From: Candidatus Saccharimonadales bacterium
Lineage (GTDB): Bacteria; Patescibacteriota; Saccharimonadia; Saccharimonadales; EFPC-124
Assembly (NCBI GenBank): GCA_050730875.1
Contig: JBOHNX010000001.1
Coordinates: 77,827 to 141,826 of the forward strand
Direction: 5' to 3'
Length of the DNA stretch: 64,000 bases
In this document: one piece after another, positions 1-64,000 of the stretch
How positions within the stretch are numbered: position 1 is the stretch's first letter
How the letters are laid out: each line of letters starts with the position of its first letter
The notes under the pieces: generated by a model
What the model saw: the letters and a program-made list of their open reading frames with translations, nothing else
Told to the model about the DNA's origin: nothing
Databases searched by the model: none
Position numbers and translations under genes: made by a program

Positions 1-960
1 TACCGTGTCGCCCGGGAGACCAATGATGCGCTTAATAAGCTGCTCGCTTTGGCCGTTTATACCAATAATTGAACTGTCGAGTACAACAATTTGGCCGCGT
101 TCAGGAACGTAACGTTTGCCTTGCATGCCAGCGAGCGTTTTTTCGACTTTGTCGATAATTAAGCGGTCCTCGTTTTGCAGAGTGGGGGTCATGCTCGTGC
201 CATCGACATAGTACGACTGAAAAATGAACTGGTTAATTAAAAACGCGGCTAAAAAAATTCCGGCCAAAAATACTACAAACGATAGAAAGCCGCGGAAATG
301 ACGCCCACGCTTTTTTTCTTCGATTTGTCGTTGGATATCAGTGGAATTCTGTTGAGGGGTTTCGCTTATGCGGGAAGCAACGTCCTGCGACAGATGTTGA
401 GCAGGTGGCGCGTAGGTTGCTTCTACGGGGGGCGAGGCTGCGACGACAGGCTGGGGAGAGGGGGGAGTGGGCGATGGGGAAACCGCTGGGCGGAACCCAT
501 CCACTTGAGTAGTTGCACTTACCGCAGGTTGTGGTGGGGTTGGTGTAGGCGGTTCGGGGCTAAAAGAGTCAGCTGGGGGAGTGACCGGTCCTGGCGCTGG
601 GGGCGCAATAGGGGCCGGAGTCGGCGGTTGTGGTGGTGCTGTTGGCACCTGAGGCTCAGAAACAGGGGCAGGAGAGGGCACTGCTGGTGGAGGAGTTGGT
701 GCCGGTTGCGGTTGTTTATCCCAAGAAGGAGCAGGCGCATACAGATTTGTAGGTGCTGGGGCAGGGGGTGCTTGCGGTGCAGGCGGTGGAGCTGCTTCTT
801 CGCTAGCAAACGCAGATTCATCGATATCGCGCTGCAAAGGTGCCGGATTTTGTACGCGAGGCGGGACTTGCACGCCGTTATAAGGCCGCTGCGGTGGCAC
901 GGTGCCATCGTTCATTTGTGGCTGGGCAGGGCCGCCACTATTGTTTTTTGTCGGATCCAT
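1..960 (-). CDS. lepB: Signal peptidase I (S26 family), C-terminus cut by window edge; long Pro/Ala/Gln-rich N-terminal extension
   Basis: Absent from the ORF track because it runs off the window. The reverse-complement frame ending at nt 1 reads M(960)DPTKNN, then about 215 aa rich in P/A/Q, then a TM segment FLSFVVFLAGIFLAAFLI. This is followed by YYVDGTSMTPTLQNEDRLIIDK, RGQIVVLD and LIKRIIGLPGDTV. The SMxPTL Ser box and the IKRIIGLPGD box are signal peptidase I signatures. Confidence 0.85.
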   Translation of the reverse strand, partial: MDPTKNNSGGPAQPQMNDGTVPPQRPYNGVQVPPRVQNPAPLQRDIDESAFASEEAAPPPAPQAPPAPAPTNLYAPAPSWDKQPQPAPTPPPAVPSPAPVSEPQVPTAPPQPPTPAPIAPPAPGPVTPPADSFSPEPPTPTPPQPAVSATTQVDGFRPAVSPSPTPPSPQPVVAASPPVEATYAPPAQHLSQDVASRISETPQQNSTDIQRQIEEKKRGRHFRGFLSFVVFLAGIFLAAFLINQFIFQSYYVDGTSMTPTLQNEDRLIIDKVEKTLAGMQGKRYVPERGQIVVLDSSIIGINGQSEQLIKRIIGLPGDTV

Positions 961-1044
961 AAACTCTATATTACACGAGGTGTTCCGCAAAACGCTACGG
1001 TTTACTCGCAAAGCGAAAGACGGTATAGTTTTAGGAACGAATCT

Positions 1045-2700
1045 ATGCAGATACAGCAACCAAGTACCGATGGTTTTATTGTGCGAAGACGCCGTGCAGG
1101 TGGGACACCTTCGAGACCCCGAGCGACTTTGAACTCGCTAGACAAGGGTGTGCCAGAAAAGTACTTAGTAAATCCGGAAAAGAACAATTCTGCTCAGTCT
1201 AACCTTCCGCAGCTCGAACGCCGGGAAACTGCTGGCGTTACGGGCAACGGGTCATTAGCGTTGCCGACGCCGCGCCAGAAGATTGATCTCGATATGAATC
1301 TTGACGATAGCGGCGAGCCAGGTAAAAAGTCAAAAGTCCGCAAAAAGTGGCCACGTAAGCGAATTGTTAAATGGGCGCTTATTGGGCTGGCTATCGTTAT
1401 CTTGGCTGTCGGTGCTTTCTTTGCTTACAAAATTCTTATAACCGGTGGAAAAATCTTTAAAGGTAACTTGGTTGGCGCCTTCTTCTCGGAGGGTAAAGAA
1501 TTGAAGGTTGACGAGAACGGCCGAGCAAATATTTTGCTCTTCGGAACATCCGAGGATGATCCTGGGCACGACGGGGCTGACCTAACCGATTCGGTCATGA
1601 TTGTAAGCGTGCATCCAAAGAAAAAGAATGCCTTTATGGTAAGTGTACCTCGAGACCTCTATGTCGATTACGGCCGGGCTTGTGCAAGCGGCTATCGCGG
1701 AAAAATGAACGTTATCTATAGCTGTCATAAGAAAGAGGGTGAAGATGCTGCACAAGAAGCTATGCGCAAGAAGCTGGGCGAAGTCTTTGGCCTCGATATC
1801 CAATACAGCGTGCATCTTAACTACACGGCATTGCGCCAGGCAGTCGATGCTGTGGGTGGTATTACGGTAAACATTGAAAGTAGGGATCCGCGCGGTATTA
1901 TGGACCGCAACTTTGACTGGGATTGTCCAAAAGGCTCGGGTACCTGTTACAACGTGAAGTATCCGAACGGACCTGCGCAAATGGACGGAAAACACGCACT
2001 GTATTTAGCGCGTGCACGTGGTGCCGACCCGCTTGGTCGCACCTATGGGCTTGGCCAGGCTAACTTCGACCGCGAACAATACCAGCGAAAAATTTTAGTC
2101 GCCCTGAAAGATAAAGCCGTGAGTGCTGGTACACTGGCGAATCCAGTGGCGGTTAACAACTTGCTCGATGCGCTGGGTAATAATGTCCGCACTAATTTTG
2201 ATGCCGAAGAAATTAAGACACTTGTGAAGCTGGGGCAAGAAATTAAGAGCGAAAGCATCTCTTCGCTGCAGCTAAACGATCCAGAAGACCCACTGGTAAC
2301 AACCGGTAACGCCGATGGTCAGAGTATTGTCCGTCCAGAAAAAGGTCTGTATGAATATAGCGATATTCAGGCTGCTGTAAAGGCATATGCAACTGGTGAC
2401 CCTAGCATAATTGCCGAAAAAGCAATCGTCGATGTGCTTAATGCGTCCGAACAAGCCGGCGCCGCACAGACCCAGGCCGATAAGGTCACGGGAGCAGGCA
2501 TTAAGATAGGAATTATTGGCAATGCGCCAGCATCGCTCAACACTGCGCCAATTCAGCTTTACGACACCACCAACGGCCAGAAGCCAGGTACGCTCAAGAA
2601 GCTTGAAGAGTTGTTTGGAGTAAAGGCTAAGACTGGCAAGCCAGCTGGTGTTAACGCCACAGGAAACTTCGTCATTATCGTAGGCGCAAGTAGCGAATAA
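1045..2700 (+). CDS. LytR-CpsA-Psr (LCP) family cell-envelope glycopolymer transferase
   Basis: Starts at the in-frame ATG 1045 inside track ORF 298..2700. It has a basic N-terminus, a TM helix WALIGLAIVILAVGAFFAY, and the LCP core ANILLFGTSEDD...DLTDSVMIVSVHP...VSVPRDLYV. The 298-1044 part of the ORF is an R/W/G-rich antisense shadow of lepB. Confidence 0.85.
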   Translation: MQIQQPSTDGFIVRRRRAGGTPSRPRATLNSLDKGVPEKYLVNPEKNNSAQSNLPQLERRETAGVTGNGSLALPTPRQKIDLDMNLDDSGEPGKKSKVRKKWPRKRIVKWALIGLAIVILAVGAFFAYKILITGGKIFKGNLVGAFFSEGKELKVDENGRANILLFGTSEDDPGHDGADLTDSVMIVSVHPKKKNAFMVSVPRDLYVDYGRACASGYRGKMNVIYSCHKKEGEDAAQEAMRKKLGEVFGLDIQYSVHLNYTALRQAVDAVGGITVNIESRDPRGIMDRNFDWDCPKGSGTCYNVKYPNGPAQMDGKHALYLARARGADPLGRTYGLGQANFDREQYQRKILVALKDKAVSAGTLANPVAVNNLLDALGNNVRTNFDAEEIKTLVKLGQEIKSESISSLQLNDPEDPLVTTGNADGQSIVRPEKGLYEYSDIQAAVKAYATGDPSIIAEKAIVDVLNASEQAGAAQTQADKVTGAGIKIGIIGNAPASLNTAPIQLYDTTNGQKPGTLKKLEELFGVKAKTGKPAGVNATGNFVIIVGASSE

Positions 2701-2770
2701 ACTTCAGGAGAATCTCAGTTTGCTCCACTACCATTATGTTAGAAAGAGTTCTAGGTTATAATAAGCAGCA

Positions 2771-3538
2771 ATGATCGAGTTTATTAAGGCCAGAGGTAGG
2801 CGCACGCGCTTTAGTGAGATTTTCTACGTTATTTTTAACGCGTTGCTGCCAGTTGTACTCCTGCTCTTAGTCCGGGGGTTTGACCCACCGCTGCTGGCAT
2901 TTGCCTTAGTTTTCCTCAGTAAATGGCGCGTATTTGCCCTGCGCCCGCGTTTTTGGTGGCCTAACATCAAAGCCAATGCTGTCGATTTGCTTGTAGGTGT
3001 AAGTGCCGTCGGGCTGATGTACTTAGCATCGACTATGCTAGTGCTGCAGATCCTCATTGCTATTGCTTACGCTGCATGGCTGCTTATTGTTAAGCCGCGT
3101 TCGAGCTCGAAAGGCATAAAGCTACAGGCGGGTATTGCTCAGTTTGTCGGATTGCTGACACTGTTCCACTTCTCGATTGTCATTCCTGAGCTTATGGTAG
3201 TAGCTGGCTGCTGGCTTATAGGCTACGTGGTTGCCCGGCATGCCATCAGTAATTACGAAGAATCACATGTCGAACTATTTTCGGCCATCTGGGGCCTTGT
3301 TGTAGCGGAGCTTGGCTGGCTGCTATATCGCTGGACGATTGTGTATGATTTGGGTTTGCCAATAAAGATTCCACAGATGGTCCTTCTAGTGTTTGTGATT
3401 GGTTTTAGCGCTATCCGCATGTATCACCTGGCGAAGCACGAGCAACTTACTGCGCAAGCACTGCGCGGCACCGTTATTTTTGCGTCACTGCTTTTGGCTG
3501 CAATTCTGGTCTTTTCACCCTGGGACGCAACAGTTTAG
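2771..3538 (+). CDS. Polytopic integral membrane protein, unknown function
   Basis: 255-aa ORF with about 7 hydrophobic segments. A TATAAT box at 2757-2762 ends 8 nt before the ATG. No recognisable motif. Confidence 0.6.
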   Translation: MIEFIKARGRRTRFSEIFYVIFNALLPVVLLLLVRGFDPPLLAFALVFLSKWRVFALRPRFWWPNIKANAVDLLVGVSAVGLMYLASTMLVLQILIAIAYAAWLLIVKPRSSSKGIKLQAGIAQFVGLLTLFHFSIVIPELMVVAGCWLIGYVVARHAISNYEESHVELFSAIWGLVVAELGWLLYRWTIVYDLGLPIKIPQMVLLVFVIGFSAIRMYHLAKHEQLTAQALRGTVIFASLLLAAILVFSPWDATV

Positions 3539-3557
3539 CTAACATCGAGGAGGGAGT

Positions 3558-4751
3558 ATGGAGGCACCTGAGGCCAAAACACAAAAAGATGAGAGCGTGG
3601 AAGTGCCGAAACCCTTAGCATCTCCAAAAAAACGGAACCGGGTACTTGGTATACTAACTCCGTTGGTGGTTGGCTTGGTCGGCAGCTTTCTTGGTGCGTG
3701 GCTGCTGCTTGCGACTGGTTTGGTAAAACCCGATGTATCGCAAACCATTACGCAAAATCGCGAGAAGCTTGTCCTGCAAGAAGGTGAGATTGTTGCGGAC
3801 GTATTCAAAAAAGTTAGTCCAAGCACTGTAGCAATTACCACTGAGTCGGTTAGCCAGTCGCGGCGGTTCTTTGACCCCCAAGTTACTCAGGGTGCAGGGA
3901 GTGGCATTATTATTTCGAAAGATGGGTATGTGCTTACGAACAAGCATGTGGTGCCTGAAGGTGTCAACCGCGTCACAGTCATTTTGTCTGACGGCAGAGA
4001 GTTAAACGATGTACGCGTGGTAGGGCGCGATCCATTTAACGATATCGCATTCTTAAAAATAAACGGCGTGAACGACTTAACACCTGCTGCAATCGGTGAT
4101 TCTTCCCAGGTCGAACCAGGACAGAAAGTGGTGGCTATTGGCAACGCGCTAGGTATTTTCCGTAACAGTGTGACAGCTGGAATTGTTTCTGGTATTGGCC
4201 GGCCAATTGAGGCGCAGGATGCTAGTACCGGTGCTTCTGAAAAGCTAGAAAATCTCTTTCAAACAGATGCAGGGATTAACCCAGGCAATTCGGGCGGTCC
4301 ACTCGTCAACTTGAAGGGTGAGGTGATCGGCATCAATACAGCGGTATCGGAAGAAGGTGAAGCCATTGGGTTTGCTATCCCTATTAACGACGCCAAAAAC
4401 ATGATTGAATCAGTTTTAAAAGAAGGTAGGATTGTAAAATCCTACCTTGGTGTGCGGTATGTGACGCTAACGCCCGAGATTGCCAAAGGGGCAAATCTAT
4501 CTGTGAATGATGGTGCGCTGGTTGTTGGCAGTAATGGTCAGAGTGCAGTTGTGCCTGACAGTCCGGCAGCGAAAGCTGGACTGCGGGAAGGCGATGTAAT
4601 TACGAAGGTTAACGGTCAGGCAGTGACAATTCAATCAACCTTGGCAAGCAAACTGGCACAGTTTAAACCTGGCGAAAAAGTCGAACTTACCGTGCTCCGT
4701 GAAGGCAAAGAGCAAAAAATTACGGTGACGCTTGAAGAGTTCCGTCAGTAA
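3558..4751 (+). CDS. htrA: HtrA/DegP-family trypsin-like serine protease with C-terminal PDZ domain
   Basis: N-terminal TM anchor. Catalytic motifs LTNKHVV, DIAFLK and GNSGGPLVN, followed by a PDZ-like GLREGDVITKVNG. SD GAGGAGGGAG lies upstream of ATG 3558. Confidence 0.9.
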   Translation: MEAPEAKTQKDESVEVPKPLASPKKRNRVLGILTPLVVGLVGSFLGAWLLLATGLVKPDVSQTITQNREKLVLQEGEIVADVFKKVSPSTVAITTESVSQSRRFFDPQVTQGAGSGIIISKDGYVLTNKHVVPEGVNRVTVILSDGRELNDVRVVGRDPFNDIAFLKINGVNDLTPAAIGDSSQVEPGQKVVAIGNALGIFRNSVTAGIVSGIGRPIEAQDASTGASEKLENLFQTDAGINPGNSGGPLVNLKGEVIGINTAVSEEGEAIGFAIPINDAKNMIESVLKEGRIVKSYLGVRYVTLTPEIAKGANLSVNDGALVVGSNGQSAVVPDSPAAKAGLREGDVITKVNGQAVTIQSTLASKLAQFKPGEKVELTVLREGKEQKITVTLEEFRQ

Positions 4752-5559
4752 AAACCAGCGCATAGCCTTCGTGCGAGACTAGCGTAAAATGTTCGTTGGC
4801 ATAGGCGATTATGTCGTCGTGCTGGCGCGGATCTGCTTCGATGATTAGATAGCCTTTAAGTGATAAGAAGGCGGGCGCTTGGTCGATAAGCTGTTTTATG
4901 AGCGCTAAGCCCTTGTCTTCGGCGAAGAGGGCGATGCTCGGTTCGTAATTGGTTTCGGTCCCACGTTTCCAGCCTGCGTCGACGTATGGCAAGTTCGCGA
5001 CGATGATATCGTAGGGACCGCGGACCTTTTCGAGTAGATTAGAAGTAAAGAAACGGACCTTTGCACCAAGCTGCTTGGCATTGGTTCTGGCGACGCCAAG
5101 TGCGTCTTGGCTAATATCGCAAGCTTCGACCACCAGATGGGGATACTCTAGTTTAGCCGTAATGGCGATAGCACCGCTGCCCGTACCGACATCCACCAGA
5201 CGTTGGCCAGCGGTTGGCTGGATATCTTTTAAAAATGTAATGATTTGCTCAGTTTCGGGGCGGGGTGTAAGAACATCTGGCGTTACTTTAAATTCGCGCC
5301 CGTAAAATTCTTTGCTACCAAGGACGTAGGCCATTGGCATGCGTTTGAGCCGCTGTTTTAACTTTGCATTGAGCTGCTTGTTTGTTTTTGCATCAATAAT
5401 GTGTTCAGGATGGGCAAGCAACCAGGCTTTGTTCACCCCAAGAACATGAGCGGCGAGTACTTGAGAATCGAGCCGAGCAGTAGTAATATCGGCCTTGGTT
5501 AATGCTTGCTGGGCCCACTCAAGCCACTTGAGCAGCGTGAGCTTTGAGCTCTCGTTCAT
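4720..5559 (-). CDS. prmC: Release-factor glutamine N5-methyltransferase PrmC/HemK
   Basis: SAM motif [12 protein letters not shown] and substrate motif ANLPYV (an NPPY variant), immediately downstream of prfA. Track start 5589 would overlap prfA by 71 nt, so the internal ATG 5559 (MNESSKL) is preferred. The start remains uncertain. Confidence 0.85.
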
Positions 5560-6592
5560 AGGCTTGGAGTTTTTCGATAATGTCATCAATTTCCCCGTTT
5601 AGTGCACCTGGAATATTGCTGCGGCTATAGCCTATGCGGTGGTCGGTAATGCGGTCTTGCGGGAAGTTGTAGGTGCGAATTTTTTCACTACGGTCGCCAG
5701 AGCCAATTAGGCTGCGGCGCTCAGCGGCAAGTTTTGATTGCTCTTCGTCGATCTTCATTTGCAGCAAGCGCGAGCGCAGCACCTTCATGGCTTTATCTTT
5801 GTTCTTGATCTGTGATTTTTCGTCTTGGTTGGCAACAACTAAGCCGGTTGGCAAGTGAGTAATACGCACGGCTGAGTCGGTCGTGTTCACGCTTTGGCCG
5901 CCGTGGCCACTAGCGCGGTAGACGTCGATACGAAGGTCGTTGGGGTTAATTTGAATATCGGTTTCTTCGGCTTCGGGCAGGACGGCAACGGTGACGGTAG
6001 AGGTGTGAATACGGCCAGAACTTTCGGTTGACGGCACACGCTGAACACGATGCACGCCAGATTCAAACTTCAACGTGCTATAAACATCCGCGCCTTTAAC
6101 GCCAAAAATAATTTCTTTAAAACCGCCGACTTCGGATGGGCTTTCGCTAATGAGTTCGGTTTTAAACCCATGCGTTTCGCAGAAACGGGAGTACATACGG
6201 TAGAGCTCGCCGGCAAATAGGCTGGCTTCGTCACCACCGGCACCAGCGCGAATTTCGACTATGACATCCTTTTCGTCGTTTGGATCTTTTGGTGTGAGCA
6301 ATGTAAACAGCTCTTCATCAATGCGACTATACTCGGTTTCGAGCGCAGGAATTTCTTCTTTAGCCAGCTCGGCAAGTTCATCGTTACCACGCGCTAGGCT
6401 GGTAGCTTCTTCGAGCTGTTTGCGGAGGGATGCCTGACGCTCAGCCAGGTTTATAATCGTTTCGAGCTCGTTTAAGCGCTTGGTTTTTTTGGTGAAATCA
6501 GATGAAGAGTACGCATCGGGGCGCGCCAAAAAATCGTTCAACTCGCTTTGCTCAGCTTTTAACTGCTGTAGATTTAGTTGAACTTTAGCCAT
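5519..6592 (-). CDS. prfA: Peptide chain release factor 1
   Basis: GGQ motif [23 protein letters not shown] and the RF1-type P-S-T tripeptide ([14 protein letters not shown]). Confidence 0.95.
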
Positions 6593-6631
6593 AACTTACC
6601 GTGCCCCCGGAGTGGACTGGCCGCCACTGAG

Positions 6632-6961
6632 TTACTTGTCGTCTTTAGCTGCTTTTTTAGCGGCGCGAGTAGCGGCTTTTTTAGCCTTGTTGGCAAGAGC
6701 TGTTTGGCGGGCCTTAGCTGCTTCGGCGCGAGCCTTAAAGCGGTCAACGCGGCCTTCGGTGTCAACAAGTGTTTCTTTGCCGGTGTAAAACGGGTGAGAA
6801 GCGCTTGAGATGTACACTTCTACCAATGGGTATTCGTTGCCATCTTCCCATTTGGTGGTTTTGTCGGTCTTAGCCGTTGATTGCGTCAAAAACGCAAAGT
6901 CGGTTGAGGTGTCACGCACCACAACTGGACGATAGTCGGTTGGATGAAGGTTGCTTTTCAT
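6632..6961 (-). CDS. rpmE: 50S ribosomal protein L31, type B (no Zn-binding Cys), with Lys/Ala-rich C-terminal tail
   Basis: Starts at the internal ATG 6961: [17 protein letters not shown]...STAKT...[23 protein letters not shown]...GRVDRF. This is followed by about 35 aa of A/K-rich tail. Confidence 0.9.
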
Positions 6962-6996
6962 AATCCAAGGTATTGTATCTGTTTTTCTCGAGAAAG

Positions 6997-8040
6997 TCAA
7001 AGGCCAATATATGAACGTAGCGGTTTTTTAGGAGCATGGCGTGAACTCCAGTACATCGCTAGGGCGATAAAGCCGATGCCAAGCGAGCCAACAGCCCATT
7101 CTGGTAGCTCGATGTGGTAGAGCTTGAGGAGCATAACCGAGCCCAAAAATGCAATTGCCCAGTGCGCGCCGTGCTCTAAGAATATGTATCGATTTAACAT
7201 TTTAGATCGCACCAAATGGATAGTCATTGCGCGTACCCAGACGGCACCGGCGCCAAGGCCGGCCATGATCAACACGACACTACTTGTTAGGGCAAAGGCA
7301 CCAATCACGCCGTCCAGCGAAAAGCTAGCGTCGAGCACTTCCAGGTACATAAATGCCGCAAATGCAGCCATGCCGACTTTGGTTTTGCCCGAAAGCGCGC
7401 TGCGTTTACTGCCGGCAAAAGCGGCATCGAGAAGTTTTAAGCCAATGTGCAGTGCCATTGCGCTGATAGCGGCAATGAGTACCGAAGCATGGTGCGCTGG
7501 GTCGACTGTAGCGTACAGCACGATCGAAACGAGCAGCAAAATGAAGGTGGTAATGTTATCGAATCGGCCCAATTTGCCAAGGCGTCTTTCTAAGAATTTC
7601 AGCCAGTGGGTTTGTTTTTCGTAATCGATAAAGTAGCTCAGAGCGATCATTATTAGAAATGTGCCGCCGAAAGCACTGATGACAGGTTCTGCCTTGGCAA
7701 GTGCTTGCTCGTATTCGTGCGGATGCTGCAAGGCGAGGTTTAACACTTCAACAAATCCGAGACCCGCAGTAAGCATCACAATCAAAATCGGCATGATAAA
7801 CCGCACGACAAACACAGCGGTAAAAATACCGGCGGTCATGAAGAGCTTTTGCCAAAAAGCCGACATGGTAACGAGTACTTTGCTATTAACAACGGCATTG
7901 TCGGCGCTAAAGGTTGTTTCGAGCAGGGTTAGGACGATCACTGTAAACAGTGCGCTCCAACCACCCCAAATGGCGGCTGCCACCCAAATAAGCAATGTCG
8001 CGCTGGCGGCAAACCAGTAAATCTTCAGTAATTCTTTCAT
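6997..8040 (-). CDS. TerC/DUF475-type integral membrane protein
   Basis: Polytopic membrane protein with [18 protein letters not shown] and [18 protein letters not shown] repeat motifs typical of TerC/DUF475. A minus-strand TACAAT (8053-8048) overlaps the first ATG and ends 7 nt before ATG 8040, so 8040 is taken as the start. Confidence 0.7.
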
Positions 8041-8369
8041 CCGCTCCATTGTAGCGCATGAGTGTTCAATGCCACCAGCTTAGCTGCGACGTGTGATGTG
8101 TTGCATAAGGCGACGCAGTGGGATGCGCATGGTTCGATGTCTCGGTGTGTATGCTTCAGGTGTAGCTGGTAATTTTGGCAGTTCTTGCGTGGGTGGGTAA
8201 ATTTTGTCTGCATAGCGGTATTCGCCAGTCGGGCACACAACAGAGATATTCTTCTAGACAAACAGGGGTGAATGCTGTAAACTGAGCGTTGTAACAATTT
8301 TTAATGACACACCTCGCGCATAAAATCCTCCCGAAAGGGTACAAGGCGCGGGGGAGGAGAAGGATTTTT

Positions 8370-9083
8370 ATGGCAGTAGCCGTAGATATTAAGGCTTTGC
8401 TCGCTGCAGGCGTGCATTTTGGCCACAAAACAAGCCGGTGGCACCCTAAAATGGCTCAGTACATTCACAGCAAGCGTGCTGGCAGCCACATTATTGACCT
8501 CACTAAAACTGTTGAGGCTCTTGAAAAAACTCTACCGTTTATTACTGAAACGGTGCAGAGCGGTAAGCAGGTACTATTTGTTGGTACCAAGCGCCAAGCA
8601 AAAGAACTCGTGCGCACAGCTGCTAAAGACTGCAATATGCCATTCGTCGTAGAACGCTGGTTGGGTGGTTTGCTTACCAACACGCAAACTGTGAATGCGC
8701 GTATTAAGCACCTGAAGATGCTTGAAACCCGCATGGCTTCTGGCGAGCTGGCCAACCGCTACAACAAACTCGAGGTTCAACGCTTCCAGGAAGAAATTGA
8801 CAGCCTCAACTTTAAATACGGTGGCATTAAAGAACTGAACGGCCGCCCAGGTGTAATGTTTGTAGTAGATGTGGTTGCCGAAGAAAACGCTATTAAAGAA
8901 GCACGCCGTCTTGACATTCCTGTAGTAGCAATTGTCGACACCAACGCCGACCCAGACCTTGTTGACTACGTGATTCCAGCAAACGACGACGCTATTAAAA
9001 GCATCCAGATTATTGCCGAGTACGTAAAGCAGGCAGTTGCCGAAGGTATTGCTGCTCGCAAACCAGTCGAAGCTAAGAAATAG
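8370..9083 (+). CDS. rpsB: 30S ribosomal protein S2
   Basis: Internal ATG 8370 preceded by GGGGGAGGAGAAGG. Sequence MAVAVDIKALLAAGVHFGHKTSRWHPKM..., followed by tsf. Confidence 0.95.
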   Translation: MAVAVDIKALLAAGVHFGHKTSRWHPKMAQYIHSKRAGSHIIDLTKTVEALEKTLPFITETVQSGKQVLFVGTKRQAKELVRTAAKDCNMPFVVERWLGGLLTNTQTVNARIKHLKMLETRMASGELANRYNKLEVQRFQEEIDSLNFKYGGIKELNGRPGVMFVVDVVAEENAIKEARRLDIPVVAIVDTNADPDLVDYVIPANDDAIKSIQIIAEYVKQAVAEGIAARKPVEAKK

Positions 9084-9092
9084 GGGAAGTAT

Positions 9093-9692
9093 ATGGCAAA
9101 CGTATCACTCGAAGAAGTAAAGAAACTCAAAGACCTTACCGGTGTTGGTTTGACCGATGCCAAGAAGGCACTTGTTGACGCCGACGGCGATTTCGACAAA
9201 GCTCTCGCCGAAATGCGCAAAAAAGGTCTAACCAAGGCAGAAAAGCGTGGCGAACGCGAAGCGAGCCAAGGTTTGGTAGACGCCTACGTGCACGGCGGTC
9301 GTATTGGTGTACTGGTAGAAGTTAACTGCGAAACCGACTTTGTGGCTCGCACAGACGACTTTAAAAGCCTGGTACACGACGTTGCTATGCATGTGGCTGC
9401 AACTTCGCCGCTTTACGTGAGTGTGGACGATGTTCCAGCTGATGTGCGCGACGCCAAGGCTGCCGAATTTACCGAAAAGGTAAAAGCCGAAGGCAAGCCA
9501 GAAAACATCGCTGGCCAAATTGTCGAAGGCATGCTGAAGAAGCACTTTGCAGAGCAATGCTTGCTCGAGCAGCCATTCGTCAAAAACCCAGACCAAACTG
9601 TTGGTGAGCTCGTAAAAGAGCACATCGCTAAGCTTGGCGAAAACATTGTGGTTCGCCGCATGGCCCGTTTTGAGCTTGGTGTAAGCGAATAA
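9093..9692 (+). CDS. tsf: Elongation factor Ts (short form)
   Basis: VKKLKDLTGVGLTDAKKALVDADGDFDKALAEMRKKG (UBA-like N-terminus) and VEVNCETDFVARTDDF. Confidence 0.95.
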   Translation: MANVSLEEVKKLKDLTGVGLTDAKKALVDADGDFDKALAEMRKKGLTKAEKRGEREASQGLVDAYVHGGRIGVLVEVNCETDFVARTDDFKSLVHDVAMHVAATSPLYVSVDDVPADVRDAKAAEFTEKVKAEGKPENIAGQIVEGMLKKHFAEQCLLEQPFVKNPDQTVGELVKEHIAKLGENIVVRRMARFELGVSE

Positions 9693-9705
9693 TTTAGCCT
9701 AAAAA

Positions 9706-9745
9706 ACAGATGGGAATAGCACTTTTGTTAATTCCATCTGTTTTT
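9706..9745 (+). terminator. Rho-independent terminator after tsf
   Basis: ACAGATGGGAAT (9706-9717) pairs with ATTCCATCTGT (9731-9741) and is followed by a T-run. Confidence 0.7.
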
Positions 9746-9810
9746 ATTTGGCTCGGCATTGTATAGTGGCCTCACAATAATCAATCTCTAAGGAAGAAAA
9801 AGCAGAAAAC

Positions 9811-10644
9811 ATGACCTCCTCCAGCCCAGCGTCGGCCAAGCCGGCTAAACTTTCGTTATTGCCAGATGAATTGGCTGCAATTAAACCGATGCCTGCCCTA
9901 GGGTTGGTAGCTCCATTTGATTTCCGCCTAGATGCAGAATGTTGGCGCTGGTTGCCGCCCCAAACATCGTTGTATGTTACTCGCACATCTCGCGTCGAAG
10001 ACGAGACAGTTACGGTTGAGTTGGCGCAGGCTGTAAGCGAAGGCGAGGATGTTGCCCGTGCGGTTGATTCACTAGTCGCCAACGACCCACAGGCGATTGC
10101 ATACGCATGTACTTCTGGCAGCTTTGTCGGTGGTGTGGCAGGGGAGAGAAAACTGTGTCAGGCCATGCTCGACGCTGGTGCACCAGCAGCTGTGACGCCT
10201 TCTGGTGCAATGGTCGAGGCGCTTCATCATCTTGGCGCAAAACGGGTGGCTGTTGCGACTCCGTACATCGAATCGCTGACCACGCTCTTAGCGGAGTTCC
10301 TGCAAGAAGCCGGTTTCGAAGTTGTCTCGAACGGCTATTTAGATAAAGACAGCGAAATCTTTAATGTTAGCTACGAAGCAGTGAAATATCTGGCCGCGAC
10401 AGTTGACCGTCCAGACGCCGACGCAATCTTCTTTAGCTGCACCAATATGCGCACATTCGATATTATTGAAGAGCTCGAGCAAGCACTCGGAAAACCGGTT
10501 TTATCGGCCAACCAAGTGACCATGTGGGCAGCACTGCGAGCAGCTAATTTACCGCTGCCAAAATTAAATCAGCGACTATTTAGCGAACCCAAACTACAAT
10601 ACTCGACCGATACGCTACTTGAGCCCGGCAAAGTGTTACACTAG
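9811..10644 (+). CDS. Asp/Glu racemase superfamily enzyme (maleate isomerase / arylmalonate decarboxylase-like)
   Basis: Two catalytic-Cys boxes, IAYACTSGSF and IFFSCTNMRTFDII, plus PVLSANQVTMWAALR. Confidence 0.7.
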   Translation: MTSSSPASAKPAKLSLLPDELAAIKPMPALGLVAPFDFRLDAECWRWLPPQTSLYVTRTSRVEDETVTVELAQAVSEGEDVARAVDSLVANDPQAIAYACTSGSFVGGVAGERKLCQAMLDAGAPAAVTPSGAMVEALHHLGAKRVAVATPYIESLTTLLAEFLQEAGFEVVSNGYLDKDSEIFNVSYEAVKYLAATVDRPDADAIFFSCTNMRTFDIIEELEQALGKPVLSANQVTMWAALRAANLPLPKLNQRLFSEPKLQYSTDTLLEPGKVLH

Positions 10645-10648
10645 AGCT

Positions 10649-11203
10649 ATGTTTGATACCACACCATACGAAGACCGCATGCAATTAGCGCTTGCGCATT
10701 TTGAAGACGAAATTAAAAAAATCCGCACTGGCCGGGCTAACCCTGGCATGTTAGAGGGCGTTATGGTTGAAGCGTACGGCGCTAAGATGCCACTGATTCA
10801 GGTTGCGACCATAACCGTGCCAGAACCGCAGCTTTTGCAGATCAATCCGTTTGACCCAACCAACTTACAAGCAGTTGTAGCGGCAATTCGCGATGACCAA
10901 AGCCTTGGTTTGAACCCATCGGATGACGGCCGCGTGATACGTGTGCCAATCCCACCACTTACTGCCGAACGCCGTCAGCAAATCGTCAAACAGCTGGGCG
11001 AAAAGGTAGAAGATTGCCGTATTGCACTTCGTAATGTTCGGCACGATGCGCTCAAAGATGCAAAGAATAAAAAAGACGCCAAAGAACTTTCGGAAGATGA
11101 TGTGAAACGGGTTGAAAAAGCACTAGACGGGGCAATGACTAACGCGCAAGGCAAACTCGACACCCTAGCCAAAGCTAAGGAACAAGAAATCCTGACGCTT
11201 TAA
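10649..11203 (+). CDS. frr: Ribosome recycling factor
   Basis: Internal ATG 10649. Sequence MFDTTPYEDRMQLALAHFEDEIKKIRTGRANPGMLEGV...IRVPIPPLTAERR. Confidence 0.95.
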   Translation: MFDTTPYEDRMQLALAHFEDEIKKIRTGRANPGMLEGVMVEAYGAKMPLIQVATITVPEPQLLQINPFDPTNLQAVVAAIRDDQSLGLNPSDDGRVIRVPIPPLTAERRQQIVKQLGEKVEDCRIALRNVRHDALKDAKNKKDAKELSEDDVKRVEKALDGAMTNAQGKLDTLAKAKEQEILTL

Positions 11204-11212
11204 TTTGCGCAC

Positions 11213-11935
11213 GTGGCGTATAATAAAACGGACATGCAAAACCGAGAGTATTCTGTGCCAGTTCACTTGGGCTTTATCGTTGACGGAAACCGCCGTTGGG
11301 CAAAAACTCACGGCCTCCCAGCGTACGAAGGTCACTTGGCTGGGCACAACACCGTAAAAGATGTACTGCGGGCAGCAGTAAATGAAGGCGTAAAATTCGT
11401 TTCGTTTTACGTATTTTCGACCGAAAATTGGAAGCGTTCCGAAGACGAAGTATCGCGCATTATGGGGCTAGTGCTCCAGTTTATAAAAGACGACCTAAAA
11501 GAAATGATCGATGAAGAAATTCGCCTGCGCGTACTCGGCCGACGCGAAGGTCTATCTGACAAAATCCTCAAGGCAATCGATGACGCCGAAGAAAAAACCA
11601 AGCATTTAAAGCGCGCGACCGTAGCGTTTTGTTTTAACTATGGCGGCCAGCAAGAAATCGCTGATGCGGCGCAAAAGTGTGTCGAAGACGGCCTGAAAGC
11701 CGAAGAAATTACGCCACAAGCGATCCGAGACCGCCTATATGCAGCTGATATTCCAGATGTAGATATGATTGTGCGTACTAGCGGCGAACGACGCATCAGC
11801 AATTTTATGCTGTGGCGCGCTGCCTACAGCGAGTTTATGTTTGTCGACAAACACTGGCCAGACATGCGCCCGGAAGACATAAAAGGTATTATAGAAGAGT
11901 ATAACCGTCGACATCGACGATTTGGAGGAAATTAG
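11213..11935 (+). CDS. uppS: Undecaprenyl-diphosphate synthase (cis-prenyltransferase)
   Basis: HLGFIVDGNRRWA, FSTENWKR, and RTSGERRISNFMLW. The start is either GTG 11213 or ATG 11234. Confidence 0.9.
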   Translation: MAYNKTDMQNREYSVPVHLGFIVDGNRRWAKTHGLPAYEGHLAGHNTVKDVLRAAVNEGVKFVSFYVFSTENWKRSEDEVSRIMGLVLQFIKDDLKEMIDEEIRLRVLGRREGLSDKILKAIDDAEEKTKHLKRATVAFCFNYGGQQEIADAAQKCVEDGLKAEEITPQAIRDRLYAADIPDVDMIVRTSGERRISNFMLWRAAYSEFMFVDKHWPDMRPEDIKGIIEEYNRRHRRFGGN

Positions 11936-11936
11936 T

Positions 11937-13025
11937 TTGGGAACGTTACTGTTTATCATCGGACTACTGATGTTTGTAGGCCTCGTAGTATTGCACGAGC
12001 TTGGACACGCCATTGTTGCGCGTCGCAATAAAGTTGAGGTTGAAGAATTTGGCATTGGCTTTCCACCCCGCGCCTGGGGCAAAAAGCTTAAAAACGGCAC
12101 ATTTTTTAGCCTTAACTGGCTGCCGCTTGGTGGTTTTGTAAAACTAAAAGGGGAGCATGACTCGGCAGACGGGCCGGGCACCTACGGTGGCGCCTCGTTG
12201 TGGGCCAAAACCAAAATTTTACTAGCCGGCGTGGTTGTTAACTGGCTTACTGCAGCCGTCATCTTCACCATTTTGGCGCTTATCGGTTTGCCGAAGATCC
12301 TGCCAAATCAATTTACGGTTGCCGCTGACACGAATGTTGTTCAAAACAACGTCATCGCCGCTCAGATAGGCGAGAACTCGCCAGCGCAAAAAGCTGGTTT
12401 GCAACAAGGTGACGCGTTACTAAAGTTTGCTGGTCAAGATGTAAAAAGTGCCGACCACTTCAGGGAACTTACCAAGGCAAATGCAGGTCAAACGGTGCCA
12501 GTCAGCGTTACCCGGGGCAATGAAGCAAAGGAAGTGAATGTAACGCTCAACAAAGAGTCGGAGAACGGCCGGGGCTTCGTCGGTATTGGCTTAGCCGAAC
12601 AAACGTTGCAGCGTTCGACTTGGTCGGCACCAATTGTAGGTGTTGGTGTGACAACGCAATTTACTGTCGAAACACTGAAGGGGCTCGGTACGGTTATCGG
12701 CCATCTATTTAAGAGCGAATTCGCTCAAGCCGGGCAAAATGTTGCCGGACCAGTTGGCATTTTCAGCATTCTTAAAACCAGCAGTGACCTTGGTATAACG
12801 CCGGTACTGTTCTTGATCGGTATTATTTCGCTCACCCTTGCCGTCATGAACGCGTTGCCGATACCAGCGCTCGACGGTGGCCGTTTGTTCGTAACCCTTA
12901 TCTTCCGTGCTCTTAAAAAGCCACTTACTAAAAAGCGCGAAGAGGCAATTCAAGCGGCTGGATTCATCGCTTTAATGACGCTCGTCGTGTTAATTACGAT
13001 TGTCGATGTCGGACGATTCTTCTAA
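11937..13025 (+). CDS. rseP: RIP site-2 metalloprotease (M50, RseP-type) with PDZ
   Basis: HELGHAIVARR (HExxH), a PDZ-like PAQKAGLQQGD, and NALPIPALDGG. SD GGAGGA (11924-11929) sits 7 nt before TTG 11937, so 11937 is preferred over track start 11922. Confidence 0.85.
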   Translation: MGTLLFIIGLLMFVGLVVLHELGHAIVARRNKVEVEEFGIGFPPRAWGKKLKNGTFFSLNWLPLGGFVKLKGEHDSADGPGTYGGASLWAKTKILLAGVVVNWLTAAVIFTILALIGLPKILPNQFTVAADTNVVQNNVIAAQIGENSPAQKAGLQQGDALLKFAGQDVKSADHFRELTKANAGQTVPVSVTRGNEAKEVNVTLNKESENGRGFVGIGLAEQTLQRSTWSAPIVGVGVTTQFTVETLKGLGTVIGHLFKSEFAQAGQNVAGPVGIFSILKTSSDLGITPVLFLIGIISLTLAVMNALPIPALDGGRLFVTLIFRALKKPLTKKREEAIQAAGFIALMTLVVLITIVDVGRFF

Positions 13026-13740
13026 AAAAGTAGAGCAACCAAAAGCGTCAGACACTGAAACGCCAGTTGGCTGGGGCGTACTAGGTGCCCTGATTTATAG
13101 CACCTTGGCGTACCTAGTGCCGCAAGTCGTGTTGGTGCCACTGGCGCCGATTCTGCTGCAACTTGCGCCTTACAGTACAAATACTCAAACATTTGTGCTG
13201 CATGCCGCGATAGAACTGCTCACGGTTGTTACCATCGCCTTTATTGTGCGCGCTTACAGATTGAGATTGCGCGATATTGGCTTGGGTAGTTTTGACCCAA
13301 TGCATCTGGCGTACGCAGTCGGTGGGTTTATTGTCTATTTTGTACTTTCAATCAGTATTAACGAAGTGGTGTCGCGGTTTATTCAAGTCGACCAAAACCA
13401 GCCGCAAGAACTGGGCTATGCATCACCGGTTGGTTTAGAACTAGTACTAATTTTTGTGGCGCTGGTGGTGCTGGCACCACTGGCCGAAGAACTGCTGTTT
13501 AGAGGTTTTTTGTACCGCGGGCTTCGCCGTCGACTTAGTTTTATACCAGCCACACTTGTTACCAGCCTTTTGTTTGCGGTTGCACATGCACAGCTTAATG
13601 TGGGTTTGGATGTGTTTGCCCTCAGCTTAGTGCTTTGCTACATGCGCGAAAAAACCGACAGCTTGTGGCCGGGCATTTTGCTGCACGCTACAAAAAACGC
13701 CGTGGCCTTCTCTTTACTCTTTGTTATAATGACCGAATAA
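13000..13740 (+). CDS. CPBP-family intramembrane glutamic endopeptidase (CAAX protease-like)
   Basis: LAEELLFRGFLYRGL, LFAVAHA and LLHATKNAV motifs in a polytopic protein. Overlaps the rseP end by 26 nt. Confidence 0.8.
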   Translation: MSMSDDSSKKVEQPKASDTETPVGWGVLGALIYSTLAYLVPQVVLVPLAPILLQLAPYSTNTQTFVLHAAIELLTVVTIAFIVRAYRLRLRDIGLGSFDPMHLAYAVGGFIVYFVLSISINEVVSRFIQVDQNQPQELGYASPVGLELVLIFVALVVLAPLAEELLFRGFLYRGLRRRLSFIPATLVTSLLFAVAHAQLNVGLDVFALSLVLCYMREKTDSLWPGILLHATKNAVAFSLLFVIMTE

Positions 13741-13854
13741 GGGAAGAGTGCTATATGTCTGCATTGTTTGGTACTGCTAACAACACGCCCATCCCGGCCG
13801 TTTGGTCGAGTTAATTTTTGTACCTTATTTTAGTAGCACTAACAGGATAAACAC

Positions 13855-15111
13855 ATGAGAATTTCCAAACTATTTACAAAAACACGCAAACAAGCGCCAG
13901 CTGATGAGACTTCTAAGAATGCGCAATTGTTGATTAAGGCTGGCTACGTGTACAAGGCTATGGCTGGTGCTTATGCCTTCTTGCCACTCGGCAAACGTGT
14001 TTTAGACAACATTTCACAAATTGTCCGCGAAGAAATGAATGCAATTGGTGGCCAAGAAGTCCAAATGACCGTATTGCAACCAAAGGATATTTGGGAAAAG
14101 ACAGATCGTTGGGATGACGAAAAGGTAGACAATTGGTTCAAAACGAAACTGGCTAATGGCAGCGAGCTAGGTGTGGGGCTCACGCACGAAGAACCAATCG
14201 TGGTAGCGCTGCAGGATTACATTAACTCGTACAAAGACTTTCCAATTTACGTCTATCAGATTCAAAGTAAATTCCGTAACGAGCTGCGGGCTAAAAGCGG
14301 TTTGCTGCGTGGTCGCGAATTTATCATGAAGGATATGTATTCCTTAGCTCGCTCGCAAGAAGAACACGCCGAACTCTACGAACGCGCGGCAGAAGCCTAC
14401 CACAAAGTGTACGAACGCCTCGGTATTGGCGACATCACATACAGAACCTACGCAGATGGCGGTATATTTACCGAGAAATTTAGCGACGAATTCCAAACAA
14501 TCAGCCCGATTGGTGAAGATACTATTTACGTCCACGAAGGCAAGAAAATTGCCGTCAACAAAGAGATCTATACTGATGAGAATTTGGCAAAACTTGGCCT
14601 CAAAAAGGAGGAGTTAATAGAAAAGCGCGGTGTTGAAGTCGGTAACATCTTTCCGCTCGAAAGCAAATACACCGATGCTTTCGACGTCTATTACACTGAT
14701 GAGAACGGCCAAGAGCAATCAATCATCATGGGTTGCTATGGTATTGGTGTGAGTCGTTTGGTTGGTTTGCTCGCCGAGCACTTTGCAGACGATAAGGGTA
14801 TGGTATGGCCAGAAAACATTGCGCCCGCCAAAGTATACTTGGCGTCGCTTGGCACAGATGAAAAGGTAGTAAAAGCTGCGGATAAGCTGTACGAAGACCT
14901 CGCTAAAAAGGGCATCGAGGTACTCTACGACGATCGTGTAGATGCTCGCCCTGGTGAAAAGTTCGCAGATGCCGACCTCCTCGGTATCCCACATCGTGTT
15001 GTAATAAGTACAAAGCTTGTTGAGGACGGAAAGTTCGAGCTTAAGGCACGCACGTCGGACCAGCTGCAGGTGCTGTCACAAGACGAGCTGCTTGCTAAGC
15101 TGACCCCTTAA
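13855..15111 (+). CDS. proS: Prolyl-tRNA synthetase (short form lacking the large editing insertion)
   Basis: MRISKLFTKTRKQAPADETSKNAQLLIKAGY, class II motifs FRNELRAKSGLLRGREF and GCYGIGVSRL, and a C-terminal anticodon-binding domain. Confidence 0.9.
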   Translation: MRISKLFTKTRKQAPADETSKNAQLLIKAGYVYKAMAGAYAFLPLGKRVLDNISQIVREEMNAIGGQEVQMTVLQPKDIWEKTDRWDDEKVDNWFKTKLANGSELGVGLTHEEPIVVALQDYINSYKDFPIYVYQIQSKFRNELRAKSGLLRGREFIMKDMYSLARSQEEHAELYERAAEAYHKVYERLGIGDITYRTYADGGIFTEKFSDEFQTISPIGEDTIYVHEGKKIAVNKEIYTDENLAKLGLKKEELIEKRGVEVGNIFPLESKYTDAFDVYYTDENGQEQSIIMGCYGIGVSRLVGLLAEHFADDKGMVWPENIAPAKVYLASLGTDEKVVKAADKLYEDLAKKGIEVLYDDRVDARPGEKFADADLLGIPHRVVISTKLVEDGKFELKARTSDQLQVLSQDELLAKLTP

Positions 15112-15195
15112 AATCGGCGGTTAACAGAGGTCATGCGCACAATATATGTATACTATTTTTCCCATTTGTGCCACATCATTAACGCCGTAAACAAC

Positions 15196-15224
15196 TTGCA
15201 TTGAGTTTCCCGAGTTGCTATACT
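15196..15224 (+). promoter_or_regulatory. Sigma-70-type promoter for greA
   Basis: TTGCAT (15196-15201), a 17-nt spacer and TGcTATACT (-10 at 15219-15224). The leader to ATG 15349 is about 120 nt. Confidence 0.5.
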
Positions 15225-15348
15225 AATTCGGACGAGCAACAGATAAACACTGTAGAAGCGGAACCACCACAGGTTTTTCGCTCACTTAGAAGCTCGCACA
15301 CCCCTAAACTCGCCTATAACAAAGCGCCAGAGAAAGAGAGTACCAACT

Positions 15349-15810
15349 ATGAAAAAGGCCTACCAGCTGACACCAGCCGGCAAGTTAGATCTCGAGAAAG
15401 AACTCGAGGAGCTTAAGTCGCTCCGTTCGACTATTGCCCAAAAGATTGCCGACGCCCGCGACTACGGCGACCTCCGCGAAAACTCAGAGTACGCTGAAGC
15501 CCGTGAAGAGCAGGCACAAGTCGAAAGTCGCATTGCCGAGATCGAGGATATTTTGCTAAACGCGAGCCTCATTAAGGATAATCGCAAAAACCCAACTGCA
15601 GTTACGTTAGGCGTGACTGTCGACCTGCACTCGCAGGACAAAAAAGTTCGTTACACCATTGTTGGTTCAGTCGAAGCAGACCCACTAGAGGGTAAGATTT
15701 CTGACGAATCACCAATCGGCCAAGCCCTCCTGGGCAAAAAAGTCGGTGAGACCGTTAGCATTAGCACCCCAAGTGGTGAAGTAAGCTACACTGTTGCCTC
15801 ACTTGGCTAA
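15349..15810 (+). CDS. greA: Transcription elongation factor GreA
   Basis: LTPAGKLDLEKELEELK...ARDYGDLRENSEYAEAREEQ...ISDESPIGQALLGKKVGE. Confidence 0.95.
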   Translation: MKKAYQLTPAGKLDLEKELEELKSLRSTIAQKIADARDYGDLRENSEYAEAREEQAQVESRIAEIEDILLNASLIKDNRKNPTAVTLGVTVDLHSQDKKVRYTIVGSVEADPLEGKISDESPIGQALLGKKVGETVSISTPSGEVSYTVASLG

Positions 15811-15836
15811 TACCAACCGCTTCTAAGTATGCAAAA

Positions 15837-15870
15837 ACACCGCCAATCAGATGGCGGTGTTTGCGTTTTT
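15837..15870 (+). terminator. Rho-independent terminator after greA
   Basis: ACACCGCCA (15837-15845), loop ATCAGA, TGGCGGTGT (15852-15860), then TTGCGTTTTT. Confidence 0.75.
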
Positions 15871-16114
15871 AGAGCCTATTGTAAGACCTTTTCCTTAGTT
15901 CAAACTGAGCACTTTTTGAGCGAAAACCGTTTAGCGCACCCTAGTTTTGCCCTCTTTCGGAGCAAGCTCTTCCACTCGGGGCCAAGCAATGAAAACTCAC
16001 AGTGCCACTGGCACTGTTCGGGAAATATAGCCATAGCTACGCTGGCGAGTGCTAAGCAGTTTGCAACCAGAAAGGGCCAGTTTGGGTCTGGAAAGAGGTT
16101 TTGTAATAGGCTCT
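15871..16114. repeat. About 245-nt intergenic element closed by long-range inverted repeats
   Basis: AGAGCCTATT (15871-15880) pairs with AATAGGCTCT (16105-16114). ACCTTTTCC (15886-15894) pairs with GGAAAGAGGT (16090-16099, one bulge). CAAACTG (15901-15907) pairs with CAGTTTG (16078-16084). A central hairpin CAGTGCC-ACT-GGCACTG sits at 16000-16016. Confidence 0.45.
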
Positions 16115-16132
16115 ATGGTAAGATAAACAGCA

Positions 16133-17653
16133 ATGGCTACTCTGAAAGAACTGCGCGACGAACGCCTGCGCAAACTCCAAGATCTAAAAGAATTAGGTGT
16201 AAATTCGTATCCGGCAAAAGCCGAACGGACACACACCTTGCTCGCAATTCACGAACGTTTTGACGAGCTAGAGGACAAAAAAGTAAGTATCGTCGGGCGC
16301 ATTACCAACATCCGCAAATTCGGCAAAATCGCCTTTGTGGTGGTGAAAGATGCCACCGGCACGCTGCAATTATTCCTAGGTGCCGACAAAGTAGAAGGAT
16401 TGAAAGCAGAAGACAGCCAATTAGGCTTCGACCAACTACCATTGCTCGATAGCGGCGATTTTATCGAAGCCAGCGGCCCGGTTATTAAAACCAAAACCGG
16501 CGAAGTTTCGGTAGAAGTGCACCGCCTGCGCCTGCTTACCAAAAGCCTGCGTCCGCTTCCTACTGTCCACGACGGTTTTAGCAATAAAGAAGAACGCCTG
16601 CGACGCCGTTACGTTGACACAAACGTTAATAAAGACGTGTACGAACGCTTCCTACGCCGCAGCGCCTTTTGGCAAGCTACTCGCGACTTCTTAATTGCAG
16701 AAGGCTTTGTCGAGCTCAACACGCCAGTGCTCGAGCTCACCACTGGTGGCGCCGACGCAACGCCGTTTGTAACGCACATGGACGCACTCGGCCAAGACTT
16801 TTACCTGCGCATTAGCCACGAGCTGCCGCTGAAGCGACTTTTGGTAGGTGGGTACGAAAAAGTGTTCGACATCGGTCCGCGCTTCCGCAACGAAAACTAC
16901 AGCGACGAACACCTGCCAGAGCACAATGCCATGGAATGGTACTGGGCCTACGCCGACTGGGAAATGGGCATGAAGTTCACAGAGCGCCTGGTGCGCACCG
17001 TAGCCGACCGAACCTGGGGCACTCGAACATTTAAGTTGCTCAACGGCCACGAAGTCGATCTCGGCAAAGATGGCGAAGATTGGCCACGCATTAGCTTTGT
17101 GAAAATCATCAAGGAGCACTACGGTTTAGATGTGTTCGACTGCACGCTGCAAGACGTGCAAGCGCAGCTCAAAAAACACGGCATCGAAGTAGAGAAGCAA
17201 GACAACAAAGCCCGCGGTATCGACAAACTCTGGAAAGTTGTGCGCAAAACTATGAACGGCCCAGCGTTTTTGGTAGACGTACCTACCTTTTTGCAGCCAC
17301 TCGCCAAAACCCAGCCCGGCAAACCAGAGCTCACCGAGCAATTCAACCTAATCTTAGGCGGCACCGAAGCCTGCAAAGCCTACAGCGAGCTCAACGATCC
17401 AATCGACCAGCTCAACCGCTTTAAAGAACAGCAAGCCATGCGCGACGCCGGCGACGACGAAGCCCAAATGATGGACATCGACTACGTAGAAGCGCTGGAA
17501 TACGCCATGCCCCCAGCCTGCGGCTTCGGCTACAGCGAACGCCTATTCTGGATGCTGGAAGGCGTCACCGCCCGCGAAGGCGTTATCTTCCCACAACTTC
17601 GAAGAGAAGTGGATGAAGTGACTAAAAATGTTTATCCCAACGTTAAACTGTAG
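16133..17653 (+). CDS. lysS: Lysyl-tRNA synthetase, class II
   Basis: N-terminal OB-fold domain. Class II motifs FRNENYSDEHLPEHNAMEWY and GFGYSERL. Confidence 0.95.
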   Translation: MATLKELRDERLRKLQDLKELGVNSYPAKAERTHTLLAIHERFDELEDKKVSIVGRITNIRKFGKIAFVVVKDATGTLQLFLGADKVEGLKAEDSQLGFDQLPLLDSGDFIEASGPVIKTKTGEVSVEVHRLRLLTKSLRPLPTVHDGFSNKEERLRRRYVDTNVNKDVYERFLRRSAFWQATRDFLIAEGFVELNTPVLELTTGGADATPFVTHMDALGQDFYLRISHELPLKRLLVGGYEKVFDIGPRFRNENYSDEHLPEHNAMEWYWAYADWEMGMKFTERLVRTVADRTWGTRTFKLLNGHEVDLGKDGEDWPRISFVKIIKEHYGLDVFDCTLQDVQAQLKKHGIEVEKQDNKARGIDKLWKVVRKTMNGPAFLVDVPTFLQPLAKTQPGKPELTEQFNLILGGTEACKAYSELNDPIDQLNRFKEQQAMRDAGDDEAQMMDIDYVEALEYAMPPACGFGYSERLFWMLEGVTAREGVIFPQLRREVDEVTKNVYPNVKL

Positions 17654-17671
17654 ATGGTTTTGACGGCATAG

Positions 17672-18106
17672 ATGACTGGCCTCAACAAGCAATTTGGCGA
17701 CGAAGGCGAGAAGGAAGTAGTGGAGTTGGTTCCTTGCCCAAACTGTCGTAAAGAGCTGATGTTATTGCCGCCAAATTATCCCATGTGTGACGTGCAGTGT
17801 TCTAGCTGTAATTTTAGAGCGCAAATTAAAACTAGCAGAGCCAAGCCAAGAGCAGAGATTTTTGGCGCAGGCTGGGATGTAACAGACAAAGTATTAAAAT
17901 CTGGCTACTTGATGCCCTCGCTAATTGTGAACTTCAAGTGGGATGATGCTTCGGGCGAGCATCAGGAAATTCGATTCTATCCTTTTGTACCTAAAACAAA
18001 CCTCAAGAAGAGACAATTATCCCTTACGGCTCGTCGGGCAAGTTATAAAATGTTCAATTATATTGGGTTGGATAAATTACCGCACTTTATTTTGTATGAG
18101 AAGTGA
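17672..18106 (+). CDS. Small putative PD-(D/E)xK (Mrr-cat-like) nuclease with inserted CxxC...CxxC zinc ribbon
   Basis: GDEGEKEVVELV, then CPNC...(17 aa)...CDVQCSSC, then RAQIKTSR. This resembles the E...D...QxK arrangement of Mrr-type nucleases. Motif reading only. Confidence 0.45.
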   Translation: MTGLNKQFGDEGEKEVVELVPCPNCRKELMLLPPNYPMCDVQCSSCNFRAQIKTSRAKPRAEIFGAGWDVTDKVLKSGYLMPSLIVNFKWDDASGEHQEIRFYPFVPKTNLKKRQLSLTARRASYKMFNYIGLDKLPHFILYEK

Positions 18107-18145
18107 GCGAGTGCCTTAAGCGTGCCGGTACAGTATAGTAAAAGT

Positions 18146-19906
18146 ATGCGAATTGTTAGTCGATTGAAGCTAGCGATTGTTACTTTATTGCTTTTGCTGG
18201 CTGTGCCGTTGCCGGTTGGGGCGGGGGTGCAGGATTTTAATATTCGGTCTTTTGAGGCGGATTATTATTTGAGTCGCAGCGAAAGTAAGCGGTCGCAGCT
18301 GAAAATTGTTGAAAAAATTGTTGCTGAGTTTCCGAATTTTGACCAAAACCATGGTATTGAGCGGGCGATTCCGGAAACATATGATGGCCACAGTGTCCGC
18401 TTGGGGGTTGAATCGGTCAAAAACGAGGCTGGGCGGCCGCTGGATTACTCTACCTACGGTTCCAGCGGTAACACGGTGCTCCGTATTGGCGATGCTGATA
18501 AATACGTGCGTGGCGTGCAGACTTATGTGATTACGTACAGCCTAAAAGACGTTACTAAGAATTTTACAGATCACGATGAGCTATTTTGGGATACAAACGG
18601 CACTGAATGGGCACAGTCATTTGGCAGCGTGGTTGCGCGTTTGCACATTCCGGCGGATCTTGCTGACAGATACAATGACCAACTGCGTTGTTTTGTAGGT
18701 GCGGCAGGCTCTACTGAAGCTTGTAATTATTCTGAAGAAAAACAGGGGAACGAAACGGTCGTAACGTTTAATGCTGGCCGCCAACTTAGGCCAGGTGAGA
18801 ACATGACGTTCGTGGCCGGTTTTACGACTGGTACATTCGCGCCGTACCAACCGACTGCATTCGAAAAATCCTTACCATATCTAATTGCGGCGTGGGCTGT
18901 GCTGAACTTTTTAGCGCCTATTGTTATGGTAATTTTGCTGATTGTCCTGTGGCGCCGCTATGGCCGCTCGCATAAGGGCCGCGGCGTTATTGTGCCGGAA
19001 TATTTGCCGCCAAAAGAGGCAAGTGTGCAGACGGGCGGTGCAGTGCTAAAAAAGACCGGCAAAGTTATGACCGCACAGATTATCGACCTCGCTGTGCGAC
19101 ACTACATAAAAATTTACGAAACCAAGCGCGGCAAATTGTTTAAAAAACGCTCGTATGACCTTGAACTAGTGCGCTCGCCAGATGGTTTGCGCGAAGAAGA
19201 GGTCAGCCTGGTGAAATACTTGTTTGGCAGCGAGGCGCAGGTAGGTAAGCGGGTAGATATTACCACTATTTCCGCACCGTCGGTGCAGAAGAAGATCATG
19301 GCGCTTGTGAAACGAGTCCGCAGAAGCGCCGTAAAGGCTGGCTATTTCGAAGATCGCGCGGCTGTACGCAAGAAGTACTACTGGGTTGGTGGCATTATAA
19401 TTGCGCTGGGCGTGCTGCTTTTGAGCCCTGGGCTCGTGTTCTCCGGAATTTTGATGGTTATCGTGGTATCAAAGCTGTGGCCATTGAGCGAACAGGGAGC
19501 GGCTCTGCGTGATTACTTGTACGGGCTGCGTGACTACATGTTGCTGGCTGAAGCCGAACGTCTGCGGCAATTGCAAAGCCCCGAAGGTGCGGCGAAAATG
19601 GCGGGGATTAATCCGGATGATAAATCTCAATTAGTGAAACTTTACGAACGCTTGCTACCATATGCGATTATTTTTGGCATCGAAAAGCAGTGGGCGAAGG
19701 AATTTGCGCCGCTTTACGAACAACAACCAGACTGGTATAGCGGCAATTGGTCTACGTTTAACGCGGCAGCGTTTGCATCGTCGTTCAACGGTTTTACATC
19801 TGCCAGCGCGACCGCATTTGCACCGCCAACAAATTCGTCTTCCAGCGGCTTTTCGGGCGGATCGTCCGGAGGTGGGGGAGGCGGTGGTGGCGGTGGTGGC
19901 TGGTAA
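18146..19906 (+). CDS. DUF2207-type membrane protein with poly-Gly C-terminus
   Basis: ATG 18146 gives signal peptide MRIVSRLKLAIVTLLLLLAVPLPVGA. It has a large extracytoplasmic domain, TM segments, and the tail SSSGFSGGSSGGGGGGGGGGGW characteristic of DUF2207. Confidence 0.8.
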   Translation: MRIVSRLKLAIVTLLLLLAVPLPVGAGVQDFNIRSFEADYYLSRSESKRSQLKIVEKIVAEFPNFDQNHGIERAIPETYDGHSVRLGVESVKNEAGRPLDYSTYGSSGNTVLRIGDADKYVRGVQTYVITYSLKDVTKNFTDHDELFWDTNGTEWAQSFGSVVARLHIPADLADRYNDQLRCFVGAAGSTEACNYSEEKQGNETVVTFNAGRQLRPGENMTFVAGFTTGTFAPYQPTAFEKSLPYLIAAWAVLNFLAPIVMVILLIVLWRRYGRSHKGRGVIVPEYLPPKEASVQTGGAVLKKTGKVMTAQIIDLAVRHYIKIYETKRGKLFKKRSYDLELVRSPDGLREEEVSLVKYLFGSEAQVGKRVDITTISAPSVQKKIMALVKRVRRSAVKAGYFEDRAAVRKKYYWVGGIIIALGVLLLSPGLVFSGILMVIVVSKLWPLSEQGAALRDYLYGLRDYMLLAEAERLRQLQSPEGAAKMAGINPDDKSQLVKLYERLLPYAIIFGIEKQWAKEFAPLYEQQPDWYSGNWSTFNAAAFASSFNGFTSASATAFAPPTNSSSSGFSGGSSGGGGGGGGGGGW

Positions 19907-20018
19907 GCCTTGTTATAATTTGTAGAGATGACCAGCCTACAAATACCAACCAAACGGAAGCGCGCGGAAAAAATGAACAACGCAGTTGTTCTACAAGATT
20001 TTTAAAAATCGTAAACAC

Positions 20019-20047
20019 TTGCATGCAAGCTCGTCTTTCAGTACAAT
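20019..20047 (+). promoter_or_regulatory. Sigma-70-type promoter driving the metK riboswitch leader
   Basis: TTGCAT (20019-20024), a 17-nt spacer and TACAAT (20042-20047). Confidence 0.5.
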
Positions 20048-20065
20048 CAGCATCGCACATTTAAA

Positions 20066-20180
20066 CCATAAATATCATGAGTGCAGCGAGAGACCTAGCT
20101 CTGTGACCTGCCGGCAACCAGTGCTTTTTTAGCAACCAGGTGCCCCTTCTAGCCCGTGACGCGGGGAAGATATACAGATG
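20066..20180 (+). promoter_or_regulatory. SAM riboswitch, SAM-I clan (SAM-IV or SAM-I/IV-like core)
   Basis: AUAUCAUGAGUGCAGCG...CCUGCCGGCAACC...GGUGCCCC...GAUAU. P1 is ATATC (20072-76) paired with GATAT (20169-73). A P3 hairpin lies between GCAACC and GGUGCC, and a small hairpin CCCGUGACGCGGG lies before the P1 3' strand. Located directly upstream of metK. Confidence 0.75.
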
Positions 20181-20244
20181 AGATTTGTTTTTTCAAACTT
20201 CTTTTGTATCTCCGCCAGTCGGCAGATATGAAAGGAGTTTTTCT

Positions 20245-21357
20245 ATGTCAAAAACTGTAACCTACTTCGCCAGCGAATCTGTTTGTGCTGGGCATCCAGA
20301 TAAACTGTGTGACCAAATCAGCGACGCTATTTTAGACGAGATCCTCAAGCAAGATCCAAACGCCAAAACCGGTATTGAGGTTATGGCGAGTGCTGACTTG
20401 CTGACGCTAGCAGGCGAAATCCGCACTACCGCCAAGGTGGATTTGGTAGAAACCGCGCGCAAGCAAATCCGTCGCCTTGACTACACCAACGCCGATTGGA
20501 GCTTTCATGACGGCTGCGAAATCCGCAACTTCATACACGGCCAATCGCCCGAAATTGCGGTCGGCGTGGACGCCGAAGGGGCGGGCGACCAGGGTATGAT
20601 GTTTGGCTTTGCCTGCAACGAAACGCCGGAGCTGATGCCGCTGCCAATTGTCCTGGCGCATGCAATTACTAAGGGGATTGATGACGCGCGCGAAAGCGGT
20701 ACGCTGCCGTATTTGCGCCCGGATGGCAAAGCGCAGGTAGTAGTGAAATACGAAAACGATAAGCCGGTTAGCGTTGCCCACGTAACGCTCGCTGCGCCGC
20801 ATAACGAAGATGTTTCGCTCGAGCAAGTAAAGGAAGATTTGCTGGCGAAAATCGTTATGCCGGCGCTGAAAAAGTACGGCTTTACAGTCGACCCGCAAGA
20901 CGTTGTGGCAAACGGCACTGGTGTGTGGCATATTCCTGGCCCAACATCTGACGCTGGCTTAACCGGGCGCAAAATTGTGGTCGATGGCTACGGCGGCTAC
21001 GCCCGAGTTGGCGGTGGTGCCTTTAGCGGTAAAGATCCAAGCAAAGTAGACCGATCCGGCGCATACGCCGCACGCTACGTTGCCAAAAATATTGTGGCAG
21101 CGGGCCTAGCGACCAAGTGTGAAGTTGCATTTGCGTACTACATTGGCGGCAAAACACCGGTCATGACGCGTATCGAAACCTTTGGCACCGAAACAAAACC
21201 GCTGGCCGAAATCCACAAATTTGCCGATGACCTCCTTGAACCGTCGGTGAGGCAAATCGTCGAAAAACTGGACCTCAAGCGACCAATCTATCTACAAACC
21301 GCTGCCTACGGTCACTTTGGCCGCAACGAATTCCCATGGGAGAAGGTTGTCGCTTAA
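20245..21357 (+). CDS. metK: S-adenosylmethionine synthetase
   Basis: Internal ATG 20245 after SD AAAGGAG. Motifs ESVCAGHPDKLCDQISDAILD, GAGDQGMMFGFA and GGGAFSGKDPSKVDRS. Confidence 0.95.
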   Translation: MSKTVTYFASESVCAGHPDKLCDQISDAILDEILKQDPNAKTGIEVMASADLLTLAGEIRTTAKVDLVETARKQIRRLDYTNADWSFHDGCEIRNFIHGQSPEIAVGVDAEGAGDQGMMFGFACNETPELMPLPIVLAHAITKGIDDARESGTLPYLRPDGKAQVVVKYENDKPVSVAHVTLAAPHNEDVSLEQVKEDLLAKIVMPALKKYGFTVDPQDVVANGTGVWHIPGPTSDAGLTGRKIVVDGYGGYARVGGGAFSGKDPSKVDRSGAYAARYVAKNIVAAGLATKCEVAFAYYIGGKTPVMTRIETFGTETKPLAEIHKFADDLLEPSVRQIVEKLDLKRPIYLQTAAYGHFGRNEFPWEKVVA

Positions 21358-21386
21358 ACACGGCGTGCTATGCTTATGCTTAAGGT

Positions 21387-22277
21387 ATGAGCGCAGAGCA
21401 ACACGCAACACACCCTGAGTCGGCGCGGGCTAAAAAACCACGGCCGTATTGGCACGTTGATTTTAAATGGATTACGGGACTGTTGTTGACCGTGGTGCTC
21501 GGCGTGTGGCTGCTAGTGCTTGTGGCGTATCAAATTACGGCGCCAAAACCAGGCATTGATATAACAACCAACTTAATGTCGTCCGCGTTCACGCGCGAAG
21601 GGCAGGACGACGCCAAAGGTCTGGAAGAATTAAGGGCTAAAATTGCCGAGAGCCCAGATAAAACCTTCCGTCCGTTCCCAGGTATGCCGGTGGCGATAAC
21701 CGAAAAGGACCTGGAGCTTTCACCGCAACAAATCCGCGATAAAATCTTCCGCCAGATAACCGAACCTCTCTATTACAAAGGCGCGCGTGGCCTTGCCGAG
21801 GAATTTACATCCGACAAAGCAGCCCAGGATAAATTTGTAAACGATGCTGGGTTAATAAGTATTATCAGCCAGGAACGTCACCGCCAACTGGGCGATATTG
21901 CCTGGAAGCTGGGCGTAGTGGTGTTGTTGCTCACGGCTGCGGTCGTGTACTTCAGCCATCGCTGGGGAAGGTTAGTGACGCCGGGAATTATATTGCTGCT
22001 GGTGAGCGTGCCCGGTTTGTTGATCTTTTCTGGCCTGAAGCAGGCAATCCTAAGTCCGGCTGAACAGCCTACGCAGCCAACCAACGAGGAAGACGGCGCA
22101 GCGTTTATACAGCTTATGATCGCTAACGCCAAAGGTGCATTCGCACCGGCTGCCGAAATTGGCCAATCGACCTATTTGTTAGGGCTACAAATTGCACTCG
22201 CGTTACTTGCGGCAGCTCTCATCGCTAAAATCGTTTTTGTTGTGATCGCCAAAGTTCGCGCTAAACAAACCGCGTAG
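21387..22277 (+). CDS. Membrane protein, unknown function
   Basis: 296-aa ORF with one N-terminal and several C-terminal TM segments. No motif recognised. Confidence 0.6.
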   Translation: MSAEQHATHPESARAKKPRPYWHVDFKWITGLLLTVVLGVWLLVLVAYQITAPKPGIDITTNLMSSAFTREGQDDAKGLEELRAKIAESPDKTFRPFPGMPVAITEKDLELSPQQIRDKIFRQITEPLYYKGARGLAEEFTSDKAAQDKFVNDAGLISIISQERHRQLGDIAWKLGVVVLLLTAAVVYFSHRWGRLVTPGIILLLVSVPGLLIFSGLKQAILSPAEQPTQPTNEEDGAAFIQLMIANAKGAFAPAAEIGQSTYLLGLQIALALLAAALIAKIVFVVIAKVRAKQTA

Positions 22278-22303
22278 CTTGCGCTTCGTGCGATAATAGA
22301 AGT

Positions 22304-22549
22304 ATGAAGGGGGATCAAGCGGTAGAATTCACACCTCCGCATTCGTCGGGGTTGTGGGAGCTTGGTATCACAGAACTTGCAGGGCATAACATTGAAACGG
22401 CTGGCCGCGAAGAAGTGAATAAAATGCTCGATGAAGGCTGGACTTTGCTGCATATTTACACTTTGAAGTACCGCGAGGACGGCATTTGGCGCGAACGGCC
22501 AATGGCGATTTTGGGAAGGCAAAAACCGAAAGAAGAAAGCTCGACTTGA
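22304..22549 (+). CDS. Small hypothetical protein (81 aa)
   Basis: Protein-like composition. Extended -10 TGcGATAAT (22289-22297) ends 6 nt before the ATG. The overlapping minus-strand ORFs look like shadows. Confidence 0.45.
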   Translation: MKGDQAVEFTPPHSSGLWELGITELAGHNIETAGREEVNKMLDEGWTLLHIYTLKYREDGIWRERPMAILGRQKPKEESST

Positions 22550-22583
22550 CGACATCCTCTTTCCAATCCGATAATGACGGTAG

Positions 22584-23066
22584 ATGACCGAGCAACTGAC
22601 CCAAGAACCAGAACGAAATCCAGAACAGCTTTGGGTCGCTCACGCCCAGGTGTATCGAGTGAAAGACGAACAAGTTGAGTTTCTTTTGATTAGGCGCGTG
22701 CCGGAAGATGGCGGTTTTTGGCAGCCGGTAACAGGCGGGATCGAATCGGACGAGAAAATACGTGACGCCGTTCTGCGTGAAGTCCACGAAGAAACCGGCC
22801 TCGCCGACTTTTTGTACGTGAGCGATGTGCTGCATCGCACGCATTGGCTGCACGAACGGTCGGGCCGCAAGGCAACGGACCTGGTCCATGCTATCGAGGT
22901 AGCGGCTACCGTTGAAGTTGCACTTTCTGACGAACATGATGATTACCTGTGGCTTCCATTCGAACGGGCAATAGAGCAGCTGCATTTCGATGGCAATCAA
23001 GAATCCATGAGAATCGTGTACACTCACATTCTTGAACGACTAACACAACAGGAGGCAGCCGCATGA
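22584..23066 (+). CDS. NUDIX hydrolase
   Basis: Nudix box GGIESDEKIRDAVLREVHEETGL (GX5EX7REUXEEXGU). Confidence 0.85.
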   Translation: MTEQLTQEPERNPEQLWVAHAQVYRVKDEQVEFLLIRRVPEDGGFWQPVTGGIESDEKIRDAVLREVHEETGLADFLYVSDVLHRTHWLHERSGRKATDLVHAIEVAATVEVALSDEHDDYLWLPFERAIEQLHFDGNQESMRIVYTHILERLTQQEAAA

Positions 23067-23221
23067 ACACCGAAAAAACAATCGTCTGGCAAGCATCGGC
23101 TTGGGCGGGAACCGAGCATTGCAAGCTCGAGCCAGAGCAAAATGGATTTGTAGTCAGAAGTGGCGATCAGCGTTTCCGGTACCAAGATGGCCAATCTGGT
23201 TACGTGGGAGAATGTACATGA
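23063..23221 (+). CDS. Small ORF (52 aa), translationally coupled on both sides
   Basis: Below the track size cutoff. MNTEKTIVWQASAWAGTEHCKLEPEQNGFVVRSGDQRFRYQDGQSGYVGECT. GGAGG lies 7 nt upstream. The start overlaps the Nudix stop (ATGA) and the stop overlaps the next start (ATGA). Confidence 0.35.
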   Translation: MNTEKTIVWQASAWAGTEHCKLEPEQNGFVVRSGDQRFRYQDGQSGYVGECT

Positions 23222-23595
23222 GCGACGAAGATTTTGAAAAAATTGTGAGCGAAGCGCTCGACGAACTGCCGCAAAAATACGTTGGCAACATGAACAATGT
23301 GGCCATTGTGTACGAAGACGAGCCGAGCGCCGACCAGCGCGTGCAGCTTAAGCTTCGTTGCAATGAATCGCTCTACGGCCTCTACCAAGGCATTCCGCTC
23401 ACAGCGCGTGGTGCTGGTTATAATTTGGTCTTGCCAGATAAAATTACGATTTTTAAAAACACACTCGTTGCCGATAGTCGAGATAGGGCAGATTTAAAAG
23501 CCAAAGTAAAGCACACGCTATGGCACGAAATCGCACATCATTTTGGACTGGGTCACGATCGCATCCATATGCTCGAAGATAAAAACAACAAATAA
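23218..23595 (+). CDS. Minimal zincin-like metallopeptidase (DUF1025-like)
   Basis: MSDEDFEKIVSEALDELPQKY...VAIVYEDEPS...LYGLYQGIPL...HTLWHEIAHHFGLGHD (HExxH). ATG 23218 is chosen for SD spacing; the upstream part of the track ORF is R/W-rich. Confidence 0.75.
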   Translation: MSDEDFEKIVSEALDELPQKYVGNMNNVAIVYEDEPSADQRVQLKLRCNESLYGLYQGIPLTARGAGYNLVLPDKITIFKNTLVADSRDRADLKAKVKHTLWHEIAHHFGLGHDRIHMLEDKNNK

Positions 23596-23646
23596 TCGTA
23601 GCATACTAAATTTGTAAATACCGCTACTTTTTGTCACAGTAGATGT

Positions 23647-23961
23647 ATGCATGAACTATTTAGTGGTGAAGAGTGGACGCTACGGGCGAAGTGCCGGAGG
23701 GCCCAAGATCCGGACTCTTTTTATGTGAGCGGTGCTGAGCAAAACCAAGCGAAACGCCAATGTCGTGGATGCAAGGTACGGCTACAGTGCTTAGCCTTTG
23801 CAATCAGAACCGAAACTCTTGATAATACGCACGGTGTGTGGGGTGGCACGACTGAACGCGAACGAAGAAGACTAGTAAAGAGAGCGGAAAAGCGGGATAT
23901 GTCTCGGCTTGAGCTCGCCCAAACAATCCTTGACCTGGTAGAGGAGCCAGATCAACACTAG
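23647..23961 (+). CDS. whiB: WhiB-like (Wbl) [4Fe-4S] transcription factor
   Basis: Cys pattern C-x27-C-x2-C-x5-C (KCRRAQ...RQCRGCKVRLQC), a GVWGG turn, then a basic tail TERERRRLVKR. Confidence 0.85.
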   Translation: MHELFSGEEWTLRAKCRRAQDPDSFYVSGAEQNQAKRQCRGCKVRLQCLAFAIRTETLDNTHGVWGGTTERERRRLVKRAEKRDMSRLELAQTILDLVEEPDQH

Positions 23962-23994
23962 CATAGTGCTTATGCCACTGTATAATTAAGGTTA

Positions 23995-24582
23995 ATGGCT
24001 CTGCGTAAAACAGTCGATATGTTTAGCCGTTTGTGGCTAAGATACCAATACAAACACACCACGCTGGCGGTGGCCGTGGTTGTTGCGTTTGTATTGCTCC
24101 TGGACAGTGCCTTACTGGTGAGCACCTTCACGTTTTTTGAAAATTTGAGCTACGCCGGCGGGTTTATCGCCGGGGCGCTCGCAGTGTCATTTTTTACGGC
24201 TTTGCCAGCGTTGGTTTTGCTCGCTACGCTGGCAACCCAGCTCGATCCGTTGCTTTTGGCGTTTGTCGCAGCCTTGGGTAGTGCAGTTGGCGACTGGTTA
24301 ATATTGCTATTTTTTGAAGAGAAGGTTTTTCATGAACTTAGGCCATTAGTGAAAAAAACTGGAGCTATGCGCGCAATGAGGTTACTTGATCGTCCGGCGA
24401 CGCGGTGGATACTAGTGAGTACGGGCGCCATTATTGTCAGTACGCCACTGCCAGACGAAGTTGGCCTTGGTCTTATGGGTGTTTCAAGGTTCAATAAGCT
24501 TTATATAGCGACCCTCTGTTTTTTCCTGAATGGCGCTGGCCTGCTGGCGTTTATTTTGGCGGTGCGCGGTATAGCGGGATAA
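23995..24582 (+). CDS. Small multi-pass membrane protein, unknown function
   Basis: 195 aa with 4-5 TM segments. TATAAT (23981-86) ends 8 nt before the ATG. Confidence 0.55.
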   Translation: MALRKTVDMFSRLWLRYQYKHTTLAVAVVVAFVLLLDSALLVSTFTFFENLSYAGGFIAGALAVSFFTALPALVLLATLATQLDPLLLAFVAALGSAVGDWLILLFFEEKVFHELRPLVKKTGAMRAMRLLDRPATRWILVSTGAIIVSTPLPDEVGLGLMGVSRFNKLYIATLCFFLNGAGLLAFILAVRGIAG

Positions 24583-24592
24583 GGGAGGTACC

Positions 24593-25072
24593 ATGCAAAC
24601 TATAATTTTTGCCGCTGGCTGCTTTTGGGGCGTACAGGCGTACTTCGATCAAGTTCCGGGAGTAGAACATACTACCGTTGGCTACACTGGCGGGCATGTA
24701 GCAAATCCGACATACGAGCAAGTATGCGCGCATACAACTGGTCACGCCGAGGCGGTGCGGATTGAATTCGATCCTAAAAAAGTAAGCTACGGCACTTTGC
24801 TAAAGCACTTTTTCCGTATGCATGACCCAACGCAGCTCAATCGGCAAGGATTGGATGTGGGGGATAGCTACCGCTCGGCAATTTTTTATACATCCGACGA
24901 ACAAAAAGACTTGGCCGAAAAAGCCAAAGTCGAAGCCCAAGCCCAATTCGACAAACCAGTTGTGACCGAAATCACCACCGCTAGCGAGTTTTACAAAGCC
25001 GAAGCGTATCATCAAAAATACTTCGAAAAAACCGGCCGTGGCGCCTGCCATGTGCCATATCAACCGCTCTAA
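24593..25072 (+). CDS. msrA: Peptide-methionine (S)-S-oxide reductase
   Basis: IIFAAGCFWGVQAYF (GCFWG catalytic motif), GYTGG, HAEAV, and YHQKY. Confidence 0.95.
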   Translation: MQTIIFAAGCFWGVQAYFDQVPGVEHTTVGYTGGHVANPTYEQVCAHTTGHAEAVRIEFDPKKVSYGTLLKHFFRMHDPTQLNRQGLDVGDSYRSAIFYTSDEQKDLAEKAKVEAQAQFDKPVVTEITTASEFYKAEAYHQKYFEKTGRGACHVPYQPL

Positions 25073-25111
25073 CTTGCATAACCCTTACGTTTATGCTATA
25101 GTTAATTCACC

Positions 25112-25681
25112 GTGACCCCAGAGACTTTACACCTTCCTGAAGTTCGTGAGCCGAATAAAGAGGCTGAGCAATTTATTGCAACGCACACCATACTACCCGA
25201 TGGTGAACAGCTGCCGCTTACAACGTATAGGTTACAAGAAGGTGCTCCAGATACACTTCGCTTAACCACGCAGCGTGCTTATGCCGAAGATGAACGCTAT
25301 ACCCAAGTCGTGCGAGTATCTCCTGGCCATCGTGTTGCACTCATAACGAAGAGTGGTGATGAGATAGCCGCGTATGTTCTAGATGCTCAAAAAGGCACCC
25401 TATTTCGCAGGGGCAATTTCGATACGCATTCATATCGTTTAATAAATAGCCTTGGCGAATGGGGAGTCCTGAATGACGAGCACGACACTAGTGCCGGTGA
25501 TGTGATGGTGCCGCTCGAACATATGGATTGGGTAAAAGCAGTTGGCATAGATTATGAGCGCGGTGAGCGTAGTCCAGAACCGATTGATATTGCTGAACTT
25601 TCTGATGAGCAGCGAGAAGAGCTATTGCTGCCAGGGCAAGTGCTTGATGCCATTCGGCAACATCTTATACACAATTCGTAA
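25112..25681 (+). CDS. Hypothetical protein (189 aa)
   Basis: GTG start. Promoter TTGCAT (25074-79), 17 nt, TGcTATAGT (25097-102), ending 9 nt before the GTG. Acidic soluble protein with no motif recognised. Confidence 0.5.
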   Translation: MTPETLHLPEVREPNKEAEQFIATHTILPDGEQLPLTTYRLQEGAPDTLRLTTQRAYAEDERYTQVVRVSPGHRVALITKSGDEIAAYVLDAQKGTLFRRGNFDTHSYRLINSLGEWGVLNDEHDTSAGDVMVPLEHMDWVKAVGIDYERGERSPEPIDIAELSDEQREELLLPGQVLDAIRQHLIHNS

Positions 25682-25701
25682 GGTGTTGCTATAATGGCAG
25701 C

Positions 25702-26997
25702 ATGTTAGACATCCGTTTTATTCGCGAGCACAAAAGTGATGTGCAGAAGGCGAGTGGGCAAAAAGGTTACAAAGTTGATATTGCCCATTTGCTTGAGCTC
25801 GACGAACGCCGCCGCGAACTCCAACAAAAAGCCGAGGGCTTGCGCCAGCAACGCAACGAACTTGCCGAGCAATTAAAAAACGGCAAACCAAGTGACGAGG
25901 CTATCGCCAAGGGTCGCGAACTAAAGACCGAACTTGCGGAAGTTGAAGATCACTTACGAGTTGCAGAAGAAGAGTTCACGAACCTGCTCAAGCAAGTGCC
26001 AAACATGCCGCTTAAAGATGTGCCGATTGGCGCGAGCGAAGACGAAAATGTCATCGCTAAAACAGTCGGCGAGCCTGGCAAATTCGATTTCGAACCAAAA
26101 AACCATTGGGAGCTGGCTGAACAACGCGGCTGGATCGACAAAGAACGAGCCGCGAAGGTTGCAGGCAGCCGCTTTGCATATATAAAAGGCGAGCTAGTCC
26201 GCTTGCAGTGGGCATTGATGCAATTTGGGCTTAACCAGCTCATGGACGAGCAGGTGATTGCCGAGCTTGTCAAAGAAAACAGCCTGAAGGTAAGCACCAA
26301 ACCGTTTACACCAGTATTACCACCGCTCTTAATTCGCACCGACGTGTATGATGCCATGGATCGCTTAGAGCCACGCGACGATCGCTACAAAATCGAGGGC
26401 GAGGAACTGTGGCTGCAGGGCAGCGCAGAACACGTACTCGGTAGTATGCACACTGATGAGATATTCGATGAATCAGACATGCCAATACGTTACGTTGGCT
26501 ACGCTACATCGTTCCGCAAAGAAGCCGGTACCTACGGCAAAGACATGGAGGGGATCATCCGCATGCACCAGTTCGACAAACTGGAAATGGAAAGCTTGTG
26601 TACCCCAGAAACATCTTACGACGAACACCTCCTGATGATCGCGCTGCAAGAGCATCTGATGCAGGCGCTGAAGTTACCGTATAGAGTTGTCAACAAATGC
26701 ACTGCAGATATCGGTAAGCCAAATGCGCGAGGTTGGGACATTGAGGCATGGCTGCCGGGACAGAATAAGTACCGCGAAACTCACACAGCTGACTATATGA
26801 CCGACTACCAAGCTCGACGTTTGCAAACTCGTGTTCGTCGTGACACGGGCGAGCTCGAGCTAACCCACACAAACGACGCAACGGTCTTTTCGCAGCGCCC
26901 ACTTATTGCCATCCTCGAAAATTATCAAAATGAAGATGGTACCGTAGTAGTCCCAGAGGTTTTGCGGCCATTCATGGGTAACAAAAGCCTTCTGTAG
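25702..26997 (+). CDS. serS: Seryl-tRNA synthetase
   Basis: N-terminal coiled-coil arm. Class II motifs YVGYATSFRKEAG and RMHQFDKLE. TGcTATAAT (25687-95) ends 6 nt before the ATG. Confidence 0.95.
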   Translation: MLDIRFIREHKSDVQKASGQKGYKVDIAHLLELDERRRELQQKAEGLRQQRNELAEQLKNGKPSDEAIAKGRELKTELAEVEDHLRVAEEEFTNLLKQVPNMPLKDVPIGASEDENVIAKTVGEPGKFDFEPKNHWELAEQRGWIDKERAAKVAGSRFAYIKGELVRLQWALMQFGLNQLMDEQVIAELVKENSLKVSTKPFTPVLPPLLIRTDVYDAMDRLEPRDDRYKIEGEELWLQGSAEHVLGSMHTDEIFDESDMPIRYVGYATSFRKEAGTYGKDMEGIIRMHQFDKLEMESLCTPETSYDEHLLMIALQEHLMQALKLPYRVVNKCTADIGKPNARGWDIEAWLPGQNKYRETHTADYMTDYQARRLQTRVRRDTGELELTHTNDATVFSQRPLIAILENYQNEDGTVVVPEVLRPFMGNKSLL

Positions 26998-27122
26998 CCA
27001 GGCATTATAGTTTGGCACATTTTGGATTTTTTCTATCCGGTGCTCGACACCGTACATTTGAGTACGGCTTACTCTGCTCCTCAAGAAAAAATCCAAACTG
27101 CACTCAAACGTATAATGCCTGG
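26998..27122. repeat. 125-nt register-symmetric long hairpin immediately after the serS stop
   Basis: CCAGGCATTATA (26998-27009) pairs with TATAATGCCTGG (27111-27122). TTGGATTTTTTC (27022-33) pairs with GAAAAAATCCAA (27085-96). The apex is CCGTAC-ATTTGA-GTACGG (27050-67). Confidence 0.6.
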
Positions 27123-27173
27123 AATGCTATAATGGAATTGTCGGAATAAATACTTAAAAAGGCGGAGTGACAC

Positions 27174-27560
27174 GTGATTTCTCACATAGATACATCTGGT
27201 ATCAACATTGAGTTGGGTGAAGACATAAAAAAATATATTCAGAGAAAAGTTGGTCGGCTAGACCGCTTTATGCCCCGCCACGCACGCAAAACTGCGCATG
27301 CCGAGGCCAAATTGCGCGAAACTAATAACAGACTCGGCAACAAATATGAGTGCGAGATAATTTTGCACTTGCCCGGCGGCCAAATTCAGGCCAAAGAAGC
27401 GACGCTCAACATGTTTGCAGCGGTCGATATTGTCGAGGCTAAGCTGAAGAATCAGATTGTTAAATATAAAGAAGCCCACATCGCGCATCTGAAAGACCGC
27501 AACCCAGGGTTTATGAAACGCCTGCGCCAGCGTGTGCTTCGCACTGGAGCGGCTGAATAA
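27174..27560 (+). CDS. hpf: Ribosome hibernation promoting factor (RaiA/HPF, short form)
   Basis: GTG start after SD AAAAAGGCGGAG. Sequence IELGEDIKKYIQRKVGRLDRF...ECEIILHLPGG...EATLNMFAAVDIVEAKLKNQIVKYK. Confidence 0.85.
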   Translation: MISHIDTSGINIELGEDIKKYIQRKVGRLDRFMPRHARKTAHAEAKLRETNNRLGNKYECEIILHLPGGQIQAKEATLNMFAAVDIVEAKLKNQIVKYKEAHIAHLKDRNPGFMKRLRQRVLRTGAAE

Positions 27561-27647
27561 AAGCACTCCGGGGCGTTTCTTTTCGGCCTCAAGCCAGCTA
27601 TACTGGTCGGTAGTCTTATTTTTGGTAAGTAAAGTGGAAGTGGTGTA

Positions 27648-30239
27648 ATGAAGCAGATTTTGACAAAGATTTTTGGTGACCCTCAGGCAAAAACCGTGCG
27701 CCGGTTGCGCAAAAAAGTTCGCCAGGTAAACCTGCAAGCTGATAAGTACAAGGCAATGAAATTGCCCGAGCTAAAAAAGCAAACGGCAGTTCTAAAAGAG
27801 AAGCTCGAAAAGGGTAAGGCCCTCGACGACATTATGCCAGACGCATTCGCATTAGTACGCGAAGCAAGTGACCGCGTGCTTAAAATGCGTCATTTCGATG
27901 TACAGCTTATTGGTGGTATGGCTCTGCACGAAGGCAACGTCGCCGAGATGAAAACCGGTGAAGGTAAAACCCTGGTGGCAACACTGCCAAGCTACCTTAA
28001 CGCACTCAGCGGCAAAGGCGTCCACATCGTTACTGTAAACGACTACCTGGCACAGCGTGATGCCGGTTGGATGGGGCCGCTGTATGACTTTTTGGGCCTG
28101 AGCGTCGGTGTAATTATTGCTGACCAGTCGTTCTTATTTGATTCGAAGTTTGATAACGCCGCACACGAAGACCCACGCATGCGTAAGCTTAAACCATGCA
28201 CTCGTAAAGAGGCATACGAAGCTGACATTACATATGGCACCAACAACGAATTTGGTTTTGACTACTTGCGCGACAACATGGTCAACGAAGTAGAGTTGCT
28301 ACGCCAGCGTGAGCTGAACTTTGCCATCGTCGACGAGGTTGACTCAATCTTAATCGACGAAGCCCGAACGCCGCTTATTATTTCGGCGCCTTCTAGCGAC
28401 AGCGGTTCGAACTACCAGACCTTTGCGTCGATCGCGCGCAAACTAAAACCAGAGGATTATATTCTGGATGAAAAGCGCCGTGCTGTAAGCCTTACTGACG
28501 AAGGTATCGAAAAAGCCGAAAAATTACTGGGTATCGGCAACTTCTACGCGCCTGAAAACGTCCGCGCCGTGTACCACATGGAGCAAGCGCTGAAAGCCGA
28601 GACATTATTTAAGCGCGACAAAGACTACGTTGTGACAGGTGATAGCGAAGTCGTTATCGTCGACGAGTTTACTGGCCGTTTAATGCAAGGTCGCCGCTAC
28701 AACGAAGGTCTGCACCAGGCGATCGAAGCCAAAGAAAGTGTGCCCGTGCTGCAGGAAAGCATGACGCTCGCAACCATTTCGTTCCAAAACTACTTCCGTC
28801 TGTACGACAAACTGAGTGGTATGACCGGTACGGCCTACACCGAAGCGGAAGAATTTGCCCAGATCTATGGCCTTGATGTCGTGCAGATTCCACCAAACAG
28901 GCCAATGGTTCGTGAAGACCGAACGGATATGATTTTTAAGACCGAAGCTGGTAAATTCCGCGCCATCATTGAAGCAGTGAGGGAATACCACAAAGAAGGT
29001 CGGCCAGTTCTTATTGGTAGCGCCTCAATTGAAAAAAACGAACTACTCGGCCAAGCGCTGGCTAAGGCTGGCATTCCGCACGAAACGCTCAACGCTAAAA
29101 ACAACGAGCGTGAAGCCGCGATTATCGCCAAAGCCGGCCAAAAGGGTGCAGTGACGCTTGCGACCAACATTGCCGGTCGTGGTACCGACATTGTGCTAGA
29201 TAGCGATGTGAAAGAACTCGGTGGGTTAGTGGTGATCGGTTCGGAGCGTCACGAGGCTCGCCGCATTGACAATCAGTTGCGCGGACGTTGTGGTCGCCAA
29301 GGTGACCCAGGCTTGACCCAGTTCTACGTAAGCTGCGAAGACGACCTGATGCGTATTTTCCAGGGTGATCGTATTCGCGCACTTATGGACCGCTTGGGTG
29401 TAGATGAAGACACGCCAATCCAAAACCGCGCCGTCAGCAAAACACTGGAGAACGCACAGAAGAAAGTGGAAGGCTACAACTTCGACGCTCGTAAAAACGT
29501 GGTGCAGTACGACAACGTCATGAACCGCCATCGCCGCGCCGTGTACAGCATACGCCGCGAAATTTTGCTTGGCGAAGATATTAGTGACGAAATTAAGCGG
29601 CTCATCGAAGAAGAGGCGTATTCGCTTACAGCGGTATCAGCCAAAGAAAAACCAGACTTTGCAACCGAGCTCGCGACGATTATTCCGCTAGACAGTAAGA
29701 CACTCAAGAAGCTTGAAAAAGAAGAAAAAGATAAAGTCCGTACCGCAGATGCCCTAAAAGCGGCTAAAAAATTGTACAAAGCACGCGAAAAAGAACTTAG
29801 CGGCGAAATTATGCGCAAAATTGAGCGTGAGATTTATCTGCAAGTTATGGATACGCTTTGGATGCAACACCTAGAAAACATGCAGCACCTACGCGAAGGT
29901 ATTCATTGGCGCAGTGTTGGTCAGCGTGACCCACTGGTAGAATATCGGCGCGAATCACAGCACTTGTTTGATCAGTTGCAGGGAACGCTGCGTGAAGAAG
30001 TTGTGCGCGCCATCTTCCATGTGCACAAACAAGACGTTCGCAAAGCCGAAGAAGAGAACTTCAACACCGAATTAACCCGCGCTGCCGAGCACTCGGTAGA
30101 GCAGGGTGTCAATGAAGTTAGCCAACCAGAGCGCAAAGTACGTTTTGACACCAGCGATGACCAATCTGCCAAGAAGAAAAAAGAACAACTTCGCAAAAAG
30201 CGCAAAAAAGAGCGCAAGAATCGCAAAAAGCGCCACTAA
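27648..30239 (+). CDS. secA: Preprotein translocase ATPase SecA
   Basis: MKTGEGKTLVATLP (Walker A), DEVDSILIDEARTPLIIS, TNIAGRGTDI and RGRCGRQGDPG. Lys/Arg-rich C-terminus with no Cys. Confidence 0.97.
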   Translation: MKQILTKIFGDPQAKTVRRLRKKVRQVNLQADKYKAMKLPELKKQTAVLKEKLEKGKALDDIMPDAFALVREASDRVLKMRHFDVQLIGGMALHEGNVAEMKTGEGKTLVATLPSYLNALSGKGVHIVTVNDYLAQRDAGWMGPLYDFLGLSVGVIIADQSFLFDSKFDNAAHEDPRMRKLKPCTRKEAYEADITYGTNNEFGFDYLRDNMVNEVELLRQRELNFAIVDEVDSILIDEARTPLIISAPSSDSGSNYQTFASIARKLKPEDYILDEKRRAVSLTDEGIEKAEKLLGIGNFYAPENVRAVYHMEQALKAETLFKRDKDYVVTGDSEVVIVDEFTGRLMQGRRYNEGLHQAIEAKESVPVLQESMTLATISFQNYFRLYDKLSGMTGTAYTEAEEFAQIYGLDVVQIPPNRPMVREDRTDMIFKTEAGKFRAIIEAVREYHKEGRPVLIGSASIEKNELLGQALAKAGIPHETLNAKNNEREAAIIAKAGQKGAVTLATNIAGRGTDIVLDSDVKELGGLVVIGSERHEARRIDNQLRGRCGRQGDPGLTQFYVSCEDDLMRIFQGDRIRALMDRLGVDEDTPIQNRAVSKTLENAQKKVEGYNFDARKNVVQYDNVMNRHRRAVYSIRREILLGEDISDEIKRLIEEEAYSLTAVSAKEKPDFATELATIIPLDSKTLKKLEKEEKDKVRTADALKAAKKLYKAREKELSGEIMRKIEREIYLQVMDTLWMQHLENMQHLREGIHWRSVGQRDPLVEYRRESQHLFDQLQGTLREEVVRAIFHVHKQDVRKAEEENFNTELTRAAEHSVEQGVNEVSQPERKVRFDTSDDQSAKKKKEQLRKKRKKERKNRKKRH

Positions 30240-30301
30240 AAGTGGTAGGATAGGTAACAGTTATTTTATAAACTGTTAAACCTAAAGGATCTTTGTTACC
30301 A

Positions 30302-31588
30302 ATGAAGCACTCAGTCGAAGAAGTGGTGTTAGGTAATGGCAGCCGCGGGCTGCTTATACACGTTCCAAATGCCACTGTTACGAGCTACGATTTTGAATTC
30401 CGCGCGGGCAACCAGTATGCTCGCGCCGAAGATGTGTACGAAACGCCGCACATTATGGAACACATGGTCTTTGGCGCAAACCAAACGTACAAATCATCGT
30501 TGGCATTTAAGGCGGAATTCCAGAAAAACGGCGCTCATTACAACGCATCGACTGCCGACACCAGCCTCCGTTACTACACAACCTGCGCCGACTTTGAGTG
30601 GGATCGAATTAATGATTTGCTTCGTTTAGCTATTACCAAACCGATGTTCTTGGACAGTGAGTTCCAGGCAGAATCGGGGAACGTTAAGGAAGAACTTACC
30701 GGCTACCTGAACAGTCACAACCGTGTATTATGGCAACGCCTCGCACAAGCCAGCGGCGAAAAATTCCTAACCGATTCGCAACGCCTGAAAGTTATGGACA
30801 ACGTAAAGTTGGACGACATTAAAGAACACTACAAGCGCACACATACCAGCGACAACATGCGTTTTGTTATCGCTGGTAATCTAAAAGAAGAGCGCCGTAA
30901 CAATTTGCTTGATAGTCTCGAAAAATGGCAGCTATCGCGTGGCGAACGCTTTGCGGTGCAAAAAGAGGAGCTGGTTGGATCGCCCGAACCAGTGCGTGTT
31001 TCGCGCAAAGAGGTAGAGAGCCTTATTTTTGCGTTGAGTATTCAAGCTAACTGGCGCCTCAAAGACAGCGAACACGACTCGATGAACGCACTCAACCATA
31101 TGCTAACCGGTACGCTACATTCGCTTATTTTAGGTAAAGCGCGCGAACGCGGCCTGACATACGGCATGTGGTCGGATGTGCTGGTGAGCGAAAGCACCAG
31201 CGCCTGGGAATTTGGCGGCCAAGTAAGCCTTAAAAACGCGCCAAAGCTGTTCGAAATTATTGTTGAAGAGGTGCAGAAAATCCGCACTGGCAAGATTAAA
31301 AACGAAGATATCGACGCTGCCAAGCAATTTGCGCTCGGCAAACACCAAATGGGTTGCCAAACAGTTGGCGCAATCGTGCAGTGGTACGGCGGCCGCTACT
31401 TCTTTGATGGCTACGTCGATGACTACATGAAACGCCCCAAAGCAATCGAAGCAATCAATAAAGAAGCAATCGTCAAAGCCGCAAACGACTTTATCGGTGG
31501 CAAACGGTGGGCGCTCGGTGGGCTAGGGCAGTGCTCGGAAGAACAGCTGAAAGATCTACACCAACAAGTCGCTGTATTATTTGAATAA
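30302..31588 (+). CDS. M16 (pitrilysin/insulinase) family zinc peptidase
   Basis: Inverted zinc motif HIMEHMVF (HxxEH) near the N-terminus, and two-domain M16 length. ATG 30302 is preferred over TTG 30293. Confidence 0.85.
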   Translation: MKHSVEEVVLGNGSRGLLIHVPNATVTSYDFEFRAGNQYARAEDVYETPHIMEHMVFGANQTYKSSLAFKAEFQKNGAHYNASTADTSLRYYTTCADFEWDRINDLLRLAITKPMFLDSEFQAESGNVKEELTGYLNSHNRVLWQRLAQASGEKFLTDSQRLKVMDNVKLDDIKEHYKRTHTSDNMRFVIAGNLKEERRNNLLDSLEKWQLSRGERFAVQKEELVGSPEPVRVSRKEVESLIFALSIQANWRLKDSEHDSMNALNHMLTGTLHSLILGKARERGLTYGMWSDVLVSESTSAWEFGGQVSLKNAPKLFEIIVEEVQKIRTGKIKNEDIDAAKQFALGKHQMGCQTVGAIVQWYGGRYFFDGYVDDYMKRPKAIEAINKEAIVKAANDFIGGKRWALGGLGQCSEEQLKDLHQQVAVLFE

Positions 31589-31604
31589 TTTCTAAAAAAT
31601 TCTT

Positions 31605-31631
31605 GTCTGGGGCCAAAATGCGACCCCAGAC
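31605..31631. terminator. Hairpin between convergent genes (possible bidirectional terminator)
   Basis: GTCTGGGG (31605-12) pairs with CCCCAGAC (31624-31), with an 11-nt loop. No strong T-run. Confidence 0.5.
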
Positions 31632-31645
31632 AGCGAACGAATGGG

Positions 31646-31941
31646 TTACGTGCGCACGGCGATTATCTTAGCGTCACCTCGATTCGTGTTGCGGCACTGA
31701 GCGCCCTGGCCGTGTTTGCCCTGGTAATCTTCAGTGCATTTCCAGGCGAACGGGTCGCCCTTGAACGGGAACGGGTCGAAGGGGCCGTCGCAGTGGCAGA
31801 AGTTCTTGATGATCCACAAAGCTTCACCGCAGGTCACGTTCTCGGCGAGAACACGCACGGGTCCGCCAAATTCTCCATTCGGCCAGACGAACTGCGTTTC
31901 CTCAACCCGACCGCATTTCTGCTCGACGGGCTGCAGAGCGC
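31646..31941 (-). other. Start-less open frame (-1 relative to the lipase) encoding a Cys-rich C-terminal segment
   Basis: Own translation: the -1 frame is open from 32050 down to the stop at 31646. It reads ...KLQKDEKVKELVVNGIKKYLSALQPVEQKCGRVEETQFVWPNGEFGGPVRVLAENVTCGEALWIIKNFCHCDGPFDPFPFKGDPFAWKC..., with no ATG/GTG/TTG before 31858. Confidence 0.45.
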
Positions 31942-32763
31942 TCAGGTATTTTTTGATTCCGTTGACGACCAGTTCTTTGACTTTTTCGTCTTTTTGGAGC
32001 TTCGTCCGTCGGTCAGGGCAGAGTGCTTCAAAACGATATAATCGCTTTCGCTATCGACATCAATGACCGTGAGAAACATTGGCACTTGCATGGTCAGGTC
32101 ACCTGCGATTGTGAGCACGGGTATGCCCGCCGGCCACGGACGTAGACGTTTAAGCTCATCGGATCCAACGCGCAAGCCCAATGTGGCTTCGGAGGGTTGG
32201 CAAAGAGGTGTTGGTGAGCCTGTGACAAACTCAATTATCCACTTACATACGCCCAGCACATTGACCAGATCGTTTGCCGCTCCGCTTCCCTTGTAGGGCG
32301 TTCCGATGGTAACCACCAAGCCCAGATCGTCGGCGACTTTGCGGCCATTGATGACCTGGCTTGCGGCGTACTTCGTTGCCAACCCACCCATGGAGTGGGC
32401 GACCACAATGATTTTGCCTGGACCGCCCGCTGCACGCGACGACTCTGCCCGACAGGCAATTTCCTTTGCCAGACGGCCGCCGAGGTTTTCGAAGTCGACC
32501 CAGCGTTTGCGCTCGTATTCGTAGTCATACCACGTAGAGAACAAACGATCATCTCTATCGAGTGTGTTGTACAGCGATTTCGGATTCTGCAGGTCCCACA
32601 TGTCCTTACTGCTGTTGAATCCATGCACAAACAACACCGGCATCCGCGTGCCAACATCTGGCAAGCAGCCCGTCTGTGCCAGCGCCTTCGCTGGTACCAT
32701 CAGAGAAGCAAGCACGAACAGGGCGACCAGAAGGCCGCCCCGCAATGCCAATTTGTACGGCAA
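31942..32763 (-). CDS. Secreted alpha/beta-hydrolase (lipase/esterase), frame interrupted near the 3' end
   Basis: TTG start. Signal peptide MPYKLALRGGLLVALFVLASLMVPAKALA, PVLFVHGF, nucleophile elbow VVAHSMGG, and SDYIVLKHSAL. The ORF stops just after two AAAAAG runs. Confidence 0.75.
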   Translation of the reverse strand: MPYKLALRGGLLVALFVLASLMVPAKALAQTGCLPDVGTRMPVLFVHGFNSSKDMWDLQNPKSLYNTLDRDDRLFSTWYDYEYERKRWVDFENLGGRLAKEIACRAESSRAAGGPGKIIVVAHSMGGLATKYAASQVINGRKVADDLGLVVTIGTPYKGSGAANDLVNVLGVCKWIIEFVTGSPTPLCQPSEATLGLRVGSDELKRLRPWPAGIPVLTIAGDLTMQVPMFLTVIDVDSESDYIVLKHSALTDGRSSKKTKKSKNWSSTESKNT

Positions 32764-32768
32764 TTATC

Positions 32769-33200
32769 TCACCTCGCAACTGTCGTAAGGATGTACCAGT
32801 GACTGTTTTCCTTTGCCAAGTACACTATATGCACCTGGCCGTTCGACAGCTTAGCGTCAACTGTAGCTTTGCTGTCGTCGCCATCTTGTAGCTTGAACGT
32901 CTCGGGCTGGAAGGCAATAGTTATACCTCCCGGCAGCGCTGGCTGACCCGCCTTGACGTACGATTCGCGCAGGAAGCTGGCGAAGGCCAGGCTCTGCTCT
33001 TCCAGAGAACTACCGGGTTTGTTCAGGATCTTTTCAAGATCCTGCAAGTCCTGGCGGTAGTCCAGGCTGGATGTTGGACTCGATGCCGCTTTCGGTGGCT
33101 CCGACTCGGCGCCACGCGGCCACCAGAGCCAGGCTGCACCGAGTACTAGTACTGCCAGTACGGCAACCAGCAACACGATGATACTTCGTTTTGATCGCAT
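32769..33200 (-). CDS. N-terminally membrane-anchored hypothetical protein (143 aa), upstream partner of the lipase
   Basis: MRSKRSIIVLLVAVLAVLVLGAAWLWW anchor. SD AAGGA lies 6 nt upstream. The stop is 5 nt from the lipase start. Confidence 0.6.
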   Translation of the reverse strand: MRSKRSIIVLLVAVLAVLVLGAAWLWWPRGAESEPPKAASSPTSSLDYRQDLQDLEKILNKPGSSLEEQSLAFASFLRESYVKAGQPALPGGITIAFQPETFKLQDGDDSKATVDAKLSNGQVHIVYLAKENSHWYILTTVAR

Positions 33201-33305
33201 CTCACATCCTTTCGTTCGCTTTGTTAATGTACCAATCGGCCTATCCGATTAGTGAGCAAATGGATATTACAACGATTTCGTGTAAAAGATCAAGGATCTT
33301 TACAA

Positions 33306-33830
33306 TTACAATGCAAAATATATTGTCCAGTATTGTTCATCGCCAATCTCAATAATATGTATCTTAGGAGATGGATTTAAGTGGTAGGTTTTAGTTATAG
33401 TTTTTGAATCATCGTAATATGTGATACCAAAATCTTGCCCGCTTTTTGTCCTAAAAAATAAAGTTCTGTTGCTGAAACCAGAATTAGAACTTTGCACGTT
33501 AGAAGTGTGCGTGGGGGCTGCCTTCTTAAAGTATTTTTGTACTTCCTCAATGGTCATATCAGTTCCAAAGTAAAAGGACGACCCTGGCTGACTGCCGCAT
33601 AAAGGATACCAACAACCATAATCAGTCCTGCCTACATATTCAAAGCCTGGCCCCAAATCTTTCGGCAGAACTCGATTTACGTATGGGTACGCCAGTGAGC
33701 CGAGCCAATAGATAGGAAGGGCCAATACAATTAGTACGGCATAGGTTCCTGGATCCTTGAGTTTCTTTTTTATGGTTTCGCCAACGGCCATATCACATTC
33801 ATAGTAACGCATTTTCGTTGTTTTTTGCAC
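33306..33830 (-). CDS. AT-rich hypothetical membrane-anchored protein (174 aa)
   Basis: One TM segment (YAVLIVLALPIYWLGSLAY) then a Y/F/S/T-rich domain. Start is GTG 33830 or a downstream ATG. No motif recognised. Confidence 0.55.
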   Translation of the reverse strand: MQKTTKMRYYECDMAVGETIKKKLKDPGTYAVLIVLALPIYWLGSLAYPYVNRVLPKDLGPGFEYVGRTDYGCWYPLCGSQPGSSFYFGTDMTIEEVQKYFKKAAPTHTSNVQSSNSGFSNRTLFFRTKSGQDFGITYYDDSKTITKTYHLNPSPKIHIIEIGDEQYWTIYFAL

Positions 33831-33849
33831 GGAATGTATACTAAGGGTA

Positions 33850-35145
33850 ATGAGTAAAAAAGTTGCAATTGCGGGTTTTGGGTCTGAGGGCTTGAGTGCC
33901 TACCGTTACTTCAAGGCCCAAGGGGCAGATATTACGATTTTCGACGAAAAAAAGCAGCCGAATCAGCCGGTGCCGGAAGGCGCTGAATTTGTGTGGGGCA
34001 AGGATTGCTTTGCTGATCTGCGTGGTTTTGATGTTGTGATGCGTTTTCCGGCGCTGCGGCCGGATCGAATTACGACCGATGGCGAAATGAGCTCGGTTAT
34101 TAAAGAGTTTTTTAAAGCCTGCCCCGCGCCAATAATTGGCGTGACGGGGAGTAAGGGTAAGGGGACAACTTCTAGCCTGATCCACCTGATGCTCAATAAC
34201 GCGGGCAAAACCACGCACATCGCGGGCAATATCGGCGTGCCGGCGCTCGATATTCTGCCGGATATCAAAAAGGATGATGTGGTAGTGCTGGAGTTGAGTA
34301 GCTTCCAGCTATGGGACTTGCAACAAAGTCCGCATGTTGCCGTGGTGCTGATGATCGAGCCAGACCACCTAGATGTTCACAAAGATTTAATTGAATACAT
34401 CGGCGCCAAAAGTAACATTGTCCGCTGGCAAACGGCTGATGACGTGACAGTATACTTACCTGGCAACCATCTGACTGAGCAAATTGCTATGCAGGGTAAG
34501 GGTAAGAAAACTCCATACACCAAGGCACCTGGCGCGCATGTAGAAGATGGTTTTATTGTGATTGATGAGCACAAAATTTGTGCAATTTCCGACATAGCTT
34601 TGCCTGGCAAACACAACGTCGATAACGCCTGCGCCGCGGTTACTGCCGCTTGGCAATTCACGCAAGATGCAGACGCGCTAGCCAAGGCACTGCGCGAATT
34701 TAAAGGGTTAGACCATCGATTAAAACTTGTACGCGAACTGAATGATGTTCGTTTTTACGACGACAGCATTGCTACCACGCCAGGCTCGGCCATAGCTGCG
34801 CTGCATGCATTCCCTGAGCCAAAGGTGCTGATTTTAGGTGGTTCCGACAAAGGCGCCGACTTTACCGAACTTGCCGAAACCATTGTCGAAAGCGACCTGC
34901 GTGCAGTGGTCCTGATTGGTGCCATGCGCCACAAATTGCACGAAGCAATTACGGCCGCAGGGTACAAAGGGCCGGTAGAGTTCTTTGACGAGCACAGCAC
35001 TATGGAGCAAATAGTCACCCGTGCAGCCAAGCAAGCAAAATCTGGCGATGTAGTTATACTTTCGCCAGCCTGTGCCAGCTTCGATATGTTTAAAGACTAC
35101 AAAGATCGCGGCGAACAGTTTATAGCTGCCGTTGGGCGCCTATAA
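33850..35145 (+). CDS. murD: UDP-N-acetylmuramoylalanine--D-glutamate ligase
   Basis: N-terminal Rossmann segment VAIAGFGSEG, Mur ligase P-loop GVTGSKGKGTT, DHRLKLV...YDDSIATTPGSAIAAL. TGtATACT (33835-42) ends 7 nt before the ATG. Confidence 0.85.
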   Translation: MSKKVAIAGFGSEGLSAYRYFKAQGADITIFDEKKQPNQPVPEGAEFVWGKDCFADLRGFDVVMRFPALRPDRITTDGEMSSVIKEFFKACPAPIIGVTGSKGKGTTSSLIHLMLNNAGKTTHIAGNIGVPALDILPDIKKDDVVVLELSSFQLWDLQQSPHVAVVLMIEPDHLDVHKDLIEYIGAKSNIVRWQTADDVTVYLPGNHLTEQIAMQGKGKKTPYTKAPGAHVEDGFIVIDEHKICAISDIALPGKHNVDNACAAVTAAWQFTQDADALAKALREFKGLDHRLKLVRELNDVRFYDDSIATTPGSAIAALHAFPEPKVLILGGSDKGADFTELAETIVESDLRAVVLIGAMRHKLHEAITAAGYKGPVEFFDEHSTMEQIVTRAAKQAKSGDVVILSPACASFDMFKDYKDRGEQFIAAVGRL

Positions 35146-35162
35146 GTGGTAGGCTAGAGGTA

Positions 35163-36251
35163 ATGGACGAACTTATTAAAAAAGCCAAAGCGCTTCATAA
35201 AGATGTAGCGGCTGGGCTTAAAAAATTAGGTGCCGATAAGATTCAGGCTGAACTTGATGAGCTACAGACGCAAATGGCTAAGCCTGATTTTTGGCAGGAT
35301 GTCATTACGGCGCAAAAAGTAGTGCAGCGTGAAGCTAAGCTGCGTACGCAGCTCGATCCGTGGCAGCGTTTGGCTCAGGATACAGAAGATGTCAGTGAAC
35401 TCATGGCAGTCGGCGACGTCAGCATGGAGGTTGAGCTTGCCCAGCAGCTTGCAGATTTAGAGCGGCGCTATGGCGAGCTTAAGCACGAGCTGCAGTTTTC
35501 TGGCAAATATGATGACCACGACGCAATTTTGCGCCTAAGCGCCGGCGCCGGTGGGACCGATGCTCAAGACTGGACCGAAATGTTGCTGCGCATGTACCTG
35601 CGTTGGTCTGAAAAAAATGGCAATAAAACAGAACTCATCGAGGAATCACGCGGCGAAGAAGCGGGCATAAAAAGTGCGGTCATAAGTGTGAGCGGCGCGT
35701 ATGCTTACGGCAAGCTGAAAGGGGAGCACGGCGTGCATCGTTTAGTGCGCCTTAGCCCTTTTAACGCGGATAATCTGCGTCAAACTAGCTTTGCCTTGGT
35801 TGAGGTTTTACCACAAATCGATGCACCGGAAGAAGTTGAACTCGACGAAAAAGACTTACGCGTAGACGTCTTTCGAGCCGGCGGCCACGGTGGCCAAAGC
35901 GTGAACACTACCGATTCGGCCGTGCGCATCACGCACATCCCAACCGGCATCGTGGTGAGCATCCAAAACGAACGCTCCCAACTGCAAAACAAAGAAACCG
36001 CGTTCAAAATTTTACGCTCAAAACTTGCGCAGCTGCAGCTTGAGCAACACAAAGAAACGTTGGCTGAGCTAAAAGGCCCAACCAAATCAGCCGAATGGGG
36101 CAGCCAAATCCGCAACTACGTGCTGCATCCATACACATTAGTAAAAGACACCCGCACCGGCCACGAAGAACGAGATGCAAACAAAGTACTGGATGGTAGC
36201 TTGAGCGGTTTTATCGAGGCATATCTAAGTCGCACCGAAAAAAGCGCTTAG
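35163..36251 (+). CDS. prfB: Peptide chain release factor 2 (uninterrupted frame)
   Basis: SPF tripeptide (RLVRLSPFNADN) and [23 protein letters not shown]. No in-frame UGA or +1 frameshift site. Confidence 0.95.
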   Translation: MDELIKKAKALHKDVAAGLKKLGADKIQAELDELQTQMAKPDFWQDVITAQKVVQREAKLRTQLDPWQRLAQDTEDVSELMAVGDVSMEVELAQQLADLERRYGELKHELQFSGKYDDHDAILRLSAGAGGTDAQDWTEMLLRMYLRWSEKNGNKTELIEESRGEEAGIKSAVISVSGAYAYGKLKGEHGVHRLVRLSPFNADNLRQTSFALVEVLPQIDAPEEVELDEKDLRVDVFRAGGHGGQSVNTTDSAVRITHIPTGIVVSIQNERSQLQNKETAFKILRSKLAQLQLEQHKETLAELKGPTKSAEWGSQIRNYVLHPYTLVKDTRTGHEERDANKVLDGSLSGFIEAYLSRTEKSA

Positions 36252-36291
36252 ATGCTTTAACCATCGCATTCGCACATGCTAGGGTGTATGT

Positions 36292-37158
36292 ATGGATTGG
36301 ACGGATATCTATTCTTCAGCTCAACAAATTTTTAGCTATATGTATGTGCAGATACTAGCGACGATAGGTGCTGCACTTGTTGCTCAATTCATACTGCACC
36401 GGACAATCGACCGCATTGTAGCCCGTGTTGTCCGGAGCCATAAGTATGCACATAAAATCGATGAAGAAAAGCGTGAACGTACCCTTGTAACGATCTTCCG
36501 TACTGCGGTCGGTGTTGTGTTGTGGGTGATCGTCGTTATGCTTATTCTGTGGCAACTGCAGGTCAATATTGCGGCGTTTCTAACCGGAGCTGGGTTGATC
36601 GGTATTGTCGTGGGCTTTGGTGCCCAAAACGCAATCCGCGATATTCTGGCGGGTATCTTCATTATTTCCGAAAACCAGTATCGCGTTGGCGATATAGTGA
36701 CGCTCAATGCCGAAGGTACGAATATTTCGGGCGAGGTCCAGGACATTACCATTCGTATTACACGGCTTCGTGACCTGGACGGAAATATGCTAATTGTGCG
36801 GAATGGATCAGTTGTTATCGTAACAAACCTGTCATTCGAATTCGCCAATGTGAATGTTGATGTGGGCGTTAGTTACGACTCCGACATAGACAAGGTCGAA
36901 CGGGTTATAAACGAAGTGGGGCAGCAGCTTGCCGAGGATGAGGCCTGGGCACAACACATATACGAACCCATTCATTTTTTCCGGGTTGATGGTTTTGAAG
37001 ATTCGGCTATCAGAATTAAAGCGCTCGGTAAGGTAGAGCCGGCTATGCAGTGGGATATCGCAGGTGAGTTCCGTCGCAGACTAAAAAAGGCGTTCGATAA
37101 ACAAAATATAACAATTCCATTCCCACAGGTAGTCGTACATAAGGCATCAACCAAGTAG
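36292..37158 (+). CDS. Small-conductance mechanosensitive channel (MscS family)
   Basis: Three TM segments, then FGAQNAIRDILAGIFIISENQYRVGDIV and a beta domain. Confidence 0.85.
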   Translation: MDWTDIYSSAQQIFSYMYVQILATIGAALVAQFILHRTIDRIVARVVRSHKYAHKIDEEKRERTLVTIFRTAVGVVLWVIVVMLILWQLQVNIAAFLTGAGLIGIVVGFGAQNAIRDILAGIFIISENQYRVGDIVTLNAEGTNISGEVQDITIRITRLRDLDGNMLIVRNGSVVIVTNLSFEFANVNVDVGVSYDSDIDKVERVINEVGQQLAEDEAWAQHIYEPIHFFRVDGFEDSAIRIKALGKVEPAMQWDIAGEFRRRLKKAFDKQNITIPFPQVVVHKASTK

Positions 37159-37194
37159 TACCAGTCTGATATCGCTTGTGCTACAATAATCGTG

Positions 37195-37881
37195 ATGATT
37201 TTACTGGACCGGGTGACCAAGATATACGGCAAAGACAAGCCTGCCATTAACCGAGCAAGCGTACATATCGAGCCAAAGGAATTCGTGATTATTGTCGGAA
37301 CAAGTGGGGCGGGAAAGTCGACACTTTTGAAATTGCTGACACGGGAAGAAAAGCCAACCAGCGGCAAAATTGTCGTTGGTGGCATCGACTATGACACCCT
37401 AAAAGATAAGAATATTCCACTGCTGCGCCGAAAAATCGGTGTGGTATTCCAGGACTTCAAACTGTTACCACAGCGGACCGTGTTCGAAAACATCGCCTTT
37501 GCACTCGAAATCGGCGGTATGAGTAATCGCGAAATTCGACACACCGTACCAAAGGTGATCGAGCTAGTAGGCTTAACTGGTAAAGAGAAACAGTTCCCGG
37601 GCGAACTTTCTGGTGGTGAACGGCAGCGTGTGGCAATTGCTCGTGCTGTAGTGCGCCAACCTAAGATTTTAATTGCGGATGAGCCAACCGGTAACCTCGA
37701 CCCCAAGCACAGTTGGGATATTGTGCGATTGCTTGAAAAGATTAACCGGTATGGTACAACGGTTCTGCTCACAACGCACAACCAGGATATCGTAAACAAA
37801 CTAAAACGCCGCGTGATTACCATTGATCACGGGAAGATAGTTGCTGATGTGGCCCAGGGTGGCTATCGACAAGGAGCATAG
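37195..37881 (+). CDS. ftsE: Cell-division ABC ATPase FtsE
   Basis: GTSGAGKST (Walker A), LSGGERQRVAIARA, and ILIADEPTGNLD. TGcTACAAT (37179-87) ends 7 nt before ATG 37195; the track start is GTG 37192. Confidence 0.9.
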   Translation: MILLDRVTKIYGKDKPAINRASVHIEPKEFVIIVGTSGAGKSTLLKLLTREEKPTSGKIVVGGIDYDTLKDKNIPLLRRKIGVVFQDFKLLPQRTVFENIAFALEIGGMSNREIRHTVPKVIELVGLTGKEKQFPGELSGGERQRVAIARAVVRQPKILIADEPTGNLDPKHSWDIVRLLEKINRYGTTVLLTTHNQDIVNKLKRRVITIDHGKIVADVAQGGYRQGA

Positions 37882-37889
37882 GAGGAAAT

Positions 37890-38819
37890 ATGCGGCGTAA
37901 ATGGATAACTGTTCTTAGGATTTTCCGCTACGGTCTCAATAACTTTTCGCGCAACGCGTGGTTGAGTACGGCCGCTACCATTGTTATGGTCGTCACGCTG
38001 ACAATTGTGCTAAGCACCTTTGTGGCGCGCATGGTATTCGCAGACACAATCGATCAAATTCGTCAGAAAATCGACGTCTCGATATACCTAAAGGACACCG
38101 TTGACGAAGAGCAGCGCGATAAACTTGTTGGTGCCATAAAAGAGGTGCCGATTGTGACGGATATCGACTACATTAGCAAGGAACAAGCTCGCGAAGTTTT
38201 TAAACAGCAGAATAAAGCTGATTACGAACAGCTCGAGGCGCTCGGTGAGCTGGGGCAAGAAAACCCATTCCCGGCAAGCCTGCGCGTTCACACAAAGGAC
38301 CCTAACCGGCTAGAAGAGATCAATAAAGTAATCAACCAGCAGGAATTCGCCGATATGCAGTCGGCGCCGGCATCAATTTCTGGTGCGCGGAAGGCAGCTA
38401 TCGAAAATATTGCCCGCGTATCGCAATTTTCCGAAATTTTCGGTATGGTTGCATCGGTCATCTTTGTGATCATTTCTATCATGATTATCTTCAACACAAT
38501 CCGAATGGCCATTTTTAACCGTAAGGATGAAATTGAAATTATGAAACTTATTGGTGCAGAGAAGAGCTTTATCCGAGGGCCGTTCATTGTAGAAGCCTCG
38601 ATGTACGGCGTGTTAGCCGCGCTAGTATCGGTTGCATTGATTTATCTGGTATTAATGACCGCTGGCTCAGGCCTCAGTAACTACGATATTGAAGTAGGGC
38701 CGACTATTAAGTTCTTTGCCGATTGGCCGCTGTTAATTATGCTTGGGCAAGTATTGGTGGGTATTGGCATTGGCGTGCTCTCATCTTTCCTGGCTATGCG
38801 TCGCTACCTAAAAGTATAA
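37890..38819 (+). CDS. ftsX: Cell-division permease-like protein FtsX
   Basis: Immediately after ftsE. One TM, a large extracytoplasmic loop and three C-terminal TM segments, with EIEIMKLIGAEKSFIRGPF. Confidence 0.85.
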   Translation: MRRKWITVLRIFRYGLNNFSRNAWLSTAATIVMVVTLTIVLSTFVARMVFADTIDQIRQKIDVSIYLKDTVDEEQRDKLVGAIKEVPIVTDIDYISKEQAREVFKQQNKADYEQLEALGELGQENPFPASLRVHTKDPNRLEEINKVINQQEFADMQSAPASISGARKAAIENIARVSQFSEIFGMVASVIFVIISIMIIFNTIRMAIFNRKDEIEIMKLIGAEKSFIRGPFIVEASMYGVLAALVSVALIYLVLMTAGSGLSNYDIEVGPTIKFFADWPLLIMLGQVLVGIGIGVLSSFLAMRRYLKV

Positions 38820-38908
38820 TTTAGTGTTGTAGTATCGGCCTAAGCTTATTGACTTGACCTTGGTAATTAGTTATGCTTATAACGTTTATTATAATGCAAA
38901 TAAAGAAT

Positions 38909-40030
38909 ATGAAGTCCACCGCAACAAAGCCATTTAGAGTAGTTCTCCTGCTTGTACTTGCTTTTTGTCTTGCCCTGGCGCCTGTTACAAGCGCTTATGC
39001 GGACATGTATGATGACCAAATTCGAGCTCTTCAGAATGAGGTGGACCAGTACCAGTCGGAAGCGAGTCGGCTGAGGGGCCAAGCAGATACTTTACAGAAT
39101 CAGCTGAATACCTTAGAAGCAGAGAAAAGCGCTCTACAAAAGCAAATTAGCCTGAATGAAGCCGAACTTGCCCGGTTGAATGATGAAATTAAAAAGACCG
39201 AAGAGCGGCTCGAAAACCAGAAGGAACTGCTTGGGCAAAACCTCCGTTCCATGTATTTGGAGAGTTCAATTTCACCGCTAGAGATGATTGCATCTGCAAA
39301 CAGCATTTCAGACTACATCGACAAACAGGAATACCGTAACACGATTCGTGATCGCGTACAGAAGTCGATGACGGAAATCCGTGACCTTAAAGAACAGCTC
39401 GACAAGCAAAAGATTGCAGTCGAGCAGAAGCTGACCGACCAAAAAGAACAACGCGGAGTTTTGGCACAAAAGAGTGCCGAACAAGCTAACTTATTGGCAC
39501 AGACACAGGGTCAGGAAGCTGCATACCAAAAACTGGCATCGCAGCGTAACTCGCGTATTGCCGAGCTGGTCGCACAACAGAAAGCTGCCAACTTACGATG
39601 GGGCGGGAACATAAGCTATGGACCCAACTGTGGTGGTGGCTATTCTGGACCATGGAATTGGTGTAATGCACCGCTCGACGCTTATGTCGACAAATGGGGC
39701 ATGTATACCCGCGAGTGTGTAAGCTACACTGCATTTAAAGTGTGGCAGTCTGGCCGACACATGCCCTACTGGGGTGGCCGAGGCAATGCTAAGCAATGGG
39801 ATGACAATGCTCGTGCAGCTGGCATCTCGGTAGACTCAAACCCACGTGCGGGTGACGTTGCAGTGTGGAACGTTGGCTACTACGGCCATGTGATGTATGT
39901 CGAAGCCGTGCGCGGCAATGGCGATATCTACATTAGCGAATACAACTTTGACTGGACCGGTCGTTATAGCGAACGGACGATTTCGGCCGACACATGGCGC
40001 AGTCAAGGCTTCGTCTTTATCCACTTCTAA
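38909..40030 (+). CDS. Secreted coiled-coil + CHAP-domain peptidoglycan hydrolase (PcsB-like architecture)
   Basis: ATG 38909 gives signal peptide MKSTATKPFRVVLLLVLAFCLALAPVTSAYA. About 200 aa of heptad-rich Q/E/L sequence, then a CHAP domain with CVSYTAFKVW (Cys) and YYGHVMYVEAV (His). Confidence 0.8.
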   Translation: MKSTATKPFRVVLLLVLAFCLALAPVTSAYADMYDDQIRALQNEVDQYQSEASRLRGQADTLQNQLNTLEAEKSALQKQISLNEAELARLNDEIKKTEERLENQKELLGQNLRSMYLESSISPLEMIASANSISDYIDKQEYRNTIRDRVQKSMTEIRDLKEQLDKQKIAVEQKLTDQKEQRGVLAQKSAEQANLLAQTQGQEAAYQKLASQRNSRIAELVAQQKAANLRWGGNISYGPNCGGGYSGPWNWCNAPLDAYVDKWGMYTRECVSYTAFKVWQSGRHMPYWGGRGNAKQWDDNARAAGISVDSNPRAGDVAVWNVGYYGHVMYVEAVRGNGDIYISEYNFDWTGRYSERTISADTWRSQGFVFIHF

Positions 40031-40100
40031 AAAGTATAAATTGGCTGTACGTTAAAGCCGGGCACGCGTGATATCATAAGTCTAAGTTAAATCTGCAAAA

Positions 40101-41357
40101 ATGTCGGAGGGTAGTACAAGCGTGCAGCAAAACAGTGAGCAACCGCAATCGAATCAGGAGCCTGTACGGCTAAATAAACAAAAACGCCGCTTTGGCTTGG
40201 GCACGCTCATTGGCGCCGTGCTAGTAGTTGCCGTGGCGTCATTTATAATTGGTACGCGCTCGCAGGAAATACTCGCTGGGTTTAGCGGAAGCCAAAATAA
40301 GAACCTGGCGCAAGATCTAGACTATACAAGCCTCGAACAAGTCTACGACAAACTGCGCGAAAGCTACGATGGCCAGCTAGACCAGGCAAAACTTCTGGAA
40401 GGTGCCAAGAAAGGCCTTGTGGACGCTGCTGGTGACCCATACACGGTTTACTTTACCGATGAAGAAGCGCAGAAGTTCCTGGGCGATCTAGAAGGCAAGT
40501 TTTCCGGTATTGGTGCCGAGCTCGACCAAAAAGATGATAATCTGATTGTGCTTTCTACGCTCGACGATTCACCGGCGCGGAAAAGTGGCCTACAGCGCGG
40601 TGATGTGATTGCCAAAGTAAACGACCAAGACACCGTAAATTGGTCGATCGACAAGGCTGTATCTGAAATTCGCGGCGAGAAGGGCACTACGGTAAAATTG
40701 ACGGTTCTGCGCGGCCAAGAACTCAAAGATTTTTCGATTGTCCGTGCGCAAATTGTAAACCCAAGCGTGCGCTATGAGGTAACAGGTGACAAAATCGGTA
40801 TCCTGCGAATTTCGCGCTTTGCCGAAAACGACACAGTGGCCCTTGCCAAACGTGCAGCTGAAGAATTCAAAAAACAAGGCGTACGAGGCATAGTTTTCGA
40901 CCTACGCGGTAATGGCGGTGGCTACCTTAACGCGGCGCAAGATATCGCTAGCTTGTGGCTGGAAAATAAAGTTATTGTGCAGGAACGCCGTGGTAATAAA
41001 GTTGTCGATACACTTAACTCCAATGGCGATGCGCTTCTAAAAGGTATGCCAACAGTGGTGCTGATTGACGGTGGTAGTGCCAGTGCTAGTGAGATCGTAG
41101 CTGGTGCGCTGCATGACCACGGCGCAGCCAAACTCGTTGGTGCCAAAACCTTCGGAAAGGGAAGCGTACAGCAAATCGACAAACTAGGGCTTGGGGGCCA
41201 GCTGAAGGTAACTATTGCGAAATGGTTTACGCCAAACGGCAAGAATATTTCTAAAGAGGGTATCGAGCCGGATGTAAAAGTTGAATTAAGTGATCAAGAC
41301 CTCAAGGACGAACGAGATCCACAGAAAGATAAAGCCCTAGAGATTCTTAAAAAGTAG
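40101..41357 (+). CDS. ctpA: Carboxy-terminal processing peptidase (S41) with PDZ
   Basis: TM anchor, PDZ (PARKSGLQRGDVIAKVN), DLRGNGGGYL, GSASASEIVAGAL, and TFGKGSVQ. Confidence 0.9.
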   Translation: MSEGSTSVQQNSEQPQSNQEPVRLNKQKRRFGLGTLIGAVLVVAVASFIIGTRSQEILAGFSGSQNKNLAQDLDYTSLEQVYDKLRESYDGQLDQAKLLEGAKKGLVDAAGDPYTVYFTDEEAQKFLGDLEGKFSGIGAELDQKDDNLIVLSTLDDSPARKSGLQRGDVIAKVNDQDTVNWSIDKAVSEIRGEKGTTVKLTVLRGQELKDFSIVRAQIVNPSVRYEVTGDKIGILRISRFAENDTVALAKRAAEEFKKQGVRGIVFDLRGNGGGYLNAAQDIASLWLENKVIVQERRGNKVVDTLNSNGDALLKGMPTVVLIDGGSASASEIVAGALHDHGAAKLVGAKTFGKGSVQQIDKLGLGGQLKVTIAKWFTPNGKNISKEGIEPDVKVELSDQDLKDERDPQKDKALEILKK

Positions 41358-41377
41358 TATGGTACACTAAAACTAAT

Positions 41378-41800
41378 ATGAATCCAAAGAAGAAGATTTT
41401 ACTCGTTGAAGATGACAAGGCGCTAGCGAATGTGTATATTTCGCGCTTACAGCTTGAAGGCTTCGACGTCCAGCACGTTATAAATGGTGAAGATGCGCTC
41501 TCGACCGCGCTTGAATACAAACCGGACCTTATCGTACTCGACGCGATGATGCCAAAAATCTCTGGTTTTGATGTGCTCGACATCTTGCGTAACACCCCAG
41601 AAACCATGAATGTGCGCGTTATTATGCTGACGGCACTTAGCCAGGCAAAAGATAAAGAAACCGCAGAAAAACTCGGTGCGGATGATTACCTAGTGAAGTC
41701 TCAGGTTGTTATTGGTGATGTTGTAGAACGTATTAAACACCATCTTGGTGTGAGTGGTGCACCTGCACAGGGTGCAAGCGAAGAAAAACCAGCTCAATAG
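41378..41800 (+). CDS. Stand-alone response-regulator receiver domain protein
   Basis: KKILLVEDD, DLIVLDAMMPKISGF, and MLTAL...K. No output domain. Confidence 0.85.
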   Translation: MNPKKKILLVEDDKALANVYISRLQLEGFDVQHVINGEDALSTALEYKPDLIVLDAMMPKISGFDVLDILRNTPETMNVRVIMLTALSQAKDKETAEKLGADDYLVKSQVVIGDVVERIKHHLGVSGAPAQGASEEKPAQ

Positions 41801-41944
41801 AGCAGCGTTTCCTCTTGTTTTAGTGAAAAAATTATTTTAGAGTATTCATATTCCTGTTGAGAAACAGGTGGCTCGGTTACGCCGGGTAACGGTTTGTCGC
41901 TGGCCAACCAGTGCAACCTTTTATTTCAAAGGAGAGTGATTCCG

Positions 41945-42283
41945 GTGGGTTCAGAGGCGATTATGTCGCTGGACGACAAGGTACCGACGTTGGCCGAGGT
42001 GTATCGGCACTATGATGGTCGCCAGAACATCACGATCAGGGTGCCCGGTGTCGTGCTCGAGATCCGAATCGAGGGCGTCATGCAGTGGCGCGAAGGGAAT
42101 TCTGAAAATTACGGCTTTGTGGGTCGTGTCGAGAAAGGCAAGTGGGGTCTTCTGCCTCTTCCAACACACAAGAGGTCGTTTGTGAAGGTTCTCTGTTTAA
42201 ACAACGGTGTCCATGCATCCTGCATCCAACTGAGTCAGGAGCGGATTCTGCTTAACACATCGCCGGGTTCCAGGTTAATCTGA
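41945..42283 (+). CDS. GC-rich hypothetical protein
   Basis: Track ORF 41894..42283. GTG 41945 lies 8 nt after GGAGAG, and ATG 41963 is also possible. No motif recognised. Confidence 0.4.
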   Translation: MGSEAIMSLDDKVPTLAEVYRHYDGRQNITIRVPGVVLEIRIEGVMQWREGNSENYGFVGRVEKGKWGLLPLPTHKRSFVKVLCLNNGVHASCIQLSQERILLNTSPGSRLI

Positions 42284-42285
42284 GT

Positions 42286-42319
42286 TTCGACGGGATGGGA
42301 GCAGTCCCGTCCCGTCGAA
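42286..42319 (+). terminator. Strong GC-rich hairpin directly after the orphan gene stop
   Basis: TTCGACGGGATGGGA (42286-300) pairs with TCCCGTCCCGTCGAA (42305-19): 15 bp with one G-U and a 4-nt loop. No adjacent T-run. Confidence 0.5.
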
Positions 42320-42356
42320 GCAGCTCACTCTCCTTTGGATTTTTATTGTATATAAA

Positions 42357-42386
42357 AGCACACGCCCTAGGGCGTGTGCTTTGTTT
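42357..42386. terminator. Bidirectional rho-independent terminator (serves rpmA on the minus strand)
   Basis: AGCACACGCCC-TA-GGGCGTGTGCT (42357-80), flanked by AAAA on the left and TTGTTT on the right. Confidence 0.65.
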
Positions 42387-42400
42387 GGCAAGAATGAATC

Positions 42401-42673
42401 TTACTCAACTACAACTTGAGTACGTGGGGCAGTTTTGCCGGTGAATCGCTTGTTTTTTACCTTGCGGAAACCAACAACGCCGTCTTTTGCCGCGTGAATA
42501 GTGAAGTTGCGGCTTATAAATGTGCCAGGACCAGCAACTTTGGTCGCGCCTACTTGACGTACCAGTACTTCACCGGTGTTAACTTTTTGGCCGCCGTAGC
42601 GCTTTACGCCAAGCCGCTGGCCGGGTGAGTCGTGGACGTTCTTACTTGAACCACCTGCTTTAACTTTTGACAT
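42401..42673 (-). CDS. rpmA: 50S ribosomal protein L27
   Basis: MSKVKAGGSSKNVHDSPGQRLGVKRYGGQKV. Confidence 0.95.
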   Translation of the reverse strand: MSKVKAGGSSKNVHDSPGQRLGVKRYGGQKVNTGEVLVRQVGATKVAGPGTFISRNFTIHAAKDGVVGFRKVKNKRFTGKTAPRTQVVVE

Positions 42674-42674
42674 A

Positions 42675-43862
42675 TTACTCCTTGATCAGAACTACTAATT
42701 CGCGGCCCACAATCTGATCTGTTCGGTGATAAACAAGATCCTTGAGACTCACGTGTTTAAAATCTATACGATTGTACCCCAAACTCTCGAGGTCGTCAAG
42801 CACTGGTAGGTGGTGGATTTTGTTTTGTACGAACCAAGCAGGGGAGCCAATACAGAGGCGAGTGCCTGGTTTTAACTGCGCGCCAATATTTTTGAGAAAG
42901 CCTTGCATGATTGTATTGCATTCGTGCATTACAGCTTGGAGTTTTTCTCGGGGTGGTTCCTGGCTCATGGGCTGGCCAAGATAACCTTCGCACACAACAT
43001 AATCAAATGGTGGCTCCCAGTGGTGATTGGTTGCATCGGCCACTTCGAGGGTGAACATCGCAGCGTCGAGCTTGTACGTTGTTTTAAGCCACTCAAGGTT
43101 ATGGCGCGAATACGTGACCATTTTTTCGTTTATATCGCTACCGTATGCCGAGTAGCTCATCAATAATGCTTCCTGCAGCACCACACCGGTGCCGCAAAAC
43201 GGGTCGAGGATTCGGGCTGGACGAATGGGCAAGCGCTCGGGGTCGTCTGAGTGATCGACTGCAAGGTTGACCATGGTTTGCGCAAGCTTTGGTGGCAGCA
43301 TACCTACAAATGCATCGCGTTTTGGCCGGCCGAAGTCGCGTTTGGCGTAATCATCGACGTCTTGCACGGCGGTAGTGCGCGCAACAACCGTGTGATCCCC
43401 GGCATTTATAAAAAGCAATTCCATACCGAGCTCGCTGGTAAGCTGATTGTGAATTACCTGAGCACTGTTAAGCTCGAGCGCAGTGTTTGGCACAATGCGC
43501 ACCGAACGACCAATGGCTCGACAGGCTTTTTTAAGCTCCAAACCGGCTCTAAAGAGGTGTTGAGTGCTTGTTTGAATGCCGTACACGCTGAAACCAAGTT
43601 TTATTTTTCCTTCAGGTAGACGAACAAGATGTTCAGGGACGTATTCGGCTACATGCCGGAATAGGTCTGACCACTTGGTCGTTGGCAACGTAGTCACTGG
43701 CTTAGCAAGCTTAATAGCGCCGCCTAAACGCGAAAAGTCGACTTCGTCGGCATCTACTTGCGCGGCGTGTTCACCAAGCGGTTGCACGCGCTCGGCGCCA
43801 TATAAACTTTCGAGCTCAGCGAGGCCCAGTTTTGGCTGACGCCCGAGAATTGCAATAATCAT
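42675..43862 (-). CDS. Putative RNA (guanine-N2/Trm11-RlmL-like) SAM-dependent methyltransferase
   Basis: DPFCGTGVVLQEALL SAM motif and an N-terminal MIIAILGRQPKLGLAELESLYG module. A minus-strand TATAAT (43875-70) ends 7 nt before ATG 43862, so the longer track start 43988 is rejected. Confidence 0.7.
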   Translation of the reverse strand: MIIAILGRQPKLGLAELESLYGAERVQPLGEHAAQVDADEVDFSRLGGAIKLAKPVTTLPTTKWSDLFRHVAEYVPEHLVRLPEGKIKLGFSVYGIQTSTQHLFRAGLELKKACRAIGRSVRIVPNTALELNSAQVIHNQLTSELGMELLFINAGDHTVVARTTAVQDVDDYAKRDFGRPKRDAFVGMLPPKLAQTMVNLAVDHSDDPERLPIRPARILDPFCGTGVVLQEALLMSYSAYGSDINEKMVTYSRHNLEWLKTTYKLDAAMFTLEVADATNHHWEPPFDYVVCEGYLGQPMSQEPPREKLQAVMHECNTIMQGFLKNIGAQLKPGTRLCIGSPAWFVQNKIHHLPVLDDLESLGYNRIDFKHVSLKDLVYHRTDQIVGRELVVLIKE

Positions 43863-43908
43863 ACCTGGCATTATAGCCGACAAGGCCGGTATAATGGGAT
43901 AAGTCGCT

Positions 43909-44994
43909 ATGAAATGGAAAATCTGGCTTAATATTCTGACGATTGCTGCGCTCGGGATAATCATCTTCGTTGCCTGGCAAGACATCACAGAAGCATTTGG
44001 ACGAATGAGGGATCTGAACCTGGTGATCCTTTTGCTCTTTATTCCTGCTCAGTTTTTCGTCTTTTTTGGGCTTGCCAAGCTGTTTTACCACTTTTTCCGC
44101 GCTACGGAGAATGGTACGCGGGTTTCGCTTAGAACACTTTTCCCCGCAATGCTAGAGCTCAATTTTGTGAATCATGTGTTCCCGAGCGGAGGAGTGTCTG
44201 GCTTTTCGTATCTCACCCTGCGGCTTAAAGCAGAAGGAGTGTCAACCGCTAAGTCCACCCTAGCGCACTTAGCACGCTTTGCCTTTACATTCATTGGCTA
44301 CATCGGTCTGTTGCTGGTGGCATTGCTCGTACTCGCTATTGAAGGGCGTACTAGCTCGTTGGTAGTGCTCGCGGTAAGTGCTATTACGTTCACCATTTTG
44401 TTTGGTACCGGCATTCTGGTATTCGTCATTGGTGATAAAGATAGGATTGCGGTCTTCACCAAGGGTTTGGCTAAAGCGGTTAATAAAATTATTCATATTT
44501 TTCGCCGCAAGCATCCGGAAACAATCCGGTTGAATAAGGTAGAAAAGACATTTCTGGAGCTGCACGAAGACTACTGCTTGATGCGTACCAACTTTGGCAA
44601 GATGCGCCAGGTTCTGGTGTGGGCAATGATTGTGAACGTTGCAGAAATCGTACTCCTGTACTTGGTGTTTGTAGCGCATGGTGTCTGGATTAATCCCGGT
44701 GCTGTCATCGTGGCCTTTGTAATCGCAAACACCGCTGGCCTGATCGCAGTGTTGCCTGGTGGTATTGGTGTGTACGAGCCGCTCATGACAGCGGTGCTCA
44801 TTTCGGGTGGTGTGCCAGCCGGTTTGGCATTGAGCGCAACGTTGGTGTATCGAGTCCTGGCGCTGCTTTTGAGCCTAGTCACCGGCTATTTCCTGTACCA
44901 AAAGGTTATTCACCGTGCCGACTTTATTGCTGCGGCAGAAGGTAAGAGCAGCCCGATTGCCCGGCGCATCCAACGTTCAGCCAGGGGTTCGTAG
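43909..44994 (+). CDS. Lysylphosphatidylglycerol-synthase-TM-like (UPF0104 flippase-like) membrane protein
   Basis: MKWKIWLNILTIAALGIIIFVAW, about 8 TM segments, and AVLPGGIGVYE near the C-terminus. Confidence 0.7.
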   Translation: MKWKIWLNILTIAALGIIIFVAWQDITEAFGRMRDLNLVILLLFIPAQFFVFFGLAKLFYHFFRATENGTRVSLRTLFPAMLELNFVNHVFPSGGVSGFSYLTLRLKAEGVSTAKSTLAHLARFAFTFIGYIGLLLVALLVLAIEGRTSSLVVLAVSAITFTILFGTGILVFVIGDKDRIAVFTKGLAKAVNKIIHIFRRKHPETIRLNKVEKTFLELHEDYCLMRTNFGKMRQVLVWAMIVNVAEIVLLYLVFVAHGVWINPGAVIVAFVIANTAGLIAVLPGGIGVYEPLMTAVLISGGVPAGLALSATLVYRVLALLLSLVTGYFLYQKVIHRADFIAAAEGKSSPIARRIQRSARGS

Positions 44995-46122
44995 ATGGAG
45001 CAACCAGTATTTCGTGTTAGCGAACTCATAGCTGTTATTAACCAAACGCTTGAATATGCGTATCCGTCGGTTATTGTTGAGGGCGAGGTTTCATCGTTTA
45101 AGGTCAGCAAAGGTAAGTTTGTATTTTTTGACCTAAAGGACGATGAAGGTGTGGTGAACTGCTTCATGATGGCCTATGCGCTACGTCAGCCCCTTGAAGA
45201 TGGCATGAAGGTTCGGGTAATTGCTCAGCCAAAACTTACGCCTTGGGGTAAATTTAGCCTCACCGTGCGCGAAGTCATGCCAGTTGGCGAGGGGAGCATT
45301 AAGCGTGCGTTCGAACTACTAAAAGCCAAGCTCGAAAAAGAAGGGTTATTTGACCCGGAACGCAAACGCGTCTTGCCCGCAATTCCTGAACGTATTGGTT
45401 TGATTGCCTCGGTAGAATCGGCGGGTTACGCCGATTTTCTGAAGATTCTAAACGGGCGCTGGGGTGGCTTAGATATTCAGGTCGCCGATGTACAGGTGCA
45501 GGGCCTGGGTGCGGCCGAGCAAATTATGCGTGCAATTGATTACTTTAACCAGCAAGCCGATTTAGTGGATGTACTGGTAGTTGTACGCGGTGGCGGCAGC
45601 GCCGATGACTTGGCGGTGTTTAACGAAGAACCACTTGTCCGTGCAGTGGCAGCAAGCCGTATCCCGACCGTCGTAGGTGTCGGGCACGAGGTAGATGTGA
45701 GTCTGTGCGATTTAGCAGCCGATGTTCGCGCGGCGACGCCCAGTAATGCTGCGCAGTTGCTGGTACCGGATCGTGAGGCTTTGGCACGCGAGCTAACACA
45801 GCGCGAGCGCCGCTTGGCAGAACGTATGGCGAACCGTGCCACACAATTGCACCAGCAGGCCGAAAACGCTGCTAGCAGCATGCTGGCTCGTTTGCAGAGT
45901 GTGCTCGATGAGAGAAAACGCCAGGTGGCACAAGCAAAGCTTGTTTTAAAGCAGCTCGATCCTAAAACCGTGCTCCAGCGTGGGTACGCACTAGTCCGTG
46001 ACGAAAAAGGCAGACTAGTGCGTGGCAACGCCGCAAATATTAGTGTTGGCGACGAGCTGACAGTTACCACAAGCCATGCAATAATTAAGGCAGGAGTAAA
46101 AGATGTCAGACCAACCCAATAA
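44995..46122 (+). CDS. xseA: Exodeoxyribonuclease VII large subunit
   Basis: VSELIAVINQTLEYAYPSVIVEGEVSSFK (OB fold), GLIASVESAGYADFL, VVRGGGSADDLAVFN, and VGVGHEVD. Confidence 0.9.
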   Translation: MEQPVFRVSELIAVINQTLEYAYPSVIVEGEVSSFKVSKGKFVFFDLKDDEGVVNCFMMAYALRQPLEDGMKVRVIAQPKLTPWGKFSLTVREVMPVGEGSIKRAFELLKAKLEKEGLFDPERKRVLPAIPERIGLIASVESAGYADFLKILNGRWGGLDIQVADVQVQGLGAAEQIMRAIDYFNQQADLVDVLVVVRGGGSADDLAVFNEEPLVRAVAASRIPTVVGVGHEVDVSLCDLAADVRAATPSNAAQLLVPDREALARELTQRERRLAERMANRATQLHQQAENAASSMLARLQSVLDERKRQVAQAKLVLKQLDPKTVLQRGYALVRDEKGRLVRGNAANISVGDELTVTTSHAIIKAGVKDVRPTQ

Positions 46123-46312
46123 GAAGAAACTGAGCGACCAGTTAACCGAACTCGATGAGCTCCTTGCCTGGTTCGACCAAGACGATATTGACCTCGATGA
46201 AGCACTGAAGAAATTCGACCAAGGCGTGGCTTTGGCGGAAGATATTAAAAAGCATCTCGCCCAGCTCGAGAATAAAATAACTGTTCTAAAAGAGCGCTTT
46301 GACCAAACATGA
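46103..46312 (+). CDS. xseB: Exodeoxyribonuclease VII small subunit
   Basis: 69 aa overlapping the xseA end. LTELDELLAWFDQDDIDLDEALKKFDQGVALAEDIKKHL. Confidence 0.9.
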   Translation: MSDQPNKKKLSDQLTELDELLAWFDQDDIDLDEALKKFDQGVALAEDIKKHLAQLENKITVLKERFDQT

Positions 46313-46315
46313 TTC

Positions 46316-46477
46316 GTGATCATTCCCTCGCTCTGCTTCCACCTCCAACCCCCACCTTGCCGGCTGCAAACTGCGAACCACTCGTCAGCGTAGCTACGGC
46401 TATGCTTCCTCCCGTTTCGCAGTTTTCGCTCGGCAATCTGGCGGTTTCGGTCCGAAAGAGAGCGAGGGAATGATCAC
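46316..46477. repeat. 162-nt register-symmetric long hairpin with 19-bp perfect closing stem
   Basis: GTGATCATTCCCTCGCTCT (46316-34) pairs with AGAGCGAGGGAATGATCAC (46459-77). A second stem, 46357-77 with 46416-36, is in the same register (i+j=92793) with 2-3 mismatches. The right arm contains ATG 46470. Confidence 0.65.
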
Positions 46478-46970
46478 CGCATTTATAATCGCCTGCCTGC
46501 TTCTACTCTTTGGAGCGGTCGTGTTTCGCGGTGCACCGTATGTGCCGACGCTAGGTAAGACTGCCGACACAGCACTAGATATGTTGAATCTGCAAGAAGG
46601 CGAGGTCGTCGTAGACCTGGGCTCTGGCGACGGTATTTTTCTAAAGAAAGCTGCAAAGCGTGGTCAGACGGCCATTGGGTACGAGATTAATCCAATTCTG
46701 TGCGTGATTGCTTGGGGTCGCTGCTGGCGTCAACGCAATCAGGTAAGTGTCCGCTGGCGTGATTTTTGGCTCAGCGAGCTCCCGCCCGAAACAAAAGGCG
46801 TGTACGTTTTTCTGGCCGGTCCGTACATGAATCGGTTTAAACGAAAAATCGAAGCAGAAATGAAAAAGCGCACCGAACCTTTGCGGGTTGTTAGCAATGG
46901 GTTTGCCATTCCTGGTTATTTGCCCAAAAAGATCTCGCAAGGGCTGTACTTGTACGAATTTAAGCCATAA
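46470..46970 (+). CDS. Class I SAM-dependent methyltransferase with N-terminal TM segment
   Basis: VVDLGSGDGIFLKKAAKRG..IGYEINP (motif I and post-I). Confidence 0.7.
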   Translation: MITAFIIACLLLLFGAVVFRGAPYVPTLGKTADTALDMLNLQEGEVVVDLGSGDGIFLKKAAKRGQTAIGYEINPILCVIAWGRCWRQRNQVSVRWRDFWLSELPPETKGVYVFLAGPYMNRFKRKIEAEMKKRTEPLRVVSNGFAIPGYLPKKISQGLYLYEFKP

Positions 46971-47011
46971 GCGCTTTACAAACTAGCCTTCACTTCTTAC
47001 TATTAACGTAT

Positions 47012-47659
47012 ATGCAACAACGCTACGAACAAGGGTTAGTGAATCCGCTTGTCGTCATGACCATCGTGCTTGGCGTACTAGTGGTTGGTTTAAGCGGGTT
47101 CGGCTTATGGTCCTTCATAAACTATCAAGATCAAAAAAATAACGTCGACGCCAAAATAGAAGCCGCGGTGGCCGACGCCAAGCGTGCACAGCGCGAAGAA
47201 GACGAAAAGCTGTTCGCCGAGCGCGAAAAGCAGCCAGTGAGGCAGCTCATTGGCCCGGAAGATCTCGGCCGAGTATCGCTCGATTATCCTAAAACCTGGA
47301 GTGTCTTTGTAGAAAAGAGCGACAATAGCGGCTACGAAGCTTATCTACACCCAGGCGCCGTGCCACCGCTCAATAGCAAAACGCCGCATGCACTGCGTGT
47401 GACTACCCAAGACCGCCCTTACGACCAAGTACTGAAAGAATATCAAGATGCAGTTAAAAAAGGTGAGCTAAAGGCAACGCCAATCGCTGTTGAAGGACTT
47501 AACGGCACACGGCTCGACGGCAACTTTAGCAAAGAGATTCAAGGCTCGATGGTTATCTTTAAAGTTCGCGATAAAACCCTGCGAGTATACACTGAATCGC
47601 GTACCTTCCAGCCTGATTTTGACAACATCATTATCAAGTCGCTCAAGTTCAATCCGTAA
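47012..47659 (+). CDS. Membrane-anchored extracytoplasmic protein, unknown function
   Basis: One TM (VVMTIVLGVLVVGLSGFGLWSF), a charged linker and a beta-rich domain. Promoter TTTACA, 17 nt, TACTAT (46998-47003), ending 8 nt before the ATG. Confidence 0.6.
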   Translation: MQQRYEQGLVNPLVVMTIVLGVLVVGLSGFGLWSFINYQDQKNNVDAKIEAAVADAKRAQREEDEKLFAEREKQPVRQLIGPEDLGRVSLDYPKTWSVFVEKSDNSGYEAYLHPGAVPPLNSKTPHALRVTTQDRPYDQVLKEYQDAVKKGELKATPIAVEGLNGTRLDGNFSKEIQGSMVIFKVRDKTLRVYTESRTFQPDFDNIIIKSLKFNP

Positions 47660-47706
47660 GCAAAACTACAACAGCTCTAAGGTGTCATAACGCTCATGCT
47701 TAAGAG

Positions 47707-48480
47707 TTGTCCCTTGTGCTACACTTATCTGTAGTGAAGGGTAAATTTGGGACGCACGAGCAGTATGTGGATGGCGGGCACCTCGGTGCTTTAGTAGCGG
47801 CGGCGCACGAGCTAAAAACGCCGCTCGCACTTATGTACCATCTGTCGAATACGCTTGATACGCCCGAGTTCGAACTAACGGATTCGGAGCGCACAGAATG
47901 TGTTCAGCGCCTGAAGCTTACAAGCGAAAGAATGTTGCGACTTGTGCAACATTTAACAGTGAGCTATCGCCTAGATAACCAAGATCAACTGGCATTTCAA
48001 TTTGAGCTTGAGCCACTGAGCATTAACGAAGTGTGCGAAAACGCACTCCACGAACTAACCCCATACGCGAAGGGGTACGACCAAGAGCTGCGCTTAAGCG
48101 GACAGCATTGTCCGCATTTGGTTTTGGCGGATCGCGATGTGCTGCACGATATCGTCATTAATTTGGTCGACAATGCCATTCGGCATAACCCCGCTGGTTC
48201 GGTTGTCGATGTCGGGTCACATTGTCGCCGTGACCAAGTACGCCTGAGTGTGCACGATAACGGCCCAGGCGTCAGCCAGCAAGAGCTAACCTCGTTGCGC
48301 CGTACAATCGGCGTCCAGCCACAGCCGCTCAGCGGCCGCGCTGGGAGCAGTGGCTTGGGTTTGTACATCGTTGGGCAATTGGCAAAATCGATGGGCGGTA
48401 ACCTGGGCTTGGGTCGAGCGCAGCAGGGAACCACGTTTTTTGTAGATCTGCTTCGCTCGCAGCAAATGAGCTTACTGTAA
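47707..48480 (+). CDS. Soluble histidine kinase core (DHp + HATPase_c only)
   Basis: H-box AAAHELKTPLAL, N-box LVDNAIRHN, G-boxes DNGPGV and GSSGLGLYIV. No TM or sensor domain. TTG start is uncertain. Confidence 0.8.
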   Translation: MSLVLHLSVVKGKFGTHEQYVDGGHLGALVAAAHELKTPLALMYHLSNTLDTPEFELTDSERTECVQRLKLTSERMLRLVQHLTVSYRLDNQDQLAFQFELEPLSINEVCENALHELTPYAKGYDQELRLSGQHCPHLVLADRDVLHDIVINLVDNAIRHNPAGSVVDVGSHCRRDQVRLSVHDNGPGVSQQELTSLRRTIGVQPQPLSGRAGSSGLGLYIVGQLAKSMGGNLGLGRAQQGTTFFVDLLRSQQMSLL

Positions 48481-48483
48481 GCC

Positions 48484-48864
48484 ATGGCGAGTATTCTTAT
48501 CGTCGAAGATGACCGCTGGTTGGCCGATTGCTATCGGCGTTGGTTAGAAAAGGCCAATCACGCCGTGCGTCACACGACCGATGCTCAGGGCGCCCTGTGG
48601 CTCATCGATGAAGAAGCGCCCGAACTCATTTTGCTCGACATGCTGTTGCCGCAAGCTAATGGCGTGCAACTTCTGCATGAACTACGCTCATACCCAGACC
48701 TCATGCATACCCCCGTCGTAATTTGTAGTAATGCATTGCCAGCTAACACACCGGATCTCGGTGAGTATGGGGTAAAGATTGTGCTCGATAAGGGGTCGCT
48801 GACGCCTACGAAATTGTATGCAGCGATAGATGAGGTGCTTGCACATGCAGCCCCTGCGAACTGA
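48484..48864 (+). CDS. Stand-alone response-regulator receiver domain protein
   Basis: ILIVEDD, LILLDMLLPQANG, and VVICSN...K. No output domain. Confidence 0.85.
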   Translation: MASILIVEDDRWLADCYRRWLEKANHAVRHTTDAQGALWLIDEEAPELILLDMLLPQANGVQLLHELRSYPDLMHTPVVICSNALPANTPDLGEYGVKIVLDKGSLTPTKLYAAIDEVLAHAAPAN

Positions 48865-49519
48865 AGCTATCATTTTGCGCCGCACCAATTACGGGGAGGC
48901 TGATCGAATCCTCAGCTTTTTAACGCCCGAGCGCGGTAAGTTGAGCGCTATTGCCAAAGGTGTGCGGCGACCAAAAAGTAAACTGGCCGGTGGGCTTGAG
49001 TTATTCGCGGTGTGTGACGTTACGCTAATTGAAGGCAGGGGAGAATTAGGAGTTGTTACCAGCGCTCGCATCCAAAAATTTTACGGCGATATTCTGCACG
49101 ATTACGACCGCATGCAGCTTGGCTACGAAATGATCAAGCATATCAACCGCGTCACCGAAACCGTGAGCGAGCCAGATTTTTATTACTTGCTGCGCGATGG
49201 GTTGAAATATCTCAACGAACTCAAACTTGATTGGCGCTTGGTAGAGCTGTGGTTTCGGCTGCGTTTTCAAGCCCTGCTTGGGCATGGTTTAAACCTGGCG
49301 ACTGATATTGACAGCAAGCCGCTCGAAGCAGAGAGCGCCTATAACTTCGAATTTTCCGATATGGCGTTTGTAAAACACCCAAGCGGCAAGTTTAAAGCCG
49401 ATCACCTAAAGCTCCTGCGTCTCGCAAATATAAAAAACCCTGCCGTCTTAGGGCAGGTAAGTGGGGTCGATGCGGTTATGGATGATTGCTTGTGGTTGGT
49501 GCGGACGTTTGATCAGTAA
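48845..49519 (+). CDS. recO: DNA repair protein RecO
   Basis: Internal ATG 48845. MQPLRTEAIILRRTNYGEADRILSFLTPERGKLSAIAKGVRRPKSKLAG. Confidence 0.9.
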   Translation: MQPLRTEAIILRRTNYGEADRILSFLTPERGKLSAIAKGVRRPKSKLAGGLELFAVCDVTLIEGRGELGVVTSARIQKFYGDILHDYDRMQLGYEMIKHINRVTETVSEPDFYYLLRDGLKYLNELKLDWRLVELWFRLRFQALLGHGLNLATDIDSKPLEAESAYNFEFSDMAFVKHPSGKFKADHLKLLRLANIKNPAVLGQVSGVDAVMDDCLWLVRTFDQ

Positions 49520-49544
49520 TTCTAAGCGATTGCCCGCATCCTCG

Positions 49545-50297
49545 CTACGGAAAGTGCACCTCGGGGACCATCGACACTCGTCGTGCCAGATCCACGGGGA
49601 GCCCCCACAAGCCGATGACGGTGGCCAGTAGCTTCACGCTGGTCTTGCGAGCCAGCTTGAATGCCACCTGCCGGTGAATTCGTACCAGGTCGTTCTCACG
49701 GTACGGCTGCCAATGCCTGGCGATCAGCAGGTGGTTCATGACCTGGCGATGCGGGGTGGTTTCTCCGAAGAGCTCCTTCGCCTCGTACAGGTCGATGAGC
49801 GCGTTGTCCGGATCGCTCAGCAGCTTGACTTGTCCGCGGAGGGAGAGCGCCATGGCGCATCCCACGGTCTTCTTGTGCTCGCGGTAGATGCTGAGTGCTT
49901 GCGTCAGTTCGCGCTCTGCATCCGCCAGATTCTGGCTCGAGCCGCCCGGCCGAATGTACTTCTGGAAGTGAGCAATGCCAAGTCCTATACGTACCTCCGC
50001 CCGCAGCAGCCCATCCTCGTCGGTGCGATTGCTGAACAGCGCGGCGGCTCGCTGGTACTCGTAGATGGCCAGGCTGGGTGGTGCACCCTGCAGCAGCGCG
50101 CAGGCGCCCCGTGCAAGGTAGATGTCGAGCAGGAGCTCGCGTGCGGCGTCCGTCTTGGCCGGCTCGATCAGTTGATGAGCCTCAGCGACCTTCTGCATCG
50201 CCTTGTCACCGCGCCCGGCCACAAAGTGCTTGCGACCTTCCTCGAGCAGCCGTTCGGCATGCAGGATCTGCTCATCGTGCGAAACTTGTAGGGTCAC
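49545..50297 (-). CDS. Very GC-rich helical-repeat (TPR-like) hypothetical protein
   Basis: 250-aa GTG-start ORF with strong G/C bias at third codon positions read by eye. A/L/R/E-rich helical repeats. The + strand ORF 49674..50291 is its shadow. Confidence 0.6.
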   Translation of the reverse strand: MTLQVSHDEQILHAERLLEEGRKHFVAGRGDKAMQKVAEAHQLIEPAKTDAARELLLDIYLARGACALLQGAPPSLAIYEYQRAAALFSNRTDEDGLLRAEVRIGLGIAHFQKYIRPGGSSQNLADAERELTQALSIYREHKKTVGCAMALSLRGQVKLLSDPDNALIDLYEAKELFGETTPHRQVMNHLLIARHWQPYRENDLVRIHRQVAFKLARKTSVKLLATVIGLWGLPVDLARRVSMVPEVHFP

Positions 50298-50416
50298 GAT
50301 CTTCTCCTAGATAGTAGAGGATACGATTGCAGTATTAAACTATATTTTATAAATTTCTACAAGTATAGTTTTGCAAATATACAACAACTTATTGTATCTG
50401 TTATAATCAAGCCAAT

Positions 50417-51769
50417 ATGACGAAAAATGAGGCGAGTTTAGAGACGCTCACGAGTCTTGCCAAGCGGCGTGGCTTTGTATTTCAGGCGTCTGAAATCTAC
50501 GGTGGTTTAGCTGGTTTTTGGGACTACGGCCCATACGGTGTCGAGTTGGTAAATAATCTTAAAAATGTCTGGTGGGACGCAATGGTGCGCGAAAACCGCG
50601 AGGTTTTTGGTGTAGATGGTGCGATTATTCAAAATCCCAAGCTGTGGGAGGCGAGCGGTCACATAGCTGGTTTTACGGATCCATTGGTGGATTGTAAAAA
50701 TTGTGGTGCACGCCACCGTGCTGACCATTTGGCTGGGGTAGATTCAACAGACCTTAAAGAACTCGCCAAACTCTTAGAAGGCAAAGCTTGTCCCAAGTGT
50801 GGTAAGAAAACGCTTACTCAGCCTCGCTACTACAACATGATGATGAAAACGTGGGTCGGCCCAATCGAGGACGAAAGCTCGGTTGCATATCTCCGTCCAG
50901 AGACTGCTGGTAGCATTTTTACGAACTATGAAAATGTCCTCGATACTACTCGTAGCAAGATTCCGTTTGGTATTGCCCAAATCGGTAAGGCCTTCCGAAA
51001 CGAAATCAGTCCACGAGACTTTATTTTCCGCGTTCGTGAACTTGAGCAAATGGAGATGCAGTATTTCATCCATCCAGATATGCAGAAAGAACAATATGAA
51101 CGCTGGCGCGAGTTTGCGTGGGATTTCTTAACTAAGCGACTTGGTATTCAAAAAGAGAATCTGCAGTGGCACGAACACGGTCCGGAAGAGCGTGCTCACT
51201 ACGCTGCAGCTGCGCATGACATTTACTTCAAATTCCCACAAGGTTTCAAGGAACTTTGGGGTACTCATAATCGTACAGACTTTGACCTAGGCAACCATAT
51301 GCGAGTGAGTGGTAAAGATCTTACGTACTTTGACGAACAAACACGCGAACATTACACGCCAAATGTGATTGAAAGTTCAGTGGGTGTAGGGCGCATGATG
51401 ATGGCAGTTTTGGCTGATGCCTATCACGAAGAAGAAGTGCGCGGCGAGACACGTGTTGTGCTCAAACTTAAGCCCGAAATCGCACCGGTAAAAGTAGCCG
51501 TTTTGCCGCTCTCAAAGAAGCCAGAATTGTCGGCTCTATCTGAAAAAGTGTATAAAAAACTTGTTCAAGAGACCGGTTGGAATATCGAATACGACGAGAC
51601 CCAAAGCATCGGTAAACGTTACCGCCGCCAAGACGAAATTGGTACGCCATACTGCGTAACCATCGACTTTGAATCACTCGAAGACAACGCCGTCACCATC
51701 CGCCACCGCGACACAATGGAACAAAAACGTGTTCCAATCGACGCCCTCGGGGGCGCAATAAAATTGTAG
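50417..51769 (+). CDS. glyQS: Glycyl-tRNA synthetase (homodimeric class II type)
   Basis: LAKRRGFVFQASEIYGGLAGFWDYGPYG, FRNEISPRDFIFRVREFEQME-type motif 2, and a C-terminal anticodon-binding domain. TGtTATAAT (50399-407) ends 9 nt before the ATG. Confidence 0.95.
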   Translation: MTKNEASLETLTSLAKRRGFVFQASEIYGGLAGFWDYGPYGVELVNNLKNVWWDAMVRENREVFGVDGAIIQNPKLWEASGHIAGFTDPLVDCKNCGARHRADHLAGVDSTDLKELAKLLEGKACPKCGKKTLTQPRYYNMMMKTWVGPIEDESSVAYLRPETAGSIFTNYENVLDTTRSKIPFGIAQIGKAFRNEISPRDFIFRVRELEQMEMQYFIHPDMQKEQYERWREFAWDFLTKRLGIQKENLQWHEHGPEERAHYAAAAHDIYFKFPQGFKELWGTHNRTDFDLGNHMRVSGKDLTYFDEQTREHYTPNVIESSVGVGRMMMAVLADAYHEEEVRGETRVVLKLKPEIAPVKVAVLPLSKKPELSALSEKVYKKLVQETGWNIEYDETQSIGKRYRRQDEIGTPYCVTIDFESLEDNAVTIRHRDTMEQKRVPIDALGGAIKL

Positions 51770-51780
51770 AGGGGCGCACT

Positions 51781-52023
51781 TTGAAGTCGCCTAAACTCGT
51801 CACGGTCTACGTTAAAACCGGAAGCTCACGAGCGTTGGTTTTGCCGTTTGATACTAATGAAACAAATAATGAACTGGCAGTTTATGTGCATGAGCGCCCA
51901 GTGGGTGGTAAAGCGAACGAGGCAGTCATTAAAGCTTTATCGCAATACTTTGGCGTGGCCAAGTCGCGTGTAAAAATTGTGCGTGGCGAAACTTCGCGAG
52001 TCAAGTTGGTTAGCGTAGAATAG
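51781..52023 (+). CDS. DUF167 (YggU-like) small protein
   Basis: VHERPVGGKANEAVIKALSQYFGVAKSRVKIVRGETSRVK. TTG start 7 nt after GAGGGG. Confidence 0.75.
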   Translation: MKSPKLVTVYVKTGSSRALVLPFDTNETNNELAVYVHERPVGGKANEAVIKALSQYFGVAKSRVKIVRGETSRVKLVSVE

Positions 52024-52059
52024 AGGTAGGGCTAGTGCCTTAAACAAGGAGACGCAAAA

Positions 52060-52572
52060 ATGCCATCATTTTTTGAAGCTATGAAACGTATTGTTACCGG
52101 TAAGCCGGTATTTGATATGCAAAATCAACCAACACAAGTGCCGGCGCCTGCTCCGGTTCCAGTACCAAGTGCGCCAACCGCACCGCGCGGACCGAAGGTT
52201 TTGCCGCAGGTAAGTATTGAACAAGTGCGCTGCACGGTGAATGGTGCGAACATGGAATGCGAATGCGATATCCGCAATAACTCTGATCGCCGCGTGCTGA
52301 TGGATAATATCAATTTCCTGGGCAAAAATGTTGAGCTGGAGCGCTACGGAATGTATTTAAATCCGGGCGAAAAACGGGAATATCCGGTATATTCTGGTCC
52401 GCGACCGACAAATACTTATGCCAAAGAAGTTACGCTGCGGTACCGCGAAGAGAGCGAGCAAAACCGCGGTGATTATTTTGCTACCAAACACAATTTAGAA
52501 TTCCGAAAAGAAGCTGACGGCACCTACACCGTGTCGCGGATTTACTTCATACCTCCTGTAAGAGACGTGTAG
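52060..52572 (+). CDS. Hypothetical protein (170 aa) with Pro-rich linker
   Basis: Good SD AAGGAG 8 nt upstream. PAPAPVPVPSAPTAP linker, then a beta-rich domain. No motif recognised. Confidence 0.55.
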   Translation: MPSFFEAMKRIVTGKPVFDMQNQPTQVPAPAPVPVPSAPTAPRGPKVLPQVSIEQVRCTVNGANMECECDIRNNSDRRVLMDNINFLGKNVELERYGMYLNPGEKREYPVYSGPRPTNTYAKEVTLRYREESEQNRGDYFATKHNLEFRKEADGTYTVSRIYFIPPVRDV

Positions 52573-53434
52573 TAAACAGGTATTCTTCGAGCAGTGCCTC
52601 GCGTGCGCTATCGTGCAGGAAGAATGTTTCTTGGTCGCCCAGGGCGTGAGTGAACTGGTTTGCAAAACCGCCTGGTGTTAATGCTTGTACGCGGTGGGCG
52701 AGTCGAGCAACGGCGACGTACAGCTGATGTTGCAGAGCGTCAGGGTTCTGTGGCGGTTGGGCAAGGTCGAGCGCACGCTGAAAAGCGGCGGCCACCTCTA
52801 AAAACTGTTGGCTTGCGCCAAGCAGAGTATCGAGCGCATCGTCGATTGCTTGCATGCGGTATGGGTTGTTGGGCGCAAACGTATGCACGTCGATGTCGCG
52901 CTGCCGCAGAAAGCGCACTACCTCCTGCCATTTTTTGAACGCCGCGGCCTCTAGCTGGCTTTTTGGCGAAAGCCCAAGCTTGCTTAATGCGACGCCAGTA
53001 TCATAGTTAATACACAATCCGGCGTCTGGCGCGTGCGAGAGAACACGTCTGAAGGCTTCGGGCTGAGCGGGCGCGGTAAGGTAAATGCTGTAGCAATGGT
53101 CCGGGAGTGTATTGACGTGCGAGGGCGCAACAAAATAGACTTGTGCTCCCCGCAGCTCACTCGGTAATTTAGAAGTGAACTTCGCCTGTTGCATATGCAT
53201 AATGTCGCGCGTGAGGCGCAAAATCTCTTCGGCGTTAAGCGTGCTAGCGCGCTGCTTTTGTGCGCCACGCATTAACCTAAACCAGTACTTGCGGACAACG
53301 CTCATAAAAATAACTGGGTTCGCGCAGACGACAACCGCAGTACCAAGGTACTGGCGGCTTTGCAAATGCTTGGCAAGATCTGCCGCAATACCCGCGTGGT
53401 CGTTTACAATACGAAGTTCATAATAATGTGCCAC
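52547..53434 (-). CDS. Hypothetical protein (295 aa), co-oriented 10 nt downstream of radC
   Basis: Long ORF with protein-like composition. No motif recognised. Its 3' end overlaps the convergent 52060..52572 gene by 26 nt. Confidence 0.55.
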   Translation of the reverse strand: MAHYYELRIVNDHAGIAADLAKHLQSRQYLGTAVVVCANPVIFMSVVRKYWFRLMRGAQKQRASTLNAEEILRLTRDIMHMQQAKFTSKLPSELRGAQVYFVAPSHVNTLPDHCYSIYLTAPAQPEAFRRVLSHAPDAGLCINYDTGVALSKLGLSPKSQLEAAAFKKWQEVVRFLRQRDIDVHTFAPNNPYRMQAIDDALDTLLGASQQFLEVAAAFQRALDLAQPPQNPDALQHQLYVAVARLAHRVQALTPGGFANQFTHALGDQETFFLHDSAREALLEEYLFTTRLLQEV

Positions 53435-53443
53435 CGATGCCTC

Positions 53444-54112
53444 CTAAAGCATATGATTTTGCCTAAAACTAAACTGTCCCGTTTTTGTCACAATAAAATG
53501 GTCGCGAAGGGGAATGCCGAGGAGCTGCCCAGCGGCGGCGAGTTGCTGGGTAAGCGTAATATCTTTGTCGCTAGGCTGGAGTTCACCGGAGGGATGATTA
53601 TGCGCCACGATAATACTGGCAGCACGGTCGACAATGGGGTCTGAGAATACTTCGCGCGGGTGGGCTAAAACGGTATCGAGCGTGCCAATGGTGACGGTGC
53701 GCTGGGCGATTAACCGTTGGCCGCCATCGAGTGATAGGCACACAAAATATTCTTGCTGCTTATTTCGGATATCAACCAAACGCGCCAGAATTTCTTCTTG
53801 CGTGCGGAGTGGGGAAGCATCGCGCACCAAATGGCGTTTGGTAAGTTCGAGCGAAGCTAAAATTTTGGTAGCATGCGCAGTGCTAACACCTTGCAGTGAC
53901 GTGAGTGATTCTAAACTGATATTTTGTACGCCCGAACGCAGCAGCTTTTGAACTTGCCTGGCAATAGCGCCAACATCTGCCTGCGCCGTGCCGCTGCCAA
54001 TCATCACTTGTAGAAGCTCGAAGTCCGACAACGCGTGCGCGCCTTTGCGCTGCAGTTTTTCACGCGGTCTATCCAGCTCTGGTATCTGATGAATACGCTT
54101 GTGTCTACCCAT
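53444..54112 (-). CDS. radC: RadC-like JAB-domain protein (UPF0758)
   Basis: Internal ATG 54112. RPREKLQRKGAHALSDFELLQVMIGSG (HhH part) and IIVAHNHPSGELQPSDKDITLT (JAMM motif). Confidence 0.85.
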   Translation of the reverse strand: MGRHKRIHQIPELDRPREKLQRKGAHALSDFELLQVMIGSGTAQADVGAIARQVQKLLRSGVQNISLESLTSLQGVSTAHATKILASLELTKRHLVRDASPLRTQEEILARLVDIRNKQQEYFVCLSLDGGQRLIAQRTVTIGTLDTVLAHPREVFSDPIVDRAASIIVAHNHPSGELQPSDKDITLTQQLAAAGQLLGIPLRDHFIVTKTGQFSFRQNHML

Positions 54113-54181
54113 GTCGGAAAGAGCGTAGCACACTTTGGGTAGATGTGAACAGACTAAACTAATACATAGTACAATAGAAGC

Positions 54182-54820
54182 ATGAAGGTAACCCGCTTGC
54201 CGCAGTCATGCCTACTGCTTGAAAAAGAGGGAAAGTCGATTGTCATTGATCCAGGCGATGACTTTTTAAAATCGCATTCGGTTGATGAAATTAAAAACGT
54301 ACTGGCGGTGCTCTACACGCACCAACACGCCGACCACTACGAACCGGCAATTGCCGCAGCATTAATCGAAGCGGGTGTGGCGGTGTATGCGAATGGTTCC
54401 ACGGCGCGACTTATTGGCGACGAAAAGTGCAATATCGTAAATAGTACAGATGCGTTTAATGTCGGGCAATTCGAAATTGTCAGCTATGAAATCCCACACT
54501 GCTTGCTGCCAAACGGTGAGCCGGGTCCGCAGAACACAGGCTACGTGATTGATGGCGCCCTGTTCCATCCAGGCGACGGTAAAGATTTAGACGAACTTGA
54601 GTTACAGGTAGATAACCTAGCATTGCCAATAACCGGTCCAGACATCAGCATGCTTGATGCTTGTAATTTTACCAAACAAGTCGGCGCAAAAGTGGCCATC
54701 CCGATTCACTACGATAAATATGGCGCTAAACCCGAAGCGTATAAGCACATGGCCGAGCGCCTGAAAATGCCGTTTACAATTCATATTCTCGCCGACGGCG
54801 AATCGACTCAAATTAAGTAA
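54182..54820 (+). CDS. MBL-fold metallo-hydrolase
   Basis: VLYTHQHADHY (HxHxDH), a downstream His/Asp ligand pattern, and PIHYDKY. TACAAT (54170-75) ends 6 nt before the ATG. Confidence 0.8.
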   Translation: MKVTRLPQSCLLLEKEGKSIVIDPGDDFLKSHSVDEIKNVLAVLYTHQHADHYEPAIAAALIEAGVAVYANGSTARLIGDEKCNIVNSTDAFNVGQFEIVSYEIPHCLLPNGEPGPQNTGYVIDGALFHPGDGKDLDELELQVDNLALPITGPDISMLDACNFTKQVGAKVAIPIHYDKYGAKPEAYKHMAERLKMPFTIHILADGESTQIK

Positions 54821-54871
54821 CACCGTAAAGCTTCTCTTGTATTTTTGCGCCCAAAGTTGCAACATAAGCGC

Positions 54872-55498
54872 ATGAAGGCTGAGCAGGCGCACGAGTACCT
54901 GTTCGGTGGGGAACGGCAGCGCAAAGAGTTATTTAATAAGCTTATTGCGGCTGCCTTCCATCTCTGCGAAGATTTTGCGAAGGGCAAAGAAGATAATTTT
55001 GAAATAACCCATTCGCATGAATCTGAAAATGGCGTAGAAGCTGCCACAGCTTTTCGAGCAAAGCGTCTTTTTGCGCTCAATAAAGAATTTCTTGGCTACA
55101 TATTCGAACTTGAGTTAAGTAAAGAGGAAATAGCATGTAAATTACCACCAGCTATGGTGTCTGAGCTTGTTGCGGATGGGAACGCGATTATGTACGAGCT
55201 TGAAGACGGTACCACGAATCGTTCTGAATATACTCAATTTAGTATTGCAAACCCTAAAGGGTTTATCTCCTGCGAGATTATTGAGAAAAGCATCTACTTC
55301 GTAGACAACGAAATGGTAGGCATGATAAAGAATGAAAGACTCCTCGACTCGCTGTCGGCTGCGCAAGATCCGCAGCTTGAAGCGTTTTATGAACTAATTG
55401 CGAGCGATCCTGCATTACGCCAACTAGATGAATTGACCTCACGACAAACCGCCAGACGTCTCGGAAAAATTCTAAGGACACTGGGCGTAAAGGCATGA
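54872..55498 (+). CDS. Hypothetical protein
   Basis: Track ORF from TTG 54845; ATG 54872 (MKAEQAHEYLF) is equally possible. Acidic soluble protein with no motif recognised. Confidence 0.5.
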   Translation: MKAEQAHEYLFGGERQRKELFNKLIAAAFHLCEDFAKGKEDNFEITHSHESENGVEAATAFRAKRLFALNKEFLGYIFELELSKEEIACKLPPAMVSELVADGNAIMYELEDGTTNRSEYTQFSIANPKGFISCEIIEKSIYFVDNEMVGMIKNERLLDSLSAAQDPQLEAFYELIASDPALRQLDELTSRQTARRLGKILRTLGVKA

Positions 55499-55661
55499 TA
55501 CGTGCTTATGATTGGATTTTATTAAACCGCACAGCACAATAAATCTCCCCATGGAAGCTCAGATATATCCGGAGCAGCTAGCAGATAAATATACTTGGAG
55601 GTTTACCGCTGCGTCATTCTGGTGACAAAAAATGATGCGAGCTTCGGTATAATGAAGCCAT

Positions 55662-56924
55662 ATGAAGGAACGCACACAACTGCCTCTTAAATTTCCGAAA
55701 CGATTTTTCTGGGGTGCGGCGAGCGCTGCGCACCAGGTAGAAGGCGGCAACCACAACCAGTGGTCAGTGTGGGAGCTGGAAAACGCCAAAGTGCTGGCCG
55801 AAACTGCCAAATACCAAGCTAACTACTTACCCACATGGGATGAGATAAAACCTGAAGCAACCGACCCAAATAACTATATCTCTGGCAAAGCCACAAATCA
55901 TTACAAGCTGTACGAACAAGATTTTGCACTGCTGAAAAAACTCAACATGAATGCCTGGCGCTTTAGCATTGAGTGGTCGCGCATCGAACCCGAAGAGGGA
56001 AGTTGGGATGCGGGGGCAATCGAGCACTACCGCACGTATCTACGACGCCTGAAAGAACTTAATATCGAACCCATTGTCACACTTTGGCACTGGACCGTGC
56101 CGGTTTGGTTCGAAGAGAAAGGTGGTTTTACCAAGCGCGCCAACATTAAGTACTTTGTGCGATTTGTCGAGCGAGTGTTTGAAGAACTCGGCCGCGATTT
56201 TCGCTACGTTATAACGCTCAACGAGCCAGAAGTGTATGTAGCCAAAAGCTTCTTTGTCGCTGAGTGGCCGCCGCAAGTCCGCAACAACTGGCAGGGCTTT
56301 TGGGTGCTGATGAATCTTTTAAGCGCGCATAAAAAAATCTACCGGGTAGCCAAAAATTCTGGCCGCAAGTACAAGGTGAGCATTGCCAAGAACAGTGCCT
56401 ATCATTACGCTGGGGACGACGCCAAACTCTCGCAGTGGACAGCGCAAATTATGAAGTGGGCGAGCGATTACTTTATTCTCAACCGCATTAAACGCCACCT
56501 GGACTTTATTGGCCTTAATTATTATTTTTCGAACCGCTACTACGGCTACCGCATGCATAACCCTGAAGATCTAGTGAGTGATGTGGGTTGGAGTATGCGC
56601 CCGGCCGATATCGAGTTTATCTTAAAAGAACTTTCAGATCGCTACGAGCTGCCAATTATCATCACCGAAAATGGCTTGGCGGACCGCGACGACGAATATC
56701 GCAAATGGTGGCTCATGCAAACGCTGGCCGCTATGCACCGCGCCTTGCAAGGTGGAGTTAAACTAGAAGGCTACTTACACTGGAGTCTAACCGACAACTT
56801 TGAATGGTCGAGCGGCTTTTGGCCCAGGTTTGGGCTGGCCGAGGTTGATTACACAACCTCCAAACGCAAGCTGCGCCCCAGCGCGGTATGGTTTGGCTCA
56901 ATCATTAAAAAGTTGGGGTCTTAG
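55662..56924 (+). CDS. Glycoside hydrolase family 1 (beta-glucosidase-like)
   Basis: FPKRFFWGAASAAHQVEGG, acid/base TLNEP, nucleophile ITENG, and WSLTDNFEW. Confidence 0.9.
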   Translation: MKERTQLPLKFPKRFFWGAASAAHQVEGGNHNQWSVWELENAKVLAETAKYQANYLPTWDEIKPEATDPNNYISGKATNHYKLYEQDFALLKKLNMNAWRFSIEWSRIEPEEGSWDAGAIEHYRTYLRRLKELNIEPIVTLWHWTVPVWFEEKGGFTKRANIKYFVRFVERVFEELGRDFRYVITLNEPEVYVAKSFFVAEWPPQVRNNWQGFWVLMNLLSAHKKIYRVAKNSGRKYKVSIAKNSAYHYAGDDAKLSQWTAQIMKWASDYFILNRIKRHLDFIGLNYYFSNRYYGYRMHNPEDLVSDVGWSMRPADIEFILKELSDRYELPIIITENGLADRDDEYRKWWLMQTLAAMHRALQGGVKLEGYLHWSLTDNFEWSSGFWPRFGLAEVDYTTSKRKLRPSAVWFGSIIKKLGS

Positions 56925-56928
56925 ATTC

Positions 56929-57930
56929 ATGGAAAAAATTGGTGCGAAGATTGTCGTGATTGGTGGCGGCACCGGTAGCTTCATGCTGCTGGATGCGCTC
57001 AAACATTATTGCAGCAACATTACGGCACTTGTGAACATGGCCGACGACGGTGGCTCGACAGGCGTTTTGCGCGATGAGCTAGGGGTGTTGCCACCGGGTG
57101 ACATTCGCCAGTGCTTAGTGGCTTTGTCCCGCTCGTCAGAGCGTATGCGCGAGCTCTTTAACTTTCGTTTTGCTAAAGGTACATTTGCTGGCCACTCGTT
57201 TGGTAATTTGTTTTTAACCGCTGTTGAGAAGATGACCGATAATTTTGCAGATTCGGTAGACCTCGCCAGTGAGGTGCTGAACATCACCGGCCAAGTTGTA
57301 CCAATCACGCTCGACAAAGTCACGCTGGTAATGGAGCAAAGTGATGGCAAGGTTACCCGCGGCGAATTTAAAATTGGGCACTTAAACTTTGGCCGACATA
57401 CTCGGCCAAAAATTAGGCTTGAACCAAAAGCGTCGCTCACGCCAAAAGCGAAAGAGGCGTTGCTAAAAGCCGACTTGATTGTGATTGCGCCCGGCAATAT
57501 CTACGGATCACTCGCACCGGCCTTGGTTGTCGGTGGCGTCAGCGAAGCGGTGGCGGCATCCAACGCCAAAAAAGTGTATGTGTGTAATTTGATGACTCAA
57601 CCTGGTCAAACGGATGGTTTTAAAGTGCATGACTTCGCAGCCGAGATAGAGCGATTTCTAGGGCAACCGCTGGATTACGTTTTGTATAACAATGCCAAGC
57701 CAAATAAAGCGCTCATGCAGCGTTACGCAAAAGAAGGGGAATATTGGGTCGGAGCTGACGAGTCTAAGCTTAAAAAAGCACACTACGAAGCGATAGGCGC
57801 CCATTTTGTATCGGGCGAGCCATGGCGGCCAGACGATGCAAAAGCGGATCCGATTGCCCATTCCCGAACTCTTATTCGTCATGATGCCGATAAAGCGGCG
57901 CGAACATTAATGAAGATCTATTTTAACTAA
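56929..57930 (+). CDS. yvcK: YvcK/CofD-family (UPF0052) gluconeogenesis-morphogenesis factor
   Basis: Internal ATG 56929. KIVVIGGGTGSFMLLDALK, ALVNMADDGGSTGVLR, and PGDIRQCLVAL. Confidence 0.85.
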   Translation: MEKIGAKIVVIGGGTGSFMLLDALKHYCSNITALVNMADDGGSTGVLRDELGVLPPGDIRQCLVALSRSSERMRELFNFRFAKGTFAGHSFGNLFLTAVEKMTDNFADSVDLASEVLNITGQVVPITLDKVTLVMEQSDGKVTRGEFKIGHLNFGRHTRPKIRLEPKASLTPKAKEALLKADLIVIAPGNIYGSLAPALVVGGVSEAVAASNAKKVYVCNLMTQPGQTDGFKVHDFAAEIERFLGQPLDYVLYNNAKPNKALMQRYAKEGEYWVGADESKLKKAHYEAIGAHFVSGEPWRPDDAKADPIAHSRTLIRHDADKAARTLMKIYFN

Positions 57931-58532
57931 TGAATGACCTTTTAAAACGCGAATGGTATCTTGACCTTGACCGTACGCTATTCGACACAGAGCGGTTCGT
58001 GCTAGAACTATTTAAAGTAGCCGGGAGAATTTATCGCGAGAAGGGCGTTCGGCGCATGCGGCTTCTAACGGACCTGCCGCACCAGATACGGTATGTGGGT
58101 GATCTAAGCTACTATCCTTTTTTTGATCATCTTGCAGAATACGGAGTCGATACACAGGAAGCTAAGAAGCTTTTATATGAAGCGCTAAAGGACAATGATT
58201 TTTTATATAAAGATGCGCACGAGTTGTTGGATTGGTTGGAATCGCACGGTATACAGCCACACATCTTAACCTTTGGCGACAAAGATTACCAAAGCTTTAA
58301 GATTTCGCTAGCGCCACGCTTGCAAAACCTGCCAGTAACAATTGTCCAGGAATCGAAAGGTGCTTTTTTGGCTCGCCAAGCCTGCGAATCGGCCATCCTG
58401 GTGGATGACAAGCTGGTTACAGATTTGCCTGAATGGTGCACCGGTGCGCTGTTAACTCGCAAAAAATCTGTCGCCGGGTATAATGGACTGGTCATTAAAA
58501 ACCTGAATGATCTAATGAGGTTTGTTGAGTGA
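57930..58532 (+). CDS. HAD-superfamily hydrolase-like protein
   Basis: Motif I-like YLDLDRTLFDT. Start overlaps the yvcK stop (TAATG) and stop overlaps the next start (GTGA). Confidence 0.65.
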   Translation: MNDLLKREWYLDLDRTLFDTERFVLELFKVAGRIYREKGVRRMRLLTDLPHQIRYVGDLSYYPFFDHLAEYGVDTQEAKKLLYEALKDNDFLYKDAHELLDWLESHGIQPHILTFGDKDYQSFKISLAPRLQNLPVTIVQESKGAFLARQACESAILVDDKLVTDLPEWCTGALLTRKKSVAGYNGLVIKNLNDLMRFVE

Positions 58533-59348
58533 ACATTTCGAAAGCATTTATTCCGATGGCGGGCTACGGCACGCGCCGTCTGCCGGTTACCAAAGCGCTA
58601 GAAAAATGTATGCTGCCAATCGGTAATCGACCAATTGTCGACTACGTAGTAGGAGACTGCTTAAAAGCGGGCGTTACCGACATTATTTTTGTGGTTGGCG
58701 AGCAGTTTAACCAGTTGCAAACGTACTATGGCCGCAATATGTTGCTCGAGGAATACTTGAAAGACAAGGGTAAAACCAAAGAGCTTGAGGAAATCATAGA
58801 CCTGTCCGAAAAGGCAACATTCCACTATGTAGTGCAAGACCAGCATCAACCATATGGCACGGCGGTGCCAGTGGCGCTTTGCGCTGACTTGGTGAACGAT
58901 GATGAACAGGTTGGTGCTCATGGGCGACGACTTTATTTACAATGCCGACGGTAGCTCTGAGGCGAAGCATCATATCGAGGCGACAGAACGCGCTGGTGGT
59001 ACTTGCGGTATGTTGGTTACCGAAGTTCCGCGTGAGCGTGTGAATCAGTATGGCGTGTTGGAGCTTGAGGACGGTTTCTTTAAGAGTATTGTTGAGAAGC
59101 CAGAGCCGTCTAAAGCGCCGAGCAACCTAATTAATATCAGCAAGTATATTTTTGATAAGACTATTTTTAGGTTAGCTGAAGAATTGGTGGCGCAGCCACG
59201 AAATGGTGAGTACCACATTACCGATGTGCTTAATACCTACGTGAGCCATGGCAATAAGATTGCGGTTGTGCCGGCGCGAGGTGAATACCTTGATGGCGGT
59301 ACGCTTGAGGGGTGGTTGCAGGCGAATAATCGGGTAGTAGGGTTGTGA
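58529..59348 (+). pseudogene. galU: UTP--glucose-1-phosphate uridylyltransferase-like (GalU/GtaB), frame broken near 58905-58912
   Basis: Frame 1 reads AFIPMAGYGTRRLPVTKALEKCMLPI...YVVQDQHQPYGTAVPV...LVNDDEQ. The conserved continuation (R)LVLMGDDFIY...GVLELEDG...VEKPEPSKAPSNLINISKYIF lies in the +1 frame (track ORFs 58529..58954 and 58899..59348). Confidence 0.75.
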
Positions 59349-59364
59349 TCTTGGCTGCTGCTTT

Positions 59365-59482
59365 TCGCCATATTCTCTAACAGAGCAAATGTGCCCGCTC
59401 CTCCACAACACTCAAAAGCCCTGAGGTACAGGGTTTCGAGTGTTGCTCCAGAGCTACGATCCTCTGTTAGAGAATATGGCGA
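59365..59482. repeat. 118-nt long hairpin with 20-21 bp perfect closing stem
   Basis: CGCCATATTCTCTAACAGAG (59366-85) pairs with CTCTGTTAGAGAATATGGCG (59462-81), plus a T-A extension. The inner stem is CAACACTC..CCCTG-AGGTA-CAGGG..GAGTGTTG (59406-45). The loops between the stems are asymmetric. Confidence 0.65.
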
Positions 59483-59548
59483 GCGCAGCTCATCGTCAGT
59501 AATGCGAAGATAGTTATTTTTCCCCAGAATTGTGGAAAAATGCAAGAA

Positions 59549-59628
59549 GTGGGTGATATTGCAATAAAAAGACTTGTCAGTGGGTAGCTGTGGGTAGTAG
59601 ACTGATGTCAGTGGGTAGTGATGGGTAA
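59549..59628 (+). promoter_or_regulatory. Phased GTGGGTAG repeat array (putative MraZ operator) overlapping a candidate mraZ promoter
   Basis: GTGGGTG at 59549. GTGGGTAG at 59580, 59590 and 59611. ATGGGTAA at 59621. Spacings are 31, 10, 21 and 10 nt. Candidate -35 TTGTCA (59574-79) and -10 TAGACT (59598-603). Confidence 0.6.
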
Positions 59629-59673
59629 GCCATCACCAAGAACAAACACCACAGTTAAAAATTCACAAACCAA

Positions 59674-60033
59674 ATGGCCACAGTAGACTACTTTGAGCGC
59701 AAGCTGGACGACAAGCGGCGGCTGACGATTCCAGCCGAGCTTCGTGACGAGTTTGCGAGCGGGGTAGTCATAACACGCGGCTTCCAGAAGTATCTCCACG
59801 TATACCCAAAACAGGTGTGGGATGAACTAATGGAGCCAGCATTGAGTGGCGACATCTTGGACGAGCGAGTAGCGGATTTAAACGTGCAATTCCGCACGGG
59901 TAAAACCGAAGCTGAGCTTGATGCCAAGCAAGGTCGAGTTAGTATCGAACAGCATCTGCTTGACTTCGCGGGCATTAGCCGCGATCTTGTAGCAGTTCGT
60001 GTTGGTCGTTACTGGCGACTCATGGCCAAATAG
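59674..60033 (+). CDS. mraZ: Division/cell-wall cluster transcriptional regulator MraZ (short form)
   Basis: Two SpoVT-AbrB-like half-motifs: LDDKRRLTIPAELRDEF and LDAKQGRVSIEQHLLDFAGI. Confidence 0.9.
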   Translation: MATVDYFERKLDDKRRLTIPAELRDEFASGVVITRGFQKYLHVYPKQVWDELMEPALSGDILDERVADLNVQFRTGKTEAELDAKQGRVSIEQHLLDFAGISRDLVAVRVGRYWRLMAK

Positions 60034-60349
60034 GGAGCTCTTTAACAATTTGACGACACCCGCTAGGTAGTAAAACGGCAAATGGTCACGTATCATACCA
60101 GATACGGGCGAGGTCAGCTACTTGGCAGTCAGTGGGTGGGCTGAGGGCATCCACCTAGTAAGCCCTTGCACCTTTCCCCTCCAAAAACACCTCCCAAAAA
60201 ACTCCACCTCACATAAGTCTCTCACTTTTAATGGATCTTTTAAGAAGTTTCTTTTACGAAACGTCTCACCACAACAACTCCATTAACTACAAAAACAAAA
60301 ACGATTCTTGAAAAAACAAAAACACTGGCTGTCAAATAGGTGACCTCGA

Positions 60350-61237
60350 ATGAATAAAACACCACAACAACTCCATCGTCCGGTTTTACTTAAGGCAGTG
60401 CTCGACGTGCTTCAACCGAAAAAAGGGGAGAAATACCTCGATTTAACGGCTGGATACGGCGGTCACGCTACTGCTGTAATCCAAGAAATTGGTGCAGCTG
60501 GTTTAGCGACGTTGGTTGATCGAGACGACATGGCAATTGCCGCCCTGCAGAAACTGCGAGCGGCTGGTGCTCATATCCTAAAATCGGATTTTGCATCGGC
60601 AGCGGAACAGTTGCACGCCAGTGGCGAGCAGTTTGACTTAATTCTCATCGATCTTGGTGTGTCGTCACCACAACTAGACAACGCCGAGCGCGGCTTCAGC
60701 TTTATGCAGGAAGGTCCGCTCGATATGCGCATGGACCCGACCACGGGCTTTAGTGCGGCCGATTTGGTCAATAAAGCATCGGTGGACGAGCTCATTCGCA
60801 TACTGCGCGAGTACGGCGAAGAGCCAAAAGCCCCAAAAATTGCTCAGGCAATTGTACGGGCAAGACCGCTCAAAACGACCGCCCAGCTCGCTGACGTTGT
60901 CGCTAAGACTCATCGTGGCGGATGGCAGAAAACCCATCCCGCAACGCGCACCTTTCAAGCACTCCGCATTGCAGTGAATGATGAGCTGCAACAAGTTAAT
61001 CGGACGCTACCGCTGTTACCAGAGTTATTGAAGCCTGGTGGGCGAGTGGCAGTAATCAGCTTCCATAGCCTGGAGGACCGTTTAGTAAAACGGTACTTTA
61101 AGGAACAGGCCGAAGCTGGCTACGAAGCAACTTTACAGCTCATTACCAAGCAGCCGATTAGCGGAGCAACCGACGACGTTTACAATCCGCGTGCACGCAG
61201 CGCAAAACTGCGAGCCGCCGTAAAAATAAACAAATAA
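60350..61237 (+). CDS. rsmH: 16S rRNA (cytosine1402-N4)-methyltransferase RsmH (MraW)
   Basis: HRPVLLKAVLDVL, DLTAGYGGHA, IDLGVSSPQLD, RGFSF, GPLDMRMD, and ISFHSLEDRLVK. Confidence 0.95.
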   Translation: MNKTPQQLHRPVLLKAVLDVLQPKKGEKYLDLTAGYGGHATAVIQEIGAAGLATLVDRDDMAIAALQKLRAAGAHILKSDFASAAEQLHASGEQFDLILIDLGVSSPQLDNAERGFSFMQEGPLDMRMDPTTGFSAADLVNKASVDELIRILREYGEEPKAPKIAQAIVRARPLKTTAQLADVVAKTHRGGWQKTHPATRTFQALRIAVNDELQQVNRTLPLLPELLKPGGRVAVISFHSLEDRLVKRYFKEQAEAGYEATLQLITKQPISGATDDVYNPRARSAKLRAAVKINK

Positions 61238-61395
61238 AGGAGTTACCATGCCACTTAAGGTAAAGGTAACTGGCATTTCTCGCACCTACCGCGTGACCGT
61301 TAATCACGTATAGGGCAAAAAATCCAAAAAAGCTGCGCAGATGTTCCACCAAACATCTGCGTGGCACCAAAATAAAAAGTAAGAGATAGCACCAC

Positions 61396-61752
61396 ATGTC
61401 TCAGACATACAACTTGAGCCTACCACGCCGAGATGCGCGCCAAAGCTGGCGACGTAATCAGAACACGGTGAAATTTCAAACCGGTATTTCGCTGGGTCCT
61501 GTTAGCCACACTGTTATTATTGCTGTGATGCTCGCGGTGCTTGGTTTGATTTATCTGACGCAAATTACCAAGACAAGCACATATGGATATCAGATAAACG
61601 AGCTCAACACTCAGAAAGAAGAGCTCCTCAGCGAAAAGCGTGATCTCGAGGTAGAAACAGCGCGTTTGCAGGCACTAGAACGCGTTCAGCAAAGCGATGT
61701 AGCGAAAGCTCTCGAAACACCAAGCCAAACCGATTACGCACGCACAAACTAG
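61396..61752 (+). CDS. FtsL-like bitopic cell-division protein
   Basis: Position between rsmH and ftsI. One TM (VIIAVMLAVLGLIYL) followed by a coiled coil (INELNTQKEELLSEKRDLEVETARLQALE). Confidence 0.65.
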   Translation: MSQTYNLSLPRRDARQSWRRNQNTVKFQTGISLGPVSHTVIIAVMLAVLGLIYLTQITKTSTYGYQINELNTQKEELLSEKRDLEVETARLQALERVQQSDVAKALETPSQTDYARTN

Positions 61753-61779
61753 GCGCCAAAGAAGCGCAGCAGAAATTTT

Positions 61780-63531
61780 ATGGAGCGATCAGCCTCACTA
61801 CCAAGCCGTAGCCGTCTCATTGTAGCCCTGATGTGTCTCATTGGGGCAATTTTTGTAGTGCGGTTATTTTACTTGCAGGTGATTCAGCACGAATATTACG
61901 AAGCTGAGGCGCTTAAAGAGCATGTCAGCAAATTTACTATCCCGGCAAAGCGCGGGCTTATTTACGCGCACGATGGCACCGACAAGTTTGCTCCGCTGGT
62001 GCTCAACGAGCCGATGTACACCGTATACGCCGATCCGCGCTATGTTAAAGATGTCGACAAAACCGTAAATGTACTTCGGCGCATTGCTGGCGGTAATGTG
62101 GTGGATAATTTTGAAAATTCTTTGCGCGATAAAGAACGTCAGTACGCGGTGCTTGCGCGCCAGGTAAACAAAACGCAGGCCGATCTTCTAGAGAAAGAGG
62201 ACTTGCCTGGTGTTGGTTTGCAAGAATCTGACAAGCGTGTGTACCCCGAGGGCCAGCTGGCAGCACATGTGCTCGGCTTTGTGAATGGGGAAGGGCAGGG
62301 GCAGTACGGCGTCGAACAGGCGCTCAACGACGAACTTTCCGGCAAACCTGGCCAGTTGAAGGCGGTAACCGATGTGTACGGCATACCGATTTCAATTGGT
62401 GACGAAAATATTCAAACACCTGCCAAACAGGGGAAGGACTTGGTGCTTTCGCTCGACCGCAACGTCCAAGCCTATGCCGAACAGGCGCTGAAAGCGGGGC
62501 TGGAACGCGCTAAGGCCACGCGAGGCAGCGTTATTGTGATGAATCCGAATAACGGCCATGTCATGGCCATGGCGAACCTGCCAACCTACAATCCTAATGA
62601 GTACAGCAAGGTGAAGGACTTCCACGCTTTCCAGAACAGGGCAATTAGCGATCCATACGAGCCAGGTTCGGTTATGAAAGCCTTCACCATGGGTACGGGC
62701 CTTAACGAGAACACTGTGCAGCCCAATTCGACCTTCAACAATACTGGGTCGACAAAAGTAAGGGATAGAACAATTAAAAACGTGCTTACTAGTCCGCAGG
62801 GGAATGTGACCATGACGCAGGTGCTCGAATATTCCTTTAACACTGGTGTCGTGCATGTGCTGCGTACGCTCGGCGGCGGTGAAATTAATCCTACGGCTAA
62901 GCAAAAGCTCTACCAGTACTTTACCGACCATTTCTTCCTTGGTCGAAAGACTGATATCTCGCTGGCGGGTGAGGCAACCGGCGAAATTGTGCCACCAGAT
63001 ACCGTCGCTGGTGGCGATGTCCGCTATGCAAACATGTCGTTTGGCCAGGGCATGACAGCTACCTTGCTGCAAGTTTCGGCTGGGCTTTCGGCGGCAGTGA
63101 ATGGCGGCACATACTACACGCCGCAGGTTGTAAGCGGTCATCTAAATGAAAAAGAGAAGTTTGTGCCCAAGCAACCCGAAATTCGCAAAGCAAATGTGCT
63201 AACAGGTGAGTCATCGCAAAAATTGCGCGGTATGCTGCACGACGCACGCAGCAGAAGTTTTCTTGGGCACGGCGACAAGCCTGGTTACACCATTGGCGGT
63301 AAAACCGGCACGGCGCAGGTATTCGACCCTAAAACGGGTACGTACAGTGAAACCGAAACCATCGGCAGTTACCTTGGTTTCGGGGGTCAAGATAAGCCGG
63401 AATATGTCATAATGGTACGAGTGGATGACGCACATATTAGCGGCTATTCAGGATCAGCCGCTGCTGCGCCAATCTTTACAGATATTTCAAACTGGATGCT
63501 CGATTATCTACAAATACAACCAAAAGGCTAA
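61780..63531 (+). CDS. ftsI: Class B penicillin-binding protein (FtsI/PBP2-type transpeptidase)
   Basis: TM anchor and PBP dimerisation domain. SVMKAF (SxxK), SFN (SxN) and GKTGTA (KTG). Confidence 0.9.
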   Translation: MERSASLPSRSRLIVALMCLIGAIFVVRLFYLQVIQHEYYEAEALKEHVSKFTIPAKRGLIYAHDGTDKFAPLVLNEPMYTVYADPRYVKDVDKTVNVLRRIAGGNVVDNFENSLRDKERQYAVLARQVNKTQADLLEKEDLPGVGLQESDKRVYPEGQLAAHVLGFVNGEGQGQYGVEQALNDELSGKPGQLKAVTDVYGIPISIGDENIQTPAKQGKDLVLSLDRNVQAYAEQALKAGLERAKATRGSVIVMNPNNGHVMAMANLPTYNPNEYSKVKDFHAFQNRAISDPYEPGSVMKAFTMGTGLNENTVQPNSTFNNTGSTKVRDRTIKNVLTSPQGNVTMTQVLEYSFNTGVVHVLRTLGGGEINPTAKQKLYQYFTDHFFLGRKTDISLAGEATGEIVPPDTVAGGDVRYANMSFGQGMTATLLQVSAGLSAAVNGGTYYTPQVVSGHLNEKEKFVPKQPEIRKANVLTGESSQKLRGMLHDARSRSFLGHGDKPGYTIGGKTGTAQVFDPKTGTYSETETIGSYLGFGGQDKPEYVIMVRVDDAHISGYSGSAAAAPIFTDISNWMLDYLQIQPKG

Positions 63532-63540
63532 AGGACGGTC

Positions 63541-64000
63541 ATGAACATCATCTCGCCTCAATTTATACAAGAACTAACCCTCATTTTTGCCTTAAGTTTT
63601 GGTGGTTTTACGCTGAGTATGTTGCTGACGCCCGTTTACACCTTTTTTGCATATCGCTATAAGTTTTGGAAGATCCAGCGTACCACTGCAACAACGGGTG
63701 AGGCAGCTCCAGTTTTTGCAAAATTACACGCTGCAAAACATCGTCGTCATATACCAACCATGGCGGGCATAATTTTTGTGGCGGTTATTGCTGTTACGAC
63801 ATTACTGTTCAACCTCGATCGGCAGCAGACATGGCTCCTGCTGGCTGCACTACTAGGTGGTGCATTTGTCGGTTTGATCGATGATATTATTAACATTCGC
63901 GGCTTAGGCGGGGGCGTTAAAGGTCTTCGCACCTCTTTGAAATTTGCCATGATCACCGCTGTTGGCGCACTTGGTGCCTGGTTCTTTTTCTACAAGCTTG
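63541..64000 (+). CDS. mraY: Phospho-N-acetylmuramoyl-pentapeptide transferase MraY, 3'-truncated by window edge
   Basis: Own translation from ATG 63541: MNIISPQFIQELTLIFALSF...HAAKHRRHIPTMAGIIFV...GAFVGLIDDIINIRG. Not in the track because there is no stop within the window. Confidence 0.9.
   Translation, partial: MNIISPQFIQELTLIFALSFGGFTLSMLLTPVYTFFAYRYKFWKIQRTTATTGEAAPVFAKLHAAKHRRHIPTMAGIIFVAVIAVTTLLFNLDRQQTWLLLAALLGGAFVGLIDDIINIRGLGGGVKGLRTSLKFAMITAVGALGAWFFFYKL

Follow-up and report, generated by a model that had tools for sequence, protein, structure and literature searches.

The closest described relatives of the gene analysed here are the bacterial family I lipases, such as LipA of Burkholderia cepacia and Burkholderia glumae (family I.2) and LipA of Bacillus subtilis (family I.4), with which it has the HG motif (VHGF) and the A-H-S-M-G-G motif in common. 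In alpha/beta hydrolases the catalytic triad follows the order nucleophile, acid, histidine, with the histidine in a loop past the last core strand. In family I.2, as described for PDB 2es4, a small gene for a membrane-anchored partner is adjacent to the lipase gene, as it is here. Profile matches of the lipase in the PDB were 1qge, 1cvl, 1hqd, and 1i6w, and a Foldseek search with the model of an intact homolog (P0024) found 7cof, 2lip, and 1ys1 with E-values of about 1e-8 (Burkholderia family I.2 lipases and cholesterol esterase). Sequence identity to the solved lipases is, however, just 11-20%. Unlike family I lipases, the intact members of the present family add a C-terminal domain of about 80 aa and have the partner gene upstream, and the copy studied here is out of frame and lacks the strand and the loop for the third triad residue.

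The frame change itself can be compared with two known situations. In dnaX-type and IS3/IS911-type -1 frameshifting (A_AAA_AAG) an in-frame AAA AAG is likewise found together with an open -1 frame. Here, in contrast, there is no complete heptamer, upstream Shine-Dalgarno sequence, notable downstream fold, or conservation in homologs, and what the -1 frame yields is a protein damaged by a deletion instead of a functional isoform. Ordinary pseudogenes created by a frameshifting deletion show the same single lesion, the same full-length single-frame homologs, the same coding-like downstream remnant, and a terminator retained past the old stop; no notable difference from them was found. The gene is very probably a recent lipase/esterase pseudogene that arose through one deletion of 3n+1 bases, and not a case of programmed frameshifting.

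The whole stretch of DNA that was analysed, 64 kb in length, is called the window. Its lipase ORF lies on the minus strand (32763-31942, 273 aa, TTG start), starts with a signal-peptide-like segment, contains the lipase motifs VHGF and AHSMGG, and belongs to DUF676 / alpha-beta hydrolases (Pfam E 1e-9; DUF676 and Abhydrolase_6 above cut-offs; PGAP1-like). The protein is on record from a 556-kb contig of a Candidatus Saccharimonadales MAG and is present in the Logan collection too. NCBI lists the ORF as an ordinary CDS, "alpha/beta fold hydrolase"; with no close relative to flag the truncation, automatic annotation takes what is left for a normal CDS. The part still in the original frame (32005-32763, minus strand) was delimited by ORF translation, Pfam, and a match to profile positions 12-258 (E 1e-71), and carries the signal peptide, the AHSMGG elbow (Ser124), the lid region, and the acid Asp241, up to ...SALTDG. 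Past this point the lipase frame reads ...HSALTDGRSS-K-K-T-K-K-SKNWSSTESKNT via TCC AAA AAG ACG AAA AAG, and the ORF ends in ...HSALTDGRSSKKTKKSKNWSSTESKNT with the stop TGA at 31944-31942. By translation and profile, the tail at 31942-32004 (minus strand), RSSKKTKKSKNWSSTESKNT followed by this TGA, is an out-of-frame reading of the DNA that originally encoded the last helix; in the homolog alignment 0 homolog residues aligned to it.

In the -1 frame, a TAG at 32053-32051 is followed by 134 sense codons that stay open from 32050 to a TAA at 31648-31646, and the first ATG, GTG, or TTG is a GTG at 31858. The initial annotation, made from the letters and their open reading frames, had described the same lipase frame through both AAA AAG pairs to a stop at 31942, the same TAG, open stretch, and peptide in the -1 frame, and the same lack of a start codon before 31858; translation agrees on each of these. 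The other two frames of the downstream DNA contain 3 and 5 stops. At about 55% GC an open -1 frame of such length would be expected by chance in roughly less than 1% of cases, a rough estimate, and its length is explained by its homology with lipase homologs. As an independent gene, the 70-aa ORF starting at the GTG (31858-31646) was rejected, as the initial annotation had anticipated: it amounts to half a domain, and its sole Shine-Dalgarno-like GGAG is badly spaced.

The -1 frame is, judging from its similarity to homologs, the original 3' end of the lipase gene. This 3' remnant (31646-31999, minus strand; translation, blastp, profile, and codon-position GC) contains the last helix of the hydrolase fold and a Cys-containing alpha+beta C-terminal domain. 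In a blastp search of 94 homologs, the -1 peptide matched residues 289-388 of P0024 (397 aa) with 32% identity over 104 aa (E 7e-8), and the homolog alignment showed that it kept the conserved I..YL, two Cys, one Trp, and one Gly. The GC content at the three codon positions is 0.60/0.39/0.70 in the downstream -1 frame and 0.59/0.44/0.64 in the upstream lipase frame. A terminator scan detected a strong hairpin resembling an intrinsic terminator (31604-31632, minus strand; 12-bp stem, T run) 14 nt past the stop of the -1 frame, and nothing comparable past the stop of the lipase frame. The hairpin marks the end of the original transcription unit. A convergent M16 peptidase gene (30293-31588, plus strand) ends 16 bases from it, and the scan gave no plus-strand site of terminator type between the peptidase stop and the hairpin.

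The deletion junction (31990-32007, minus strand) was located from HMM coordinates, segment lengths, and alignments, with a profile built from the 8 closest intact homologs and the query left out. Profile positions 12-258 match the lipase frame, the last matched residue being G265 (GGA, 32007-32005). Positions 292-394 match the -1 frame (E 7e-9), beginning with the Leu of LQKDEKV (CTC, 31999-31997). Two codons separate the matched stretches in the translations, and five bases separate them in the DNA. When all six frames of the 64-kb window were scanned, no match for profile positions 259-291 appeared in any of them. The stretch from SAL to I..YL spans 30 aa in the repaired window protein versus a median of 60 aa in 94 homologs, and Cys-x-His, which 93 of the 94 have in that stretch, is absent from the window protein. 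A disabling lesion relative to the intact homologs is present, with recognisable homology on both flanks.

These lengths suggest that about 28-33 codons plus one base were lost at the junction. The deleted length would be 3n+1, roughly 85-100 bases, because the downstream part is in the -1 frame. A single deletion of this kind accounts for the missing segment and the frame change together, and one event rather than two probably lies behind the lesion. The deletion also seems to be recent, because the downstream frame is free of stops and has kept its conserved residues. That frame is intact over 117 codons; an equally intact -1 frame would be seen in a region that is still expressed, which is a point against the pseudogene reading. 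The initial annotation had listed a recent inactivating indel among its options. The kind of event stands, but it was not a slip in a homopolymer: some 28-33 codons and one base appear to have gone.

Homologs were sought among 5.8 billion protein sequences. All 110 homologs on adequate contigs (the query protein excluded) are longer than 273 aa; the best-scoring ones have 390-620 aa, and the complete list ranges over 233-649 aa, with the shortest ones on short contigs. P0021, P0035, P0024, P0007, and P0047 are single-frame proteins that cover 90-98% of the repaired fusion. Alignment of orthologs had been proposed as a check for single-frame fusions, and the homologs did turn out to be single ORFs spanning both parts: no frameshifted homolog was found, and every informative homolog is a single ORF, the best relative being 44% identical. 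Apart from the protein itself, nothing in the 5.8 billion sequences exceeded 44% identity. GTDB species genomes and JGI metagenomes, pattern-scanned with the repaired protein, gave no hits, and an alignment-based scan for close orthologs found distant family members only. The lipase family occurs mainly in Saccharimonadales, other CPR bacteria, and Actinomycetota. A literature search on Saccharibacteria lipases or pseudogenes found nothing relevant.

Two other members of the family look damaged. P0027 (424 aa) has its stop 21 residues past the SAL motif and no Cys-x-His, and might be a second truncated copy. P0106 (259 aa) has an Arg/Ser-rich, apparently out-of-frame tail past the lid region. 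The accessory lipase may have decayed repeatedly within the family.

What the deletion removed can be read from the AlphaFold model of the intact homolog P0024 (mean pLDDT 86.8). The missing residues correspond to about 253-285 of P0024, which form a strand (259-267) and a loop with C281-E-H283 before the helix 290-307; the counterpart of this helix in the window is KDEKVKELVVNGIKKYL. C265, C281, and H283 (P0024 numbering) are invariant in a 28-sequence alignment. The window copy retains the nucleophile elbow AHSMGG with S124 (H123, S124, G126, and G127 are invariant in 95 sequences) and the acid D241 (SESDYIV), which aligns to a nearly invariant Asp. The histidine loop between the last core strand and the last helix is absent, as is an uninterrupted frame across the fold, which passes from the lipase frame to the -1 frame at about 32005-31997. 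Given that it is invariant, and given where it lies in the model, the His of Cys-x-His is probably the catalytic histidine. The assignment is based on these two properties because the hhalign comparison with B. subtilis LipA (97.5% probability, with an approximate LipA sequence), whose catalytic histidine is His156, aligned the N-terminal half only. The product from either frame lacks the core strand and the third triad residue, the likely catalytic His. Even a repaired frame would be predicted to give a dead enzyme, because the core strand and this His have been deleted.

The two AAAAAG runs (31995-31990 and 31986-31981, minus strand) are in frame as AAA AAG in the lipase ORF. In the original (-1) frame the bases read CAA AAA GAC GAA AAA GTC (Q-K-D-E-K-V), within the last hydrolase helix. 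KDEKVKELVVNGIKKYL aligns to KDSTVKEKVVAGIQKYL of P0039 and HDEAVQSLVVEQIKKYV of P0024, and the Q-K-D-E-K-V codons align to KDSTVKE and HDEAVQS of the same two proteins, respectively. The runs were judged coincidental. AAAAAG is over-represented in the window, with 108 occurrences versus 78 +/- 8 expected from dinucleotide-preserving shuffles, and in long ORFs it is found 44 times in codon phase 1, 25 times in phase 0, and 6 times in phase 2. The 53 long ORFs contain 25 in-frame AAA AAG between them, 5 of which extend to the complete A AAA AAG heptamer, for example in secA and murD. AAA AAG is neither avoided nor special in the source genome. Because the motif is common there, its presence beside an open -1 frame is not evidence for recoding. 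The C-terminus of SecA (secA, 27648-30239, plus strand) is an extremely Lys/Arg-rich tail, ...KKKKEQLRKKRKKERKNRKKRH, and the 3' end of the gene (30178-30230, plus strand) contains four AAAAAG in 55 bases, with two in-frame AAA AAG (codons 849 and 859).

The initial annotation had likened the AAA AAG pairs to the slippery site of dnaX and considered programmed -1 frameshifting with two isoforms. Such frameshifting, whether programmed or an adventitious rescue, would yield two proteins, the 273-aa product and an approximately 372-aa fusion. In its favour, no tetramer is more prone to shifting in E. coli than A_AAG (PMC4066793), the two in-frame copies are located just where the -1 homology begins, and correction of indels by translational frameshifting is a recognised phenomenon (PMC5009743). 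However, neither site is the bacterial -1 slippery heptamer, defined as X_XXZ_ZZN (PMC4066793): the contexts are C AAA AAG (TC C_AAA_AAG) and G AAA AAG (AC G_AAA_AAG), and both have no more than the A_AAG tetramer / AAA AAG hexamer. Tetramers without a stimulator shift at background level (0.147% versus 0.112%), and A_AAG needs a pseudoknot to reach a few percent (PMC4066793). The downstream stimulatory structure for which a search had been suggested does not stand out, the 96-nt downstream fold of -25.2 kcal/mol (z = -1.05) being matched in stability by 30 of 200 shuffles. No internal Shine-Dalgarno motif of the GGAG/AGGA type occurs within 20 nt upstream, no Rfam element matched at the frame break, 0 homologs are frameshifted, and ordinary genes of the window contain in-frame AAA AAG 25 times. 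The fusion would also lack strand beta8 and the Cys-x-His loop. The dnaX analogy did not survive these comparisons, and recoding at this site is very unlikely. A variant in which low-level slippage on the AAA AAG pairs partly rescues the deletion is extremely doubtful. It would produce a little of a signal-peptide-bearing, dead lipase-like protein with the Cys-containing domain, kept for a binding or decoy role; if true, retention for such a role would explain the intact downstream frame. Transcriptional slippage was rejected as a candidate, A runs of only 5 bases being too short for it.

Errors in the sequence and length changes in the A runs were weighed as well. The lipase gene might have lost its His loop naturally and in frame, with a one-base sequencing or assembly error on top, in which case the true gene would be one frame of about 372 codons for a non-catalytic lipase-like protein. 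The frame change within a few bases of an A5 run and the perfectly intact downstream frame are compatible with this. Against it, a 30-kb Logan contig of SRR27067773 is identical to window positions 28942-35763 (6822 of 6822 bases, junction included), and the two assemblies, made with different assemblers though probably from the same reads, agree base for base over these 6.8 kb. A5 is short for homopolymer errors. Long ORFs occur at a normal density in the window, where the 53 that reach 150 aa or more account for 51 of the 64 kb; indels are therefore not widespread in the assembly. Two independent events would be needed where one 3n+1 deletion is enough, and the product would still lack the core strand and the invariant His. 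An error of this kind is unlikely, and a plain homopolymer error, another option of the initial annotation, is made unlikely by the two identical assemblies and by the roughly 30 codons that are missing besides. The suggestion of slippage-based phase variation, with slipped-strand mispairing in the A runs toggling a full-length protein, has the two A5 runs near the frame change as its sole support. Phase-variable homopolymers typically have at least 7 bases, whereas these have 5; one sequence version is seen in both assemblies, and the 'on' state would still be without the catalytic loop. Phase variation is the least credible of the readings considered and was set aside.

Under the deletion reading, one ancestral ORF of about 400 codons, starting with the TTG (32763) and ending with the TAA (31646), would have encoded a secreted lipase/esterase, and the terminator (31632-31604) would have followed it. 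Some 85-100 bases (3n+1) would then have been deleted, and with them the last core beta strand and the Cys-x-His loop, and the same event would have moved the last helix and the C-terminal domain into the -1 frame. Translation would now stop at 31942 after about 19 out-of-frame codons. The AAA AAG pairs would result from reading the original KDEKV codons with the register off by one base, and would be no recoding signal.

The lipase is the last gene of a small same-strand group that starts with a 174-aa gene of unknown function (33306-33830, minus strand) and continues with a 143-aa gene (32769-33200, minus strand). The 143-aa protein has an N-terminal membrane anchor; its gene ends 5 nt before the lipase start, and the ribosome-binding site is AGGTGA. 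On three other contigs, which are Saccharimonadales-like, L002 (3582-5194), L005 (3582-5200), and L006 (2561-4362), genes of 136-140 aa adjoin intact lipases upstream, with a gap of 5-8 nt or an overlap, and the 143-aa protein is similar to these counterparts (E 8e-7). The 174-aa protein is 33% identical to a 161-aa neighbour in L002 (E 7e-15). By this similarity and gene order, the 143-aa protein is a conserved partner of this lipase family and the 174-aa protein a conserved neighbour in the cassette. The N-terminal extensions of P0027 and P0004 resemble the partner weakly (E 0.005 and 0.16, single comparisons), a hint that the partner domain may be fused to the lipase in these two proteins. 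The partner could be a lipase-specific helper or inhibitor, loosely like the membrane-anchored foldase of family I.2 lipases.

The partner and lipase pair (31646-33200) has a GC content of about 55-56% and a GC3 of 0.64-0.70, above its neighbours: GC3 is 0.53-0.56 in secA, the M16 peptidase gene, and murD, and 0.385 in the adjacent 174-aa gene. The intact homologs in L002 and L005 are found in another context, between topA and a sigma-70 gene. Because of this higher GC and the differing context of the intact homologs, the cassette may have been acquired or moved.

Ordinary, though probably real, the feature is very probably a pseudogene made by a frameshifting deletion. An in-frame AAA AAG beside an open -1 frame is no proof of recoding where the motif is common, and it is the alignment of intact homologs across the junction, with about 30 codons missing, that tells a deletion scar from a slippery site. 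The public "alpha/beta fold hydrolase, 273 aa" is what remains of a truncated gene, and counts of functional lipases should leave it out. For the organism the biological weight is small: one accessory gene is decaying in the reduced genome of an episymbiont.

Follow-up and report, generated by a model that had tools for sequence, protein, structure and literature searches.

A lineage-specific 162-nt palindrome at the xseB-methyltransferase junction of a Saccharimonadales genome and its likeness to small dispersed palindromic repeats

The window analyzed here, a 64,000-nt stretch of the genome of a Candidatus Saccharimonadales bacterium (contig JBOHNX010000001.1), carries the gene for the small subunit of exonuclease VII, xseB (46103-46312, plus strand; 69 aa), whose identity was confirmed by Pfam (PF02609, Exonuc_VII_S, E 2.9e-9) and whose product is identical to that of the xseB gene called on the Logan contig SRR27067773_48. 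Downstream on the same strand lies a gene for a class I SAM-dependent methyltransferase (MT) of 166 aa (46470-46970; NCBI MGH7196267.1; Pfam). The junction of the two genes is occupied by a 162-nt imperfect palindrome, designated E1 (46316-46477, no strand assigned), which begins 3 nt downstream of the xseB stop codon (TGA, 46310-46312) and, as the first-pass annotation of this DNA had pointed out, holds the MT start codon, ATG 46470, inside its right arm. This start is backed by an N-terminal alignment with eight homologues. The MT N-terminus, M-I-T, is encoded by the terminal 8 nt of the right arm (ATGATCAC) and is the same in the homologues P0014 and P0018, and the 3' flank of E1 (CGCATTTATAATC) is already MT coding sequence. 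The whole junction is bridged by an open reading frame of 54 codons (MIRDHSLALLPPPTPT...RKRARE; 46309-46473, plus strand) with a 4-nt overlap at either end: its start codon shares an ATGA with the xseB stop codon, which is the left copy of an ATGA(T) direct repeat (46309-46313), and its stop codon shares a second ATGA with the MT start. The 23-codon upstream ORF reported earlier (ATG 46402) does end in this second ATGA, but its extent has to be revised, as it is only the tail of the 54-codon frame.

The outer stem of E1 is formed by two perfect arms of 19 nt, the left one (46316-46334) containing UCCCUC, which pairs with GAGGGA located 5' of the MT start in the right one (46459-46477). The corresponding 19-mer, GTGATCATTCCCTCGCTCT, was found in the window only at 46316-46334 (plus strand) and 46459-46477 (minus strand) when up to three mismatches were allowed, against a chance expectation of 0.03 matches. 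In a repeat search, the arms extended to 46316-46394 and 46399-46477, i.e., 79 nt each with 71% complementarity and a 4-nt loop, and 56 of the 81 positions of the ungapped register are Watson-Crick pairs. The inner stem (46357-46377 with 46416-46436; 17 of 21 positions complementary, as read by eye from the sequence) lies in the same register, and the description of the element as one long imperfect palindrome, together with the coordinates given for it, its arms and its inner stem, was borne out in full. Whereas the outer stem is perfect, pairing in the interior reaches only about 60%; pyrimidine-pyrimidine oppositions account for 15 of the 25 mismatches, and the internal loops are unpaired and C/T-rich on both arms. 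An 8-bp apical hairpin, AGCGUAGC-UACG-GCUAUGCU (46387-46406, plus strand), is present in the minimum free energy structures. Folded as RNA, the plus strand of E1 gave a single long hairpin of -89.1 kcal/mol (z -10.8; none of 200 shuffles was as low), and the minus strand gave -98.6 kcal/mol (z -10.0), the lower energy being due to its purine-rich loops; with DNA parameters, -49.5 kcal/mol was obtained (z -9.3). The strand asymmetry was rejected as a sign of an RNA made from one strand, the ungapped register having five G-T and four C-A positions. By inspection, the ends of E1 read GTGATCA...TGATCAC, and a GATC site is located in each outer arm.

The orthologous junction was compared in the loci of the three closest MT homologues, four in number and representing three lineages (L014; L015 and L016; L017), the nearest MT homologues being 64-71% identical. 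The gene order in L015 and L017 is that of the window (LPG-synthase, xseA, xseB, MT, a 216-aa gene, hisK, RR, recO), and the shorter contigs of L014 and L016 cover only the stretch around xseB-MT. At all four loci E1 is missing, and xseB ends 4 nt into MT with a single ATGA and no spacer. Alignment of the junctions revealed about 161 extra nt in the window, bounded by ATGAT on both sides (ACATGAT/TCGTG...GGGA ATGAT/CACC). E1 is a lineage-specific insertion and not an ancestral feature of this junction, a single gain being far likelier than its precise loss in three lineages. No copy of the element was detected in about 55 kb of the relatives' DNA.

The ends of the insertion can be read in more than one way, as ATGA(T) stands at either flank of E1 and the same bases are alternatively readable as a duplication of the palindrome TGATCA. 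The bases ATGATCAC closing the right arm are probably host sequence, because the M-I-T N-terminus is common to the homologues; as they form the host MT start, the left GTGATCAT has the look of a host flank copied in inverse orientation. Under one reading, ATGA(T) was duplicated at the target and the stem was extended later, when the flank was copied in inverted form to give the left GTGATCAT. Another possibility is that the palindrome TGATCA was duplicated, with the ancestor beginning at GTG, 3 bases past the xseB stop. The ancestral junction would have been ATGATCACC under the ATGA(T) duplication and TGA-TTC-GTGATCACC under the TGATCA duplication.

In a read-through mRNA of xseAB and MT, E1 is predicted to fold with about -89 kcal/mol, and its outer helix would hide both the GAGG and the AUG of MT, the pairing of UCCCUC with GAGGGA before AUG 46470 being expected to block direct MT initiation. 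The earlier statement that the MT start would be buried in a 19-bp helix of such a transcript is correct as a deduction from the sequence. At the same time, the left ATGA would be the former MT start with its original coupling context retained. The insertion may have been tolerated because this old start now opens the 54-codon ORF across the hairpin: ribosomes ending xseB would restart at the left ATGA, melt the hairpin over 54 codons, stop at the right ATGA and restart on the MT AUG, a logic also put forward for the mycobacterial MIRUs. The arrangement is suggestive, and the bridging ORF can be regarded as a candidate ribosome relay through the hairpin; since such an ORF is expected by chance with a probability of about 0.07 (about 0.21 for the open frame multiplied by 1/3 for the in-phase position), the relay is not statistically secured. 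The 54-aa product gave no match in Pfam and no homologue in a protein search of 5.8 billion proteins, and it is probably not a functional protein.

A paralogue of E1 is present elsewhere in the genome, so the repeat family has at least two members. This paralogue, E3, is a 246-nt palindrome between greA and lysS, upstream of lysS (15870-16115, minus strand), about 30 kb from E1 and in the opposite orientation, with its minus strand colinear with the plus strand of E1. The common core of 55 nt (46355-46409 on the plus strand of E1; 16075-16021 on the minus strand of E3) is 82% identical (blastn E 2e-10; nhmmer 1e-21; z = 20 against shuffles). The similarity starts about 17-20 nt from the end of both elements and extends over the inner part of the left arm together with the apical hairpin; in the right arm, the short motifs GTTTTCGCTC and TCCGAAAGAGRGC recur in both. 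The arms of E3 (38 nt) are 71% complementary, and an additional block of about 80 nt sits near its apex and includes a perfect CAGTGCC-AGT-GGCACTG hairpin. Without this block E3 is a 166-nt hairpin of the same layout as the 162-nt E1. The outer 16-19 nt or so of E1 (GTGATCATTCCCTCGC) and E3 (TAGAGCCTATTACAAAAC) could not be aligned, and the outermost stems of both elements are each well paired despite their unrelated sequences. When the 59 pairs of E1 were followed into E3, 29 were unchanged, seven were changed on both sides and kept, three were changed on one side and kept, 14 were broken and six were gapped, these counts being based on a sequence-based arm alignment that is unreliable where similarity is low. 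E1 lies in sense to its flanking genes and E3 in antisense to its own; E3 is not at a gene overlap or start codon, and its flanks match in a TA duplication at most. As the two copies have unrelated outer arms, a transposase would find no terminal inverted repeat in common, and a classical enzyme recognizing such repeats is unsupported. As to the gene next to E3, the LysRS of this genome (16133-17653; MGH7196232.1) has 506 aa, as against about 770 aa in many related LysRS (e.g., P0123, P0125 and P0132), the longer relatives carrying an extra N-terminal PF01411 domain (class II tRNA-synthetase, alanyl-type). The gene content of the greA-lysS interval varies among relatives (L026, L027), and a DpnI-like gene (PF06044) is located directly downstream of lysS (L024:1651-2085, about 17672-18106 of the window).

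Searches for further copies gave E1 and E3 as the only two in about 69 kb of the source genome. A self-comparison of the window by blastn yielded the one diverged paralogue; a nhmmer profile of the common core detected no further copy in 278 kb of DNA. Distant blastn of E1 against plasmid and phage collections gave no match, and the core patterns gave none in viral contigs. Scans with the 19-mer of the outer arm resulted in 12 matches in genome contigs, five in metagenome contigs and none in viral contigs. All 17 matches comprised a single arm, those in named genomes fell into unrelated phyla, and ten extended by one base to GTGATCATTCCCTCGCTCTC, reading V-I-I-P-S-L; given this reading and the single arm, they were rejected as copies of E1 and taken as coding coincidences. 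These scans say little about the family size, because the outer arm is the locus-specific part of the element.

The Logan short-read contigs of the same organism (SRR27067773) were also mapped to the window. Contig _143 ends at 15916, contig _48 runs from 16022 to 46365, contig _285772 from 46412 to 52639, and contig _69856 from 52863 to 68872, so two of the three mapped contig breaks fall inside E3 (15916/16022) and E1 (46365/46412). The strength of a hairpin alone does not explain these breaks, since the hairpins E2, E4 and that at 42284 (see below) were crossed without a contig break; it is likelier that the assembly was interrupted by variant alleles in the population or by additional copies with 31-mers in common.

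Taking these results together, we consider it somewhat better than an even bet that E1 is a low-copy, non-coding palindromic repeat of the ERIC/MIRU/MITE-like kind, inserted at the coupled ATGA of xseB and MT and tolerated within the operon. It is classed here among the small dispersed palindromic repeats, and no described RNA family was matched. The MITE-like palindrome, one of several roles put forward in the first pass, comes closest to the evidence: the empty sites and the paralogue agree with it, but with unrelated terminal arms, only two copies seen and a target duplication that can be read in more than one way, E1 is no textbook MITE. Candidates for the copying of E1 would be a transposase, a Y1/RAYT-type enzyme acting on single-stranded DNA, and template switching or ectopic copying.

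Several other identities were tried. The Rfam check proposed for E1 returned no match at gathering thresholds at E1, E3 or E2, and at E <= 10 all matches were far below their gathering scores, the best one (E 0.014, at E3) having 21.7 bits against a gathering score of 114; the sole Rfam match reaching its gathering threshold in the window was a SAM riboswitch (RF00162, 20069-20176, plus strand, 53.4 bits) lying 5' of the gene at 20185-21357. A tmRNA-like tag in the core (GCAAAC...) was rejected, ARAGORN having found no tmRNA or tRNA. An integron attC was rejected because the R''/R' core sites (RYYYAAC ... GTTRRRY) are missing by inspection and no integrase gene is adjacent. Retrons and IS200/IS605 ends were rejected likewise, with the core sites missing and no integrase or reverse transcriptase among the genes scanned beside E1.

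The first alternative to a tolerated repeat is that E1 has been co-opted as a cis-acting RNA, whether as an RNase III site, a 3' stabilizer of xseAB, a terminator lacking a U-tract or an occluder uncoupling MT; we regard it as unlikely. The very stable helix burying the MT GAGG and AUG would suit such a role, as would the perfection of the 19-bp outer stem relative to the interior. The C-rich segments noted earlier were found where they had been placed, and the anti-Shine-Dalgarno-like sequences CACCUCC and CUUCCUCCC lie in weakly paired parts. In addition, other long hairpins in this DNA begin 0-15 nt past stop codons. A precedent is provided by the Correia elements, which are bound, cleaved or protected by RNase III and alter the expression of neighboring genes (PMC2649163). 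However, the orthologous site is empty in three related lineages, and for this reason E1 is not a conserved regulator. An intrinsic terminator was rejected: no U-tract follows E1, and no terminator-like match was found in 46316-46477. E3, moreover, is oppositely oriented relative to its flanking genes. A translational attenuator or small RNA as the evolved role is weakly supported, with no conservation of the site, no Rfam match, no internal promoter-like or terminator-like site and a different orientation of the two copies to their neighboring genes.

To place E1 among the hairpins of this genome, all intergenic spacers of the window were folded, and several strong hairpins were found to begin 0-15 nt past stop codons. 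E2 (59357-59489; -74 kcal/mol) lies just past a stop codon and has a second copy, E2b, 8.5 kb away and 82% identical (L030:15027-15161, corresponding to about 67889-68023, outside the window). The two copies, of about 133-135 nt and in the same orientation, bracket the cell-division cluster from mraZ to ftsQ; a covariance model detected no third copy of the family in 145 kb of DNA. E4 is a 121-nt hairpin of about -47 kcal/mol (27000-27120), 2 nt past the stop of the gene ending at 26997, and shows no similarity to E1, E2 or E3. A perfect 17-bp G+C-rich hairpin (42284-42321) stands directly past a stop codon; a 12-bp hairpin with a T-rich tract comes next (42355-42382), and another hairpin with a subsequent T-rich tract is located at 9702-9745. 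No relatedness to E1 was found for E2, E4 or the other intergenic regions. In the relative L017, a hairpin of about 100 nt (L017:4205-4300; -61.6 kcal/mol) separates the 216-aa gene from hisK, two genes that are only 47 nt apart in the window, so that hairpin insertions with different sequences seem to be recurrent in the clade. The roughly 850 nt past E2b to the end of its contig (L030:15162-16010) hold no called gene, look A+T-rich and contain two copies of a GTAGGGCGGAGG motif. A stretch of 131 nt with 76% identity was also noted at 5796-5926 (minus strand) and 35865-35995 (plus strand), inside two opposite genes for proteins of about 360 aa, which are probably ordinary paralogues.

The pair E2/E2b is instructive as to how such stems are kept. 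All 51 predicted pairs are paired in both copies (100%), ten of them with changes on both sides and none with a change on one side; this degree of compensation was reached by none of 500 shuffles and by none of the slid controls. One more pair may be formed by a C inserted in one arm and a G inserted in the other, and the compensated changes often come in runs of two to three adjacent positions. According to a hand count on the alignments, about 16-21% of the unpaired columns differ between the copies as compared with about 20% of the paired ones. The notion of conserved loops and variable stems was therefore rejected, and the signal is one of upkeep of pairing and not of loop conservation, since unpaired positions differ about as often. 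Such compensation can result from selection on folded RNA or single-stranded DNA, or from template switching at the DNA level, in which one arm serves as the template for the other and which is known to create and maintain hairpins (PMC8794818). The adjacent compensated runs fit template switching somewhat better than selection.

A similar process is the basis of the second alternative, according to which E1 is not transposable, and its hairpin was made by template switching or ectopic templated repair, partly copied from E3 or the reverse, with arm-to-arm copying keeping the stems perfect. Only the central 55 nt are clearly common with E3, and the outer stems are locus-specific yet perfectly paired; the left GTGATCAT resembles, in inverted form, the host flank that forms the M-I-T end of the right arm; and the fully compensated changes of E2/E2b, often two to three adjacent, are the signature expected of the process (PMC8794818). 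At the same time, a single event would have to bring about 160 nt into a 4-nt overlap and regenerate both ATGA motifs. Arm copying should also erase the C/T-rich unpaired loops, but these persist in E1 (15 of 25 mismatches pyrimidine-pyrimidine), and the breaks in the short-read assembly at both E1 and E3 hint at further copies or variants. On balance, we hold this origin to be rather improbable.

The same is our estimate of another possibility, a previously undescribed class of structure-propagated hairpins of Saccharimonadales in which the core is conserved and the stems vary but are always paired. Points in its favor are the compensation of ten out of ten changed pairs in E2/E2b and the outer stems of E1 and E3, unrelated in sequence and yet paired. 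Such a structure-defined class would fit a mobility system that recognizes the structure of single-stranded DNA, with a logic like that of attC or REPINs; alternatively, it would fit a functional RNA family confined to these reduced, episymbiotic bacteria. On this reading, E1 would have arrived recently and hijacked the translational coupling of xseB and MT.

C-rich loops typically serve as seed regions in some Gram-positive small RNAs. An independent small RNA gene on either strand between xseB and MT is nevertheless highly improbable: E1 has such loops, folds strongly on both strands (the minus strand being about 9.5 kcal/mol more stable) and bears the apical UACG hairpin in its conserved core, but neither strand of 46316-46477 holds a promoter-like or terminator-like site, Rfam shows no similarity, neither strand has an excess of G-U over C-A (5 vs 4), and the element is missing in the relatives.

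If E1 is indeed a tolerated palindromic repeat, gene-dense genomes of about 1 Mb from the Candidate Phyla Radiation would acquire and tolerate small palindromic repeats even in coupled operons, and the junction would represent a second, phylogenetically remote case of the MIRU solution, in which the inserted element brings its own relay ORF. On the practical side, elements of the E1/E3 type break short-read assemblies of such genomes, and a palindrome across a start codon can mislead the annotation of starts and small ORFs. The compensated stems of E2/E2b offer a clean natural test case for selection at the RNA level versus template switching at the DNA level.

Among the known classes of small repeats, the MITEs, such as Correia/CREE of Neisseria and RUP of Streptococcus pneumoniae, share with E1 a length of about 100-160 bp, the non-coding nature, terminal inverted repeats (19 bp and perfect in E1; 38 nt and 71% complementary in E3) and the formation of a long hairpin when co-transcribed, and they alter the expression of neighboring genes, the Correia elements via RNase III (PMC2649163). 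However, MITE families have a conserved terminal inverted repeat and a constant target duplication (TA for Correia). The terminal repeat is not common to E1 and E3, their similarity beginning about 17-20 nt inside the ends, and a common target duplication is not evident, the flanks of E1 being readable as ATGA(T) or TGATCA and those of E3 as TA at most. MITEs are characteristically present in many copies per genome and accompanied by a related autonomous IS; two copies of E1/E3 were seen in about 69 kb.

REPINs, doublets of REP sequences mobilized by RAYT transposases, form imperfect intergenic hairpins of about 70-110 nt without a target duplication and are thought to move as single-stranded DNA hairpins, so that in parts of the stem the pairing rather than the sequence can persist. 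E1 is likewise a long imperfect hairpin in intergenic DNA, but a genome with REPINs has tens to hundreds of them, nearly identical and dependent on a RAYT gene, as against two copies of E1/E3 in about 69 kb. The ERIC/IRU elements of Enterobacteriaceae are palindromic, though imperfectly, over their full length of about 127 bp and conserve a central core; they are located in transcribed intergenic regions in either orientation and have size variants due to internal insertions. The conserved core of E1 and E3, their occurrence in both orientations and the 80-nt internal block of E3 parallel these features. Unlike E1 and E3, whose outer stems are unrelated, ERIC copies can be aligned over their full length, and the ERIC elements, listed among the small repeats (PMC3184786), have no sequence similarity to E1 and belong to another phylum.

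MIRUs (mycobacterial interspersed repetitive units) insert at start codons within operons, carry an internal ORF coupled at -4 nt through which translational coupling is handed on, are flanked by tetranucleotide direct repeats and show filled and empty sites between related genomes (PMC12548453, PMC3184786). The single E1 locus shows each of these features: E1 is inserted at a start codon in an operon junction with filled and empty sites and, in its sequence, a tetranucleotide repeat (ambiguous as a target duplication), and its sense ORF overlaps both neighbors by 4 nt (with the chance probability of about 0.07). However, MIRUs are 40-100 bp long, often tandem and present in about 40-50 copies per genome, whereas E1 is a single hairpin of 162 nt; they are always oriented with the flanking genes and are not palindromic over their whole length, whereas E3 has the opposite orientation and no position at a start codon or gene overlap, so that constant orientation and a recurrent ORF are not found in the pair. 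Judged by these analogies, E1 appears closest to the MIRUs in behavior and to the whole-length palindromes of the ERIC type in form.
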